Assembly (NCBI RefSeq): GCF_006345805.1
Contig: NC_043004.1
Span: forward strand, 96,286,001-96,350,000
Source of the DNA: Octopus sinensis
Taxonomy: Eukaryota
Direction: 5' to 3'
DNA: 64,000 nt
Shown here: positions 1 through 64,000 of the stretch, in pieces
How the letters are laid out: each line of letters opens with the position of its first letter
Position numbering within the stretch: position 1 is the stretch's first letter
Made by a program: the position numbers and the translations under genes
Notes under the pieces: generated by a model
The model's database searches: none
What the model saw: only the letters and a program-made list of their open reading frames with translations
What the model was told of the DNA's origin: nothing

Positions 1-8
1 ATTACTAC

Positions 9-67
9 CTGCTTTTATAGCAAGTTGATGCAGGTAGTTTACCCTGTCCCTCTCTGACTTTTAGTTC
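9..67 (-). other. candidate small internal exon (59 bp)
   Basis: Minus strand: tttttttcaattgcAG acceptor, GAACTAAAAGTC...AAAAGCAG, then GTAGTA. Only phase-0 frame is open (ELKVREGQGKLPASTCYKS). No recognisable homology. Confidence 0.25.
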
Positions 68-128
68 CTGCAATTGAAAAAAATAAATTATCTATGGGAT
101 GACCCAATGTGTGTGTGTATGTATATAT

Positions 129-345
129 ACAAAATAAGAAAATGGAGAAATACACCTTAATCAATAATCAACTACCAGATAATACCCATTCACATAATTT
201 ATTAACCAACTACGTATGAACATCAAGGTCACTATTATGTTTGACCTTGATGTTCATATGTAGTTGGTTAATAAATTATGTGAATGGGTATTATCTGGTA
301 GTTGATTATTGATTAAGGAGTGTTTCTCCATTTCCTTATTTTGTG
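129..345. repeat. fold-back element, ~100-bp near-perfect inverted arms, in TA/TG microsatellite context (likely Penelope-like terminal repeat)
   Basis: caaaataagaaaatggagaaatacacc...catcaaggtca (129-231) is the reverse complement of tgaccttgatg...tttccttattttg (242-343); ~10-nt loop. Confidence 0.9.
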
Positions 346-659
346 TTATGAATTTGTGGTAAAACATTTTACCTTCGCCCATATAATACAATAAATGAAT
401 TAATTGCATCGCAATTCTTAACATTTATGTATTAACTTTGTTGGGTGCTTTACTGGCAGTATATTGGATATATGTTATCCCATGGTGGGTTGCACTCACA
501 ACCCCTATCTCAATTTGTAATTTATATATATATATATATACTTTGAGTATGGTAGATGAGTTCAACATAAATTTAGATTCAGATGAATATGGTACTTAAG
601 TTGAGGCACCAGAATTTAGTATGGTATTATCCATACAATTTCAAAGTAAGGTGATTAAA

Positions 660-966
660 ATCAAAATAAGCAACAAGGATATCCAGAGATAATGCAGTAC
701 GATCGTTTCATGCAACTCTATTTAATTGAACAATGCAATCATGAGGCAGCATGTTCTTTGTCTATCTCCTTAACTTCTTGGATATTTTAGGTATAATTAT
801 ACTAAGGTGTCCATCTGTTATAATTTAATTAAATTCTGTGTCTTTGTGCAGCTGAAGATTGCACTGCATTTTAAACTGATGTAATGATTGCATTGTTCAA
901 TTAAATGGAGTTGCATGAAACGATCATACTGCATTACTTCTGGATAGCTTTGTTGCTTATTTTGAT
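660..966. mobile_element. Penelope-type inverted terminal repeat with hammerhead-like fold
   Basis: 660-742 is inverted relative to 883-966; right arm runs into a (TA)n tract; contains CTGAAGA...GAAAC-GATC-(G/A)TA. Confidence 0.7.
847..933 (+). ncRNA. degenerate type I hammerhead-like motif
   Basis: Stem I tgcag/ctgca, core CTGAAGA (852-858), stem II tgca/tgca with long insert, GAAAC-gatc-ATA. The left arm (- strand) keeps GAAAC-GATC-GTA-ctgca. Confidence 0.55.
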
Positions 967-1319
967 ATATATTATATATATATATATATAATATAAAATA
1001 AATAAATATAAGAGAGTGGTCACTATATGGCTCACTCTAGCACCAGTTAATCCAAAAGGTTTCAACCACAAAAATACATGTTTCCCATGAAAGTCAGTAC
1101 GATTGTTAGCTCACACGGACAGGGCAAATAAATACATACATACAGATGCTCATCTGGATTCCTATAGTAGTCGCTCTTTACCTCACAGACTTAGTCTTTG
1201 ATAAACATTTTAGAGTGTAAGTTCAAATCATTTGTTTACTAATATATGTTTTCTATGCTGAGCACCTCTTGATCTCCCTTATATGTATATATGAATACAT
1301 GAACACACGCACACAGATT

Positions 1320-1356
<37 letters not shown>

Positions 1357-1929
1357 GTATGTGTGTGTGTGTTAAACATTAATATACTTTCTTGAGAAAC
1401 TTGTAAGTGTAATCAAATGAATGCATGAAAAAAAACTACTTGTTTGAGAAACTAAACATCAGCATGTCCACTGATCAATTGAACTGTAGATAACAAAAAG
1501 GTCCTCCCTAGATAAAGGACCTTGTGAATTTCAAAGCTCATTTTATAAGCATCACCTATTTAAACTTTTAAAGTTTACATGACACATTTTGAACAATCAT
1601 CTAATGTACACAAATATACTGACAAAATATAAGATACATACAAAACTAAAACCTTCATGCACAAAAATTCCTTATAAGCAACATCTAGAAACCATACAAT
1701 AAAACTAATGTCTGGAAACATAATGTCATGAACTGAAGCAAAGGTGCTAGTCACCCTCCTAAAGATAGAAAGTATCTTGCTTTGTGCAACTTTATGTTTT
1801 AGAGGTTTAAATGCTGTTATAGCAACCTGCTAAATATGAAATAGATATTGTAAATAAGTTTATTCTCAAAGCCACCTACTCATATAACAGAAGAGCTGCA
1901 AGGGTTGAACCTATGGGGTTGTGGTGTAA

Positions 1930-3330
1930 TTGTAATCAACAGGTTCCACAACATCAAGTATAAAGCAGCCTGCAAGTTCACTCAATTCATTATCATGAAC
2001 TACTGTCCTTGAATTTTGGGATCTTTCCTCCGGAAGGCCCTAGCTTTAAGCAGACAATTTACCAGCATTATCGACCTTGATGTTGGAATCATTGTGGATA
2101 CTAGGAAGGTTGGTTTCCTGAACATAATACTAGATCTCTAGACATGCAAGTATTGCCTCTGCAAAAAGCCCAATGAAGAAGCTTTTTGTATTTGTTGATA
2201 CTCTAGTTATCTCAAATATATTTAGAAACATAATCATAGATAGCAGCAGAAGAATCTTCAATCTATTGACGAAGTGATAGATTTTCAACAAAGCTGCACA
2301 CCTCTATGAATGCTACTACCCAGGAGAGGCACTGCTAGTAGTTTAGTGCATATCGAGATTCTGTATCTTACACTGAGTGAGTTAGAATGAAAACAATGAT
2401 TCAGTTTAATTCTCTGTGCAATCTATTTATTTCCACTAGTATATCTAGGAGCTTACTCTTTACTCTTTACTCTTTACTCTTTTACTTGTTTCAGTCATTA
2501 GACTGCGGCCATGCTGGAGCAGCACCTTTAGTCGACCAAATTGACACCAGGACTTATTCTTTGTAAGCCCAGTACTTATTCTATCAGTCTCTTTTTGCCG
2601 AACCGCCAAGTGACAGGGACGTAAACACACCAGCATCGGTTGTCAAGCGATGGTAGGGGGGACAAACACAGACACACAAACATATACACACACATACATA
2701 TATACGACAGGCTTCTTTCAGTTTCCGTCTACTAAATCCACTCACAAGGCATTGGTTGGCCCGAGGCTATAGCAGAAGACACTTGCCCAAGATGCCACGC
2801 AGTGGGACTGAACCCGGAACCATGTGGCTGGTAAGCAAGCTACTTACCACACAGCCACTCCTGCGCCTATCTTGAAACAAATCAAAAAGCACTTCCCCAA
2901 TGCCCATAAATACAATAAGTTCTATAATTTCTATAATGTCAAGGTTGATAACTCATGCATAAATAGTATTGCATCTAACATTGCAGGCTAGAACAGAAGA
3001 AAACACTCACCCACAAAGTTTTCACTCTGCTCTCTAACCTGTAACTATACCAGCTCCCCATGGGAAGCATTCAGTCACTGAAAAGATGTGATTCATATAG
3101 CCACCCCTCACACTATCCAATGGCATCATGAGGCATTACATGGGCATGACAGCCAATAGCTTTAAGCTTTGATACACACAACACAAACAATCCTTTAGGT
3201 GTAGGAACAGGAGAAAACTCTACCTCATTGTTCCACACCCTTTGGAGACACAAGAACTATAAAAGAAATTTCACCAACATTAACTGAAGTGTTCCTGATA
3301 GGGTCATTCTTTATTCACTCAATGCTTCTA
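1930..3330 (+). pseudogene. decayed Penelope-like element ORF (RT, thumb, GIY-YIG endonuclease), split by a SINE
   Basis: Broken translations KFTQF.., VGFLNIILDL*TCKY..KKPNEE, IFNKAAHLYE, LKQIKKHFPNAHKYNKFY..VKV..SC, HYMGMTANSFKL*YTQHKQSFR and NSTSL match PLE RT and GIY-YIG motifs; many stops and frameshifts. Confidence 0.85.
2455..2868 (-). mobile_element. SINE family A (tRNA-like head, internal TA/TG microsatellite, CR1-type tail), full length
   Basis: Head GGCGCAGGAGTGGCTGTGTGGTAAG...GGTTCAGTCCC (A/B-box-like) and tail CAGCATGGCCGCAGTC..GACTGAAACAAGTAAAAGAG; >15 copies in window. Confidence 0.92.
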
Positions 3331-3739
3331 GTGAGAAACTGCATATACTCCACTAACCTATCATTCTTTAAAACAATGTAAACTAATCTATGATACGACT
3401 AATTTCCTGAATACTGTTATTATTAATGTTACTTTTATAAAACAGTAGTTAGATATGTTTAGCCTATTATTGTTTTTAAATTTTGAATTTTCATTTTCAA
3501 TTTTCATTGAATTAAAAAAAAAATTATTAATCAATGTTAATATCTGAAAAGATAAAAAAAATGAAACATAAAAATTTTTTCTGTCCACTCATAAACGCAC
3601 CACATATCAAATATCCCTCATGCACACATAGGCATGCACACAGACAAACACAGATGCATACACATATAGAGGAAGAAAATACATTTTTTTCAATAGTAAC
3701 CTGAAGAATATTGATAATCCATAAAAAAAATCTACCCAC

Positions 3740-3805
3740 CTTCCCCAAACAAAATATTAAGAACGTGCCCATACATCTAATATTATCAATAATTTCTTGA
3801 CTCAT
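3740..3805 (-). other. candidate first coding exon (22 codons)
   Basis: ATG...GGGAAG|GTGGGT donor, phase 0 (MSQEIIDNIRCMGTFLIFCLGK); phase-compatible with 9-67; no homology recognised. Confidence 0.2.
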
Positions 3806-4089
3806 TTAGACTGATCGGCTTTCAGAATGAAATGATGGAAAGTGGAGGAAGTGATGAGTGGGAAAATTGTTAAAAATCAGAAGATTGCAATAAAAAAAAA
3901 TAATCAAATAACAAAATAAAACCTAAAAATATTTTTTTTCAAAAAGTCTGAAAAAAGAAAACTAACAAAATGATTTACTTTCTTCTCCACTCCCTCCCCC
4001 ACCTCACTGTAATCTCCACACTATAATCATTCTGTTCAGAATTAATGGAATTCTGAAAGATTTTGTTACAAATTTAAGTTTCTTAGCTT

Positions 4090-4167
4090 TAGAAGTACAT
4101 ATATATATATACATAAATAAATATATGTAAGTAAGCATACATACATAACATATATATAATATATATA

Positions 4168-4212
<45 letters not shown>

Positions 4213-4424
4213 TCATACAGACACATAAATAGGCATATACACTTTATATACGCATATGTATATATACATGTATATATGTGTGTCTGTAATGAATATGTAT
4301 GTATATATACACTTGCACTTGTATAAATATATATGGAAATTGTTATGTATGCATTTAGCTGTAAACAGGTACACACACATACCCATCCACGTCTCTCTCT
4401 CACTCTCTCTCTCACACACTCTCT

Positions 4425-4461
<37 letters not shown>

Positions 4462-4529
4462 ACACAGGCATGTATGTAAGAAAGTATCTGCTGATATATG
4501 TATATATGTACATAAATTCATACATATTT

Positions 4530-4561
<32 letters not shown>

Positions 4562-4864
4562 ATACATACATACACACTTATACATACATATATGTGTGTG
4601 TGCATATATATATGTATATATATATATATATATATAAGAAAATAGTAAAGTGTATACACATGTGTGTATATATATATATATGTATGATATGTATATCTGT
4701 ATGAATAACTGAATGAATGAATGAATGCATATGTGTATGTTTTTATATATGCATACCCACCACACCTGCAAAGCAATATATGTATATGTGAATAATATTT
4801 ATCATTTTTTATAGCAAAAAGTGTGCATAAGCAAGTATATATGCATACATACATACATACATAC

Positions 4865-4939
<75 letters not shown>

Positions 4940-4940
4940 A
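4090..4940. repeat. compound (TA)n/(CA)n/(CT)n/(CATA)n microsatellite field
   Basis: Direct reading; explains the YI/CV-rich ORFs. Confidence 0.95.
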
Positions 4941-5804
4941 ATGTTTGTTGCTGTCTATGCATACTAATTTCCATACGTCACCATTTAGTATACATTACCA
5001 ATATTACAGCACCATTTATTGCAACTCTAAGCAATATGTTAAAAGTATTTTAAATAAAGTGAACTATAATGAACATCGGTAACATTCTCCCCTCTTATTT
5101 TATCATCAATACTTTTTTTGCTTCTTTACACTTTGATATGTTATATTCTTACTTTGTCACTTTTTACAATATATATATTTAACATTTATTATATCTTGAG
5201 TCAGTCAACTGTAGAAGCCATTTTTTTTTCCTACTTTATATCTACGTTTCTATCTTATTTTTTCCCTTGTTTTTTTTTATTTCTGATTTCGTCATTTTTC
5301 TCCATCATCATCATCATCATCTCTCTCTTCTTCTTCACTTCTCTTTTACTTTACCTTACTATATTTATCTATCTATCTTACATCTTTTTGTCTCGTTTTC
5401 TTTTATTTCTGTTTTCCATTTTCCTCTAGTGGCCTCTTACATCTTCATTTTGATGTCTATATATTTTCACATGTCTCCTTGTATATTCTTATATCTGCTT
5501 GTGTCCTCTTGTGTCTCCTTATGTTTGTTGTGCCTTCTTTTTCAGTGTCTCTGTGTCTACCATGCCTTTTCATAGCTCTTCATATCTTCTCTTGATTTCT
5601 TGTATCCCCTTGTGTCTTCTTCTACCTTCTTATGTCCTCATGTCTTCTTGTGCCCCTTGTGTCTTCTTTTTGCTTTCCTTTGGATATTTCCCTTGTCTTC
5701 TTGCATATTTTTGTGTCTCTTTGGATCCCTCTGCATCTCCTAGTCTTTTTATTTCCCTTTCTTTTTCCTTGTATCTCCACGTGTTATTTTCTCTCCCCTG
5801 CTCT

Positions 5805-6175
5805 CCCCTTGTGTCTTTTGTACCTTCTTTAGCATGTCCCCTAGTGTTTTCTCCTTTTCTTGTATCTATCTCTTGTTGTCCCCTTGTGCCTTTGGAACCT
5901 TCTTTTGCATGTCCCCTAGTGTTTTCTCCTCTTCTTGTATCTATCTCTTGTTGTCCCCTTGTGCCTTTGGAACCTTATTTTGCATGTCTTCAAGTGTTTT
6001 CTTCTCTTCTTCTTTCTGTCCCTTGTTGTCCCCTTGTGTCTTTTGTACCTTCTTTTGCATGTCTCCTAGTGTTTTCTCCTCTTCTTGTATCCACCCCTTG
6101 TCCCCTTATGTCTTTCGTACCTTCTTTTGCATGTCCCCTAGTGTTTTCTCCTCTTCTTGTATCCTCTTGTTTCTT
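5805..6175. repeat. pyrimidine-rich minisatellite, ~75-bp unit x ~5
   Basis: Repeated ccccttgtg(t/c)cttt(t/g)g(t/a)accttcttttgcatgtcccctagtgttttctcctcttcttgtatc. Confidence 0.9.
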
Positions 6176-7622
6176 TCCTACCCTCCATCTTTTCTTTCTA
6201 TTGTCTTGTTTTCTCCTTCTGGTATGTCTTCTACTTTTATATATGTCCTCTTTTATTCTGTCTGTCTCTATTCACCCCCCCACCACTTCTGTTACTTCTG
6301 TTTGCTATCTACCACCACCACCACCACCAAGGCTACCACTACTTTGCAGAAATGCAACTTGTTTAATGCTTCACACACCTCTGTTGTTCAAGCATTATCC
6401 TAATAAACTTTAACCTTGTATTTTCATATACATTGTGTTTCCTTCTGTTGTTACCCTACGTCTTCTTTTGCCTTCTTTATGTTCTTTTGCCTCCCTGTGC
6501 CTCCCTGTGCCTCCCTGTGCCTCCTTGTGCCTTCTTTTGTCTCCTTGCACTTTCAAATGTCTCCTTGCATCATCTTGTGTCACCTTATGTCCCTTTGTGT
6601 CCCCACGTTCAGTTCCTTCCTTCTGTCTTCTTTTTTTTCTCCTGTCTTCCTCTCCCCTTTCTTGTATCAGTTTTCTTTTCTTGTGTAGGACTTCTTTTCT
6701 TCTGCTCTCCTCTGTTTTTTTCCCCCATTCATATCTTTCACTTCTTTTGTAATCTTTTCTCTTGCTACATTCTGTCTTCTGCTACCATCACTACCATCAC
6801 TACCACTAATACCATCACCATCAAAGCTACTGCCATCACTGCCACCAACACTATCACACAACCAACATCACCACCTCACCACCACCACAACCACTACCAT
6901 CACCAACATCACTACTACTTGCTGAAATACAAATTGCTTAAAAGTCACTGTTGATCAAACATTATCCTAATAAACTATGGTCTTCCATACATACCAGAAT
7001 AAATTCAATTTCCAATACTAAAATTATTTGTTCTGAAATAATATAAAGGACAAATATGTAATAAAATTATAATTTTCAGCAGCAGTATTATCATTCCAAT
7101 TTTATTACCTATATCATAAGATGCTTATTGAGGGACAGAAAAGAAGGAAAAGAAAATAAAGATAGACAAATCTTATAAATTTTCCTTTTTATCATTCCTG
7201 TTTTGAGACTAATATTAATAATTTGACATATTTCATTTCTATAACATCAAATTAAATTGGAAAATATATTTGAAAATATAACTGTATTTCTTTCATCTTG
7301 TTATATTTCTGGTTCTATTTGTTTTTCATAAATATTAATATCTTCTATAGGCACTTGGATTTTGGTTTAAAAGTGAGAAGATTTTGTATCATTCATGCCA
7401 TATTTCTAAATGATGTGGCATAAATGACACATGATATGAAAAATGAACTTAAATTAGTTATATAGGTATAATTATATCAATGCTTCAAGGACATATTCCT
7501 ATCAACTAACTAGTATAGTCACATATACCGTATCATGTCTGATCTCACACCTATCACTTTGAAAAAAAAATTGCTTCTTCCTGAATCATATAGACTCATA
7601 GAGCTGGTTTTCTGGAAATTTT

Positions 7623-7675
<53 letters not shown>

Positions 7676-7689
7676 ATATATATATAAGT

Positions 7690-7893
7690 AGTTAATCCAA
7701 ACATGAAAATACAAAGAGAAAATACAACAACGCGAGGATGTGGAACAAGTAGAGTGTTATTGGACGCTCAGGAAAGAAGGAGGCTTTAACGTTTTGAGCG
7801 GAGCTTTTTGTCAGAAACATAGGAAAAGGAAAGATCCAAAGAAGGGAAGACAGAGGAAAAAAATCGCCAACGGTACACACACGGTCACATTTT
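7690..7893 (-). mobile_element. Penelope-type terminal-repeat fragment in (TA)n with decayed HHR motif
   Basis: Minus: tttCTGACAAaaagctccgctcAAAACGTTaaag (7784-7817); same family as 18747 and 27105; flanked by TA tracts. Confidence 0.6.
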
Positions 7894-7949
7894 GATATAT
7901 ATATATATATGTATATATATATGTATTATCTTCTGGATGAGATGCTATT

Positions 7950-8110
7950 CTGTCACAGGAATGCTCATTTTTGCCAGCTGAGTAGAATTGAGCAACATGA
8001 AATGAAATGTTTTGCTGAAGAACACAACACATTACCTGGTCTAGGAATTGAAACCACAATCTTATAATCATGAGTTCAAAACCCTATCCACTAAGCCATG
8101 CACCTCCACC
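7950..8110 (-). mobile_element. degenerate tRNA-headed SINE (family B/C) 5' part
   Basis: Minus: gtggaggtgcatggcttagtggataggg...gtttcaattcc...ctcagctggcaaaaatgag. Confidence 0.75.
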
Positions 8111-8176
8111 ACCAATCACCATACCTTAATCCTTACTTCTTTGAATTTTCTTTTTCATTAATATTTATTTTTACAG

Positions 8177-8277
8177 ATGACAATTTACAGACGTTCAAAC
8201 TGAACTCTATTTCTGCCAGTCACACAAGATTATAAGAGTCTTAGAAAGTCTGTGAATTAAAACTAGATCAGAATAAA
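8177..8277 (+). other. candidate terminal exon
   Basis: ttttttacAG acceptor; frame DNLQTFKLNSISASHTRL* (TAA 8233-8235); AATAAA 8272-8277. Confidence 0.25.
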
Positions 8278-8349
8278 CAAGTTGTTGTTTTACTGTCTTA
8301 ATTCTATTCTGTTCACTTTTTAATCCACAAAACAAATAATTGAAGGGAA

Positions 8350-8810
8350 CAGCTGGCAAACAGCCATGCTACACAGCAGTGAAACATGTGCTGTGACCGC
8401 TAAGGACATGTGTAGGCTTGAAAGAAATGAAGCTAGTATGCTTTTCTGGATGTGCAATGTGATTGTGGATGTATGACAGAGTGTAGGCATCCTGGGAGTA
8501 AAGTTGGTCATAAGAGGCATCAGAAGTGGTGTGCAAGAGAGATGACTGTGCTGCTGGATGCATATGGATGAGGAAAGCTGTGTACAGAAGTGATGATATC
8601 TAACTGTGGAGGGAACTTGTAGATGAAGCAGACCCAGGAAGACATGGGACATAGTGGTGAAGATTGATAATCGAATGTTGGACCTCATGGAGGCAATGAC
8701 TAGTGACTGAGACCTTTGGTGATATGACATGCATAAGAAGAATCATCAAGCCAACTGTGGCCAATGCTAGTGTCATGAAACAGACACACATGTTGGTGGC
8801 ATGTAAGAAG
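8350..8810 (+). mobile_element. RTE-clade LINE 3' remnant
   Basis: Broken MLHSSETCAVTAKDMCRLERNEASML.WMCNV...VQER..., ..RPRKTWDIVVK.D..ML.L.EAMTSD.DLW, typical of the RTE ORF C-terminus. Confidence 0.85.
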
Positions 8811-9115
8811 ACAGACAAGAAGAAAGGCCAATCAGGCAAACAAGGAAGGTCTATGACTTGACAAAAGAGAGAGTTTGACGTTTTGAGCATAGCTCTTCAT
8901 TGGAAAGTAGTATGGGAAAAGTGTAAAAAAGGAAAAGAAATCACTAACACCACGTGAGTAATTACACACATGCTGTTGGTTATTTCCCTCCCTTCTTTGG
9001 AATCTGCCTTTCCTCTTTTCCGATGAAGAGCTAGGCTCAAAACGTCAAAGTCCCTCTTTTTACCAAGCCTCAAGCTAATACATTTCTTGTGCACATCCTC
9101 TTGCTGTCTGTTAAT
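8800..9115. mobile_element. Penelope-type inverted repeat with decayed HHR motifs in both arms
   Basis: 8863-8907 inverted to 9017-9061; plus arm CCGATGA-a-GAGC-tag-GCTC-aaaac-GTC-aaag. Confidence 0.6.
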
Positions 9116-9149
9116 TTTACTTGTTTATTTGAATTGATTCATTTGAATA

Positions 9150-9250
9150 GACTATATATATGTATATATATATATATAATATATATGTATGTATGTATAT
9201 ATATATATATATACACACACACACATATATATACATATATACACATACAG

Positions 9251-9285
<35 letters not shown>

Positions 9286-9348
9286 TATATATACATATAT
9301 ACATATATACATATATACATATATACATATATACATATATACACATAC

Positions 9349-9440
<92 letters not shown>

Positions 9441-9537
9441 TATATATATACACACACATATATATACATATATACATATATACATATATACATATATATA
9501 TATATACACAGACATATATGTATGTATATATATATAT

Positions 9538-9569
<32 letters not shown>

Positions 9570-9600
9570 ATATACACACATATGTATATACATATATCCA
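9150..9600. repeat. long (TA)n/(TACA)n microsatellite
   Basis: Direct reading. Confidence 0.95.
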
Positions 9601-9995
9601 CACAAGCAGACACAAACATACAAGTACACACATACAAGTGCAACTCTGGGAAAAACAAACAATTCCTATGAACAACAATCATTTTTTGGTGATAAAAAAT
9701 ATTGATAGAATCAAAAGAAAATCTGTAAACATGACACACATATTTTTGAAACTTCTTTGGCTTTTTTTTGTTATATTTTTTAGTCTCTGTCAAAATAAAA
9801 CTGATTCAATAAAAAAAAACCCAAATAAATATCAATGACAGCACCAGACTAATATTAAAAATGATTTCTCATAATGGCACGAGTTACATAATCAGTTGAA
9901 ATGACCCGGAGTGCATTACTGGTACCTATCTTATGAACTCAGATAAAAGAAATGGCAAAGCTGGGTGTGGTGGGATTAGAACAAGAATTTACAAT

Positions 9996-10520
9996 ATTTT
10001 ATTTTATTTTTATTTTTATTTTATCTAGTTTCAGCTCATGAGCTGTGGCCATGCTGGGGCACCACCACTCGGTGTTGCTACATGATTTTTACTTCACAAA
10101 TGCTTTTTAGCAATTGACATTTGGTGTATGAGAGAGTTCGATGCAGCTGCCCTCATCTGCACCTCCTGCCGTGAAGTTGGTTCATCTGGGACACCTGACA
10201 GGAAGAGATCCAGTTTTATTTTAAAGACATCTGCATCCACCCCATGCAGGTCTCTCAGGTCCTTTGGGAGGATTTTGAAGAGCTGTGGACCTCTGAAGCC
10301 CAGGCTATCACAGTATCTTGTCCTACATCTTGATGGCAAATTTGGAGTCCTTGGCACTATGCAGTGGCGCCTAGTTCTAGTATTTGTGTAACTCTCGATG
10401 CCAAAGTTTGGGACAAGTCCTTCCAGGATCTTCCAGATGTATATTATGGCATATCTTTCTCGCCTACGCTCTAAGGAATAGAGTCTTAATCTCTTGAGTC
10501 TTTCCCAATAGCTTATATGA
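9996..10520 (-). mobile_element. 5'-truncated CR1-clade LINE (ORF2 C-terminus, 3'UTR, (ATAAA)n tail)
   Basis: YWERLKRLRLYSLERRRERYAIIYIWKILEGLVPN...SLGFRGPQLFKILPKDLRD...FKIKLDLFLSGVPDEP..RAAASNSL, open to stop at 10094. Confidence 0.92.
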
Positions 10521-10579
10521 GGTATTTAGTAATATACATCAGCAGTTTTTCCACCAGACTGTCCTTCATCTAGGTCTCG

Positions 10580-10770
10580 AATTTTGGCACAAGGCCAGCA
10601 ATTTCGGGGGTGGTGTAAGTTGATTACATTGATACCTGTGATCAATTGTTATTAATTTTATCAACCTGAAAGTTGACCTCATCAGAAATTGATCTCAGAA
10701 CATAAAAACAGATGAAATGTCACTAAGCACTTTGACCAGCATGTTTACAACTCTGTCAGCTTGCTGCTTT
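10580..10770 (-). mobile_element. SINE family D (Nin/Deu-domain-like), degenerate
   Basis: Matches the cleaner copy at 45331-45558. Confidence 0.75.
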
Positions 10771-10838
10771 TGAACTGTCTTTGATATCAATAGTAATAAG
10801 TACTATTTCTTGCATAGGTGTATGTATAGCTGCATAGT

Positions 10839-11424
10839 ATATTTCATTTCATTGGCCATGAAGGTCGTATACAGAGGGAGTAGCTTGCGGGCTGGACATA
10901 GAAACACTAATGAAATGAGTGATGAAAAGGATGGTATAAATGGGAGAAGACAAAAAATGCCCGCAAATCTTCTACTTTTCTAAAACATTGTTCTTTTTTC
11001 TTTCAAAACAAAAAACAAAACTAGGTATTAAACCTCTTACCTCCACTCTACAATTACTGAGCTTAAGAGTCCATTACAAATTGAGGCACTGAGCCTCTTT
11101 CAAACAATAAACGTTTAGGCACTAAAGCCTCTTTATCCTTCCTCCCTGACCAGGCCATATGCTTCCTGCTGGCAATGCTCCAGCTCCAGGTCGGTGCCCC
11201 AGAAGATGAACATAAATTGGTCCTTCGGAAAGGAGTCCATCACCCTGAACATATCAACGTCCATTATGACCTCCATAGTCACCTGCGGAGGCCAATCCGG
11301 GTCTTCAGTCCAGGGCTTGGTCTCCTCCCTCTGGCACTCTAGCTTCCTTAAGAAGCTCTGAATTGCCCCTCCCTTATGGAAGAAGATAACAAAACCATCT
11401 CTCATCTCTCTTGAAGGGGCCACG
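10839..11424 (-). mobile_element. 5'-truncated retroposed unit with unrecognised ORF C-terminus and (GAAAT)n tail
   Basis: 15-bp TSD gtatagctgcatagt at 10824-10838 and 11425-11439; ORF 11133-11423 open to the 5' truncation point; inserted in the head of an old SINE A. Confidence 0.8.
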
Positions 11425-11634
11425 GTATAGCTGCATAGTTAAAAAGTTCAATTTGCTACCACATAACGTTGATTTCAGTCCCACTGCAAAGCATCTTGTC
11501 TCGTGTTTTCTTCTGCTATAGCTCAGGATTGCTGAAAGCTTTGTGAGTGAATTTTGCAGATGGAAGCTGAAGGAACACCATCACACACATGCACACACAC
11601 ATATATATATTAACAAAAAGTTAAATTTGGGTCA

Positions 11635-11698
11635 TAGAATTACCAATGGTTTCATGTCCATGAAAGTCACAGCCTTGTGGACAGCTCATCAGACTCTA
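11635..11698 (-). ncRNA. apparently intact type I hammerhead ribozyme
   Basis: TAGAGT-CTGATGA-GC-TGTCCA..TGGACA-T-GAAA-CC-ATT-GG-TA^ATTCTA: stem I 6 bp (one G.U), stem II 6 bp plus G.U, stem III 3 bp, GUA triplet. Confidence 0.75.
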
Positions 11699-11764
11699 GA
11701 CAATAACAAAATTTAGCTTTTCTGCCTTGCAGATGTGAGGAAATGCTAGGATAACAACATTTAA

Positions 11765-11983
11765 CCCTTTAGTGTTCAGATTATTCAATCAAACATAATG
11801 CCTATTGATTTCCATTGATTTGAATTAATTATGCATTATCTCATATCTTCAAGATCTTGATGGTGTAATTACTTAATGTAGAATAACATTGTAGGGTAGG
11901 TGTGAGAGCCTGGATCTGGTCAGTTTGAACATAAAACAGATGAGCTATTTTGGCCGGATATGGCTGGTTTAAATACTAAAAGG
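11765..11983 (+). mobile_element. piggyBac-type MITE
   Basis: TTAA|CCCTTTAGTGTT ... AATACTAAAAGG|TTAA; second, inverted copy at 61895-62087. Confidence 0.8.
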
Positions 11984-12171
11984 TTAAACGATAATTATGA
12001 AAACATTAATGAGGACAGGTTATCTTCCCTGGACCAGAGGATAAATAACCTTCACAGACTCTTACTAGCCTAACCAACAAACAGGGAGATTCAATTTTCC
12101 AGTTGGTAGCACTTGAAATAGACACATTTAGAGAAAATATCTTTACGACTATTTAACGTGCTAAGATATAT

Positions 12172-12345
12172 ATCATCATCATCATCGTTTAACGTCCGCT
12201 TTCCATGCTAGCATGGGTTGGACGATTTTGACTGAGGGCTGGCGAGCCAGATGGCTTCACCAGGCTCCAATCTTGATCTGGCAGAGTTTCTACAGTTGGA
12301 TGCCCTTCCTAACGCCAACCACTCCGAGAGTGTAGTGGGTGCTTT
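12172..12345 (-). mobile_element. RTE-associated 3' tail fragment ending (GAT)n
   Basis: Reverse of GGAGTGGTTGGCGTTAGGAAGGGCATCC...CCAACCCATGCTAGCATGGAAAGCGGACGTTAAACGATGATG; same tail follows the RTE ORF at 49520-50222. Confidence 0.8.
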
Positions 12346-12355
12346 ATATATATAT

Positions 12356-12747
12356 AGGCGCAGGAGTGGCTGTGTGGTAAGTAGCTTGTTTACCAACCAC
12401 ATGGTTCCGGGTTCAGTCTCACTGCGTGGCACTTTGGGCAAGTGTCTTCTACTATAGCCTCGGGCTGACCAAAGCCTTGTGAGTGGATTTGGTAGACGGA
12501 AACTGAAAGAAGCCTGTCGTATATATGTATATATATATGCGTGTGTGTGTTTGTCCCCCTAGCATTGCTTGACAACCGATGCTGGTGTGTTTATGTCCCC
12601 GTTACTTAGCGGTTCGGCAAAAGAGATCGATAGAATAAGTACTGGGCTTACAAAAAGAATAAGTCCCGGGGTCGAGTTGCTCGATTAAAGGCGGTGCTCC
12701 AGCATGGCCGCAGTCAAATGACTGAAACAAGTAAAAGAGTAAAAGAA
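12356..12747 (+). mobile_element. SINE family A, full length
   Basis: Same head, body and tail as 2455-2868. Confidence 0.92.
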
Positions 12748-12749
12748 TA

Positions 12750-13581
12750 TACTGGGTGTAACAGGTAAATTGAGATAAAATTCAAATGGATAGATTTCTA
12801 ATTGTATAGATTTTGTTTAAGTCTAAATTTTAAATATTACCAGCTTGAATGATTACTTGTAGAAGTGATTATTTTGTAACGTTAATAAAATATTAAACTG
12901 TAGATGTGTAATCGCCCAATTATTCTGCATTGGCAAAAGTGCTAGGCAGATTATTAGAGTCACAGAGTATGCCAAATCTACTGTTTTTAGAGTTGAAGCC
13001 AATTTGAAGAAAAGTGAGGATGTTCAAAGAAAGCTTCCCAGTCCTCGTAGTGACTGAAAACACACATTGCATTTCTTAACAGGACTTAAAAGATCGATTG
13101 AGTCAAACCCATCAAAATCGGTGGCAAAGTTGGCTCAAGACCAAGGAATCAGTAAAATGACCATTTCTAAGGTTGTGAGACAAGACTTTCATATGAAATT
13201 GTATGTGAGGAGACACCGTAAAATCTTAACAACCCACCCCAAAGCCATTCGATCTGAAGGAAGTCTCAAACTTCTTGGTCACATGAAACATCGTGGCAGA
13301 GACGTCTGCATCTTTGTAGATGAATAGTTGAACTGAAGGCAAGGATTATGGCATCATTCACAAACTTAAACAAGGAGACCATCCACAAGAGGTGCAGGAG
13401 ATTCCAAAGTCGTCTGGAGGCTGTGGTTGGAGCCAATGACGATTTTATTGAATAAATTTACTTTTTAGTATTTCAAGATATTTTTATATAATTTTTGGGA
13501 AATATATTTGTTAAAATGAGTTGTTAGTATCATTTTCACTTTTGCATAATTTACACGACAATTTATTCACCACACCCTGTG
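12750..13581 (+). mobile_element. internally deleted Tc1/mariner (maT/DD37D-like) element
   Basis: Imperfect TIRs actgggtgtaacaggtaaattg / caatttattcaccacaccctgt. N-terminal HTH (GKSARQIIRVTEYAKSTVFRV..KSVAKLAQDQGISKMTISKVV..IFVDE) joined to C-terminal ELKARIM...CRRFQSRLEAVVGANDDFIE*; most of the DDD domain is missing. Confidence 0.8.
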
Positions 13582-13592
13582 TATATATATAT

Positions 13593-13638
<46 letters not shown>

Positions 13639-14279
13639 CACACATATATATATATTTGTAGGGGAGAGAAAGTGAGAAAGAGAGAGAGGCATAAGTGTGT
13701 ATGCATATATTTGTGTGAGTTTGAGTATCTGTGTTATTTTTTATTTTTGAAATTGCTTTCTAATTGTAAACATTATAAACAAACATCACCATTATACAAT
13801 TAATGTCGTTTGTTTGCAATTCTTTGTGAAAACAAGTCTCAGAGAAATATTGCTTTATTTGGACATAGACGAGAATGGGGACAGAGATTGTAACTGCCCA
13901 TAGAAAAATTTGCTTCAATGAATTTCAAATACCTCAAGGAAGCATGGAAAAAAGTAGCTATTAAAATGATGATGATAAAAAGATAGAAATTTTGCAGAAG
14001 GGTATTATGAATATTGGTTCCAGTTCTTGACTGTTATTCTATAGACACCAAATGCAAGTCAAAGATAATTTGAGGCAGTGCTATCTTAAGGCCTGGGCAC
14101 ACTAAGCAATTGTCTAGGGTCTCTCATGAATCTAGGAACCCAGTTACGATCTACAATTATGTACAGTGGCTTGCTGCCAACAAATAAATACAATCATGTC
14201 TTGTAAGTTCTCAGTCATCCATTCACTGTCTTTCTCAATAAAGTAGTTTTTAACCATTAATGGTGAGATAATCCGGATA

Positions 14280-14690
14280 TAGGTGCAGGAGTGGCTGAGT
14301 GGTAAGTAGCTTGCTAACCAACCACATGGTTCCGGGTTCAGTCCCACTATGTGGCATCTTGGGCAAGTGTCTTCTGCTATAGCCCCGGGCCGACCAATGC
14401 CTTGTGAGTGGATTTGGTAGACGGAAACTGAAAGAAGCCTGTCGTATATATGTATATATATATATATGTGTATGTATGTGTGTTTGTGTGTCTGTGTTTG
14501 TCCCCCTAGCATTGCTTGACAACCGATGCTGGTGTGTTTACGTCCCCGTCACTTAGCGGTTTGGCAAAAGAGACCGATAGTACTGGGCTTACAAAAAGAA
14601 TAAGTCCCGGGGTCGATTTGCTTGACTAAAGGCGGTGCTCCAGCATGGCCGCAGTCAAATGACTGAAACAAGTAAAAGAGTAAAAGAGTA
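14280..14690 (+). mobile_element. SINE family A, full length
   Basis: As above. Confidence 0.92.
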
Positions 14691-14699
14691 TATGTTTTC

Positions 14700-14805
14700 T
14701 CGGTAAACTTTCCTAGTGGTGAACTTTCCTTGCAGTGAACCTTCTTCACAGTAAATTGACAGCGGTGAACTTTTCCTGTGATGAATTGATGGCAGTGAAC
14801 TTACT
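14700..14805. repeat. ~15-bp degenerate tandem repeat (GTGAACTTTCC-like) x ~7
   Basis: ggtaaactttcc, ggtgaactttcc, agtgaaccttc, agtaaattgac, ggtgaacttttcc, gatgaattgat, agtgaacttac; resembles subterminal repeats of DNA-transposon MITEs. Confidence 0.6.
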
Positions 14806-14909
14806 TGTAATCAAATACTATGGGATCTAGTGCACTGATTTTCCCAGGGAGTAATAATTCTACTAAGATGATTCTGCTTTGAGGGAACTAAACTTAGAAT
14901 GGTAACTAA

Positions 14910-15112
14910 ATATTGGTTTCAAATGTTAGCACAAGTGCCAGCAAGTTTGTGGGAGGAGATTACATCAACCCCAGTGCTCAACTGGTATTTAGTTTTTTGA
15001 CCCTGAAAGGATGAAAGGCAATGTTGAAATCAGCAGAATTTGGACTCAATATGTAAAGATGGACAAAATACTGCTCAACATTTTACTTGGCATGCTAATG
15101 ATTCTGTCAGCT
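14910..15112 (-). mobile_element. SINE family D, degenerate
   Basis: gaccctgaaaggatgaaaggc is the reverse of the Nin/Deu-like core. Confidence 0.75.
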
Positions 15113-15130
15113 TATTATTTTTTTACTAAT

Positions 15131-15305
15131 GTGGACGAGATGGTGAAGATGCCGACGACCGCTCGGTTCAAAGTCTCCCTTGACCACAAGTGGCCTGAAC
15201 TCTTTACATGAACACCACCCTGTACATAACTCCATGTCCCCCTACATGGCCTTGCTTTTTGCTTTTTGAGCCAAAAAATTACTAACTAACTAACTAACTA
15301 ACTAA
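15131..15305 (+). mobile_element. short CR1-type LINE 3' end with (CTAA)n tail
   Basis: DEMVKMPTTARFKVSLDHKWPELFT* fits the CR1 C-terminal FK..LD..W motif; short 3'UTR, tandem tail. Confidence 0.7.
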
Positions 15306-16309
15306 ATATTAAAAGGCATTTTATCCATCACTTGACTGGTTTTGCCTGTTTTCATAAGAAGTACTTAATTGATACTGGAATGATAAAGGATAAAGCAGAT
15401 CTCTAATAGGTTCGAGCTCCCAGCAAAGACAGTCATAATGCAGTTTTACTATCACTTTATTGATTCTACCAGTTTTTTAACCGCAATCTCACAAAATTTC
15501 TTAGAAGAATGTCAGTTATATTTTCTCCATATTTGACGAATTTTTCCCCCCTCAATCTTATCATTGCCTCCGTGAGGCAATGACAAGTGACTGAGACCTT
15601 TGGTGATATGCCATGCTTGAGGAAACCAATCAAGCCAAATGAAATCGTAGTTTTGGCTGATGCCAGTGTCATATATGTGTGTGTGTAAATATCTTTTATG
15701 TGCATGTGTGTATATATATCTTTTATGTATGTGTTTGCATGTGTATGTATATTTTTATGTAAGTATGAATGCATGTATGTATAAAATTAACATTGCAACG
15801 TTATGCTAGCATTTTCCAACAATATTTACTATTTCCCTGTAGAGACATATTGTTGATTAATTAAAGATATGTTCTTCTACATTAAATTTGTTTCTATATA
15901 ATTCACATTTATACTGTGGGTTATATCCTTAGGTTATTTTTATTTATAGTTAATACTATTTTTTCACAGCAGTGTATATCTATATTCTTCAACATCATTT
16001 TATCATAGCTTTAACGTTTCCTTTTCCACACTTGAACACGTCAAATAGAATTCATTGACGCAGATTTTCTAAGGCCAGATACCCTTTGTGTCAGTTTTGA
16101 AATGACCAACATTGTATATAAGATGGTGAACTGGTTTTAATAACTGTCACATGATGCCAAAACAAGGACACACACATACACACACAGAGGAGAAGATGCT
16201 TTCCCAAGGTGTCTCACTCTGGAACTGGCTCTAAAACCACATGTACCAGAAGCAAACTTTTTAACCCCACAGGTACACATTCACCTATTTGTATATGAAA
16301 CCTTTGACA

Positions 16310-16858
16310 ACTGTGCTTGAGGAGACCCATCAATCCAAATGAAATCGTAGTCGTGGCCAGTGACAGTGACACGTAATAGGTACCTGTGCTGGTGACATAT
16401 AAAGGGAACTCACTACACTCTTGGAGTGGTTGGCTTTAAGAAGGGCATCCAGCTGTAGAAGCCAAGCCAAACCAGGCTAGATCCTAGTACAGCTCTCTGG
16501 CTTACCAGTTCCAATTGAACTACCTAATCCAGTGGTTCCCAAAGTGGGCAGTATTGCCCCCTGCCCCCGAGAACAGTGGAAAGTTCTAAGGGGGTGCTGA
16601 AGAAAAGTGGGACGACAATGGGGTGATGATTCAAGTAAAAACAACAAAATAATGAGTTCATTAAGTTAAGTTTTATTTGTGAAATACAGTTGCTTTGAAT
16701 TTGCTTCAGAAAGAGGTCTATGTTTGTGGTGGTTAGTTAGGGTGGGAGTGCTAGGAATGTGGTCTGGGTGTCAAGGGGGCAGCAGCCCCAAAACGTTTGG
16801 GAACTTAATCCATAGCAGCATTGAAAAACGGATTCTAAATGATGATTATCAGGATGAT
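16310..16858 (+). mobile_element. degenerate RTE 3' tail interrupted by a hAT MITE
   Basis: ggagtggttggctttaagaagggcatcc ... resumes after the MITE as catagcagcattgaaaaacgga..tgatgat. Confidence 0.7.
16530..16804. mobile_element. hAT-type MITE
   Basis: CAGTGGTTCCCAAA left TIR; TTTGGGAAC right TIR (clipped); 8-bp TSD acctaatc/acttaatc. Confidence 0.75.
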
Positions 16859-17265
16859 ATATATATACATAAATAAATCACCGTCTCTATTGAGGTAGCA
16901 AGCATGTGTTTGTCAATGATTCATAGAAGAGTTATAATAAGACTGAAACATATCTGAAACTATCACTGTGTCTGTTAAAGATCAAATTATCTTAAATTTG
17001 TTCGCAGATTGCCTTACCAGTCACTGTGTAACCAAGTTTCATTTAATTAATATGTAGTCTGGTGTATTTTTAATCAGTTTGTATTCTGGTGCATTTTTTC
17101 TTATGAGTTGTCTTCTATGTCTTTGCTTGGTTTAGTATAGCATTGTTCAGCATTACTTTATGATATGGGTATGGCTTTCATTAATTAAATTTATTGGCCA
17201 TACCACCTGAAGTATGTTAGCACTTAATTCATATAAATATATCTACATAACTATTTATATATCTA

Positions 17266-17316
<51 letters not shown>

Positions 17317-18236
17317 ATATACACGCACACAACAAAGACAGGCACACATATATACATGCTTACCTTTATAATATACACGCGCACATACACATACATGAGC
17401 ACAAAATTGGAAAACATAAACAAATACACACACAAACACATGTTATTTGATTGTCATTTAATAGACAGTTAAAATGACAAACAGATAAACAAATTTAATG
17501 ACAAGACATATTGACAAAAAGATCTGATCTATGGACACAAACACAGACACAGACACACATATACACATATGCATACACACATATGCATATGTGTGTATGC
17601 ATACATACATACATACATACATACATACATACATACATACATACATACGCTTTCTCTAGCAGATGCTTATAAATGAACACAGAAAAATCATGTGCTAAAA
17701 ATCAATAACTATTAAATACTGTCCACCACAAAAACAACTCAGGCAGGCAGACATGGGCATTAAAATAAAATATGAGTTATAGATCCATAGAAAAGTGAGG
17801 AAATAGGAAATTGTGACGCTGATTCCTTTCCCAAGGATATTAATAATTTAACTGAAATTGTTCCAACAGGAAGTAGAAACCATAATTTTGTCTTGATTTA
17901 TCAATGACATTGTTCTATATAACAATGGATTTTATATCTGCTGGTGATATTCGTACTAGAAAAATTTAAATAAACCCTTGTATATTACTGGTAGTTATTT
18001 TATCAATAAACTTGGTGGAACAGAAATCACTATGAACATTATTAATTTGAATAGGACAGGATGATGTCTGTGCAGTTAAATTCCATTAGAGGAAGAGGCT
18101 ATGAAAGACAATGAAAGACTTGGCAATAAAGTATAAGACGGTTTGATTTTTGTAACCCAATGTGTTAAAATAACATTTTCGCTTAGAACATTGATGCCAC
18201 CAAAATGGATATTGTGTATGTCTCTCATCTTTTCAG

Positions 18237-18310
18237 AGATATGTGTTAACAAAGATGAAGATTAGCAGAACTGATGGAACAGTGAACAAATTGTTTTTAA
18301 GTACATAAAG
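18237..18310 (+). other. candidate non-coding/UTR exon (74 bp)
   Basis: tctctcatcttttcAG ... AAAG|GTGTGT; stops in all three frames. Confidence 0.25.
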
Positions 18311-18336
18311 GTGTGTGTGTGTGTACACACACAAGC

Positions 18337-18387
<51 letters not shown>

Positions 18388-18449
18388 ATATATAATATAT
18401 ATATATATATAATATATATATATATATAATATATATATATATATATACG

Positions 18450-19305
<856 letters not shown>

Positions 19306-19592
19306 AAAAAAATATATATATATATGAGGGGAAGTCAAACATTATCTGCTCTTTCACCATAACATCTTTATTAATGGTACACTGTCTTCTGTGCATGCGT
19401 GCTTATAATTGGTACTATTGCGGTCACATAATTGAAATTTGAGCCTGATCACACCATTTTTCTTTCTTCACAAAGAAGAACAAAGAGCATTGATCTGATT
19501 TCTCTGGAATAGGGGTGTATGGTCAACAGTGCAACATACAGTGCTTTGCTGGCCAACAAACAGAAGCCAGCAATTCGCACCAAATGCTGAAG

Positions 19593-19623
<31 letters not shown>

Positions 19624-19633
19624 TGTATGTATG

Positions 19634-19664
<31 letters not shown>

Positions 19665-19909
19665 AAGTTATATATATATACATATACACACAGACACACA
19701 CACACACACGCACACACATATAGTGGTGGCTATTTGATTTGTTTCAGTGCTGGTGAGATATATTTTGCCTTCATCTGTTCCCACAGACTTGGAAAAGTAA
19801 GTATGGGTCAAACACTGGGATCAGTTTAATCAGCTGATCCCTGGTTCACAATGTGTGTGCTAACGACTGAGTCAGAGATCAATTATTGATAACACTGTTG
19901 ATGACGAGG

Positions 19910-20080
19910 CTATTTACATAGACCCCAGTATTCAAATGGTATTTATTTTATCGACCCTGAAAGGGTGAAAGGCTGAGCTGACCTTGGCAGAATTTGAACT
20001 CAGAACATGAAGACAAATGAAATGCTGCAAAGCCTTTTACCCCGTGCCCGGCATGCTAACAATTCTGCCGGCTCACCACC
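19910..20080 (-). mobile_element. SINE family D
   Basis: tttatcgaccctgaaagggtgaaaggc...gaatttgaactcagaac. Confidence 0.8.
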
Positions 20081-20279
20081 TTATGAACTAAGCATTATAT
20101 TACCAACCAGTTTCAGCTCTTTTATAGTCGTCTCTCTCTTACTGAAGAAGAACAAGTATCAGAAATGCTATATTGTTTCACTCCATGCAACAAATGAACT
20201 TAATTGCACTCTTCTATAAACTTCTCGGGGGATCAGTCTTGCCAACTCTGGCCATCACTACTTTTTCTTTCTGATCACT

Positions 20280-20459
20280 TCACTACTACTACTACTACTA
20301 CTAATAGTACTACTGCTGCTGCTGCTGCTGCTACTTCTACTGCTGCTACTTCAACTGCTGCTACTTCTACTGCTGCTGCTGCTACTATGACTACTACTAT
20401 TACTACTACTACTGCTACTACTTCTACTGCTGCTGCTTCTACTATGTCTACTACTATTA

Positions 20460-20494
<35 letters not shown>

Positions 20495-20770
20495 ACTTCT
20501 ACTGCTGCTGCTGCTTCTACTACTTCTACTGCTGCTGCTGTTGCTGCTACTTCTACTGCTGCTGCTGCTACTATGACTACTACTATTACTACTACTACTA
20601 CTACAACTGCTACTGTGTCTACTACTACTACTACAACTACTACTACTACGACTACTACTACTACTACTGCTGCTGCTAATATGACTACAAGCACCACTAT
20701 AATTACATAGATCACCACCAACACCACTATTATCATCCCCCATTCACTACCCCACCATCATCATCATCCT
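20280..20770. repeat. cryptic trinucleotide (ACT/GCT/TCT)n microsatellite
   Basis: Direct reading; gives T/A/S-, V/A- and S-rich ORFs on both strands. Confidence 0.9.
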
Positions 20771-20959
20771 CATTCTGCTGTCACGAATTTGATGGGTTGT
20801 TGTGCTTTGAGTCAGTTATTAAATTTACTACACATGTAGATGAGTCACATGACAACATCATGGCCATACATTTCATCTTTGGCTTGATTTATACAACTGG
20901 TTGACCTTCCAATCACTAATTAGTTTGCAGAGTCATATACTTGGCTTGTTTTATTATGC

Positions 20960-21290
20960 TGAGACCCCCTTCAGTCATGACTGACCATGGGATTGCACCT
21001 AGAAAGTTACCCTCCCAGGCACAAGTCTGAGCAAGGTTGTTTTATGGAAGACCAGCAGTCGCCCATGCATACCGGCCTCCCCTCTCTACGCCACCAGTGT
21101 TATCCAAGGGAAAGGCAAAGGCTGATACAGCTAGGCATCTGTGACGATGCAACTCATTTGTACAGCTGAGTGAACTGGAGCAACGTGAAATAAAGTGTCT
21201 TGCTCAAGAACACAACATGCAGCCCGGTCAGGGATTCGAACTCACAACCGCACGATCATAAGTTTGACGCTCTAACCACTGAGCCATGAC
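20960..21290 (-). mobile_element. SINE family B (tRNA head, Meta-domain-like core), full length
   Basis: Reverse of TGGCTCAGTGGTTAGAGCG..GAGTTCGAATCCC..TTGAGCAAGACACTTTATTTCACGTTGCTCCAGTTCACTCAGCTG..GAAGGGGGTCTC. Confidence 0.88.
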
Positions 21291-21768
21291 ACCAATGCTA
21301 ATGATGTTGTTATGTCCTCAACCAGATTTAATGGTTCCTCTTACCCTCTTAACTTTGTTCATTCATCAATCACTTCACAGCATGTCTTGCTCAAGAACAC
21401 AACACTCAGCCCGGTCAGGGATTCAAACTCACAACCTCACGATCGTAAGCTCGACATTCTAACCACTGACCCATGACACCAATTATTATGACACCGATGC
21501 TAATGATGCTATGTCATTGACCAGATTTAATGGTTCCTCTTACCCTCTTAACTTTGTTCATTCATCAATCACTTCACAGCATGTCTTGCTCAAGAACACA
21601 ACACTCAGCCCGGTCAGGGATTCAAACTCACAACCTCAGGATCGTAAGCTTGACATTCTAACCACTGACCCATGACACCGATGCTAATGATGCTATGTCA
21701 TTGACCAGATTTAATGGTTCCTCTTACCCTCTTAACTTTGTTCATTCATCAATCACTTTACAGCATGT
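21195..21768 (-). repeat. triplicated ~190-bp unit (SINE B head plus unique flank)
   Basis: cttgctcaagaacacaac recurs at ~21199, 21386 and 21585 with near-identical flank. Confidence 0.9.
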
Positions 21769-22199
21769 ACTCTGTTATTATACCAGTACTAGTATAATAC
21801 TGTATTACTTTGTAACTCATAAGCTTGAATAACCCTCATGAATCTATGATAAGTTTACTCAGAAGATATATGGTTGTTATTTTCATTCGTTTTTGTAAAG
21901 TTGAAAATTTACTGACGAAAGAATTTGGATTGTAGGATGTTCTTGCTTTTCTCCATGGTATCAAGAATTATTTTTAAGGGACTTTGCCCTTTTCTTCAAA
22001 TGAGAATTGAAATAGCCTCACGGATTTGATTTGTGAGGTGTCCATCTCTTGCAGTGCTATATAACAAGTAGTAGTAGTAGTAATAACAACTAGAAGATTA
22101 TAAATTTTTTAAACTACTTAAAACTTTCTAAACTGAAATAAACATTCCAAATAGGAAATATATACGCTGACATTCACACACACATTCATTAACGTAAGC

Positions 22200-22224
22200 A
22201 AACACACATATACACATACATACA

Positions 22225-22256
<32 letters not shown>

Positions 22257-22445
22257 CACATATACACATGCATACATACATACATACATACATACATACA
22301 CACATACACACATATGTACATACATACATACATACATACACACACACATACATACATACATACATACATACATACATACATACATACATACATACATACA
22401 TACATACATACATACATACACACATACATATACATATGTATGTAC
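22200..22445. repeat. (CATA)n microsatellite
   Basis: Direct reading. Confidence 0.95.
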
Positions 22446-22981
22446 AAGATTGGAAACAAAATAAAATGTGAAAAAATGATTTAATAAGAAAATGTGAATT
22501 TACTTCCTGTTTTCCATTTTCAATATCAGATGTCAATGAGAAAGTCAATTTTTCTTCATAAAAATGGTATGAAAGGAAGGAAGTAAGGAAGGAAGGAAGG
22601 AAGGAACAAACATGGTGAGGGAGAGAGTAAAAAAAAAATTAACAAGTTCAGGGAGAAGTTTACAGAGTAGGAGAAACAGATACAATGAAAAGTGGAATGA
22701 AAATACAGAAAGTTAGATTAACAGCGAAAGAGAATGATATGGCGAGGAAGGAGGGAATGGGATAAAAACAGGAAGGTAGAGAGAGAGGACGTGTGTAAGA
22801 AAAGATACAGAAAAAATATCGAGGTGAAGGGGGGTGGGGTAGAGAGAGGACGACAGGAAGACAGGAAGAATATGATCAAATGAAGAAGAAAATGTTAAAA
22901 AAGTTGGAAAATGTAAAAATTATACAGAAATTTATTGCAAAATTGAGGAAGGATAACAACAGATAGAAAGACAGATTAAAA

Positions 22982-23012
<31 letters not shown>

Positions 23013-23824
23013 ATGAAGGAGAGAAGATTGCTTAAAAAAAAAAGAGGAAACAGAAACGAAAGTTAAAGCTGAGGGAGAACAAGAGGTTAGGAGAGAGAGC
23101 TGAGGGAGAGCAAGAGGTTAGGAGAGAGAGAAAGCTTGAGGGGTAAATGAAAGAAGATGAAAAAGAAAGAGTCAGAAGCTAAGAGTTTTCTGTAGAAGTT
23201 GTAGTAAGGGGGGAAAAAAAAGAGAAAGGCGGAAAGAAAGAAAAAGGAAGTGAAAGCAAGAAAACAATAGAAACATATAAAAAAAAATACATTAAAAAAA
23301 AAGAACGAAAATTTCCAAAAACCCTTCCAGGAAATACTTGACAAATATTGATTATTGGAGAATATTTTGAAATACAAAACCAAAATCCTATAAAATATGA
23401 ATAACAAAATAAAAGCAAAAAAAAAAAACGAAAGTAAAAATCTAAATTTGCAAACACAAAGGTATATATAAACACTCATATGTTTGGGTGGAAGAAAAAT
23501 AAATTGGTTTATAATTAATTTCTTCGTTCTATATTAAAAGTTTTATTTTACCGTATTCCTTTTGTGAATTGTTTTTATTTCATTTTTGTCCATTAAAAAA
23601 AAAAAAACCCAACAAACCAAAAATTTCTTGTTAAATGTATATTTTTGATAATTTTGTTTGCTGTAAGCCACAGATTTTGGGCATGTTGGAATTTCAGGGG
23701 CTTAAGATGGAGTTAGAAGAGTATAAATGATGTATGAGCGACAGTAGAATCGGTTAATAAACATTTCAAAAACCTACTCAAATGTCTTAATAACAAAATG
23801 TTCTGTGATTTATCTTTGTAATCT

Positions 23825-24014
23825 TTCTTTTCTCTCTCTCTCTCCTTCTTTCTCTCTCTCTCCCCTTCTTTCTCTCTCTCTCTCTCCTTCGTTCTCTCTC
23901 TCTCCTTCTTTCTCTCTCTCTCTCTCTCTCTCCATCCATCCATCTATCTATGTATCTATCTATCTATCTATCTATCTGTCTGTATGTCTGTCTGTCTATC
24001 AATTTATCTATCTC

Positions 24015-24049
<35 letters not shown>

Positions 24050-24063
24050 GTCTGTCTATCAAT

Positions 24064-24129
<66 letters not shown>

Positions 24130-24225
24130 GTCTGTCTATCAATTTATCTATCTTTCTATATATCTATCCATCTATCCATCTATCCATCCATCTATCCATC
24201 TATCTATCTGTCTATCTGTCTATCT
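23825..24225. repeat. (CT)n plus (CTAT)n microsatellite
   Basis: Direct reading. Confidence 0.95.
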
Positions 24226-24494
24226 AACTCCCACATAAGTTTTTGGTTATTCTTCTTCTAAATCTTTGTTTTATCCTGAAAGAATACAAATCTGAACTGA
24301 AGATGGTTTCAAACTGGTGGTTTCAGGTAATTAATTTCATACCTCATTGCTCTTCAGTTCAAATTCCCTATAGGGGAATAAAACAAGTAGAAATCAGCCT
24401 GTATACTGTCACTGGACCAGTTAGAAACAGTTGTGAAAACTACATTAGATTATATCCTACCGTAATGAAAATAATAATAAATAAATATATGCAC

Positions 24495-24732
24495 CATTTT
24501 AAAGCCAGGCTCATGGGCCTCGTTTCCTGGTTTCTATGGTGTATGTGTTCCCCAGCTGGATGGGACGCCAGTCCATCGCAGCGTTACTCATTTTTGCCAG
24601 CTGGGTGGACTGGAGCAACGCGAAATGGAGTGTTTTGCTCAAGAACACAACGCGTCGCTTAGTCCTGGAATTGAAACCACAATCTTACGATCATGGTGCT
24701 GACACCCTAACCACTAAGCCACGTGCCTCCAC
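24495..24732 (-). mobile_element. SINE family C monomer, nested in an older degenerate repeat
   Basis: Reverse of the 250-bp monomer of the dimers at 33819 and 36680. Confidence 0.88.
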
Positions 24733-25082
24733 AATAAAATAGGATACATTGAATAATGTAGTTCTAAATACATACCTCTGAATAAAAGACTAGATGATCA
24801 TGAGTAGCCTGTTATTTGATTCTTAGTTTTCTAGGACAGGAATGACCTGAGGCCAAAAAATAACAATAATGGGAATTCCTTTGTTTTGTGGCAAAACACT
24901 TTATTTTACATTACCTTATTTCACCTAGCTATTTGTAGGAATTGATACTAAATCCTCAAAGAATGTTAGCTGGTGTTGCATAACTAGCACCTGTTCTGGT
25001 GGCATGTAAAATACACCTTTTAAGCTTTGGATCTCATGGAGGCAATAACAAATAACTGAGAACTTTGATATGCTGTGCTTGA

Positions 25083-25990
25083 AGGTGATGAGCTGGTAGA
25101 AAAGTTAGCATGCCAGGTGAAACATGTAGCAATATTTCATCTGTCTTTATGTTCTGAGTTCAAATTTTGGTAAGGTCGACCTTACCTTTCATTCCTTCGG
25201 GGTCAATAAATTGAGTACCAGTTGTGTATTGGGGTAGATCTAATCGACTGCCCCTCTCCCCAAAAGTTTTGGGCCTTGGGCCGGGAGTAGAAAAGAATAT
25301 GCTGTGCTTGAGAAGAAGACTCATCAAGCCAAATGAAATCATAGTCATGACAGACACTCGAGTCCTGCAAATGGCACCTGTACAGTTATATTTAGCCCCA
25401 TGTAACTTGATTTTCCATAGGCTCATCATGGGAACCTAGCCAATTGACTGCTTGAACCTGATGAGCTAAGTTCCTGTGAGGAACCTGCAAAACTTTAAGT
25501 GGCATGGGACTGAAAAAAACTGTTTTAGATAATCCTTTCTACTATAGACATCAGGACTGAAATTTTGTGCAGGGTGGGGTGGGTGTGGATGGGCTAGTCA
25601 ATTACATCGACCCCAGTGTGTAACTGGTACTTATTTCATCGACTCTGAAAAGATGAAAGGCAAAGTCAACCTTGGCAGGATTTGAACTCAGAATGTAAGG
25701 ACAGATGAAATGCTGTTAAGCATTTTGCCTCGCAAGCTAAATGATTCTGCCAGCTTGCCACATTAAGTGTTATGCATATTATTATTCAAAACAGTTTAAG
25801 TTGGTGAGCTAGCAGAATCATTAGCATGCCGGGCAAAATGGTTGGCAGCATTTCTCCCATCTTTATATTCTGAGATCACATTCTGCCAGGGTCACCTTTG
25901 CTCTTCCTACTTTTAGGGTTGAGCATTGAGGTTGACGACATTGATTTAATCCTCACCCCTGAAATTGTTAGCCTTGTGCCAAAATTTGCA
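25083..25990. mobile_element. cluster of three SINE family D copies (+25083-25297, -25535-25760, +25800-25990) with an RTE tail fragment
   Basis: GGTGAGCTGG.AGAA..TTAGCATGCC..GAGTTCAAATT..CTTTCATTCCTTCGGGGTCAATAAA..AGTACCAG core. Confidence 0.8.
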
Positions 25991-26126
25991 AGCAATATAT
26001 ATGACTCTTACTAAATGTGCCAAATGCCTTTTTTCCTTCAATTGTCCACTCACTTGTACATGCATACTCACACACACATGCACACTCACATATATGTATC
26101 TATGTGTATGTGTGTGCATGTGTATA

Positions 26127-26385
26127 TCATCATCATCATCATCGTCATCGTATAATGTCTGCTTTCCATGCTAGAAAGCCAGTGGCTGCACCCACCAGGC
26201 TCCAATCTGATCTGGCAATGTTTCTAAAGCTGGATGCCCTTCCTAACACCAACTACTCTGAGAGTGTAGTTGGTGCTATTTATGTACCACTGACATGGGA
26301 GCCAGTCAGGCAGCCCTGGCATCGATCACATTTGGATAGTGCTTTTTACATGCCACTAGCACAAGAGCCAGCCAGATGCACTGGC
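26127..26385 (-). mobile_element. RTE-associated 3' tail fragment
   Basis: ctggatgcccttcctaacaccaac...; (CAT)n at the left end. Confidence 0.75.
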
Positions 26386-26611
26386 CATTCTTTTATTTGA
26401 TTCAGTCATTTGACTGGGGCCATGCTGGAGCACTACCTTTAGTCAAACAAATCCTAGTACTTATTCTATCAGTCTCTTTTGCAAAACAGCTAACTTATGG
26501 CCACATAAACACAACATCGGTTGTCAAGCAATGGTAGGGGGACAAATACACACACACACACACACAGAAAGGAGGAATTTTGATTATCTCCACGTTGTGA
26601 GTTGTAATATA

Positions 26612-26840
26612 TATATATAAGAAATTAAAGAAGGAAAATGCACACTTGTTATATAGTTTTAATATGATTTTTAATATATTTTATATTGTGTTTGTCGACT
26701 GGTTTCACTTTCGCTAATCATGACATTAAAATTTTAATGTTATGATTAACAAAAGCGAAACTAGTCAACAAACACAATATAAAATATATTAAAACTATGT
26801 AAAGTGTGTGCATTTTCCTTCTTTAATTTCTAATATATAT
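26612..26840. mobile_element. ~230-bp palindromic fold-back element with an HHR-variant in each arm
   Basis: Centre cattaaaattttaatg; arms end agaaattaaagaaggaaaatgcacac / gtgtgcattttccttctttaatttct; TA flanks. Confidence 0.85.
26738..26770 (+). ncRNA. minimal hammerhead-like motif, A3-U8 core variant (mirror copy 26693-26725, -)
   Basis: TGTT-ATGATTA-ac-aaaa-gc-GAAAC-ta-GTC^AACA; minus arm TGTC-ATGATTA-GC-gaaa-GT-GAAAC-ca-GTC^GACA. Confidence 0.55.
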
Positions 26841-27071
26841 AAAGAATAAAAAGCTTTGAATGGTACAACAATGCACTATAATACAAACAATTGGCTATAT
26901 ATACATATGAGAGGCTTCTTTCAGTTTCCATCTACCAAATCAACTCACAAGGCTTTGGTTGGCTTGAAGATATAGTAGGAGGCACTTGCCCAAGGTGCCA
27001 CACTGTGGGACTGAAACCGGAACCATGTGGTCGGTAGGCAAGCTACTTACTACACATCCACACCTGCGCCT

Positions 27072-27230
27072 TGTTTCTCTCCTTGTTTCTTTCTGTGTTC
27101 CTTTTTGTGGAAGAGTGTAGGCTCAAAACGTAAATGACTTTTTCAATTCCTGAGCATTATACTAATACATCTGTTTGTTTTCTACACCACCTGTCTTAGT
27201 CTTTTGTTTTTTTCGTGAATTCTCCCTATA
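27072..27230 (+). mobile_element. Penelope-type terminal-repeat fragment (same family as 18450-18885)
   Basis: ttgtggaagagtgtaggctcaaaacgtaaatgac...cctgagc..atactaataca; ends in (TA)n. Confidence 0.65.
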
Positions 27231-27234
27231 TATA

Positions 27235-27282
<48 letters not shown>

Positions 27283-27518
27283 TATATGTGTGAGGTGTGG
27301 ATACACATATGCATGCACACACACATACACATACATATGCAGGCATATACAAAATGTGTACATACATGAGTATGTACATTTTTTTAGCTTAAGGCAATTG
27401 TCTAGAGGTTATTTCTGAAATAAGGTGTGATATTATAAATATGAATGCTAAACTAAACATGGTAAAATCTGTAAAACAAATCTTAGATATTTATAGACAA
27501 ATATATTTACATTGTGTG

Positions 27519-27852
27519 AAGGCACATAGCTCAGTGTTTAGAGCGTCGAGCTTACGATAGTGAGGTTGTGAGTTCGATTCCTGGACCGGGATGTGTGTTG
27601 TGTTCTTGAGCAAGACACTTTATTTCACGTTGCTCCAGTTCACTCAGCTGTAGAAATGAGTTGCGACATTACAAGTGCCAAGCTATATCGGCCTTTGCCT
27701 TTCCCTTGGATAACACTGGTGGTGTAGAGAGGGGAGGCCGGTATGCATGGACGACTGCTAGTCTTCCATAAACAACCTCACCCTGACTTGTGCCTCGGAG
27801 GGTAACTTTCTAGGTGCAGTCCCATGGTCATTCATGACCGAAGGAGGTCTCC
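27519..27852 (+). mobile_element. SINE family B, full length
   Basis: As 20960-21290. Confidence 0.9.
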
Positions 27853-28141
27853 TCCTCTTATTTACGTTGTGAATAGGTACATGCTCTGTAGGCAAGTGCA
27901 TATATACACTAACAAACACATATGCAATGGTTAATGTGAAAGGACCAAGTTATATAAACATATATCTAATCACATGCAATTATAGATATATATTGATAAG
28001 AACACTCATGAACGGAAACATACACAAGTTCTTATTAATCATAAATAACATTATATCATACTAAAGTTGTTATCATAGCCATAAGAGCACCACACACGGG
28101 GATGATGTGCGTACATATATAATATATATATATATATATAG

Positions 28142-28553
28142 AGGCGCAGGAGTGGCTGTGTGGTAAGTAGCTTGCTAACCAACCACATGGTTCCAGGTTC
28201 AGTCTCACTGCATGGCATCTTGGGCAAGTGTCTTCTGCTATAGCCCCGGGCCGACCAATGCCTTGTGAGTGGATTTGGTAGATGGAAACTGAAAGAAGCC
28301 TGTCGTATATATGTATATATATATATGTATGTGTGTGTGTGCTTGTGTGTCTGTGTTTGTCCCCCTAGCATTGCCTCACAACCGATGCTGGTGTGTTTAC
28401 GTCCCCGTCATCTAGCGGTTTGGCAATAGAGACCGATAGAATAAGTACTGGGCTTACAAAGAATAAGTTCCGGGGTCGATTTACTCAACTAAAGGCGGTG
28501 CTCCAGCATGGCCGCAGTCAAATAAGTGAAACAAGTAAAAGAGTAAAAGAGTA
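28142..28553 (+). mobile_element. SINE family A, full length
   Basis: As above. Confidence 0.92.
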
Positions 28554-28579
28554 ATATATATATATATATATATATATAT

Positions 28580-28786
28580 TCTTTTACTTGTTTCAGTCAT
28601 TTGACTGCGGCCATGCTGGAGCTCTGCCTTTTAGTCGAGTAATTCGACCCCAGGACTTATTCTTTGTAAGCCTAGTACTTATTCTATCAGTCTCTTTTGC
28701 TGAACCACTAAGTTACGGGGATGTAAACACACCACCGTCGGTTGTCAAGCAATGGTAGGGGGACAAACACAGACACACAAACATAT

Positions 28787-28827
<41 letters not shown>

Positions 28828-28950
28828 TACGATGGGCTAAGGCTTTGGTCGGGCCGAGACTATAGTAGAAGACACTTGCCCAAGGTGCCACGAACCCGGA
28901 ACCATGTGATTGGTAAGCAAGCTACTTACCACACAGCCACTCCTACACCT
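28580..28950 (-). mobile_element. SINE family A with small internal deletions
   Basis: Tail-to-tail with the previous copy. Confidence 0.9.
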
Positions 28951-29987
28951 ATATATATATATATATAAGCATAAATACATATATAGACTCATACAAAAAC
29001 AGGTGTACTCTGAGATATATATATACTTAGACATATATGCGAGCACAAATTCTCATACAGGTGTATGTGTATAAATACATGCTGATGAAAGACACTCACA
29101 TACATGTATACATTCTTACATTCATACATACATACATGCATACATGCATGCATACATACATACATACATACATACATACATGCATACATACATACATAGA
29201 TACATATATGTACATCACACACTGGCATACATATATAGTAATAGGCAAACAACATATGCACACGCACATGTAGATACATAGACCAGTACACTCTCTCTTT
29301 TTCTCTCTGTGTCTGTCTGTCTATCTGTCTCTCTCTGTCTGTCTATCTCTCTCTCTCTCTATCTCTATCTCTCTCTTATATAGACACAAGCAAACACAAC
29401 ACAATTATACATACATATGCTCTATTGCAGCCCACAGTATTAACAATTTAAACTATGTAACAAAAACCCAAACTAAGCCAAAGTATTTAGTTTTATTTCA
29501 AAAATAAATATTCAATATTAAATTTTCATTTTCGTTTTATTTATTATATTCTTATTCATTTTTTCTTTTTTCTTTTTTTCGGCAGAGAGGAGGAAATTAT
29601 TGTAATTTTTAATGTACCTGTCATGGCAGTTGTAAAAGTACCTAAAACAGTTAATAATGAAGAAAATAATCTCTGAAATAAGTGTACAAAGAAACAAACA
29701 GCCAATATTTCATCGTTCCCCACAGCTATGAATTTCACTTGGGAAAGTTAACAGAAATAAAAGCATACTAATAAGAATAATAATTAATTGTTATTAAGCA
29801 AAAACAGAGTAAAAATATAGCACCAAACAATAATAACAGCATCAGCAACGGTTGCAACATAATGTGTTTAGTTAACAGGATAAACTGAATATAATTCCTT
29901 TAGTTTGTTTTATGCTGCTATGACCAAAATGAGATCTCTGCCAAACAGACAAATAAATAAATAAATAAATATATATATATATATATA

Positions 29988-30392
29988 TAGGAGTGGCTGT
30001 GTGGTAAGTAGCTTGTTTACCAATCACATGGTTCCCGGTTCAGTCCCACTGCATGGTACCTTGGGCAAGTGTCTTCTACTATAGCCTCGGGCTGACCAAA
30101 GCCTTGTGAGTGGATTTGGTAGACGGAAACTGAAAGAAGCCTGTCGTATATATGTATATATATATATATATATGTGTATTTGTATTTGTGTGTTTGTGTT
30201 TGTCCCCCTAGCATTGCTTGACAACCGATGCTGGTGTGTTTATGTCCCCGTTACTTAGCGGTTCGGCAAAAGAGACCGATAGAATAAGTACTGGGCTTAC
30301 AAAAGAATAAGTCCCGGGGTCGAGTTGCTCGATTAAAGGTGGTGCTCCAGCATGACCGCAGTCAAATGACTGAAACAAGTAAAAGAAAAAAG
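29988..30392 (+). mobile_element. SINE family A
   Basis: As above. Confidence 0.92.
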
Positions 30393-30560
30393 AGAAATAT
30401 ATATATATATATATATATATCAATGAAAGGAAATATAAAATAAGTGATTTTTTTAAACATATATTTCAACAGTTTTGAGATATATTAATCTTTAGAAGAT
30501 TTGAAAATAATAGAGAAATATAAACTCATCTCTATATATATATAATTTCACACTGCAAAT

Positions 30561-30870
30561 TGGAGGCACATGGCCTAGTGGTTAGAGCAGTGGCCTCATG
30601 GTCGAGGGATCGTGGGTTCGGATCTCAGACCGGGCGATGTGTGTGTTTATGAGTGAAACACCTAAGCTCCATGCGGCTCCGGAAGAAGGTGATGGTGAAC
30701 TTCTGCTGACTCTTTCACCACAACTTTCTCTCACTCTTTCCTCCTGCATCTTGCAGTTCACCTGCGATGGACCGGCACCTCATCCAGGTGGTGAACCTAT
30801 ACGCCAAGGAAACCGGGAAAACGGCCCTTATGAGCCAGGCATGGCTTGAGAAGGAACACACAACAACAAC
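30561..30870 (+). mobile_element. SINE family C variant with (AAC)n tail
   Basis: GGAGGCACATGGCCTAGTGGTTAGAGC..GGGTTCGGATCTC; CCTGCGATGGACCGGCACCTCATCCAGG (V-like); TSD-like cactgcaaatt on both sides. Confidence 0.88.
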
Positions 30871-31172
30871 ACTGCAAATTTTGTCTGAGGTTAAAGTGCT
30901 GAAATACTTGTCAAAGAGTGATGAGTTCATTCCTTGATGTTCACTGTGATTTCGCTGTTTAGCCCAATATCAACTAATTAATTTAGTAGCCAATAAATTA
31001 ATAATCAAAGACTTTACAGCTGACCCTTTATTTCACAAATGGTCCACCAATGATTACGTTATTCAAGTAACCTTATTTACCGCTCCTTTGGTCACTACTT
31101 TCATGAGTTTCATAAGAACTTTCTTGCAGTTGACTCATTAGAAATATAATATCCAAATTTACTGGTATACGC

Positions 31173-31376
31173 TTTACTCTTTACTCTTTTACTTGTTTCA
31201 GTCATTTGACTGTGGCCATGCTGGAGCACAGCCTTTAGTCGTGCAAATCGACCCCAGGACTTATTCTTTGTAAGCCTAGTACTTATTCTATCAGTCTCTT
31301 TTGCTAAGTTATGGGGACATAAACACACCAGCATTGGTTGTCAAGTGATGTTGAGGGGAAAAACACAGACACACAA

Positions 31377-31413
<37 letters not shown>

Positions 31414-31580
31414 CATAAATACGACAGGCTTCTTTCATTTTCTGTCTATCAAATCCACTCACAAGGCTTTGGTCGGCCCAAGGCTATAGTAGAAGACACT
31501 TGCCCAAGGTGCCACGCAGTGGGACTGAACCCGGAACCATGTGGTTGGTAAGCAAGCTACTTACCACATAGCCACTCCTA
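31173..31580 (-). mobile_element. SINE family A
   Basis: As above. Confidence 0.9.
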
Positions 31581-31654
31581 TATATAAATAAATATAAACT
31601 GCATCTTATCTAAGTAAACATTACATGTATTTACTTTAATAATACTTCCACCTT

Positions 31655-31983
31655 GCTTCCCAACCACATGGTTCCAGGTTCAGTCCCACTGCATGGCACC
31701 TTGGGTAAGTGTCTTCTACTATGGCCTCAGGCTGACCAAAGACTTGTGTGTGGATTTGGTAGACGGAAACTGAAAGAAGCCCATCGTATAAGTGTGTGTG
31801 TTTGTATGTCTGTGTTTGTCCCCTCACCACACCATTGCTTGACAACTAATGTTGGTGTGCCTTCATCCCTGTAACTTAGCAGCTTGACAAAGAGACCAAT
31901 AGAATACATACTAGGCTTACGAAGAATAAATCCTGGGGTCGATTTGTTTGACTAAAGGTGGTACTCCAGTATGTCCACAGTCA
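31655..31983 (+). mobile_element. SINE family A, clipped at both ends
   Basis: As above. Confidence 0.85.
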
Positions 31984-32332
31984 AAACCATTTTTGATTAT
32001 TCAATTTAATAACCATCATAGTATTTACATAGGTTCATATTTTCACATTCTCAGAAATTATTCTTAAAACCTCATATACATTCACTGCTTATATCTTCAG
32101 AGGAGCATTATCATTCTAACATTAACCTCAATAGCTGAACCTGCTCTCATTTCCACTTAAAGTAGGCTCCATACTGATCTGCTCATACCAATTATTTAAT
32201 CACCTTTCAGAATTACGCTTATATACCTATTCTTTGTTATTCTAGGTAAACTTATTTCAAATTACATCCTGATTTGTACAAACACTCAGCTTCGTAATTA
32301 AGAATATTTTACCCTTTCCATTATCATAGTAT

Positions 32333-33116
32333 TGTAAGAAATATGAACGCACGTGGTCACATTGTGTAGGGAATACGATCGCACGTGGTCATATTCTTAA
32401 CGAATTATTATAAGCCATAAATACAATGCAGTACCAAAAGAACATAGGTGAGTTGACGACAAGCCTTCGGTTGAGAGACAAATATTATTTTATTTACAAT
32501 CGTGCTGATGTTAGAAGTTTGTAAGTGTTAGCACGTATGTGTGTATGCAACACGTTTTTGTGTCTGTGTGTTTGAGTGTGTGACAGATACAATCAGGGTG
32601 AATGCGTGTGACATAGAAAGGTACAAAGCATAAAGTTAATAATGGAAATTGGTTTACAGTTTGTATGGCGAAGATGTTAGAGGCGACTCGAAGTTGGTAC
32701 ATGATGGTGGCGACGGCGAAGATAGTAGGCTTTCTGTGGTGAGTGTACATTAGCGTCGTCGCTAGTTGTAGCAGGAGCAATCATATATCGCTGGGTTGAG
32801 TAGCGCTGTGGTCTGAAGTTAGTCCTTACAAGGACTGGAACCAAAGATGCAAGTATACTGAAAACACTCCCTTATATACAAGTAAGTGGCTGAAACCAAA
32901 GGCCGTGATTAGTTGGCTTGGGACAGTGGCACGAAATAAGTAGAGACAAATCGCGTCACATGTCAACCAATCAGGTTAGTGGTTACAACTGGAACAACTC
33001 GGCGGAAGATGGCTGTAATCTCAAACAAGATCATTTTTGCCATGTCTCTCAAACAGTGAGGATATCAGAGACCGCTACAGCCACATTTCAAAATGGCTGA
33101 AACTGCTACTGCTACA
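32333..33116 (-). mobile_element. solo LTR (784 bp), probably Gypsy-type
   Basis: TGTA...TACA termini; 4-bp TSD GTAT (32329-32332 / 33117-33120); CpG-richer than flanks; on - strand a TATA-like GTATATAAG (~32870-32878) precedes AATAAA (~32490). Confidence 0.8.
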
Positions 33117-33479
33117 GTATCAATACTTAGAAATCTCATTTCTTTTTGCACATCAAACTAGAGACATCAAATGTTATGCTTTCTTTCTAGAGTGTCTTAG
33201 CTTTTATAGTTATCCACTTTCTGTTACCGTTTCCAGACCTGTCACTGAGTTCTGAAGTCATTGTTCACTCTACTATTGTATGACCATTTTGTCTGCTGCT
33301 TGGCTGGGTCCCTGATTTGCCTACAGCGCTAGTTGTGGCTTGCAGAAAGATGTCTCAGAAGAAAGCCAGACGATTACCATTTGTCTCTGAATTCCTATTA
33401 AATTAACATGCTCTAGAACTGTTAGTGTTTTGCCATAACAGACGTTTTATTCTGTTTCACATGACATTGTTAAAAGGCA

Positions 33480-34600
33480 GCATTCTGGCAGGTGGCATTT
33501 TTGATATGTATTATGTAGCATTAGCCAGTGGGATAAAGGTTTGGGCTTTTAGGTTCCTGGTCCTTACTTTCCTGCTCTATAATTGTAAGATTTGGATATT
33601 GTTTGGGGCCCTTAGAAGCTGCCTGAACTCATTTGGTTCTAGGACACTTTGCAGGATTATGCGCTACCATTGACTGCATTTCATATCCAACTAATGACTC
33701 AACTCAGAAACTCAGATGCCTCTTATAACATGTCTGATTCACGATGGGAACATCAGCTCAGACAGTTTGGCCACGTTGCTTGATTTTCCCAGTTAGACCT
33801 TGCATACCATATTCTCTTTGTGGAGGTGCATGGCTTAGTGGTTAAGCTGTCAGCATCATGATTGTAAGATTATGGTTTCGATTCCTGGACTGGGTGACGT
33901 GTTGTGTTCTTGAGCAAAACACTTCATTTCATGTTGCTCCAGTCCACTCAGCTGGCAAAAATGAGTAACGCTGCGATGGACTGGTGTCCCGTCCAGCTGG
34001 AGAACACATGAGCTATTGAAACCGGGAAACCGGGCCCATGAGCCTGGCTAGGCTTTAAAAGGGTGAGAAGTGGAGGCATGTGGCTTAGTGGCTAGGGTGT
34101 CAGCACCATGACTGTAAGATTGAGGTTTCGATTCCTGGACCGGGCGACGCGTTGTGTTCTTGAGCAAAACACTTCATTTCACATTGCTCCAGTCCACTCA
34201 GCTGGCAAAAATGAGTAACGCTGTGATGGACTGGCGCCCCATCCAGCTGGGGAACACATACGCCATTGAAACCGGGAAACCGGGCCCATTAGCCTGGCTA
34301 GGCTTTAAAAGGGCACATTTATTTTATTTTATTACCATATTCTCTTCACTGAGGATCTGGCTGGGTCGATTATTTTGATTATCCAAGCTAATGAACATCA
34401 TAGTATTCACATAGGTTCATATTTTCACATTCTCAGAAATTATTCTTAAAGGCTCATGGTCACAACAGATAAGGAGGTCCTCTCCCAGAATAGGGGTCAG
34501 ACTGAGACTCTGCTTGACAGGTTGCTTGAGAGGACTCAGGAATACACCAACCAGTGGTGAATGCAGGAATGTGCTTCAATGACACATTCCCCTACACTTG
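33480..34600 (+). mobile_element. old RTE LINE 3' remnant interrupted by a SINE dimer and an ~80-bp templated insert
   Basis: FRFLVLTFLLYNCKIW..LNSFGSRTLCRIMRYH*..QLRQFGHVA*FSQLDLAY.IL fits the RTE ORF end. Confidence 0.75.
33819..34332 (+). mobile_element. homodimeric SINE (2 x 250 bp, family C)
   Basis: Monomers start 33820 and 34070; one 14-bp TSD taccatattctctt (33805-33818 / 34333-34346) encloses both. Confidence 0.92.
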
Positions 34601-34879
34601 ATAAATTTTTAACTGTGAAGCTCCAGCTTCTTACAAAATATGAACAGAGTAGAAAATAAAACACTTACAGATAAGGGTTTGTAATGAAGACGAAAATTGG
34701 TTCTTATAAATGTAACAACAATGCAATAATATCTATATTGATCCTGATGATGAGAAGAAGGAAGAAAACTAAATAAATGAATAATGATTTTTAAAAATTT
34801 AAATGAGAAAAGCACTAATTTACAAGTAGTAATACATACATACATACATACATAAATACATACATACATGCATGCATGC

Positions 34880-35047
34880 CTGTCTTTTTTTTTTTTATTT
34901 TGTCCCCCCCTTTTTTGTCCTCTTTCTTTCCTTTTACGATCCCTTTTGATCGAAAACCAAACCCCATTTTTTTTACCCCCAAAAGAAAAGTTCTACCTTG
35001 TAATTTGTCCTGTCTGTGTGCAGCCCTGTGTGGCTAATAAAGAAACA

Positions 35048-35123
<76 letters not shown>

Positions 35124-35630
35124 ACCACTTGAAAAGGAAAGTGAGAGTAGAGAGGCAAGTTTTGTCTAGCGAATGTTTTAAAAAAAGATGGGTGAATGTA
35201 GCAAGAATGGCACGTATGAATGACGAAGCCACCTTGAGCATAGTCCTATGAACCCAGAAATCGAAAACAGAGAGTTGCTTATTTGCAAAAAAAAAAAAAA
35301 AAAAAAAAAGAAATATAAAATGTGACTTCATTGACCGAGGTTACCGTGGTCTTTTCCGTAGGCTTTTCTTTCCACGGGTAAAACTCACCTGTCCTCCCCT
35401 TTACACTTCATATTGACATTTCTGTGATAACGATCCCTATTGATCAATTTTTTTTTTCCTCTCCCCCTTTTTTTTTTAAACCCCCTTTTTTTTGTCCTCT
35501 TTCTCTCCTTTTACGATCCCTTTTGATCGAAACTCCCCTTTTTTTTTTTTTTTAAACCTTCAAAAGAAAAAACTCTACCTTGTAATTTGTTCTATCTGTG
35601 TGCAGCCCTGTGTGGCTAATAAGAAACATA
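34880..35630 (+). mobile_element. two L1/Tx1-type LINE 3' ends, each followed by (CTAT)n
   Basis: 35125-35251 HLKRKVRVERQVLSSECFKKRWVNV..* (Tx1-like F...W end); 3'UTR end ccttgtaatttgt..tctgtgtgcagccctgtgtggctaata at ~34995-35048 and ~35578-35630. Confidence 0.75.
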
Positions 35631-35729
35631 TCTATCTATCTACTATCTATCTCTCTATCTATCTGTCTATCTATCTATCTTTCTGTCTGTCTATCTATCT
35701 ATCTATCTATCTTTCTGTCTATCTATCTT

Positions 35730-35760
<31 letters not shown>

Positions 35761-35777
35761 GTCTATCTATCTATCTC

Positions 35778-35808
<31 letters not shown>

Positions 35809-35943
35809 CTATCTGTCTATCTATCTATCTTTCTGTCTGTCTATCTATCTATCTATCTATCTTTCTGTCTATCTATCTTTCTATCTATCTATCGATCTCT
35901 CTATCTTTCTGACTATCTATCTACCTTTCTATCTATCTATCTT

Positions 35944-35976
<33 letters not shown>

Positions 35977-36240
35977 TTATCTATCTGTCTATCTGTCTAT
36001 TTATCTATCTGTATTTATGTATATGTATTATATGAATACATATTATATACATATATATGCATGTATATGTATATATCTGTTTATACATTATACATACGTA
36101 CATACACACACACACACATATATATATATAGATAGATAGATATAGATATAGATATATAGAGACGTACATACATGCATACATATCTCTATCCCTCTCTCTC
36201 TCTCTCTCTGTCTCTCTCTCTATATATATATATATATGTA
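35630..36240. repeat. (CTAT)n and mixed microsatellites
   Basis: Direct reading. Confidence 0.95.
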
Positions 36241-36679
36241 TGTGGGATGGGGTGGATACAGAAACTACAACCTGCTTGTGAATGCTGTATAAATGAAAAC
36301 TGCACACAAAGGTAACAGACATTATCAGTTATTATACATAATTCAATGGCAAATTAGGAAGGAATTGATTGTTTCTGTTTCGAAATAAAATATTATGTCT
36401 GATGTACTATTATGTTGGTTTTTTATTCTTTATAAGTTACATGAAAACTTTAAGTATATTTTTTTTTCTTCAAGCCATTATATCCTATTACAAATAAGTT
36501 TTGAGGTGAATAGTGTTGGCTTTATGTCTACATGAATGTATGGCTCTTTCAGAGTAGTTTGATAACCCTAGAGCCAACGGAAATTTAGGCAGACTGCCAG
36601 ATCAAAAACTATTGCAAACTTTCATTTGTCCAAAAGCCCACTTGTCTGAAAACTTTAAAACTGCAGTATTATTATAGAG

Positions 36680-37190
36680 GTGGAAGCACGTGGCTTAGTG
36701 GTTAGGGTGTCAGCATCATGACTGTAAGATTGTGGTTTCGATTCCTGAACTGAGTGACGCGTTGCGTTCTTGAGCAAAACACTTCATTTCACATTGCTCC
36801 AGTCCACTCAGCTGGCAAAAATGAGTAACGCCATGATGGACAGGTGTCCCGTCCAGCTGGGGAACACATGAGCCATTGAAACTGGGAAACCGGGTCCATG
36901 AGCCTAGCTAGGCTTTAAAAGGGCAAGAGGTAGAGGTGTGTGGCTTAGTGGTTAGGGTGTCAGCACCATGATCGTAAGATTGTGGTTTCAATTCTTGGAC
37001 CGGGCGATGCATTGTGTTCTTGAGCAAAACACTTCATTTCACGTTGCTCCAGTCCACTCAGCTGGCAAAAATGAGTAACGCTGTGATGGACTGGCGTCCC
37101 ATCCAGCTGGGGTATACACACACCATAGAAACTGGGAAACCAGTCCCATGAGCCTGGCTAGGCTTTAAAAGGGCGTATTTATTTATTATC
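36680..37190 (+). mobile_element. homodimeric SINE (2 x 250 bp, family C)
   Basis: Monomers start 36680 and 36930; 13-bp TSD tattattatagag (36667-36679 / 37191-37203). Confidence 0.92.
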
Positions 37191-37207
37191 TATTATTATA
37201 GAGACTG

Positions 37208-37560
37208 CAGGTGCATGACTTAGTGGTTAGATCATTGGGCTCGCAATCATGAGGTAGTGAGTTTGATTCCCGAACCAGGCTCTTTATTGTATTCTTGAGC
37301 AAGACATTTCAAGACATGTTATTTCATGTTGCTCCAGTTCACTCAGCTGTAGAAATGAGTTGCAACATCACAGGTGCCAAGCTGTATCACGTATCAGCCT
37401 TTGCTTTTCCCTTGGATAACATCGGTTGCATGGAGCATGGAAATTGGTATGCATTTGTGGCTGCTGGTCTTCCATAAACAACCTTGCCCAGACTCGTGCC
37501 TTGGAGGAGAACCTTGTAGGTGCAATACCATGGTCATTCATGACAGAAGGGGGTCTTTAC
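37208..37560 (+). mobile_element. SINE family B, degenerate
   Basis: As 27519. Confidence 0.85.
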
Positions 37561-38404
37561 ACTTTATTATAGAGAGATTCTGTATGTCCAAAGTTATATA
37601 TTGACTTTTGTATTTAAAACTAGTTGCAGGGTTCTTTCTATATTCTGCACTTTATTTGTACGACCATCTCACAAAATAACACCTGCATTTAACTGAGGAA
37701 TAATAACAAAAAAAAACCGGAGACATGTTTAAAAACACACGTCTAATAAAAATTCTTCATGTGAGATGAGACACTAGTTCTCTTCCTCATCAGCATCATT
37801 GTTGTCATCATCATTATCGTCATCATTGTCCTTGTCATTGTCATCATGGTCGTCGTCGTCATCAGCATCATCTTCATCATCATCGTTGTCTTTTCCTTTT
37901 CCTTCTCTTCATCATACATCACCATCACCATCACCACCACCACTACTACTACTATTATCATCATCATTTCAATGTTTATGCCTTCATTCTTTCATGGGTC
38001 AGGCAACATTCTTTGAGGCAAATTATCAACTGCTGGATGCTCTTTCTGTTATCAACCATCACATGTTTCTAAGCAGAGCTTTTTCGAGTGTAAAGAGATC
38101 TATGGTCAGACAGATTTTTCCCAGAAGACAATGACAAAATGAACTGACTTTGATTACAATCAGCATACAATGCCAAGACAAGGAGATACTGGCACATACA
38201 CACACATATTCCCCCATACACACACACACATGTACATGAAAGGCTTCTGTCCTTTTCCATCTAATAAATTCACTCAGAAGGCTCTCGACCCATAGCAGAA
38301 GTAAGTAGAAAATACTTATCCAAATTATCCTGCAAAGAGACAGAATCTGAAACTGTGTGGTTGGATATTAAAATTCTCTATTGCACAGTTATGTCTATGC
38401 CTGA

Positions 38405-39150
38405 TATGATACTAACAGTACCAAATATTTTCCTGCAGGTTAGATTTATATGTGCTTTCTATTTAAGTTACTTGCCAACAATATTTCCAAGGAATTTTAA
38501 GTAATCATCCCATTCTGTTTTGTTACCTTCAAATTCAAGCCGTGAGGGTGAGTCCAAGGTAAAGCATTTCTGATGATGATGGAAGAGCATATATTTAGTT
38601 TTTGAAACATTTAGTGAGAGCTTATTGGTTTGTTAGTCAACTTGTTGCATTTATATTGTTCTATTCAGGTCTAAATAAATGAAAGAGGAAATCATTGATA
38701 TGTCTGAGAAATACAGAATGAAATAGAATAATTTTGCACATGTAATGTCATTCTTGTAGATAACAAATGAAAGGGGATATAGAATGAAGCCTTATCAAAC
38801 ACGAATGAAAAGAAGTAGATGAAACAATATTTTTTTCCACTGTACTTAACAAACTGATATTGATTAGTGAGGTAATTTTGGAATATTTGATGTATTTCAT
38901 ATGTAATTCAATAATGATGTAGGTTGTTCACTAATTGAATCCAAGCTACCTGTTGTTGCTGAAACATTTAATCATTCTTCAAAGAAAATTAAATTGTTGC
39001 TATATGGTTCTCACTGGATCTGTTATCACAATTGATATTAGACTGTGTTTTTTTTTTGCAGCCAGTCATCTTTTCAATACTCTTCCAGATTGCTTGTGTT
39101 TTTCCAGCCTCTTGCACAAAACTCTTTAATCAAGATCTACTGAAAAGGCT
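38405..39150 (-). mobile_element. highly decayed CR1/L2-type LINE RT remnant
   Basis: Minus fragments AGKTQAIWKSIEKMTG, FQNYLTNQYQFVKYSG, GFILYPLSFVIYKND, NKLSLNVSKTKYMLF, LKFLGNIV..LK*KAHINLTCRKI. Confidence 0.75.
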
Positions 39151-39575
39151 AAGAACAAGAGAAACATTAGTGAACAAATACCTTCATTAAGAATATACAT
39201 GGATGCCTGCCTCTCAAGAAAGTGCAATCTTGGTTGTCTCAGTTTCTCTGAAGTGCTAAATTAATCTATTAACACTATCAGGTCCTTGCATGCTTATACT
39301 GATACCAATATTTCTACACCTAATGGCATTGAATCTGAGATGACTTCAAGCAATTCATCTCTACATTTTTTGCTGTGAATGTCAGCAGAAATTTACTAGT
39401 GTACAAATTTTGCCTTTTTTCCAGAGTATGTGTGTATCATGTGAGTAACCATCACTCTAATGCCTTTGGTAAGAAAAAAGAAATTCAGCTTCACCTTGAA
39501 AACTTTATGTACACATTTTTTGCTTTTGTGTCCTCACTATTTCTGAGAAGGATACTTGACCTTGCAGTTTTATTA

Positions 39576-39963
39576 TCTCTCTCTATATAAACGGCAGTTT
39601 GTCTGTGCGTGTTTCTGTGTGTCTGTTTTCTCGTACCCTCACCCTGACCACGGCTTTCAACCGATTCTGATGAACTTGACACACAACATAGCCCAATGTC
39701 ATAATTCAAAACTAACGCAGCGAAAATTTTGAAAAGTTCCCCCAGTTCTGAAAAAAATCGATAAATTCGACATGGGGTCGAGAATAAAAAAAAACAAACC
39801 ACAGACTGTCTAGGGGACGCAACTCAACCTTTTATTACTCTCAAAAAAAGAATTTACCATCATTTTTTTTCCATTTTTTTGCTATTTTTTGGCTATAACT
39901 CTCTAAAAATGCTTTATAGTTATTTCCCTTACAAACCTGAGCAACGCCGGGCGATACTGCTAG
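39576..39963 (+). mobile_element. non-autonomous Helitron
   Basis: A|TCTCTCTCTATATAAA 5' end; 3' hairpin cctgagcaacgccggg then CTAG|T; no TSD. Confidence 0.85.
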
Positions 39964-39979
39964 TTTATTATAGATTATA

Positions 39980-40195
39980 AGGGCAGCAAGCTTGTAGAAT
40001 CATTACCACATCAGGTAAAATGCTTAGCAGTATTTCATCTGACTTTACATTCTGAGTTCAAATTCTGCCAAGGCTGACTTTGCCTTTTATCCTTTCGGGG
40101 TCAATAAAATAAGTACCAGTTGTGCACTGGGATTGATGTAATTGATTTATCCCTTCCCTTAAATTGCTCGCCTTGAACCAAAATTTAAAACCATT
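39980..40195 (+). mobile_element. SINE family D
   Basis: gccttttatcctttcggggtcaataaaataagtaccag core. Confidence 0.8.
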
Positions 40196-40234
40196 ATTAT
40201 TATAGATTATATAACATGTATATCTTTACATGTG

Positions 40235-40562
40235 AAGGTGTATAGTTCAGTGGTTAGAACATCAGATCCCACTCATGAGGTAGTGAGTTCCATTCCTGGA
40301 CCAGAGCATGTGTTGAATTCTTGAGCAAGACATTTTATTTCACAATGCTCCAGTTCACTCAGCTGCAGAAAAAATGAGTTGTGCCATGACTGCTGCATCA
40401 GCCTTTGCCTTTCTTTTGGACAACATTGGTGGCATGGAGAAGAGAGGCTTCTATGCATGGACACCTACTGGTCTTTCATAAGCAACCTTGCCTGGACTTG
40501 TATTTCGAGGGTAACTTTCTAGATGCAATCCTTTGGTCATTCATGATTGAAAGGGGTCTTTG
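40235..40562 (+). mobile_element. SINE family B, degenerate
   Basis: As 27519. Confidence 0.82.
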
Positions 40563-40780
40563 CTCTTTTATACCTTAATACAATGGATACACTTGGATAC
40601 AATGTTAAGGTGAGTTTATTCAATAGATATCCTGCTGTAAAATTTAATGTATTGACTTTATGGAAGAAGATATTGAATATGATAATAGAAGTATATATGT
40701 GTTTTGGTGTATGTATACACATTTGTCCTTATTTCATATATTTGTGAGATAAATAAAGACCAGTGCAATATTTCTTGCAG

Positions 40781-40848
40781 AAGATTACTTTGGAACTCAA
40801 GCAACTGAAGAAAGTCAATGGAGCAGTAACCAAGGTTTCTTGGATCAG
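40781..40848 (+). other. candidate internal exon (68 bp)
   Basis: atttcttgcAG acceptor and consensus CAG|GTGAGT donor; two open frames (KITLELKQLKKVNGAVTKVSWI or DYFGTQATEESQWSSNQGFLDQ). Confidence 0.45.
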
Positions 40849-41099
40849 GTGAGTATAGTTTTGTTTGTCAAGAGATTGCAAATGAAATCATTTTTGCAAG
40901 TGAAGGCTAATTCAGCCCTTACTGCCTCTTCAGGTAAATATACTATCTAAGGGGAAAAAGCTTGAAGCATCTACTGACAATAAAGAGGTGTTTCCAACAG
41001 TGTGACAGTTTTAGTCACTATCAATAGAAAGAGTTTTCGACAGTAGCTCAAGCAATTTCTTCTTGGAGCAAAGGGTCTCTGATATATCTTTCACAAGTA

Positions 41100-41594
41100 C
41101 CGTAAATCCTCGAGTATAATCCGCATTTTTTCCCCAAAATTTGAAGGTCAAAATTCCTAGTGCATATTATATACAAGGTTAAAAATTAAAATTATTTTCT
41201 AAGCAATGTCCGAGACTCTATTTGCTGTCCAGCAATGTTTATTCAGACGCATTTTGTGATGTCAGGTGCAAAAATACCTTAAGCTAAGCCTGAAAGCAAT
41301 GAAGTCATAAAAGAATCATCCATAACTTGCAGTAAGCAACATTTATTAAACGTTATTACTGTTATTTCTTTATTTTCTGCAAACAAAATGCACAAGAAAG
41401 CGACACATTTGTATTATGTTATATATACAATAATAATAAAGGACATTACCGTATACAGTTTTACAAACCAAGGACGTTATATAGACCTCCTTGACTCTAG
41501 TTAGAGAAGGGGTACATATTATACACAAGGTTTAGATTTTTCAGAGATACAGCCCCCTAAAAATCCCCTGCATATTATACTCGAGGATTTATGG
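41100..41594. mobile_element. Tc2/pogo-like MITE
   Basis: TA|CCGTAAATCCTCGAGTATAAT ... ATTATACTCGAGGATTTATGG TIRs; internal subterminal repeats tattatatacaaggtt. Confidence 0.85.
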
Positions 41595-41789
41595 TGCTTA
41601 TATTTGAGCTCTTCTTTCTGAGGTATCTCGTAAGTGTTGATCAATTTTGTGTAAAATTCAAGGTAGATGGGAGAAATGTTAAGAAACAGGATAACATACT
41701 TACAATAAATTTTAACTCATTGCTCATGAGCTGCTTGATGACTACTTTATGCAGTCAAGCATCTCTTTATATTGTGTGTGTGTGTGTGT

Positions 41790-41833
<44 letters not shown>

Positions 41834-42143
41834 TGTGTGTGTAATATTGTTTAACTATAAAAATATTTGCATGTCTCACCATAGGTAATAAATATTGATT
41901 TCTCAGACTGACAAATTGCCATAAATTTGGTTGGAGGACAAGGTCAATTAAATTAATGCAGTATTTAATTGATACTTAATTTTATTAATTCTATAAGCCT
42001 GGAAGTTCACCCTATTTAGATTTGAAAAAATATTACTAAGCTTTTTATTCAATGTACCATAGATCCTACCATTATTCTCTCTTATCAGAAATAAATAATG
42101 ATAATTTATGTTTAACATACAGCTACCAGTTTATGTTTAACAT

Positions 42144-42315
42144 AGGCGCAAGAGTGGCTGTGTGGTAAGTAGCTTGCTAACCAGCCACATGGTTCCGGGT
42201 TCAGTCCCACAGCGTTGCATCTTGGGCAAGTGTCTTCTACTATAGCCCCGGGCCGACCAATGCCTTGTGAGTGGATTTGGTAGATGGAAACTGAAAGAAG
42301 CCTGTCGTATATATG

Positions 42316-42356
<41 letters not shown>

Positions 42357-42545
42357 TTGTGTGTCTGTGTTTGTCCTCCTAGCATTGCTTGACAACCGAT
42401 GTTAGTGTGTTTACGTCCCCATCACTTAGCGGTTCGGCAAAAGAGACCGATAGAATAAGTACTAGGCTTACAAAGAATAAGTCCCAGGGTCGATTTGCAT
42501 GGCTGCAGTCAAAATGACTGAAACAAGTAAAAGAGTAAAAGAGTA
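42144..42545 (+). mobile_element. SINE family A
   Basis: As above. Confidence 0.92.
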
Positions 42546-43761
42546 CCAGCTTTAAAAAGTTCCTTTAGAAAATATAACAAAATTATTTAATGCTTATGAA
42601 TCTTCTAAAAATAAAAAAAATAACAAACAAAAAAAAGTGATTATTCTAAATACTAAACATATTTTTTCTCTTCCTTCACAATCTGAAGTTTTGTGAAGTT
42701 CAGTATCTTTGGTAAGAAGTTTTGTCAGCTCAAAGGAGCAATTCAATGCATTTCTTAGTTCATTAAAACAAATTGTCCATTTTCCATTGAAATTCCAAAG
42801 TTACAATTCTAGTTCCACCCATTTCTAAATGCCATTGTATTGTTACAGCAAATATCGAGGTATTGTTTTCCTTGTTTCAAAAGTATCTGACAGATTTTTA
42901 ACGCAAAACAACAAAACTAAAATTTGCAAAAAAAAAAAAAACAAGAGCTCATAGAGTCAGTTATAATAATCAAACTTTGCTCACATGATACTCCATGTAT
43001 GTGATTGTGTACATGTGTTCTATAACTAAGAATTCATTGTTTTCTCAATTCATGTATTTGATCAAGTGAGTGATGTGAAATGTTACAATTGTAATCAACA
43101 TCGTGTGGTAAAGGATCTTGGTAGAAATGACTGAATATCAGTATTTAGTCCTATTCATAGATGAATACCAATATTTAGTTATATTAATACTAGAGTGACT
43201 CAGTATTTAGCCCTATTCAAAGATGAGTATCGTAGACTGTCAGTATTTGGTTATATTTATTTATGATTCTTTATCTCGATCCTGACAATGTGAATTTGAA
43301 GACTTAGCTCACCCTTCCTGTGTCAATTAAATAAATTCTGGCAATGTCAATTCAATTGAACAGAAGCCTGTCCTAAAAAAGAAAATTTATCCTTTTGTCT
43401 AAAGCATAACATCATAATTCTCATCAATATGTACTATTGGCTGTTTCTACTGATTTTGTACCCTATGGCTTATCACTTAATAACATAGAGATAAAATAAT
43501 GAAGTGTTGTAATATTTTGATTTTATCTATTTCTTTATCGTTTATCTTTCACATTGTTTCAGTCATTGGGTTGTGGTCATGCTGGAGTATTGCCTCGAAG
43601 GACTTAGTCAAACAAATCTACCCTAGTACTTATCTGTAAGTCTGCCATTTATTCTATCATATACTTTTGCCAAAGTGCTAAGTTACGGGTACGTAAACTA
43701 ATCAAAGTCAATTATGAAACAGTGGTGTGGGGAAAATGGACAAGCACAATGCAAACACATA

Positions 43762-43809
<48 letters not shown>

Positions 43810-43966
43810 CGAGAACATTCTTATAAGCAAACATTGATGTGTTGAGTAGTTGGTAATTTTTAGAAATGAAGAAAAAATCTTGAACACAGGGGAATAGCTG
43901 AGATAACAGCTTAGAGATTTCGGAAAATACCCTTATAGATGGGAAAAAGTGGCCAGCAAGCCACTA

Positions 43967-44016
<50 letters not shown>

Positions 44017-44190
44017 GTGTGTGTGTGTGTGTGTGTGTGTGTTTGTGTGTGTGTGTATGTGTGCATATAGATATATATTATATATAATAATAATAATATA
44101 AGGGAATATTATTCCAAACTTACAGGGAAAAATTAAATTTAGAAATACTAAATCAAATTTCACAAAATATAATATATATATATATATATA

Positions 44191-44281
44191 ATTAGAAAAA
44201 ACCACCTTTTATCAATTCAACAATGAAAACATTAAATTCTAATTTAATTTTTTCACTGTTGAATTGATAAAAGGTGGGTTT

Positions 44282-44290
<9 letters not shown>
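44191..44290. repeat. 100-bp near-perfect palindrome inside (TA)n
   Basis: attagaaaaaaccaccttttatcaattcaaca..aaatt / aattt..tgttgaattgataaaaggtgggttttttctaat. Confidence 0.9.
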
Positions 44291-44351
<61 letters not shown>

Positions 44352-44417
44352 ATATATATTATATATATATATATATTAATATATATACACATATACATAT
44401 AAATATATATATATATA

Positions 44418-44642
44418 AATAACAACAGATGGATAGTGGTTCACTTGCTACAACTATTTCAGACATGATTTTTATTGATGAATAGAGTTATTACATTACA
44501 GGAAAAAAAAACGTTTTCAACTGATGAAAACGGTTTTTTTTACACATGATGAAATAACTCTATTCATACAAAAAAATAAATGATAATAAAAAACACGCCT
44601 GAAACAGTTGTAGTGAATGAACCAATATCTAGCTGTTATTAT
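44418..44642. mobile_element. fold-back Penelope-type repeat with degenerate HHR (CTGATGA 44521; GAAAC-agtt-GTA 44601)
   Basis: Arms inverted about cgttttcaactgatgaaaacg; follows a (TA)n tract. Confidence 0.6.
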
Positions 44643-45330
44643 TTGTTTATTATTCACCTTACTCAGAACCTGCAATTAGCAAGGATCTGGAGTTCACTTG
44701 GTGTAGTTTTGTACCTAGGCGCAGCCTTGAAACTCATGGTATATTCAGTCAGATGCTGGTGATCATACATGCAACTAGAATATAAATCCGTCTTTACTTC
44801 AGTATGTACATATATGTTCCTCTAATTTTGCTTTGTACACAATACCAATTTCCTTGACCCAACCTTTCACTTGAATCCTGAACAGTTATACACACACACA
44901 CACACACACACACACTCATACACACGCATGCACACACACACAGACACTCATACACACACACACACATATAATCCAAATAGTAATAAGACAAATAAATTCT
45001 TCAACACATCTTTAATGATTCATTACATTTGTTTCTGTACCAACTTTGCTTGCAATGTCCATATATGTAAAAATTTGAAATGGAAATTTATGCAATGTTT
45101 GCAGTTTTAAACATTAGAATGACACTTCATCAGACTTGCATCAAAGGCTTGTTATCACATTGTGTGTCTTCCAGGCATCGTTTCTTGGATTATATCAGAA
45201 TCAAACTGAAAGTAAATAAAAGTTTGGTTATGAGATGAATAAGGTAAAGACCAGATGGAGGAGGGATAAAGAAGAATCTTCATACCTCGTGTGTACATGC
45301 ACCAATTCAACTGACCTTTGGCTAATTACT

Positions 45331-45558
45331 GCCTATTTCTTTACTACCCACAAGGGGCTAAAAACAGAGAGGACAAACAAGGACAGACAACGGGATTAAA
45401 TCGATTATATCGACCCCAGTGCGTAACTGGTACTTAATTTATCGACCCCGAAAGGATGAAAGGCAAAGTCGACCTTAGCGGAATTTGAACTCAGAACATA
45501 ACGGCAGACGAAATACGGTTACGCATTTCACCCAGCATGCTAACGGTTCTGCCAGCTC
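45331..45558 (-). mobile_element. SINE family D, young full-length copy
   Basis: 17-bp TSD acctttggcta(a/g)ttact (45314-45330 / 45559-45575); Nin/Deu-like GCCTTTCATCCTTTCGGGGTCGATAAATTAAGTACCAG. Confidence 0.92.
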
Positions 45559-47731
45559 ACCTTTGGCTAGTTACTACCTTTAGTTGTAGAGTAGTTCATT
45601 TTACATTTCATAATTCCCATCCTTTCCACTATCTCCATTCTTGCCCCTGTAGTTTTAAGACCACTGTTTTTTTGCTAATGTGAGACATCATTACTTTCTT
45701 TAGATTCTAATATTTTACTACTTAAGGAAATTTCTTTTGTCTGTCACTGTAGTTGTCAGATTTACTTCTACAGGGTAAGAAATTTGGAAGCTAATTAATG
45801 ACCAACATCAAACAGTTGATGCAGGAGAAAATTTCAGATATTGTAAAACAATTAAACCTTGAACATCTACAGGGGAAACAAAACACAACAAGAACAAAAA
45901 TACTTCAGATATCCAAGCAGCTACTCTATTTGCATACCTCTGTGTACAATATGACTGTCAGACTGGACATTATGTGACAATAAGAATGATGATTATTTGT
46001 GAGCAAGCTAAAATGTTGACAATTTTCAGAAAGAGTAAAATGAAATTTCTTATGCAAAACATTTTCTGGCTAGTAAATGGTTGAATGGTTTAACAAGCAC
46101 CTTATTTTGTATAGTATTATAATTATTGATGAAGCTACCAATATTGATATTAAGGCTGATGCTAATTATCTTTAGAAGCAGAAGAAAACCATTGCTAGAA
46201 CAAGTGTAGCATGTTGAATAAAGTTGAACTTTATAAAAGTGCATGCTAGTTAAAATTTTCATTTCTGGTAAAGACAAATCAGCTTCAGATATCAAGAAAC
46301 CAAACATTATCAGTTATACAATCTATTTTGAAAAGTGTCATTTACTGTTTAACATATCAGCATAGTGACACGTATATTGGATCAACAAACTGAGAACTAC
46401 ATATCAAAATAATTGAGTAGTTTCACAAACCAGCCCTGCCATGTGTTTGACGTCATTCTGTTTTATTCACATGGTTACTAAAAAAATAATTAGCCAATTA
46501 CATCAATACCAATACTTCACTGATGCATTCTTTATAATTTATGTAACAGTAGAAGTTCACCATGGCAATTTTAAAACACGGATTATAAAATAATGCTAAT
46601 CTTGCAATCTCATTCTTTTACCAGTTATAAATATTGGATTATAATATAAGAATATAGAATATACCAGCCACTCGACTGACCAACTAGCTAAAGTATAAAA
46701 TAGTCTTTAAACTCATTCATAGGAATAATATACTTTGGAAATGAGTAACTAACTACTACATAATCTTATTTAAGTTTAGTCAAAGTTTGTAAGGTTATGT
46801 TTTAAGCAGTCATTGTTTACAACTGATAAAAGGAAGTAGTGAAAATAATGATACATATGAAAAATTAAACAGGAAATGATCAGGAACATACACACACAAA
46901 CAAAAAGAAATAATTAATAAAAATGAAAAAAAATTTTAGCAGCAACATTAAAAATAAATAAAACTGCAATTATTTTTTAAATAGTTGTTCTTTTGAAACA
47001 GGAAATATTCTTTCAGATAATTTTAATTTGCTTCATTTGCTTCTTGTTTTATATCTTTACTGAATTTGCAATATGTTTCAAATAATTTTTTTAATTTTTG
47101 TTCGTACATTATTTTGATATTTCATTTTTTTCAAATGGTTTTATTTTTACAACAGTTTAAGCATTAAGAATTCCCAAGTCTACTTCTAGACATTGTCTTG
47201 TATGGAAACATTGAATAAAGACTTGATTAACTTTTGTACATATATATATATGTGTGTGTGTGTGAGTATAACGGGAAAGTGAAAGTAAATCTGTGCTAGC
47301 TTGTGTAATTGTGTAACCGGAAGGTAACAGTTTATGTCTACCTGAGTGAGAGGTAGAGAAATGGGAAGTTTCCTACTATTACTTTTATCATCATATTTAG
47401 ATTCTTTTGGGTTTTATCTTAAATTCTCTATTTTTGTTTTCACTTCTACCGGATAAGAAATTTGGAAGCTAAATTCTTTTTTTCTCTTTCACTCATACAT
47501 GCACATACGAGCAAGCATAGAAGCGCACACGAACAAAGATACATACAAACACACATGCAAACACACATACTAAAACACTAACATGCAGACTTTGTTTTTT
47601 AAATCATATCCAATATTAGCGAAATTCTCCCACATCCCCTTATCAAACATGAAAATATAAATTCAAATGAAAGTAAATAAACAGAAACATCATTACAGAT
47701 ACTGGAATGTTTAATTGACATTTTAGTAATG

Positions 47732-47762
<31 letters not shown>

Positions 47763-47888
47763 TTGCATGTATATATATATATATATATGTATGTATGTGT
47801 GTGTGTGTGTGTGTATGTGTATATATATATATGTGTTTAAATATATATAATATATGAATATACATACATGTATCAGTGTGTGCATGTG

Positions 47889-47921
<33 letters not shown>

Positions 47922-48044
47922 GTGTATGAATATACACATATATATATCAGTGTGTGCATGTGTGTGTGTGCGTGTATATATATATAGAGAGAGAGAAAGA
48001 GAGAGAGCAAGTGAGAAAGAGAGACTAGGAGAGAGACATATAAG

Positions 48045-48760
<716 letters not shown>

Positions 48761-49404
48761 ATGGTAATGTTGAACAAATGGTAATCGATAGACGCATTGG
48801 TTTACATATTAAATAAAAGTAGTACCTTCTGATATAACAAAAAAAAAATTAAAAAATAAAATAAAAAAATCTTATTTTGCATTTTGTTGCAGGATAATCA
48901 AATCTGCTTTATTGATTGATCATGCATCTGTTAATAAGAGAAAAATGTGTATTTGCATTGGTTGTGTATATGTGAGCATGTGAGGGCTTGTGAATGTGTG
49001 TGTGTGTGTGTGTGCGTGTGTGCATGTGTGTGTGTGTGTGTGCACGTGCGTATGTGTGTGCATGTGAGCATGCGCATGTGTGTGTGTGTGCACGAGGGTG
49101 TCTTCATCTTCTGTCTTTTACTTGTTTCAGTCACTGAATTGTGGCCATGCTGGGGCACTGCCATGAAGGGTTTAGTCAAACGAATCAACCCTAGTACTTA
49201 TCTTGCTCTTTGTTTCAAGCCTGTTACTTATTTTTTGGGGGGTCTTATAGTGAACTGCTAATTTACAAGGACATAAACAAACCAACATTGGTTGTCAAGT
49301 AGTGATGGAAGATAAACACAAAAACAAACACACACACATTCCTCCATCCATCCATCCATGGATAATTATTATTATTATTATTAATATTATTATCATCATC
49401 ATCA

Positions 49405-49460
<56 letters not shown>

Positions 49461-49519
49461 TTCATTATTATTATTGTTATTATTATGTAGTAGTAGCAGC
49501 TCATTTATATTTTATATAT

Positions 49520-50222
49520 ATATGCTACATGGCAGTGAAACCTGGACCTTGACTTCAGAGGACTTGTGAAGGCTTGAAAGAAATGAGGCTAGCATGCTTT
49601 GCTGGATGGGTAACGTCAGTGGGCATGCCCAATAGAGTGTAAATGATTTAAGAGGAAGACTCGGTGTAAGAGGCATCAGATGTTGTGTGCAAGAGAGAAA
49701 ACAGCACTGGTTTGGTCCTGTGATGCATATGGATGAGGACAGCTGCATTAAGAAGTGCTGAGCTGTAATTATGGAGGGTACCTATGAAAGGAGTAGACCC
49801 AGGAAGACATGGGAAGAAAGGGAGAGAAAGGATCTTTGGATGTTGAGCCTCAGAGGAAATGACAAGTGACTGTGAGATGAGAAGTGGCAATTTGCTGTAC
49901 TTGATAAGATGTGTCATGCTAAATAAAATCACTGTTTTCCACACACACAAGCTTGTCCCTCAGGTGCCAGTGTCCATTTAAAAAGCGCCCATGCTGGAGC
50001 TGCATTAATGCAATCATGCCAGTGCTACACAAACACACCATTGCTGGTGGCACATAAAAAGTACCCAGCACAGTCTCTTAAGTGGTTGGCATTAGGAAGG
50101 ACATCCAATCATAGAAACCATACCTCAACAGACAGCTGAAGTCTGAACAGCTCCTTGCTAACCAGTTCCATGTCAAACCATCCAACCCATACCAGCATGG
50201 AAAGAGGACACTAATCGATGAT
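49520..50222 (+). mobile_element. RTE LINE 3' remnant with 3'UTR tail
   Basis: MLHGSETWTLTSEDL*RLERNEASMLCWM..GIRCCVQERKQHWFG.VMHMDEDSC..RPRKTWEE, then the shared tail ending gatgat. Confidence 0.85.
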
Positions 50223-51049
50223 CAGTTCATCTAATTGTATATATTTATTGTTACTTTTCATAAAAAGCCTTTATTATTTTTTTGTATCCAATGTACATTT
50301 TCACTTTTTTCTTCTTTCTTTGCCCATATCTCTTCCATGTGTAGTTTCTATTTTCTTTTTGAAACATATTTCTATTATATATAACCCATGCTAGCATGGA
50401 AAACGGACGTTAAACGATGATGATGATGATTATATATATATATATGTATTGTGCTACTGTCAGTTTTCATTTGCCACATCTATTTCACCCAAGGCTATAA
50501 TAGAAGGCACTTGCCCGAGGTGCCATGCTGTGGGACTGAACCCAGAGCCATGTGGTTGGGAAGCTAACTTCTTACCTCACAACTACAAGTGGAAAAAATA
50601 CATAATTTAAATATGCACATAGAACTGCTTAAAACATATGCATATTGAGTATGTATGTATCTATGTATATGAGCAATTGTATATACATGCACACGCACAC
50701 ACACACACATGAATAGACACAATCATAGCCAAATATTTAACAAATTTGTTTCTCAGTCTTCGAAACATGAAATTCTAATTCCACAACATGACATTTTTGG
50801 CAAGAATTTTCTACAATAATCTGGGGTTGACCCAAGCCTTACATGCGAAATCTGATAGATGGAAACTGTGTGGGAGCCCATCAGGTAGAAAGCATCTGTA
50901 ATTCAAAGGGGCAGCCTTGTTTTGCTCCTTCTTTAAAGATTGCACTAAGGGTCTACTTAGCCATCTTCACTATATAATTCAATGACTAGTTGGTTCATTT
51001 GACTGGACAATCAGAATAGTTATAACTGAAGCTGGTATTTATTTTACAT

Positions 51050-51723
51050 ACATACTAACATTTGATTGGATGCTTGATAAAATCCAAGCCATTGATATGA
51101 AAACCCGAAAAATACTAACAAGCATACATAATTTCCACATAAACAGTGACATAGACCGTCTCAATCTAAAATGAAAACAAAGTGGTAAAACCTGAACATC
51201 GATCCAAATTGTCTTTGAATGTCACATCATATCACTCTGGCAACATATTTTAACAACCAAATGCCGAAGTGTATCCCTTGACCAAAGTTGCATACATGAG
51301 GCTGATAACATCATAAGACTTGGAAGGCAGCTCCTTGAGCAACACTCTTTGTCTGATAACCAAGAATACATGCCCAAAGAAGTCGCACAACTCTACTGCA
51401 ACGTATCATCAGATGAAAGGATGAGCCTATATGAGCAGAAGACTATGTATGGATATGTTAGTAGAAAGCGCCATGATGATAGTAACATCGATCATCAAAG
51501 CAGTTTATCATGGACCAGTAGCTGGATTATTACATCCCACTTTGAAGGATATGCATTTACAATTCAGGAAGAGGAAATATCAACCATGTACCTGATGCAT
51601 AAAAGGGATAGAGATTCAGTTAAAGCTGTAAAGTGTGACAACCGATGCAGAAATTGTGGAGGTCACACTGATGATATCACCCACATCATAAGCAGTTGTC
51701 CAAAAATGTCATCAGGGTATTAC
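51050..51723 (+). pseudogene. R4/Dong-clade (restriction-like endonuclease) LINE remnant
   Basis: IQAIDMKTRKILT..NFHINSDIDRL and EGYAFTIQEEEISTMYL...CRNCGGHTDDITHIISSCPKM (CCHC knuckle preceding RLE); stops present. Confidence 0.8.
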
Positions 51724-51729
51724 ACACAG

Positions 51730-51745
<16 letters not shown>

Positions 51746-51765
<20 letters not shown>

Positions 51766-52464
51766 CTATGTCTGGTCATGGAGTGACCAATAGTTTTTCA
51801 TTCATAAGGGGACCTAGACCAATGGATGGCTCATCAGACTCTAAAGCCAAGGAATTGGTCACTCTATGACTGGACATAGACTTCACTGCATGTAAATACA
51901 TTACTGCTTTATGCTTTAGAGTGTACTTGTGTTTTGGATATATGATACATTGATGATACATACATGTATCATCAATCACCGTAGGAGCGGCTGTGTTGTA
52001 AGTAGCTTGCTTACGAACCACATGGTTCCAGGTTCAGTCCCACTGTGTGGCACCTTAGGCAAGTGTCTTCTTCTCTAGCCTCGTGCCGACCAAAGCCTTG
52101 TGAGTGGATTTGGTAAACAGAAACTGAAAGAATCCCGTCGCATATATGTATACCAAGAATCACTACTGTTGCTCCCATCGGAACACAAGGTAAAATCTAT
52201 AATGAACTCCTGCACTACACTTGACAAAACAGTAAGGAACGACTTACACCTTATAATATATTTTTCGCCTTTTCAAGAACAAGGATTCTATTGAATGTAT
52301 ATATCATGGACTCTATTGAATGTATGTAACAATTATGAACTATTCCATTATACTCTTTATTATAAAAAAATTCTTTTTGATAAGGTTCGTTATTTCAAGA
52401 ACCGAAACATGTAAAAATTAAAATTTATCTAATATAGTGGCATTTTCAAACTTCTTTTTTACAA

Positions 52465-52500
<36 letters not shown>

Positions 52501-53197
52501 ATGTCTGGTCATGGAGTGACCAATAGTTTTTCATTCATAAGGGGACCTAGACCAATGGATGGCTCATCAGACTCTAAAGCCAAGGAATTGGTCACTCTAT
52601 GACTGGACATAGACTTCACTGCATGTAAATACATTACTGCTTTATGCTTTAGAGTGTACTTGTGTTTTGGATATATGATACATTGATGATACATACATGT
52701 ATCATCAATCACCGTAGGAGCGGCTGTATTGTAAGTAGCTTGCTTACGAACCACATGGTTCCAGGTTCAGTCCCACTGTGTGGCACCTTAGGCAAGTGTC
52801 TTCTTCTCTAGCCTCGTGCCGACCAAAGCCTTGTGAGTGGATTTGGTAAACAGAAACTGAAAGAATCCCGTCGCATATATGTATACCAAGAATCACTACT
52901 GTTGCTCCCATCGGAACACAAGGTAAAATCTATAATGAACTCCTGCACTACACTTGACAAAACAGTAAGGAATGACTTACACCTTATAATATATTTTTCG
53001 CCTTTTCAAGAACAAGGATTCTATTGAATGTATATATCATGGACTCTATTGAATGTATGTAACAATTATGAACTATTCCATTATACTCTTTATTATAAAA
53101 AAATTCTTTTTGATAAGGTTCGTTATTTCAAGAACCGAAACATGTAAAAATTAAAATTTATCTAATATAGTGGCATTTTCAAACTTCTTTTTTACAA

Positions 53198-53211
<14 letters not shown>
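51746..53211. repeat. near-identical direct tandem duplication, 733-bp unit
   Basis: Identical ORFs at 51776/52509 and 52100/52833; junctions in (TA)n. Confidence 0.95.
52374..52416 (+). ncRNA. minimal hammerhead-like motif, U3-A8 core variant (duplicate 53107-53149)
   Basis: TTT-TTGATAA-GGTTC-gttatttcaa-GAACC-GAAAC-at-GTA^AAA; perfect 5-bp stem II, palindromic ACATGT stem III, weak stem I. Confidence 0.55.
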
Positions 53212-53255
<44 letters not shown>

Positions 53256-53512
53256 ATATGTTTGTGTGTCTGCATTTGTCCCCCCAACATCACTTGACAA
53301 CCGATGCTGGTGTTTTTACGTCCCCGTAGGTTAGCAGTTCAGCAAAAAAGACCAATAGAATAAGTACTAGGCTTACAAAGAATAAGTCCTGGGGTCGATT
53401 TGCTTGACTAAAAGGCGGTGCTCCAGCATGGTCACAGTAAAATGACTGAAACAAGTAAAAGAGAGTAAAAGAGTAGAGTATGTGTATGTGTGCCTCTGTG
53501 TGTATGTGGGGA

Positions 53513-54409
53513 TAAGTGAGCTGATCAATAAGTATTCGGACTGTTGTCATAGTAACGAAGCTAAAGCACACAGAGTAAAGCCACTTGGCACAGATTGATC
53601 TTGAACTCTGCTGAACATGTGAACTAAGTTTTAATGTTCTAGTTCACTACTGCTGTTTACAGCAGTGCCTGGTAGGAAGGTGTGTAGCGTGTGATCATCG
53701 CAATGACCATGAGAAAGAAAGTTGAGCAGAGAATTTGCATAAAATTTTCCCAAAAGCTTGGTGACACCTGCTCAGAGGCCCACACAAAGTTTTCAAAAAG
53801 TTTTCAATGTTCTCGACACGATCAAGGAGATCTTGAGCAACTGAAACCCGAGAGTCCTTTTTGTCAGCTGAAAGCAGTGTTGGCACAAAACTTGACAGAC
53901 ATGCATCTCATACCCAAATTTTCCGTGATAATGGACTGATCCGTAACTATTCTGCACATCCTCTGATAGCTCATAGATGGTGATTTGACGATTTCCTCTT
54001 ACAGCTGCATGCACATCTGCAATGTTTTTTCTCAGTTCTGCAGGTTGTGAGTCTCTCAGAATGTTCATCAATATCGACATTTTTTTCAGCCATCATAAAA
54101 ACGTCTGAACCACTTGCACACTTGTATGCAGCTCAAATACTCCTCTCCATACACTTTCCGCAACTTAGTGTAGGCCTCTGAGCAGGTATTGCCATGATAC
54201 CTTTCTCTGTTATGGTTAATGCAACAATCACACACTACACACCTTCCTAACAAGCACTACTGTAAACAGCCGCAGTGAGATAAAATGTTAAAACTTAGTG
54301 CGCATGCATAGCAGAGTTCAAGGTCACTCTGCACCAAGCAGCTTTACATTGTGTGTTTTAGCTTCGTTACTATGGCAACAGTCCGGATACTTATTGATCA
54401 AACCTCGTA
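53513..54409 (-). mobile_element. non-autonomous mariner element made of two inverted 5' ends
   Basis: ~200-bp inverted ends starting TACGAGGTTTGATCAATAAGTATCCGGACT. Transposase N-terminus on - (SEAYTKLRKVYGEE.LS..QV.KWFRRF..ITIYELSEDV..SYGSV.SIITENLGMR..KFVP.LLS) and a short + copy (EQRICIKF.QKLG). Confidence 0.88.
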
Positions 54410-54885
54410 TATAGGCGCAGGAGTGGCTGTGTGGTAGGTAGCTTGCTTACCAACCACACACTTCAGGGTTCAGTCCCACTGCATGGCACCTTGGGCAAGT
54501 GTCTTCTACTATAGCCTCGGGCCGACCAAGGCCTTGTGAGTGGATTTGGTAGATGGAAACTGAAAGAAGCCCGTCGTATATATATATATGTATATATATA
54601 TGTGTGTGGTGTGTGTGTGTGTGTGTGTATATGTTTGTGTGTCTGCATTTGTCCCCCCAACATCACTTGACAACCGATGCTGGTGTTTTTACGTCCCCGT
54701 AGGTTAGCAGTTCAGCAAAAAAGACCAATAGAATAAGTACTAGGCTTACAAAGAATAAATCCTGGGGTCGATTTGCTTGACTAAAAGGCGGTGCTCCAGC
54801 ATGGTCACAGTAAAATGACTGAAACAAGTAAAAGAGAGTAAAAGAGTAGAGTATGTGTATGTGTGCCTCTGTGTGTATGTGGGGA

Positions 54886-55780
54886 TAAGTGAGCTGATCA
54901 ATAAGTATTCGGACTGTTGTCATAGTAACGAAGCTAAAGCACACAGAGTAAAGCCACTTGGCACAGATTGATCTTGAACTCTGCTGAACATGTGAACTAA
55001 GTTTTAATGTTCTAGTTCACTACTGCTGTTTACAGCAGTGCCTGGTAGGAAGGTGTGTAGCGTGTGATCATCGCAATGACCATGAGAAAGAAAGTTGAGC
55101 AGAGAATTTGCATAAAATTTTCCCAAAAGCTTGGTGACACCTGCTCAGAGGCCCACACAAAGTTTTCACAAAGTTTTCAATGTTCTCGACACGATCAAGG
55201 AGATCTTGAGCAACTGAAACCCGAGAGTCTTTTTGGTCAACTGAAAGCAGTTTTGGCACAAACTTGACAGACACGCATCTCATACCCAAATTTTCTGTGA
55301 TAATGGACTGATCCGTAACTATTCTGCACATCCTTTGATAACTCATGAATGGTGATTTGACGATTTCCTCTTACAGCTGCATGCACATCTGCAATGTTTT
55401 TTCTCAGTTCTGCAGGTTGTGAGTCTCTCAGAATGTTCATCAATATCGACATTTTTTTCAGCCATCATAAAACGTCTGAACCACTTGCACACTTGTATGC
55501 AGCTCAAATACTCCTCTCCATACACTTTCCGCAACTTAGTGTAGGCCTCTGAGCAGGTATTGCCATGACACCTTTCTCTGTTATGGTTAATGCAACAATC
55601 ACACACTACACACCTTCCTAACAAGCACTACTGTAAACAGCCGCAGTGAGATAAAATGTTAAAACTTAGTGCGCATGCATAGCAGAGTTCAAGGTCACTC
55701 TGCACCAAGCAGCTTTACATTGTGTGTTTTAGCTTCGTTACTATGGCAACAGTCCGGATACTTATTGATCAAACCTCGTA
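54886..55780 (-). mobile_element. second copy of the mariner fold-back element
   Basis: Duplicate of 53513-54409. Confidence 0.88.
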
Positions 55781-55783
55781 TAT

Positions 55784-56189
55784 AGGCGCAGGAGTGGCTG
55801 TGTGGTAGGTAGCTTGCTTACCAACCACACACTTCAGGGTTCAGTCCCACTGCATGGCACCTTGGGCAAGTGTCTTCTACTATAGCCTCGGGCCGACCAA
55901 GGCCTTGTGAGTGGATTTGGTAGATGGAAACTGAAAGAAGCCCGTCGTATATATATATATGTATATATATATGTGTGTGTGTGTGTTTGTGTGTCTGTGT
56001 TTGTCTCCCCAACATCGCTTGGCAACCGATGCTGGTGTGTTTATGTCCCGTTACTTAGCGGTTCGGCAAAGGAGACCGATAGCATAAGTACTGGGCTTAC
56101 AAAGAATAAGTCCTGGGGTGGATTTGCTCGACTAAAAGGCGGTGCTCCAGCATGGCCGCAGTCAAATGACTGAAACAAGTAAAAGAGTA
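55784..56189 (+). mobile_element. SINE family A
   Basis: As above. Confidence 0.92.
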
Positions 56190-57593
56190 TAAGCGTGTTT
56201 GTGAGTAAATTCTTGCACATGCATGCATTTTTCTTAATTCATGCATTTATTCTAACATTTAAGCATATAAACACATTGGCATCTATGTGTAAAAATATCT
56301 ACACACACACAAGACACACAAGCACACATGTATATATTTATATATGGCACAGGTATATATTTATAAATGGTTCTTAAGTGCATGTACACACATATATGCA
56401 CAGTTTTACACACATAAAATTTCAACACAGATGGTTCATTATTACATTTTCATTTTTACTATAATCTAATGTAGTCAAGACTTTAATTAATCGACAGAAT
56501 TTGATGTAAACCATTGGTGTTATTGAATCAAGATGTTTTAATTAACATCTTATCGAATATTGACTTTTCTCTCTGTTTTAATAATATACACCTTTCATTG
56601 CATCATTTTTTTTCATTGTTTTCATATAGCCTTTCTGTATTTTTCTCTGGTATCGATGTATATTTTATAATGTTGTGTGAATATATATATATGGTTGAAA
56701 GTACACTTTTGTAGATACATGATATCACACTGTGTGTTTTGCATATATAAACTCATTTACATGACTGTAAATACACGTGTGCAAAGTACTTTAAATTAGA
56801 GGTTAACTCTTGGAGAATCAATTTTGCTATCTGATATAAATTCTTTTGAAGGTATTTCATATTTTTATTAACACTTGGTAATGATGAGATATCCTTAATT
56901 TACTTATTCTCCATTTCCTTCAAGTCAGCATGCCTAATCATATGTGTTCATTAATGGACAGTGTTACTTATTAATGGTTAAGCATAAAAACAAGATATTT
57001 AATAGCTAAAACTGTTTAATTTACTTGTGAATCAAATATATTCGCTGTCCAAGATAAAGCACAAGCTAGAGTTTTTTTTTTATATATAAATGATACATAT
57101 GATAAAAATATTGTTTCATTTTATTCAAAATTTACATTTTTTTACAATTTTAAAAAACAATATTCAAATTTCTTCACTTTATCAACAGAAAACCCAATAT
57201 CAAAGCAGCATTACTGTGAATGATCATTCATAGTAATGCTTTGAATGTTTTTTCGTTGCTTCTCCTGATAAAGGGAAAAAATTTGAATACCGTTCTTTAA
57301 AACATGAAAAGTGTGATTAAAATATATATAAAATTTCAATAATGCTGTAATCCTGAAGGCACATGGCTTCAAGACTACAGTTCAGGGTCATAATATTGTG
57401 GTATGAATTCCTAGACCAGTTAGCGTGTTCTGACCTTGAGCAAGGTACTTCATTTAACATTGAAGAAGTCTACTTAGATGTGATGAATACTGGTGGAATA
57501 CTTGTGTTCCTCCCTTTCCTGCCAGCTGCCACATCTTCGATAGTTGATTCAGTCAAGATTGAGAGGACAGAGAGATTGTTTATATCTACACGT

Positions 57594-58007
57594 CTTTTAC
57601 TCTTTTACTCTTTTACTTGTTTCAGTCATTTGACTGCAGCCATGCTGGAGCACCGCCTTTTAGTCGAGTAAATCGACCCCAGGACTTATTCTTTGTAAGC
57701 CTAGTACTTATTCTATCAGTCTCTTTTGCTGAACCGCTAAGTAATGGGGACGTAAACACACCAGCATCGGTTGTCAAGCAATGGTGGGGGGGACAAACAC
57801 AGACACACAAACATATACACACATACATATATATACATATATACGACGGGCTTCTTCCAGTTTTCGTCTACCAAATCCACTCACAAGGCTTTGGTCAGCT
57901 CGAGGCTATAGTAGAAGACACTTGCCCAAGATGCCATGCAGTGGGAATGAACCTGGAACCATGTGGTTGGTAAGCTAGCTACTTATCACACAGCCACTCC
58001 TGCGCCT
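57594..58007 (-). mobile_element. SINE family A
   Basis: As above. Confidence 0.92.
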
Positions 58008-58418
58008 ATAACATGTAATTACCTAGGTACCTAAAGCAATTTGCTAAAACATAGTAAATGTGATCAAGATACACTTATGAATGAATGGTGCTGGTTATTC
58101 TTACTACAGGAGATACTGAATTCTATGGTTCTCATGTAAGTATGATGCACTGTTCAACTAAATTAGCTATACCTGAGATTCTACTTATTTTTATTAACAC
58201 AAATAAATACTAAATGTTTACCAAGTTTTCGAGTTTATTAATTGAGATACAAATAATGAGGATCATATTTCAAATATATGAAAATTCCTTTTTATATGAA
58301 ACTAAGCTGTATATATGATGTGGTTGTTCTGATGAATATGTGTGATATTAGATTAACAACCTCAGTAAAAGAAATAACACTTAAGAAAAATATCTTCATG
58401 TTTGTGTGTGTGTGTGTG

Positions 58419-58497
<79 letters not shown>

Positions 58498-58527
58498 CGT
58501 GTGTGTGTGTGTGTGTGTTATTAACTA

Positions 58528-58950
58528 AGGTGGTGAGCTGGCAGAATCATTAGCATCCTGGACGAAATGCTTAGCAGTATTTTCCTCATCACTATGTTCT
58601 GAGTTCAAATTCCACAGAGGTCAACTTTATCTTTCATGCATTTAATGTTGATAAAATAAGTACGAGTTGAACACTGGGGTCGATATAATCGTCTCATCCC
58701 CTCACTCAAAATTGCTGCCTTTGTGGCAAAATTTGAAACCATTATTATAATTATTATTAACTTGATGAGCTGGAAGAATCATTAGCATTTCGTCTGTCTC
58801 TATGTTCCGAGTTCAAATTCTGCTGCAGTCGACTTTGCCTTTAATCTATTTGGAAGGCAATAAAATAAGTACCAGTTGAACATTGGAATCAAAGTAATCA
58901 AATTAATACCCTCCCATGAAATTTCAGGCTTTGTGCCTACAATAGACAGA
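58528..58950 (+). mobile_element. two adjacent SINE family D copies
   Basis: GGTGGTGAGCTGGCAGAATCATTAGC heads at 58529 and ~58764. Confidence 0.8.
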
Positions 58951-58971
58951 ATTATTATTATTATCATTTTA

Positions 58972-60082
58972 TTGAGCGAGAGAGCAGTGCATGCCATGAA
59001 AGTGACACTTGGGTACAAATATATGAAGCCCAGTATGTCCATCATGACTACCCATCTGATAAAGGTACACCAGGAACATGCATCATAACCAAATATGCAT
59101 GACATGGTGATCTCATATCAAAATAAACAGTGCATGACCTTGCAGGTGGGGCCCAGTTAGAATTTTCTTCAGGTTGAGTAGCCCATCCTGCTCAAAAGGT
59201 CCCTAAATAAGGGTTGTTTAAGGTTGTTGAATGAAACGCCAAAGTTTCCAGTGGTGAATTATTCAAACCCCAAAGGATTCCTCTCAACATATGGATATTA
59301 TGCTCCCCCACTTCTTCTGCACATATCAACAGCCTCTAAGGGATATAGTCAACTGATTATGGTCAAACAAGTGACAAGTAAATCTGTTGTATTGAGCAGA
59401 ATATTTGCTGTAGCCTATCTATTTGTACCAAGACAAAACATGTACATGATAACACTTCCAATCAGTTAAGATCAGAAGCCACGAGAGCCACTGCCTCATT
59501 AGGGTATTTATCATTATTATCATTATTATTGAGTGAGAGAACAGTGCATGCCATCAAAGTGACACTGGGGTAAAATATACGAAGCCTAGTATACCCATCA
59601 TGACTACTCATCTGATAAGAGTACACCAGGCACATGCATCACAACCATATGTGTGCGACATGGTGCTCTCATATCAAGATAAACAGCACATGACCTCGCA
59701 AGTGGGGCCCAGTTAGAATTTTCTTCAGGTTGAGTTACCCAGCCCACTTAAAAGGTCTCTGAATAAGAATTGTTTAAGGATGTGGAACAAAACACCTATA
59801 TTTCCAAAGGTGAATTATCCAAACCCCAATGAATTCCTCTTAACACATAGCTATGATGTTCCCCTACTTCTTCTCTTGATCAGAGATGCACATATCGTCA
59901 GCCACTAAGAGTCTTGTTCAACTGGTTAAGGTCAAACAACTAGCAAGCAAATCTGTGGTATTGAGCAGAATATTTGTTGTAGCCCATCTTTTATACCAAG
60001 ACAAAACAATGTACATGATAACACTTCCAATCAGTTAAGATCAGAAGCCATGTGAGCCACTGCCTGGTACTGTATCAGGGCA
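58972..60082 (-). mobile_element. two diverged ~540-bp non-coding elements in tandem, each bounded by (TAA)n
   Basis: 58972-59505 and 59528-60082 are colinear (gag.gagag..cagtgcatgccat.aaagtgacact...gatcagaagcca..gagccactgcct) with many substitutions; ATT repeats at all junctions. Confidence 0.8.
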
Positions 60083-60146
60083 TTTAGTATTATTATTTAT
60101 CATTATCTTTATTATTATTATTATTATTATTATTATAATTATTATA

Positions 60147-60187
<41 letters not shown>

Positions 60188-60385
60188 GTTGGTGAGCTGG
60201 CAGAATCATTGGCACACTGGGCAAAATGCTTAGTGGGATTTCATCCATCTTTACATTTTGTGTTCAAATTCTGCCTAGGTTGACTTTGCCTTTCAGCCTT
60301 TCAGAGTTTATAAAATAAGTACCAATTGTGTACCAACTTAGCCCCTTGCACGAGCTTGCTGGCCTTGTGCTAAAATTGGAAACCA
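60188..60385 (+). mobile_element. SINE family D
   Basis: As above. Confidence 0.78.
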
Positions 60386-60724
60386 TCCTTATTATTATTT
60401 TTCATTTTTTCACTCAGCATTTCTTCATTGTTTATCCAGTATTGGATTGCTAAATATCAGGCTACATCCAACAATATTGGTATTTAGCTGCCTATTTTCT
60501 TGTACCATACAAGCAAGCTTCCTCTACAATCAAGAAATATTGATAACAACATCTTCAACCAAACTACCAAACTTCTAGAAATGATTTCCAACCTTTCTAC
60601 TATAATTGTATAATGACAACTTCAGAGCAATTCCAGACTCCCAGAAGTTTAAATTTTGCTTCCTGGTATTTTTTCTATTATTTTTTACTATTCATTTTTT
60701 TTTTTTACTATTCATTTTTTAAAA

Positions 60725-61107
60725 CTCTCTTTTACTTGTTTTTAGTCATTTGACTGTGGCCATGCTGGAGCACCACCTTTAATCGAGCAACTCGACCCCG
60801 GGACTTATTCTTTGTAAGCCCAGTACCTATTCCATCGGTCTCCTTTGCCGAGCCGTTAAGTGATGGGGACATAAACACACCAGCATCGGTTGCCAAGCAA
60901 CGCCAGGGGGACAAACACAGACACACAAACACACAATATATAAGACGGGCTTCTTTCAGTTTCCCTCTACCAAATCCACTCACAAGGCTTTGGTTGGCCC
61001 GAGGCTATAGTAGAAGACACTTGCCCAAGGTGCCATGCAGTGGGACTGAACCCGGAACCATGTGGTTGGTAAGCAAGCTACTTACCACACAGCCACTCCT
61101 GTGCCTA
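60725..61107 (-). mobile_element. SINE family A
   Basis: As above. Confidence 0.9.
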
Positions 61108-61291
61108 TTCATTTTTTTTTTACTATTCATTTTTTTTTGTCTGCTATTCTTGCATCAAATGGACAAGCACCATCAGTTAAGCAATACACACCTCTTCTTT
61201 AAGTACGACAATATCTGGGTGCTAATGTTCTATTTGTCCATTCATTTGAATTTCCTCATCTTGTACTACTTTTATATAACCAATTTCAAGA

Positions 61292-61812
61292 ACAGGGATG
61301 ACTGTGTGGTAAGAAGCCTGCTTCTCAATCACATGGTTCTGGGTTCTGTCCCACTGTGTGGCACCTCGGGCAGGTGCCTTCTACTATAACCTCAGGCTAA
61401 TGAAAGCTCTGTGAGTGGATTTGGTAAATAGAAACCGATAGAAGTCTGTCGTATATATGTATATGTATATATTAGGTTGTCCCAAAAGTTCGTAAACACT
61501 TGCGAAAATTGAATTTTTACTCGCCAAGTACTAACAAAAACAACAAAAATTATTCCTCAAAATAAAGACCATTATTTACCAAGACTTTCTACGAACTGTT
61601 GGGACAACCTTATATCTATGCGTATGTGTCTTTACGTTTGTGTTTATACCCACTACTGCTTAACAGCGAGTGTTGGTGTGTTTTTATGTCTCTGTAACTC
61701 AGGAATAGACTAAGTACTAGGTTTAAAAATGTCCTTGAGTCAATTTGTTTGACTAAAACCCTTCAAGGTGGTGCCCCAGCATGGCTGCAGTCAGATGACC
61801 AAAACAAGTAAG
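61292..61812 (+). mobile_element. older SINE family A carrying a mariner MITE in its TA tract
   Basis: Head and tail flank 61472-61612. Confidence 0.82.
61472..61612. mobile_element. 141-bp mariner-type MITE
   Basis: TA|TTAGGTTGTCCCAAAAGTTCGTA ... TACGAACTGTTGGGACAACCTTA|TA. Confidence 0.85.
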
Positions 61813-61894
61813 GGAAAATATGAAATATAAACATGTTTTCTTTATTTTATGTTTTTCACCTTACCAGTTTTCAAATACAACCTTTTTTTTTTAA

Positions 61895-62087
61895 CCCTTT
61901 AGTTTTTAAACTGACCCTATCTGACCCAAATATTCTAGCCATTTTATGTTCAAACCAACCAGATCTGGTCCCTGCCCTCTATCCAATAATAATAATAATC
62001 ACGTCATCGAAATCTGAATGTTGCAAGATAATGCATGATTAATTCAAAATAACATGCATAAATAAGCATTAATGTAACACTAAAGGT
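61895..62087 (-). mobile_element. piggyBac-type MITE (same family as 11765)
   Basis: TTAA|CCCTTTAG ... CTAAAGGT|TTAA; internal match to 11765-11983 in reverse. Confidence 0.78.
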
Positions 62088-62196
62088 TTAAAAATCCATA
62101 TACAATTGTCAAGTCTCCAATTTTTGTAAAGCTTCTGGGAAAGCATTTTATATTCAGAGACTACAATCTCAATCATCTTTTCTTTTTTACAACATA

Positions 62197-62598
62197 TCTT
62201 TATATATAAAAGAGAGGTTGTGTGCTGTCTGTCTCCTACGATTTAGATTCCTAACTCCTCCCACATTTTGCGGTGCAGTTTAACCAAAACCGGGTATCTT
62301 ATAGTCATGATTCATATCGAGCCCTTCTGGGTATTAGCGTGAGTCTACAATGAGTCTACGATTTAAAAAATAATTTACCATAATTTTTTTTCCATTTTAA
62401 TGCATTTTTTCGCTATTATATAAGGGAAGTAACTCTCTAAAAATGTCTACGATGAGTCAACGATTTAAAAAAAAATTTACCATAATTTTTTTCCCATTTT
62501 TAATGCATTTTCTTGCTATTTTTTGGCTATAACTCTCTAAAAATGCTTATATAGTTATTTCCCTTACAAACCCGAGCAATGCCGGGCGATACTGCTAG
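62197..62598 (+). mobile_element. non-autonomous Helitron
   Basis: A|TCTTTATATATAAAA; 3' cccgagcaatgccggg hairpin, CTAG|T; last ~120 bp shared with 39576-39963. Confidence 0.87.
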
Positions 62599-62714
62599 TT
62601 CTATATTTAGTTGAGATAGTTTTCTTATTTGTATTCTTCCTCATATATCTTATTCTGACTGCTTGGTCCTATGCAACAAAGATCAAGACATCTGCATCTT
62701 TCTTTAAATTTCTT

Positions 62715-63198
62715 GGTGGGATTCTGGTTTAAGCACGCCATAAAACCCCTAAAAAATTTTTTTATAATTTTAAAAATTGTCAGAAAAGTCTTGTGAATTA
62801 TATTCTATTCACAGGAATTCATATGACTATGAATTTTTTTTTTATTTTTCTAAATTAAAAATTCTTTTTTTTTAATTACTGTTAAAAATTTGGACAGTCC
62901 GACATTTTGGCTTAAATGACAACAGACCATTAAATGTATTTATGGGAGAAAATAATTAAAAAACATCAAAAATCAGATTGACAAAGGAATGAGGAGGGTA
63001 GAGGTGGTCATGAGATGCACTGAAAATAACAGCTAAATAGCCCTTAAATCAGACATCAAAAGTATTTTGTTTGTGCTTTTGTATAATTGTATGAATTCCT
63101 GTGTGTGGAATACAAATTCACAAACATTTTCTGAAAGTTCTAAAAAATAAAAAAGTTATGAGGGGCTCTAAGGCATTCATAAAGCAGAATTCTGCCAC
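62715..63198. mobile_element. old MITE with ~120-bp inverted ends
   Basis: tcagaaaagtcttgtgaattatattctattcacaggaattcata vs tatgaattcctgtgtgtggaatacaaattcacaaacattttctga. Confidence 0.65.
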
Positions 63199-63539
63199 TT
63201 ACTTTTGACATCTGGTTTATGCTTTGAAAATATTTTCCATGTAAACTTTGCTATTCATATCTTTGTTTTCTAACCTTAGGAATATCACTTTCTCTTTTTT
63301 CATACAGGAACCTCTGCACTTGGAAGTACCATTCTGATACTATTTTTTAATACTCTCACTCCACCAGCAAATGTACTCTGTTCTCTTCCAGTCTTGCCTT
63401 AATTACATTGAGTTATCCATTAACTGCCGATAGTTAACTATCATCTGGTCTTTTCTGGACTGTATACAGTACTTAAGCAATGATAGATGGTCAGGCAGAT
63501 AGGCTGTCATCTTGGAAAATACTCTGACATATATATTTA

Positions 63540-63775
63540 CACCAATCCGACCGTGGCCGTTGCCAGCCTCGCCTGGCACCTGTGCAGGTGGCACGTAAAA
63601 AGCACCCACTACACTCACGGAGTGGTTGGCATTAGGAAGGGCATCCAGCTGTAGAAACATTGCCAGATAAGACTGGAGCCTGGTGCAGCCTTCTGGCTTC
63701 CCAGATCCCCGGTCGAACCGTCCAACCATGCTAGCATAGAGAACGGACGTTAAACGATGATGATGATGATGATGA
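63540..63775 (+). mobile_element. RTE-associated 3' tail, young copy, (GAT)n end
   Basis: ggagtggttggcattaggaagggcatccagctgtagaaac...ggacgttaaacgatgatgatg. Confidence 0.85.
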
Positions 63776-64000
63776 AGGGAGACACTATTTTCTCTTAGTT
63801 CTGTTACTTGAATTCCTCTATTAGGTGATATAATTACTATCATCATTATTATTATTTCCATTTCACTTCTCAGAGAACTTGATTTCACTTGTTTCAGTTA
63901 ATTCTACAGACAACACCCAAATACCATTCTCAAAATCTTCACTGTTCCCAATAGAGCAGTTTTCTGAGCATGTTCTATCCTCATGTGAATCCCAGTTGCT

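Follow-up and report, generated by a model that had tools for sequence, protein, structure and literature searches.

Putative A3-U8 type I hammerhead motifs in a decayed palindromic insertion of a Penelope-like element in Octopus sinensis

A palindromic insertion in a SINE-like repeat

We analysed a window of 64,000 nucleotides of the Octopus sinensis genome (2.72 Gb), from contig NC_043004.1 (positions 96,286,001 to 96,350,000). The window is gene-poor and rich in microsatellites. The locus under study contains the following features:

26381..26565, forward strand: left half of a SINE-like repeat, the insertion target; an abundant repeat that ends in (CA)n and has very deep read cover
26566..26607, reverse strand: one-sided 'tail' of a Penelope-like element (PLE), beyond (TA)n and at the left arm only; the same tail stands behind many family copies
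26610..26731, reverse strand: left arm, an inverted, 5'-truncated 3' end (pseudo-LTR, pLTR) of the PLE; 5.9% from the majority letters of the family
26693..26725, reverse strand: left hammerhead; stem I UGUC/GACA, core AUGAUUA, stem II GC-GAAA-GU, GAAA, CCAG, UC
26732..26841, forward strand: right arm, a 5'-truncated 3' end of the same PLE with a 12-nt deletion; ends in (TA)n
26738..26770, forward strand: right hammerhead; stem I UGUU/AACA, core AUGAUUA, stem II AC-AAAA-GC, GAAA, CUAG, UC
26842..26894, no strand assigned: 53-nt piece flanked by TA runs; probably a remnant of another repeat
26895..27075, forward strand: right half of the SINE-like repeat; starts in (TA)n

The arms form an inverted repeat without spacer (junction 26731/26732), identical at 99 of 110 aligned bases apart from one 12-nt indel. 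The hairpin has a predicted fold of -118.9 kcal/mol (z -22), and none of 200 shuffles was equally stable. Its insertion split the SINE-like repeat at the (CA)n/(TA)n centre: the halves of this repeat lie 17-95 bp apart in 49 of the 53 pairs found, and 360 bp apart here. The 53-nt piece has a read depth of about 130 and one other match among the loci (L186, 83% over 52 nt), likewise between TA runs.

The window holds no RT-EN remnant, and no third hammerhead motif besides the two arms. A scan of 24000-29500 against Rfam returned no hammerhead family up to E 10, and gave only microRNA-type hairpin matches below gathering scores. This silence is no evidence against a hammerhead, because the minimal form lies below the detection reach of the models. 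Two other arrangements occur in the window. A second, weaker inverted repeat at 25639-25922 (102-nt arms, 74% complementary, 80-nt spacer) is apparently made of two opposed copies of another short repeat. At 52878-53276, another SINE-like copy is split at its microsatellite centre by an insertion of roughly 340 bp.

Both arms carry a hammerhead motif and both have decayed

The first-pass annotation described back-to-back motifs with an ATGATTA core at the correct spacing. Both could be located exactly, in arms that abut without spacer: ATGATTA-N8-GAAAC-N2-GTC has exact matches at 26697-26721 (-) and 26742-26766 (+), and no further match in the window even at 2 mismatches (chance mean 0.24 at 2 mismatches). 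This places A3 and U8 at 26721 and 26716 in the left motif and at 26742 and 26747 in the right one. The 4-bp stem I is paired in both arms as had been described, TGTC/GACA on the left and TGTT/AACA on the right. The core positions U4, G5, A6, A9, G12, A13 and A14, the A15.1-U16.1 pair and H17 are present in both arms and in all 14 rows of the cross-family alignment discussed below. C3 and G8 are absent by identity, with A3 and U8 found in 42 of 42 family copies. The extra unpaired base between A9 and stem II is also absent, and G10.1 directly follows A9.

Relative to the family, the left motif has two changes, both of CpG type (C11.1 to U, and CCGG to CCAG), the latter of which breaks the dimer palindrome. 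The right motif has six transitions, four of them at CpG, and has lost G10.1. The G10.1-C11.1 pair, kept in the family, is thus G-U in the left arm and an A.C mismatch in the right arm. The right-arm helix III, ACUAGU, retains a self-duplex of -4.8, the left-arm ACCAGU has none, and neither arm forms the double-hammerhead fold in dimer prediction. The TGTT/AACA stem of the right arm is probably decay as well: G1.1 to A affects a CpG, and each of the two changes is frequent by itself (6 of 42 family copies in either case).

Each strand carries one motif in sense orientation, as first proposed. A single motif per strand would not be enough, however, because helix III needs a second same-sense copy. 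The suggestion that the long hairpin may sequester the motif agrees with the fold prediction, which pairs the whole 7-base core on either strand (unpaired probability no higher than 0.11). Given CpG-type decay in both arms and a core predicted to be buried in the hairpin, the window copy is likely inert. Its two arms stem from one insertion and are therefore not independent witnesses of A3-U8.

The arms match the 3' ends of a PLE family

In the genomic DNA, a search yielded 1326 candidates, with 40 scored and a match to just one arm in nearly every case. Family copies are for the most part single arms whose 5' ends vary, or continue into RT-EN sequence. Pieces of reading frame upstream of the longer copies encode YLDD, DKG and an endonuclease of GIY-YIG type; the hammerhead motif lies about 300 nt behind the end of the RT + GIY-YIG frame. 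Copies of the family itself retain RT/GIY-YIG coding as broken pieces. Pfam RVT_1 and GIY-YIG both match a 635-aa frame in a sister family (L049) and a 782-aa frame in a young related family (L068), and Atlas look-alikes have the same RT and GIY-YIG domains. The frames upstream of longer copies identify the arms as PLE 3' ends: judged by sequence, each window arm is the last 110-120 nt of such an element.

The translations of L030, L017, L049 and L068 contain a CCHH motif, a CX2-5CxxC linker and a DKG motif; the linker reads CX4CX2C, and the GIY-YIG domain has CxxC and two His. We also observed 5' truncation, an inverted copy, a one-sided tail and a microsatellite target. These motif features, by which the element was assigned, fit a C-terminal EN+ PLE of Neptune/Nematis type; the linker motif is common to Neptune and Nematis and does not single out Neptune. 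The Naiad clade was rejected because the endonuclease is C-terminal.

We also picked copies by a motif downstream of the hammerhead, taking all 57 matches of the own family and 81 of 276 of the sister family. An inverted end lies within 330 nt in 4/57 and 6/81 of these copies, respectively, and the tail, searched as a strict motif, is present in 13/57 and 25/81. L064, L066 and L067 have larger divergent layouts, with RT-EN sequence between the two motifs. The inverted repeat reported by the first-pass annotation is therefore real; what it called a palindromic element consists of two truncated PLE 3' ends in inverted orientation, in a family whose copies are mostly single arms. A MITE or DNA transposon was rejected, as there are no fixed terminal inverted repeats and most copies are single arms with variable 5' ends. 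So was a non-LTR retrozyme, since the locus is an inverted pair from a family linked to RT-EN and not a head-to-tail noncoding tandem.

The young U3-A8 family L068-L073 has open RT-EN frames of 782 aa. In L070, a 499-aa proline-rich frame without Pfam match precedes and overlaps the RT frame (4176-5672 (-) and 1897-4242 (-)), and a frameshift possibly joins the two. In most copies of this family the GAAA strand, about 670 nt past the frame, contains one additional A; it reads GAAAACCGGTT immediately followed by stem I, so that either an A was inserted or base 17 is missing. The additional A is absent from L071, and L079 carries an extra T.

A3-U8 is fixed in the family

The first-pass annotation had called for a genome count of ATGATTA-N8-GAAAC-N2-GTC. 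With 335 exact matches, against 6 for a reversed control pattern, the motif is far from unique to the locus. The majority of 42 copies (5 loci of this set had been chosen by a core pattern) has stem I UGUC/GACA, core AUGAUUA, stem II GC-GAAA-GC, GAAA, CCGG and UC; position 7 varies, with A in 5 of 42. When positions 3, 7 and 8 were left free, 558 genome matches were obtained; among the 100 listed, 94 have A3-U8 and 6 differ at position 3 or 8, none at both. Copies picked by the downstream motif have A3-U8 in 31/35 cases in the own family and 54/56 in the sister family, or 85 of the 91 scoreable copies; the strict pattern could not score 22 and 25 copies, respectively. Only 55 matches combine A3 with a base 8 other than U; C, A and G all occur there, in several types of stem II.

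CpG sites vary at 53/295 across copies, and non-CpG flanks at 131/2598. Non-CpG core bases vary less than flanks (4/320 vs 91/2475, p 0.02), in a test whose copies were picked by BLAST and whose flanks contain AT runs. All such counts overstate the number of events, because the copies descend from few source elements. The family is also present in contigs of three differently labelled organisms where, among the matches listed, position 7 is among the variant rows and positions 3 and 8 are not; the exact 33-nt motif had no match in metagenome contigs.

The 3-8 pair switches among related families

Related motifs with the same helix III carry other 3-8 pairs. Patterns lacking A3 and U8 gave 11,638 matches (vs 540), and about 90 of the 100 listed among these are U3-A8 by hand count. 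A3-U8 gave 1552 (vs 295), G3-C8 139 (vs 46), with endonuclease sequence upstream in several subfamilies, and C3-G8 159 (vs 37), mostly from one tandem family. The flanks of that tandem family had no endonuclease match, which leaves its membership in the PLE clade unsupported. One locus, L182, has U3-A8 in both arms.

A switching subfamily carries either A3-U8 or G3-C8 within otherwise identical flanks, stems and loops. The first 100 of its 141 matches comprise 86 A3-U8, 8 G3-C8 and 6 mismatched copies (2 A3-C8, 2 G3-U8, 1 U3-C8 and 1 A3-G8); the A/G by U/C table gives a Fisher value of 1.2e-8 for copies that are not independent. Across 14 aligned rows, chosen by hand to span families and compared with a shuffle control that ignores kinship, positions 3 and 8 are paired in 14/14 with three pair types (A-U, G-C and U-A). 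Stems I and II also change on both sides in these rows.

The endonuclease tree has 27 rows (21 of the 42 rows of a first tree plus 6 added); an A3-U8 row, L209, was dropped because it had taken the endonuclease of a neighbouring U3-A8 element. The own family and its sister form an A3-U8 clade (100/98) adjoining U3-A8 families, and the remaining A3-U8 rows group with G3-C8 rows (99/98). The tree requires 3 changes at the 3-8 pair, with A3-U8 reached twice. A single A3-U8 clade was rejected (p-AU 5e-106), the test group having been named after a first tree had been seen. We infer U3-A8 as the ancestral state, a root that rests on one long branch. The first-pass annotation read A3-U8 as compensatory for a C3-G8 origin. 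The compensated pair holds at the level of the family; the origin probably does not, as the tree neighbours of the family carry U3-A8 and the path was likely from U3-A8, not C3-G8, to A3-U8.

Among the loci L118-L141 and L088-L115, position 17 is A in all G3-C8 subfamilies read, so that a G3-C17 pair is avoided. A17 also occurs in the U3-A8 family with the most copies, whose predicted fold extends stem I by a U3-A17 pair, which might damp cleavage. A separate repeat family (L143-L166, e.g. G000:C1:182078660-182079399) has a canonical C3-G8 type I hammerhead with longer stems in tandem units of 355-360 bp, often inverted too; by its sequence layout it looks like a non-LTR retrozyme.

A predicted dimer, and tests bearing on cleavage

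An intact copy alone cannot form the junction (+2.7 kcal/mol, predicted). Two intact copies are predicted to form a double hammerhead (-14.9 kcal/mol) with a 6-bp intermolecular helix III from ACCGGU, whose self-duplex is predicted at -8.3. Of five natural copies from other families that were also folded, four gave the same predicted arrangement; the dimer of L137, the only G3-C8 copy folded, differed in part. Stem II is limited to 2 pairs, and we saw no evident loop-loop contact. Intact copies read as minimal type I hammerheads, for which a dimer through ACCGGU is predicted. L176, the one triple tandem of the sister family that was read, was rejected as a natural dimer, since the repeat takes in flanking DNA and has the look of a local duplication. 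At L169 (G000:C1:150622824-150624001), a 577-bp unit stands three times in tandem; every unit carries an A3-U8 motif of a second subfamily, with G at position 17.

The 5' ends of copies show no excess at the predicted cut site: 2 of 138 lie within 2 nt of it, against about 1.5 expected by hand estimate. As 131 of the 138 run through the site, the template RNA would have been mostly uncut or rejoined. L218 and L328 start at or within 2 nt of the site, which is not above chance; in L328, RT-coding sequence is joined directly to it. Raw RNA reads from a differently labelled organism cover the element thinly (depth 0-7), and the 26 reads on an intact copy show no pile-up of ends.

Przybilski and Hammann reportedly found in 2007 that any Watson-Crick 3-8 pair is active in two ribozymes. 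A full double-mutant scan of one type III hammerhead rescued only G3-C8, with A3-U8 low (PMC9901934), and natural U3-A8 hammerheads exist (PMC3088659, PMC4209133), so that tolerance depends on context. The 3-8 pair is a feature of the catalytically arranged core (PMC3884650), and the hammerhead of another PLE, PAc, cleaved with C3G/G8C rescue and was not needed for insertion in vitro (PMC11167929).

Comparison with known systems

Cervera and De la Pena 2014 (PMC4209133) described PLE hammerheads, including opposite-strand pairs and U3-A8 motifs in Cercyon elements of Schistosoma mansoni; their minimal motifs were inactive alone and weakly active as dimers. The octopus motifs share with those pLTR hammerheads the type I order, the short stem I, the tiny palindromic helix III that predicts a dimer, G10.1-C11.1, the pLTR position behind an RT + GIY-YIG frame, and the occurrence as mostly single truncated copies with opposite-strand pairs. 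They differ in having A3-U8, as opposed to the C3-G8 and U3-A8 given in the consulted parts of that paper, in a stem II of only 2 pairs, in lacking the extra base between A9 and G10.1 that the published consensus has, and in the use of three types of 3-8 pair by related families within a single genome.

In the PLEs described by Craig et al. 2021 (PMC8557442), a 5'-truncated copy lies inverted beside the 5' end, and a tail of 30-40 bp is confined to one end. Their C-terminal EN+ elements with a linker Zn finger (Neptune/Nematis) resemble ours in the RT, the CX2-5CxxC linker, the GIY-YIG domain with CxxC and two His, DKG, the (TA)n targets, the inverted 5'-truncated copy and the tail at one end. 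Unlike them, the palindrome locus lacks coding sequence, and in the young relative of its family a long proline-rich frame precedes RT-EN. One-sided tails are common to PMC8557442 and PMC11167929 (Frangieh et al. 2024), and the latter traced them to two internal RT start sites. PAc (Poseidon of Anolis; PMC11167929) is likewise a PLE with a hammerhead, and neither its copies nor its reads terminate at the cut site. It belongs to another PLE clade, however, with a canonical C3-G8 pair, demonstrated protein-assisted activity and partial rescue by C3G/G8C, whereas activity of the octopus motif is predicted. Non-LTR retrozymes (bioRxiv 10.64898/2026.07.22.740005) also have a type I hammerhead in animal genomes and are related to PLE pLTRs, but they are head-to-tail tandems and the locus is an inverted pair of the ends of a coding element; the C3-G8 family with 355-360 bp tandems in the same genome fits them better.

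Discussion

The locus itself is an ordinary decayed insertion. Ribozyme class and element class are both known, and A3-U8 is a genuine core variant that extends through the whole family. We consider it probable that the palindrome is a stump-sized PLE insertion with two back-to-back 3' ends, from a family whose fixed A3-U8 type I hammerheads would have self-cleaved weakly as dimers in the parent RNA. One insertion event could have given the inverted layout, by a fold-back junction at a self-complementary AT stretch. In the parents, tandem or multimeric element RNA would bring together two same-sense motifs; these would pair through ACCGGU into helix III and two complete junctions, with a predicted cut after C17, perhaps with help from the protein that the element encodes, for which another PLE provides a reported case. 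Selection would have acted on source elements, keeping a Watson-Crick 3-8 pair while its identity changed several times. The other matching 3-8 pairs in related families suggest that RNA cleavage by the motif likely persisted in the parent elements.

The main rival, which we hold to be unlikely, is a hammerhead-derived structure that no longer cuts in A3-U8 families and serves as a protein-binding or packaging signal, with positions 3 and 8 kept for shape. It would account for the copies, most of which span the cut site and none of which pile up there, and for the lack of a pile of RNA ends in thin reads; the dispensability of cleavage in vitro for another PLE (PMC11167929) and the low activity of A3-U8 in one mutational scan (PMC9901934) point the same way. 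Against it stand the invariance of U4, G5, A6, A9, G12, A13, A14, A15.1 and U16.1 in all 14 rows, with C or A at position 17, the place of the 3-8 pair in a catalytically arranged core (PMC3884650), and the cleavage and C3G/G8C rescue of the tested PLE hammerhead (PMC11167929).

Drift in a few source elements, with unselected pairs hitch-hiking and arising partly by chance or AT-biased mutation, appears very improbable. Just 3 changes are needed on the tree, copies are non-independent, and G3-C8 to A3-U8 takes two transitions towards AT. Yet every multi-copy state seen is Watson-Crick, with mismatched states as scattered singles, stems I and II change on both sides too, and neither G3 nor C8 lies within CpG in the switching subfamily. 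That the palindrome is itself a functional unit, whether a MITE-like element, a microRNA-type hairpin or a two-way ribozyme cassette cutting the transcripts of either strand, is largely refuted and hardly credible. The hairpin is very stable, there are weak Rfam microRNA matches, and short inverted pairs recur in both families (4/57 and 6/81 copies within 330 nt). But most copies are single arms or continue into RT-EN sequence, junctions and spacers differ among inverted pairs, conserved pairs are lost in both arms, the Rfam scores fall far below gathering, and the read depth is 0-7.

Returning to a putative ribozyme, we see about even prospects for a stronger claim: that A3-U8 is a naturally occurring, so far undescribed active core, and the clade a natural rescue experiment in which the pair moved among U-A, A-U and G-C at least three times, A3-U8 was reached twice and no mismatch was fixed. 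Lunse 2017 reportedly contains many PLE hammerhead variants. The literature searched yielded no natural A3-U8 hammerhead; that study and other supplements, outside its scope, could contain one. Nearly all of these motifs are missed by descriptors fixed on CUGANGA: for one helix III, about 13,000 matches have other pairs and 159 have C3-G8. The sister subfamilies, alike except at positions 3 and 8, offer ready-made natural constructs.

The role of PLE hammerheads has been in doubt: they are poor cutters in vitro, insertion in one reconstituted system did not need them, and a parasitic relation to the elements has been proposed. The repeated paired switches at a core pair that marks the active fold argue that PLE hammerheads are under selection. 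If this is true, cleavage by tiny dimer ribozymes would be selected in vivo, although it is dispensable for insertion in vitro.
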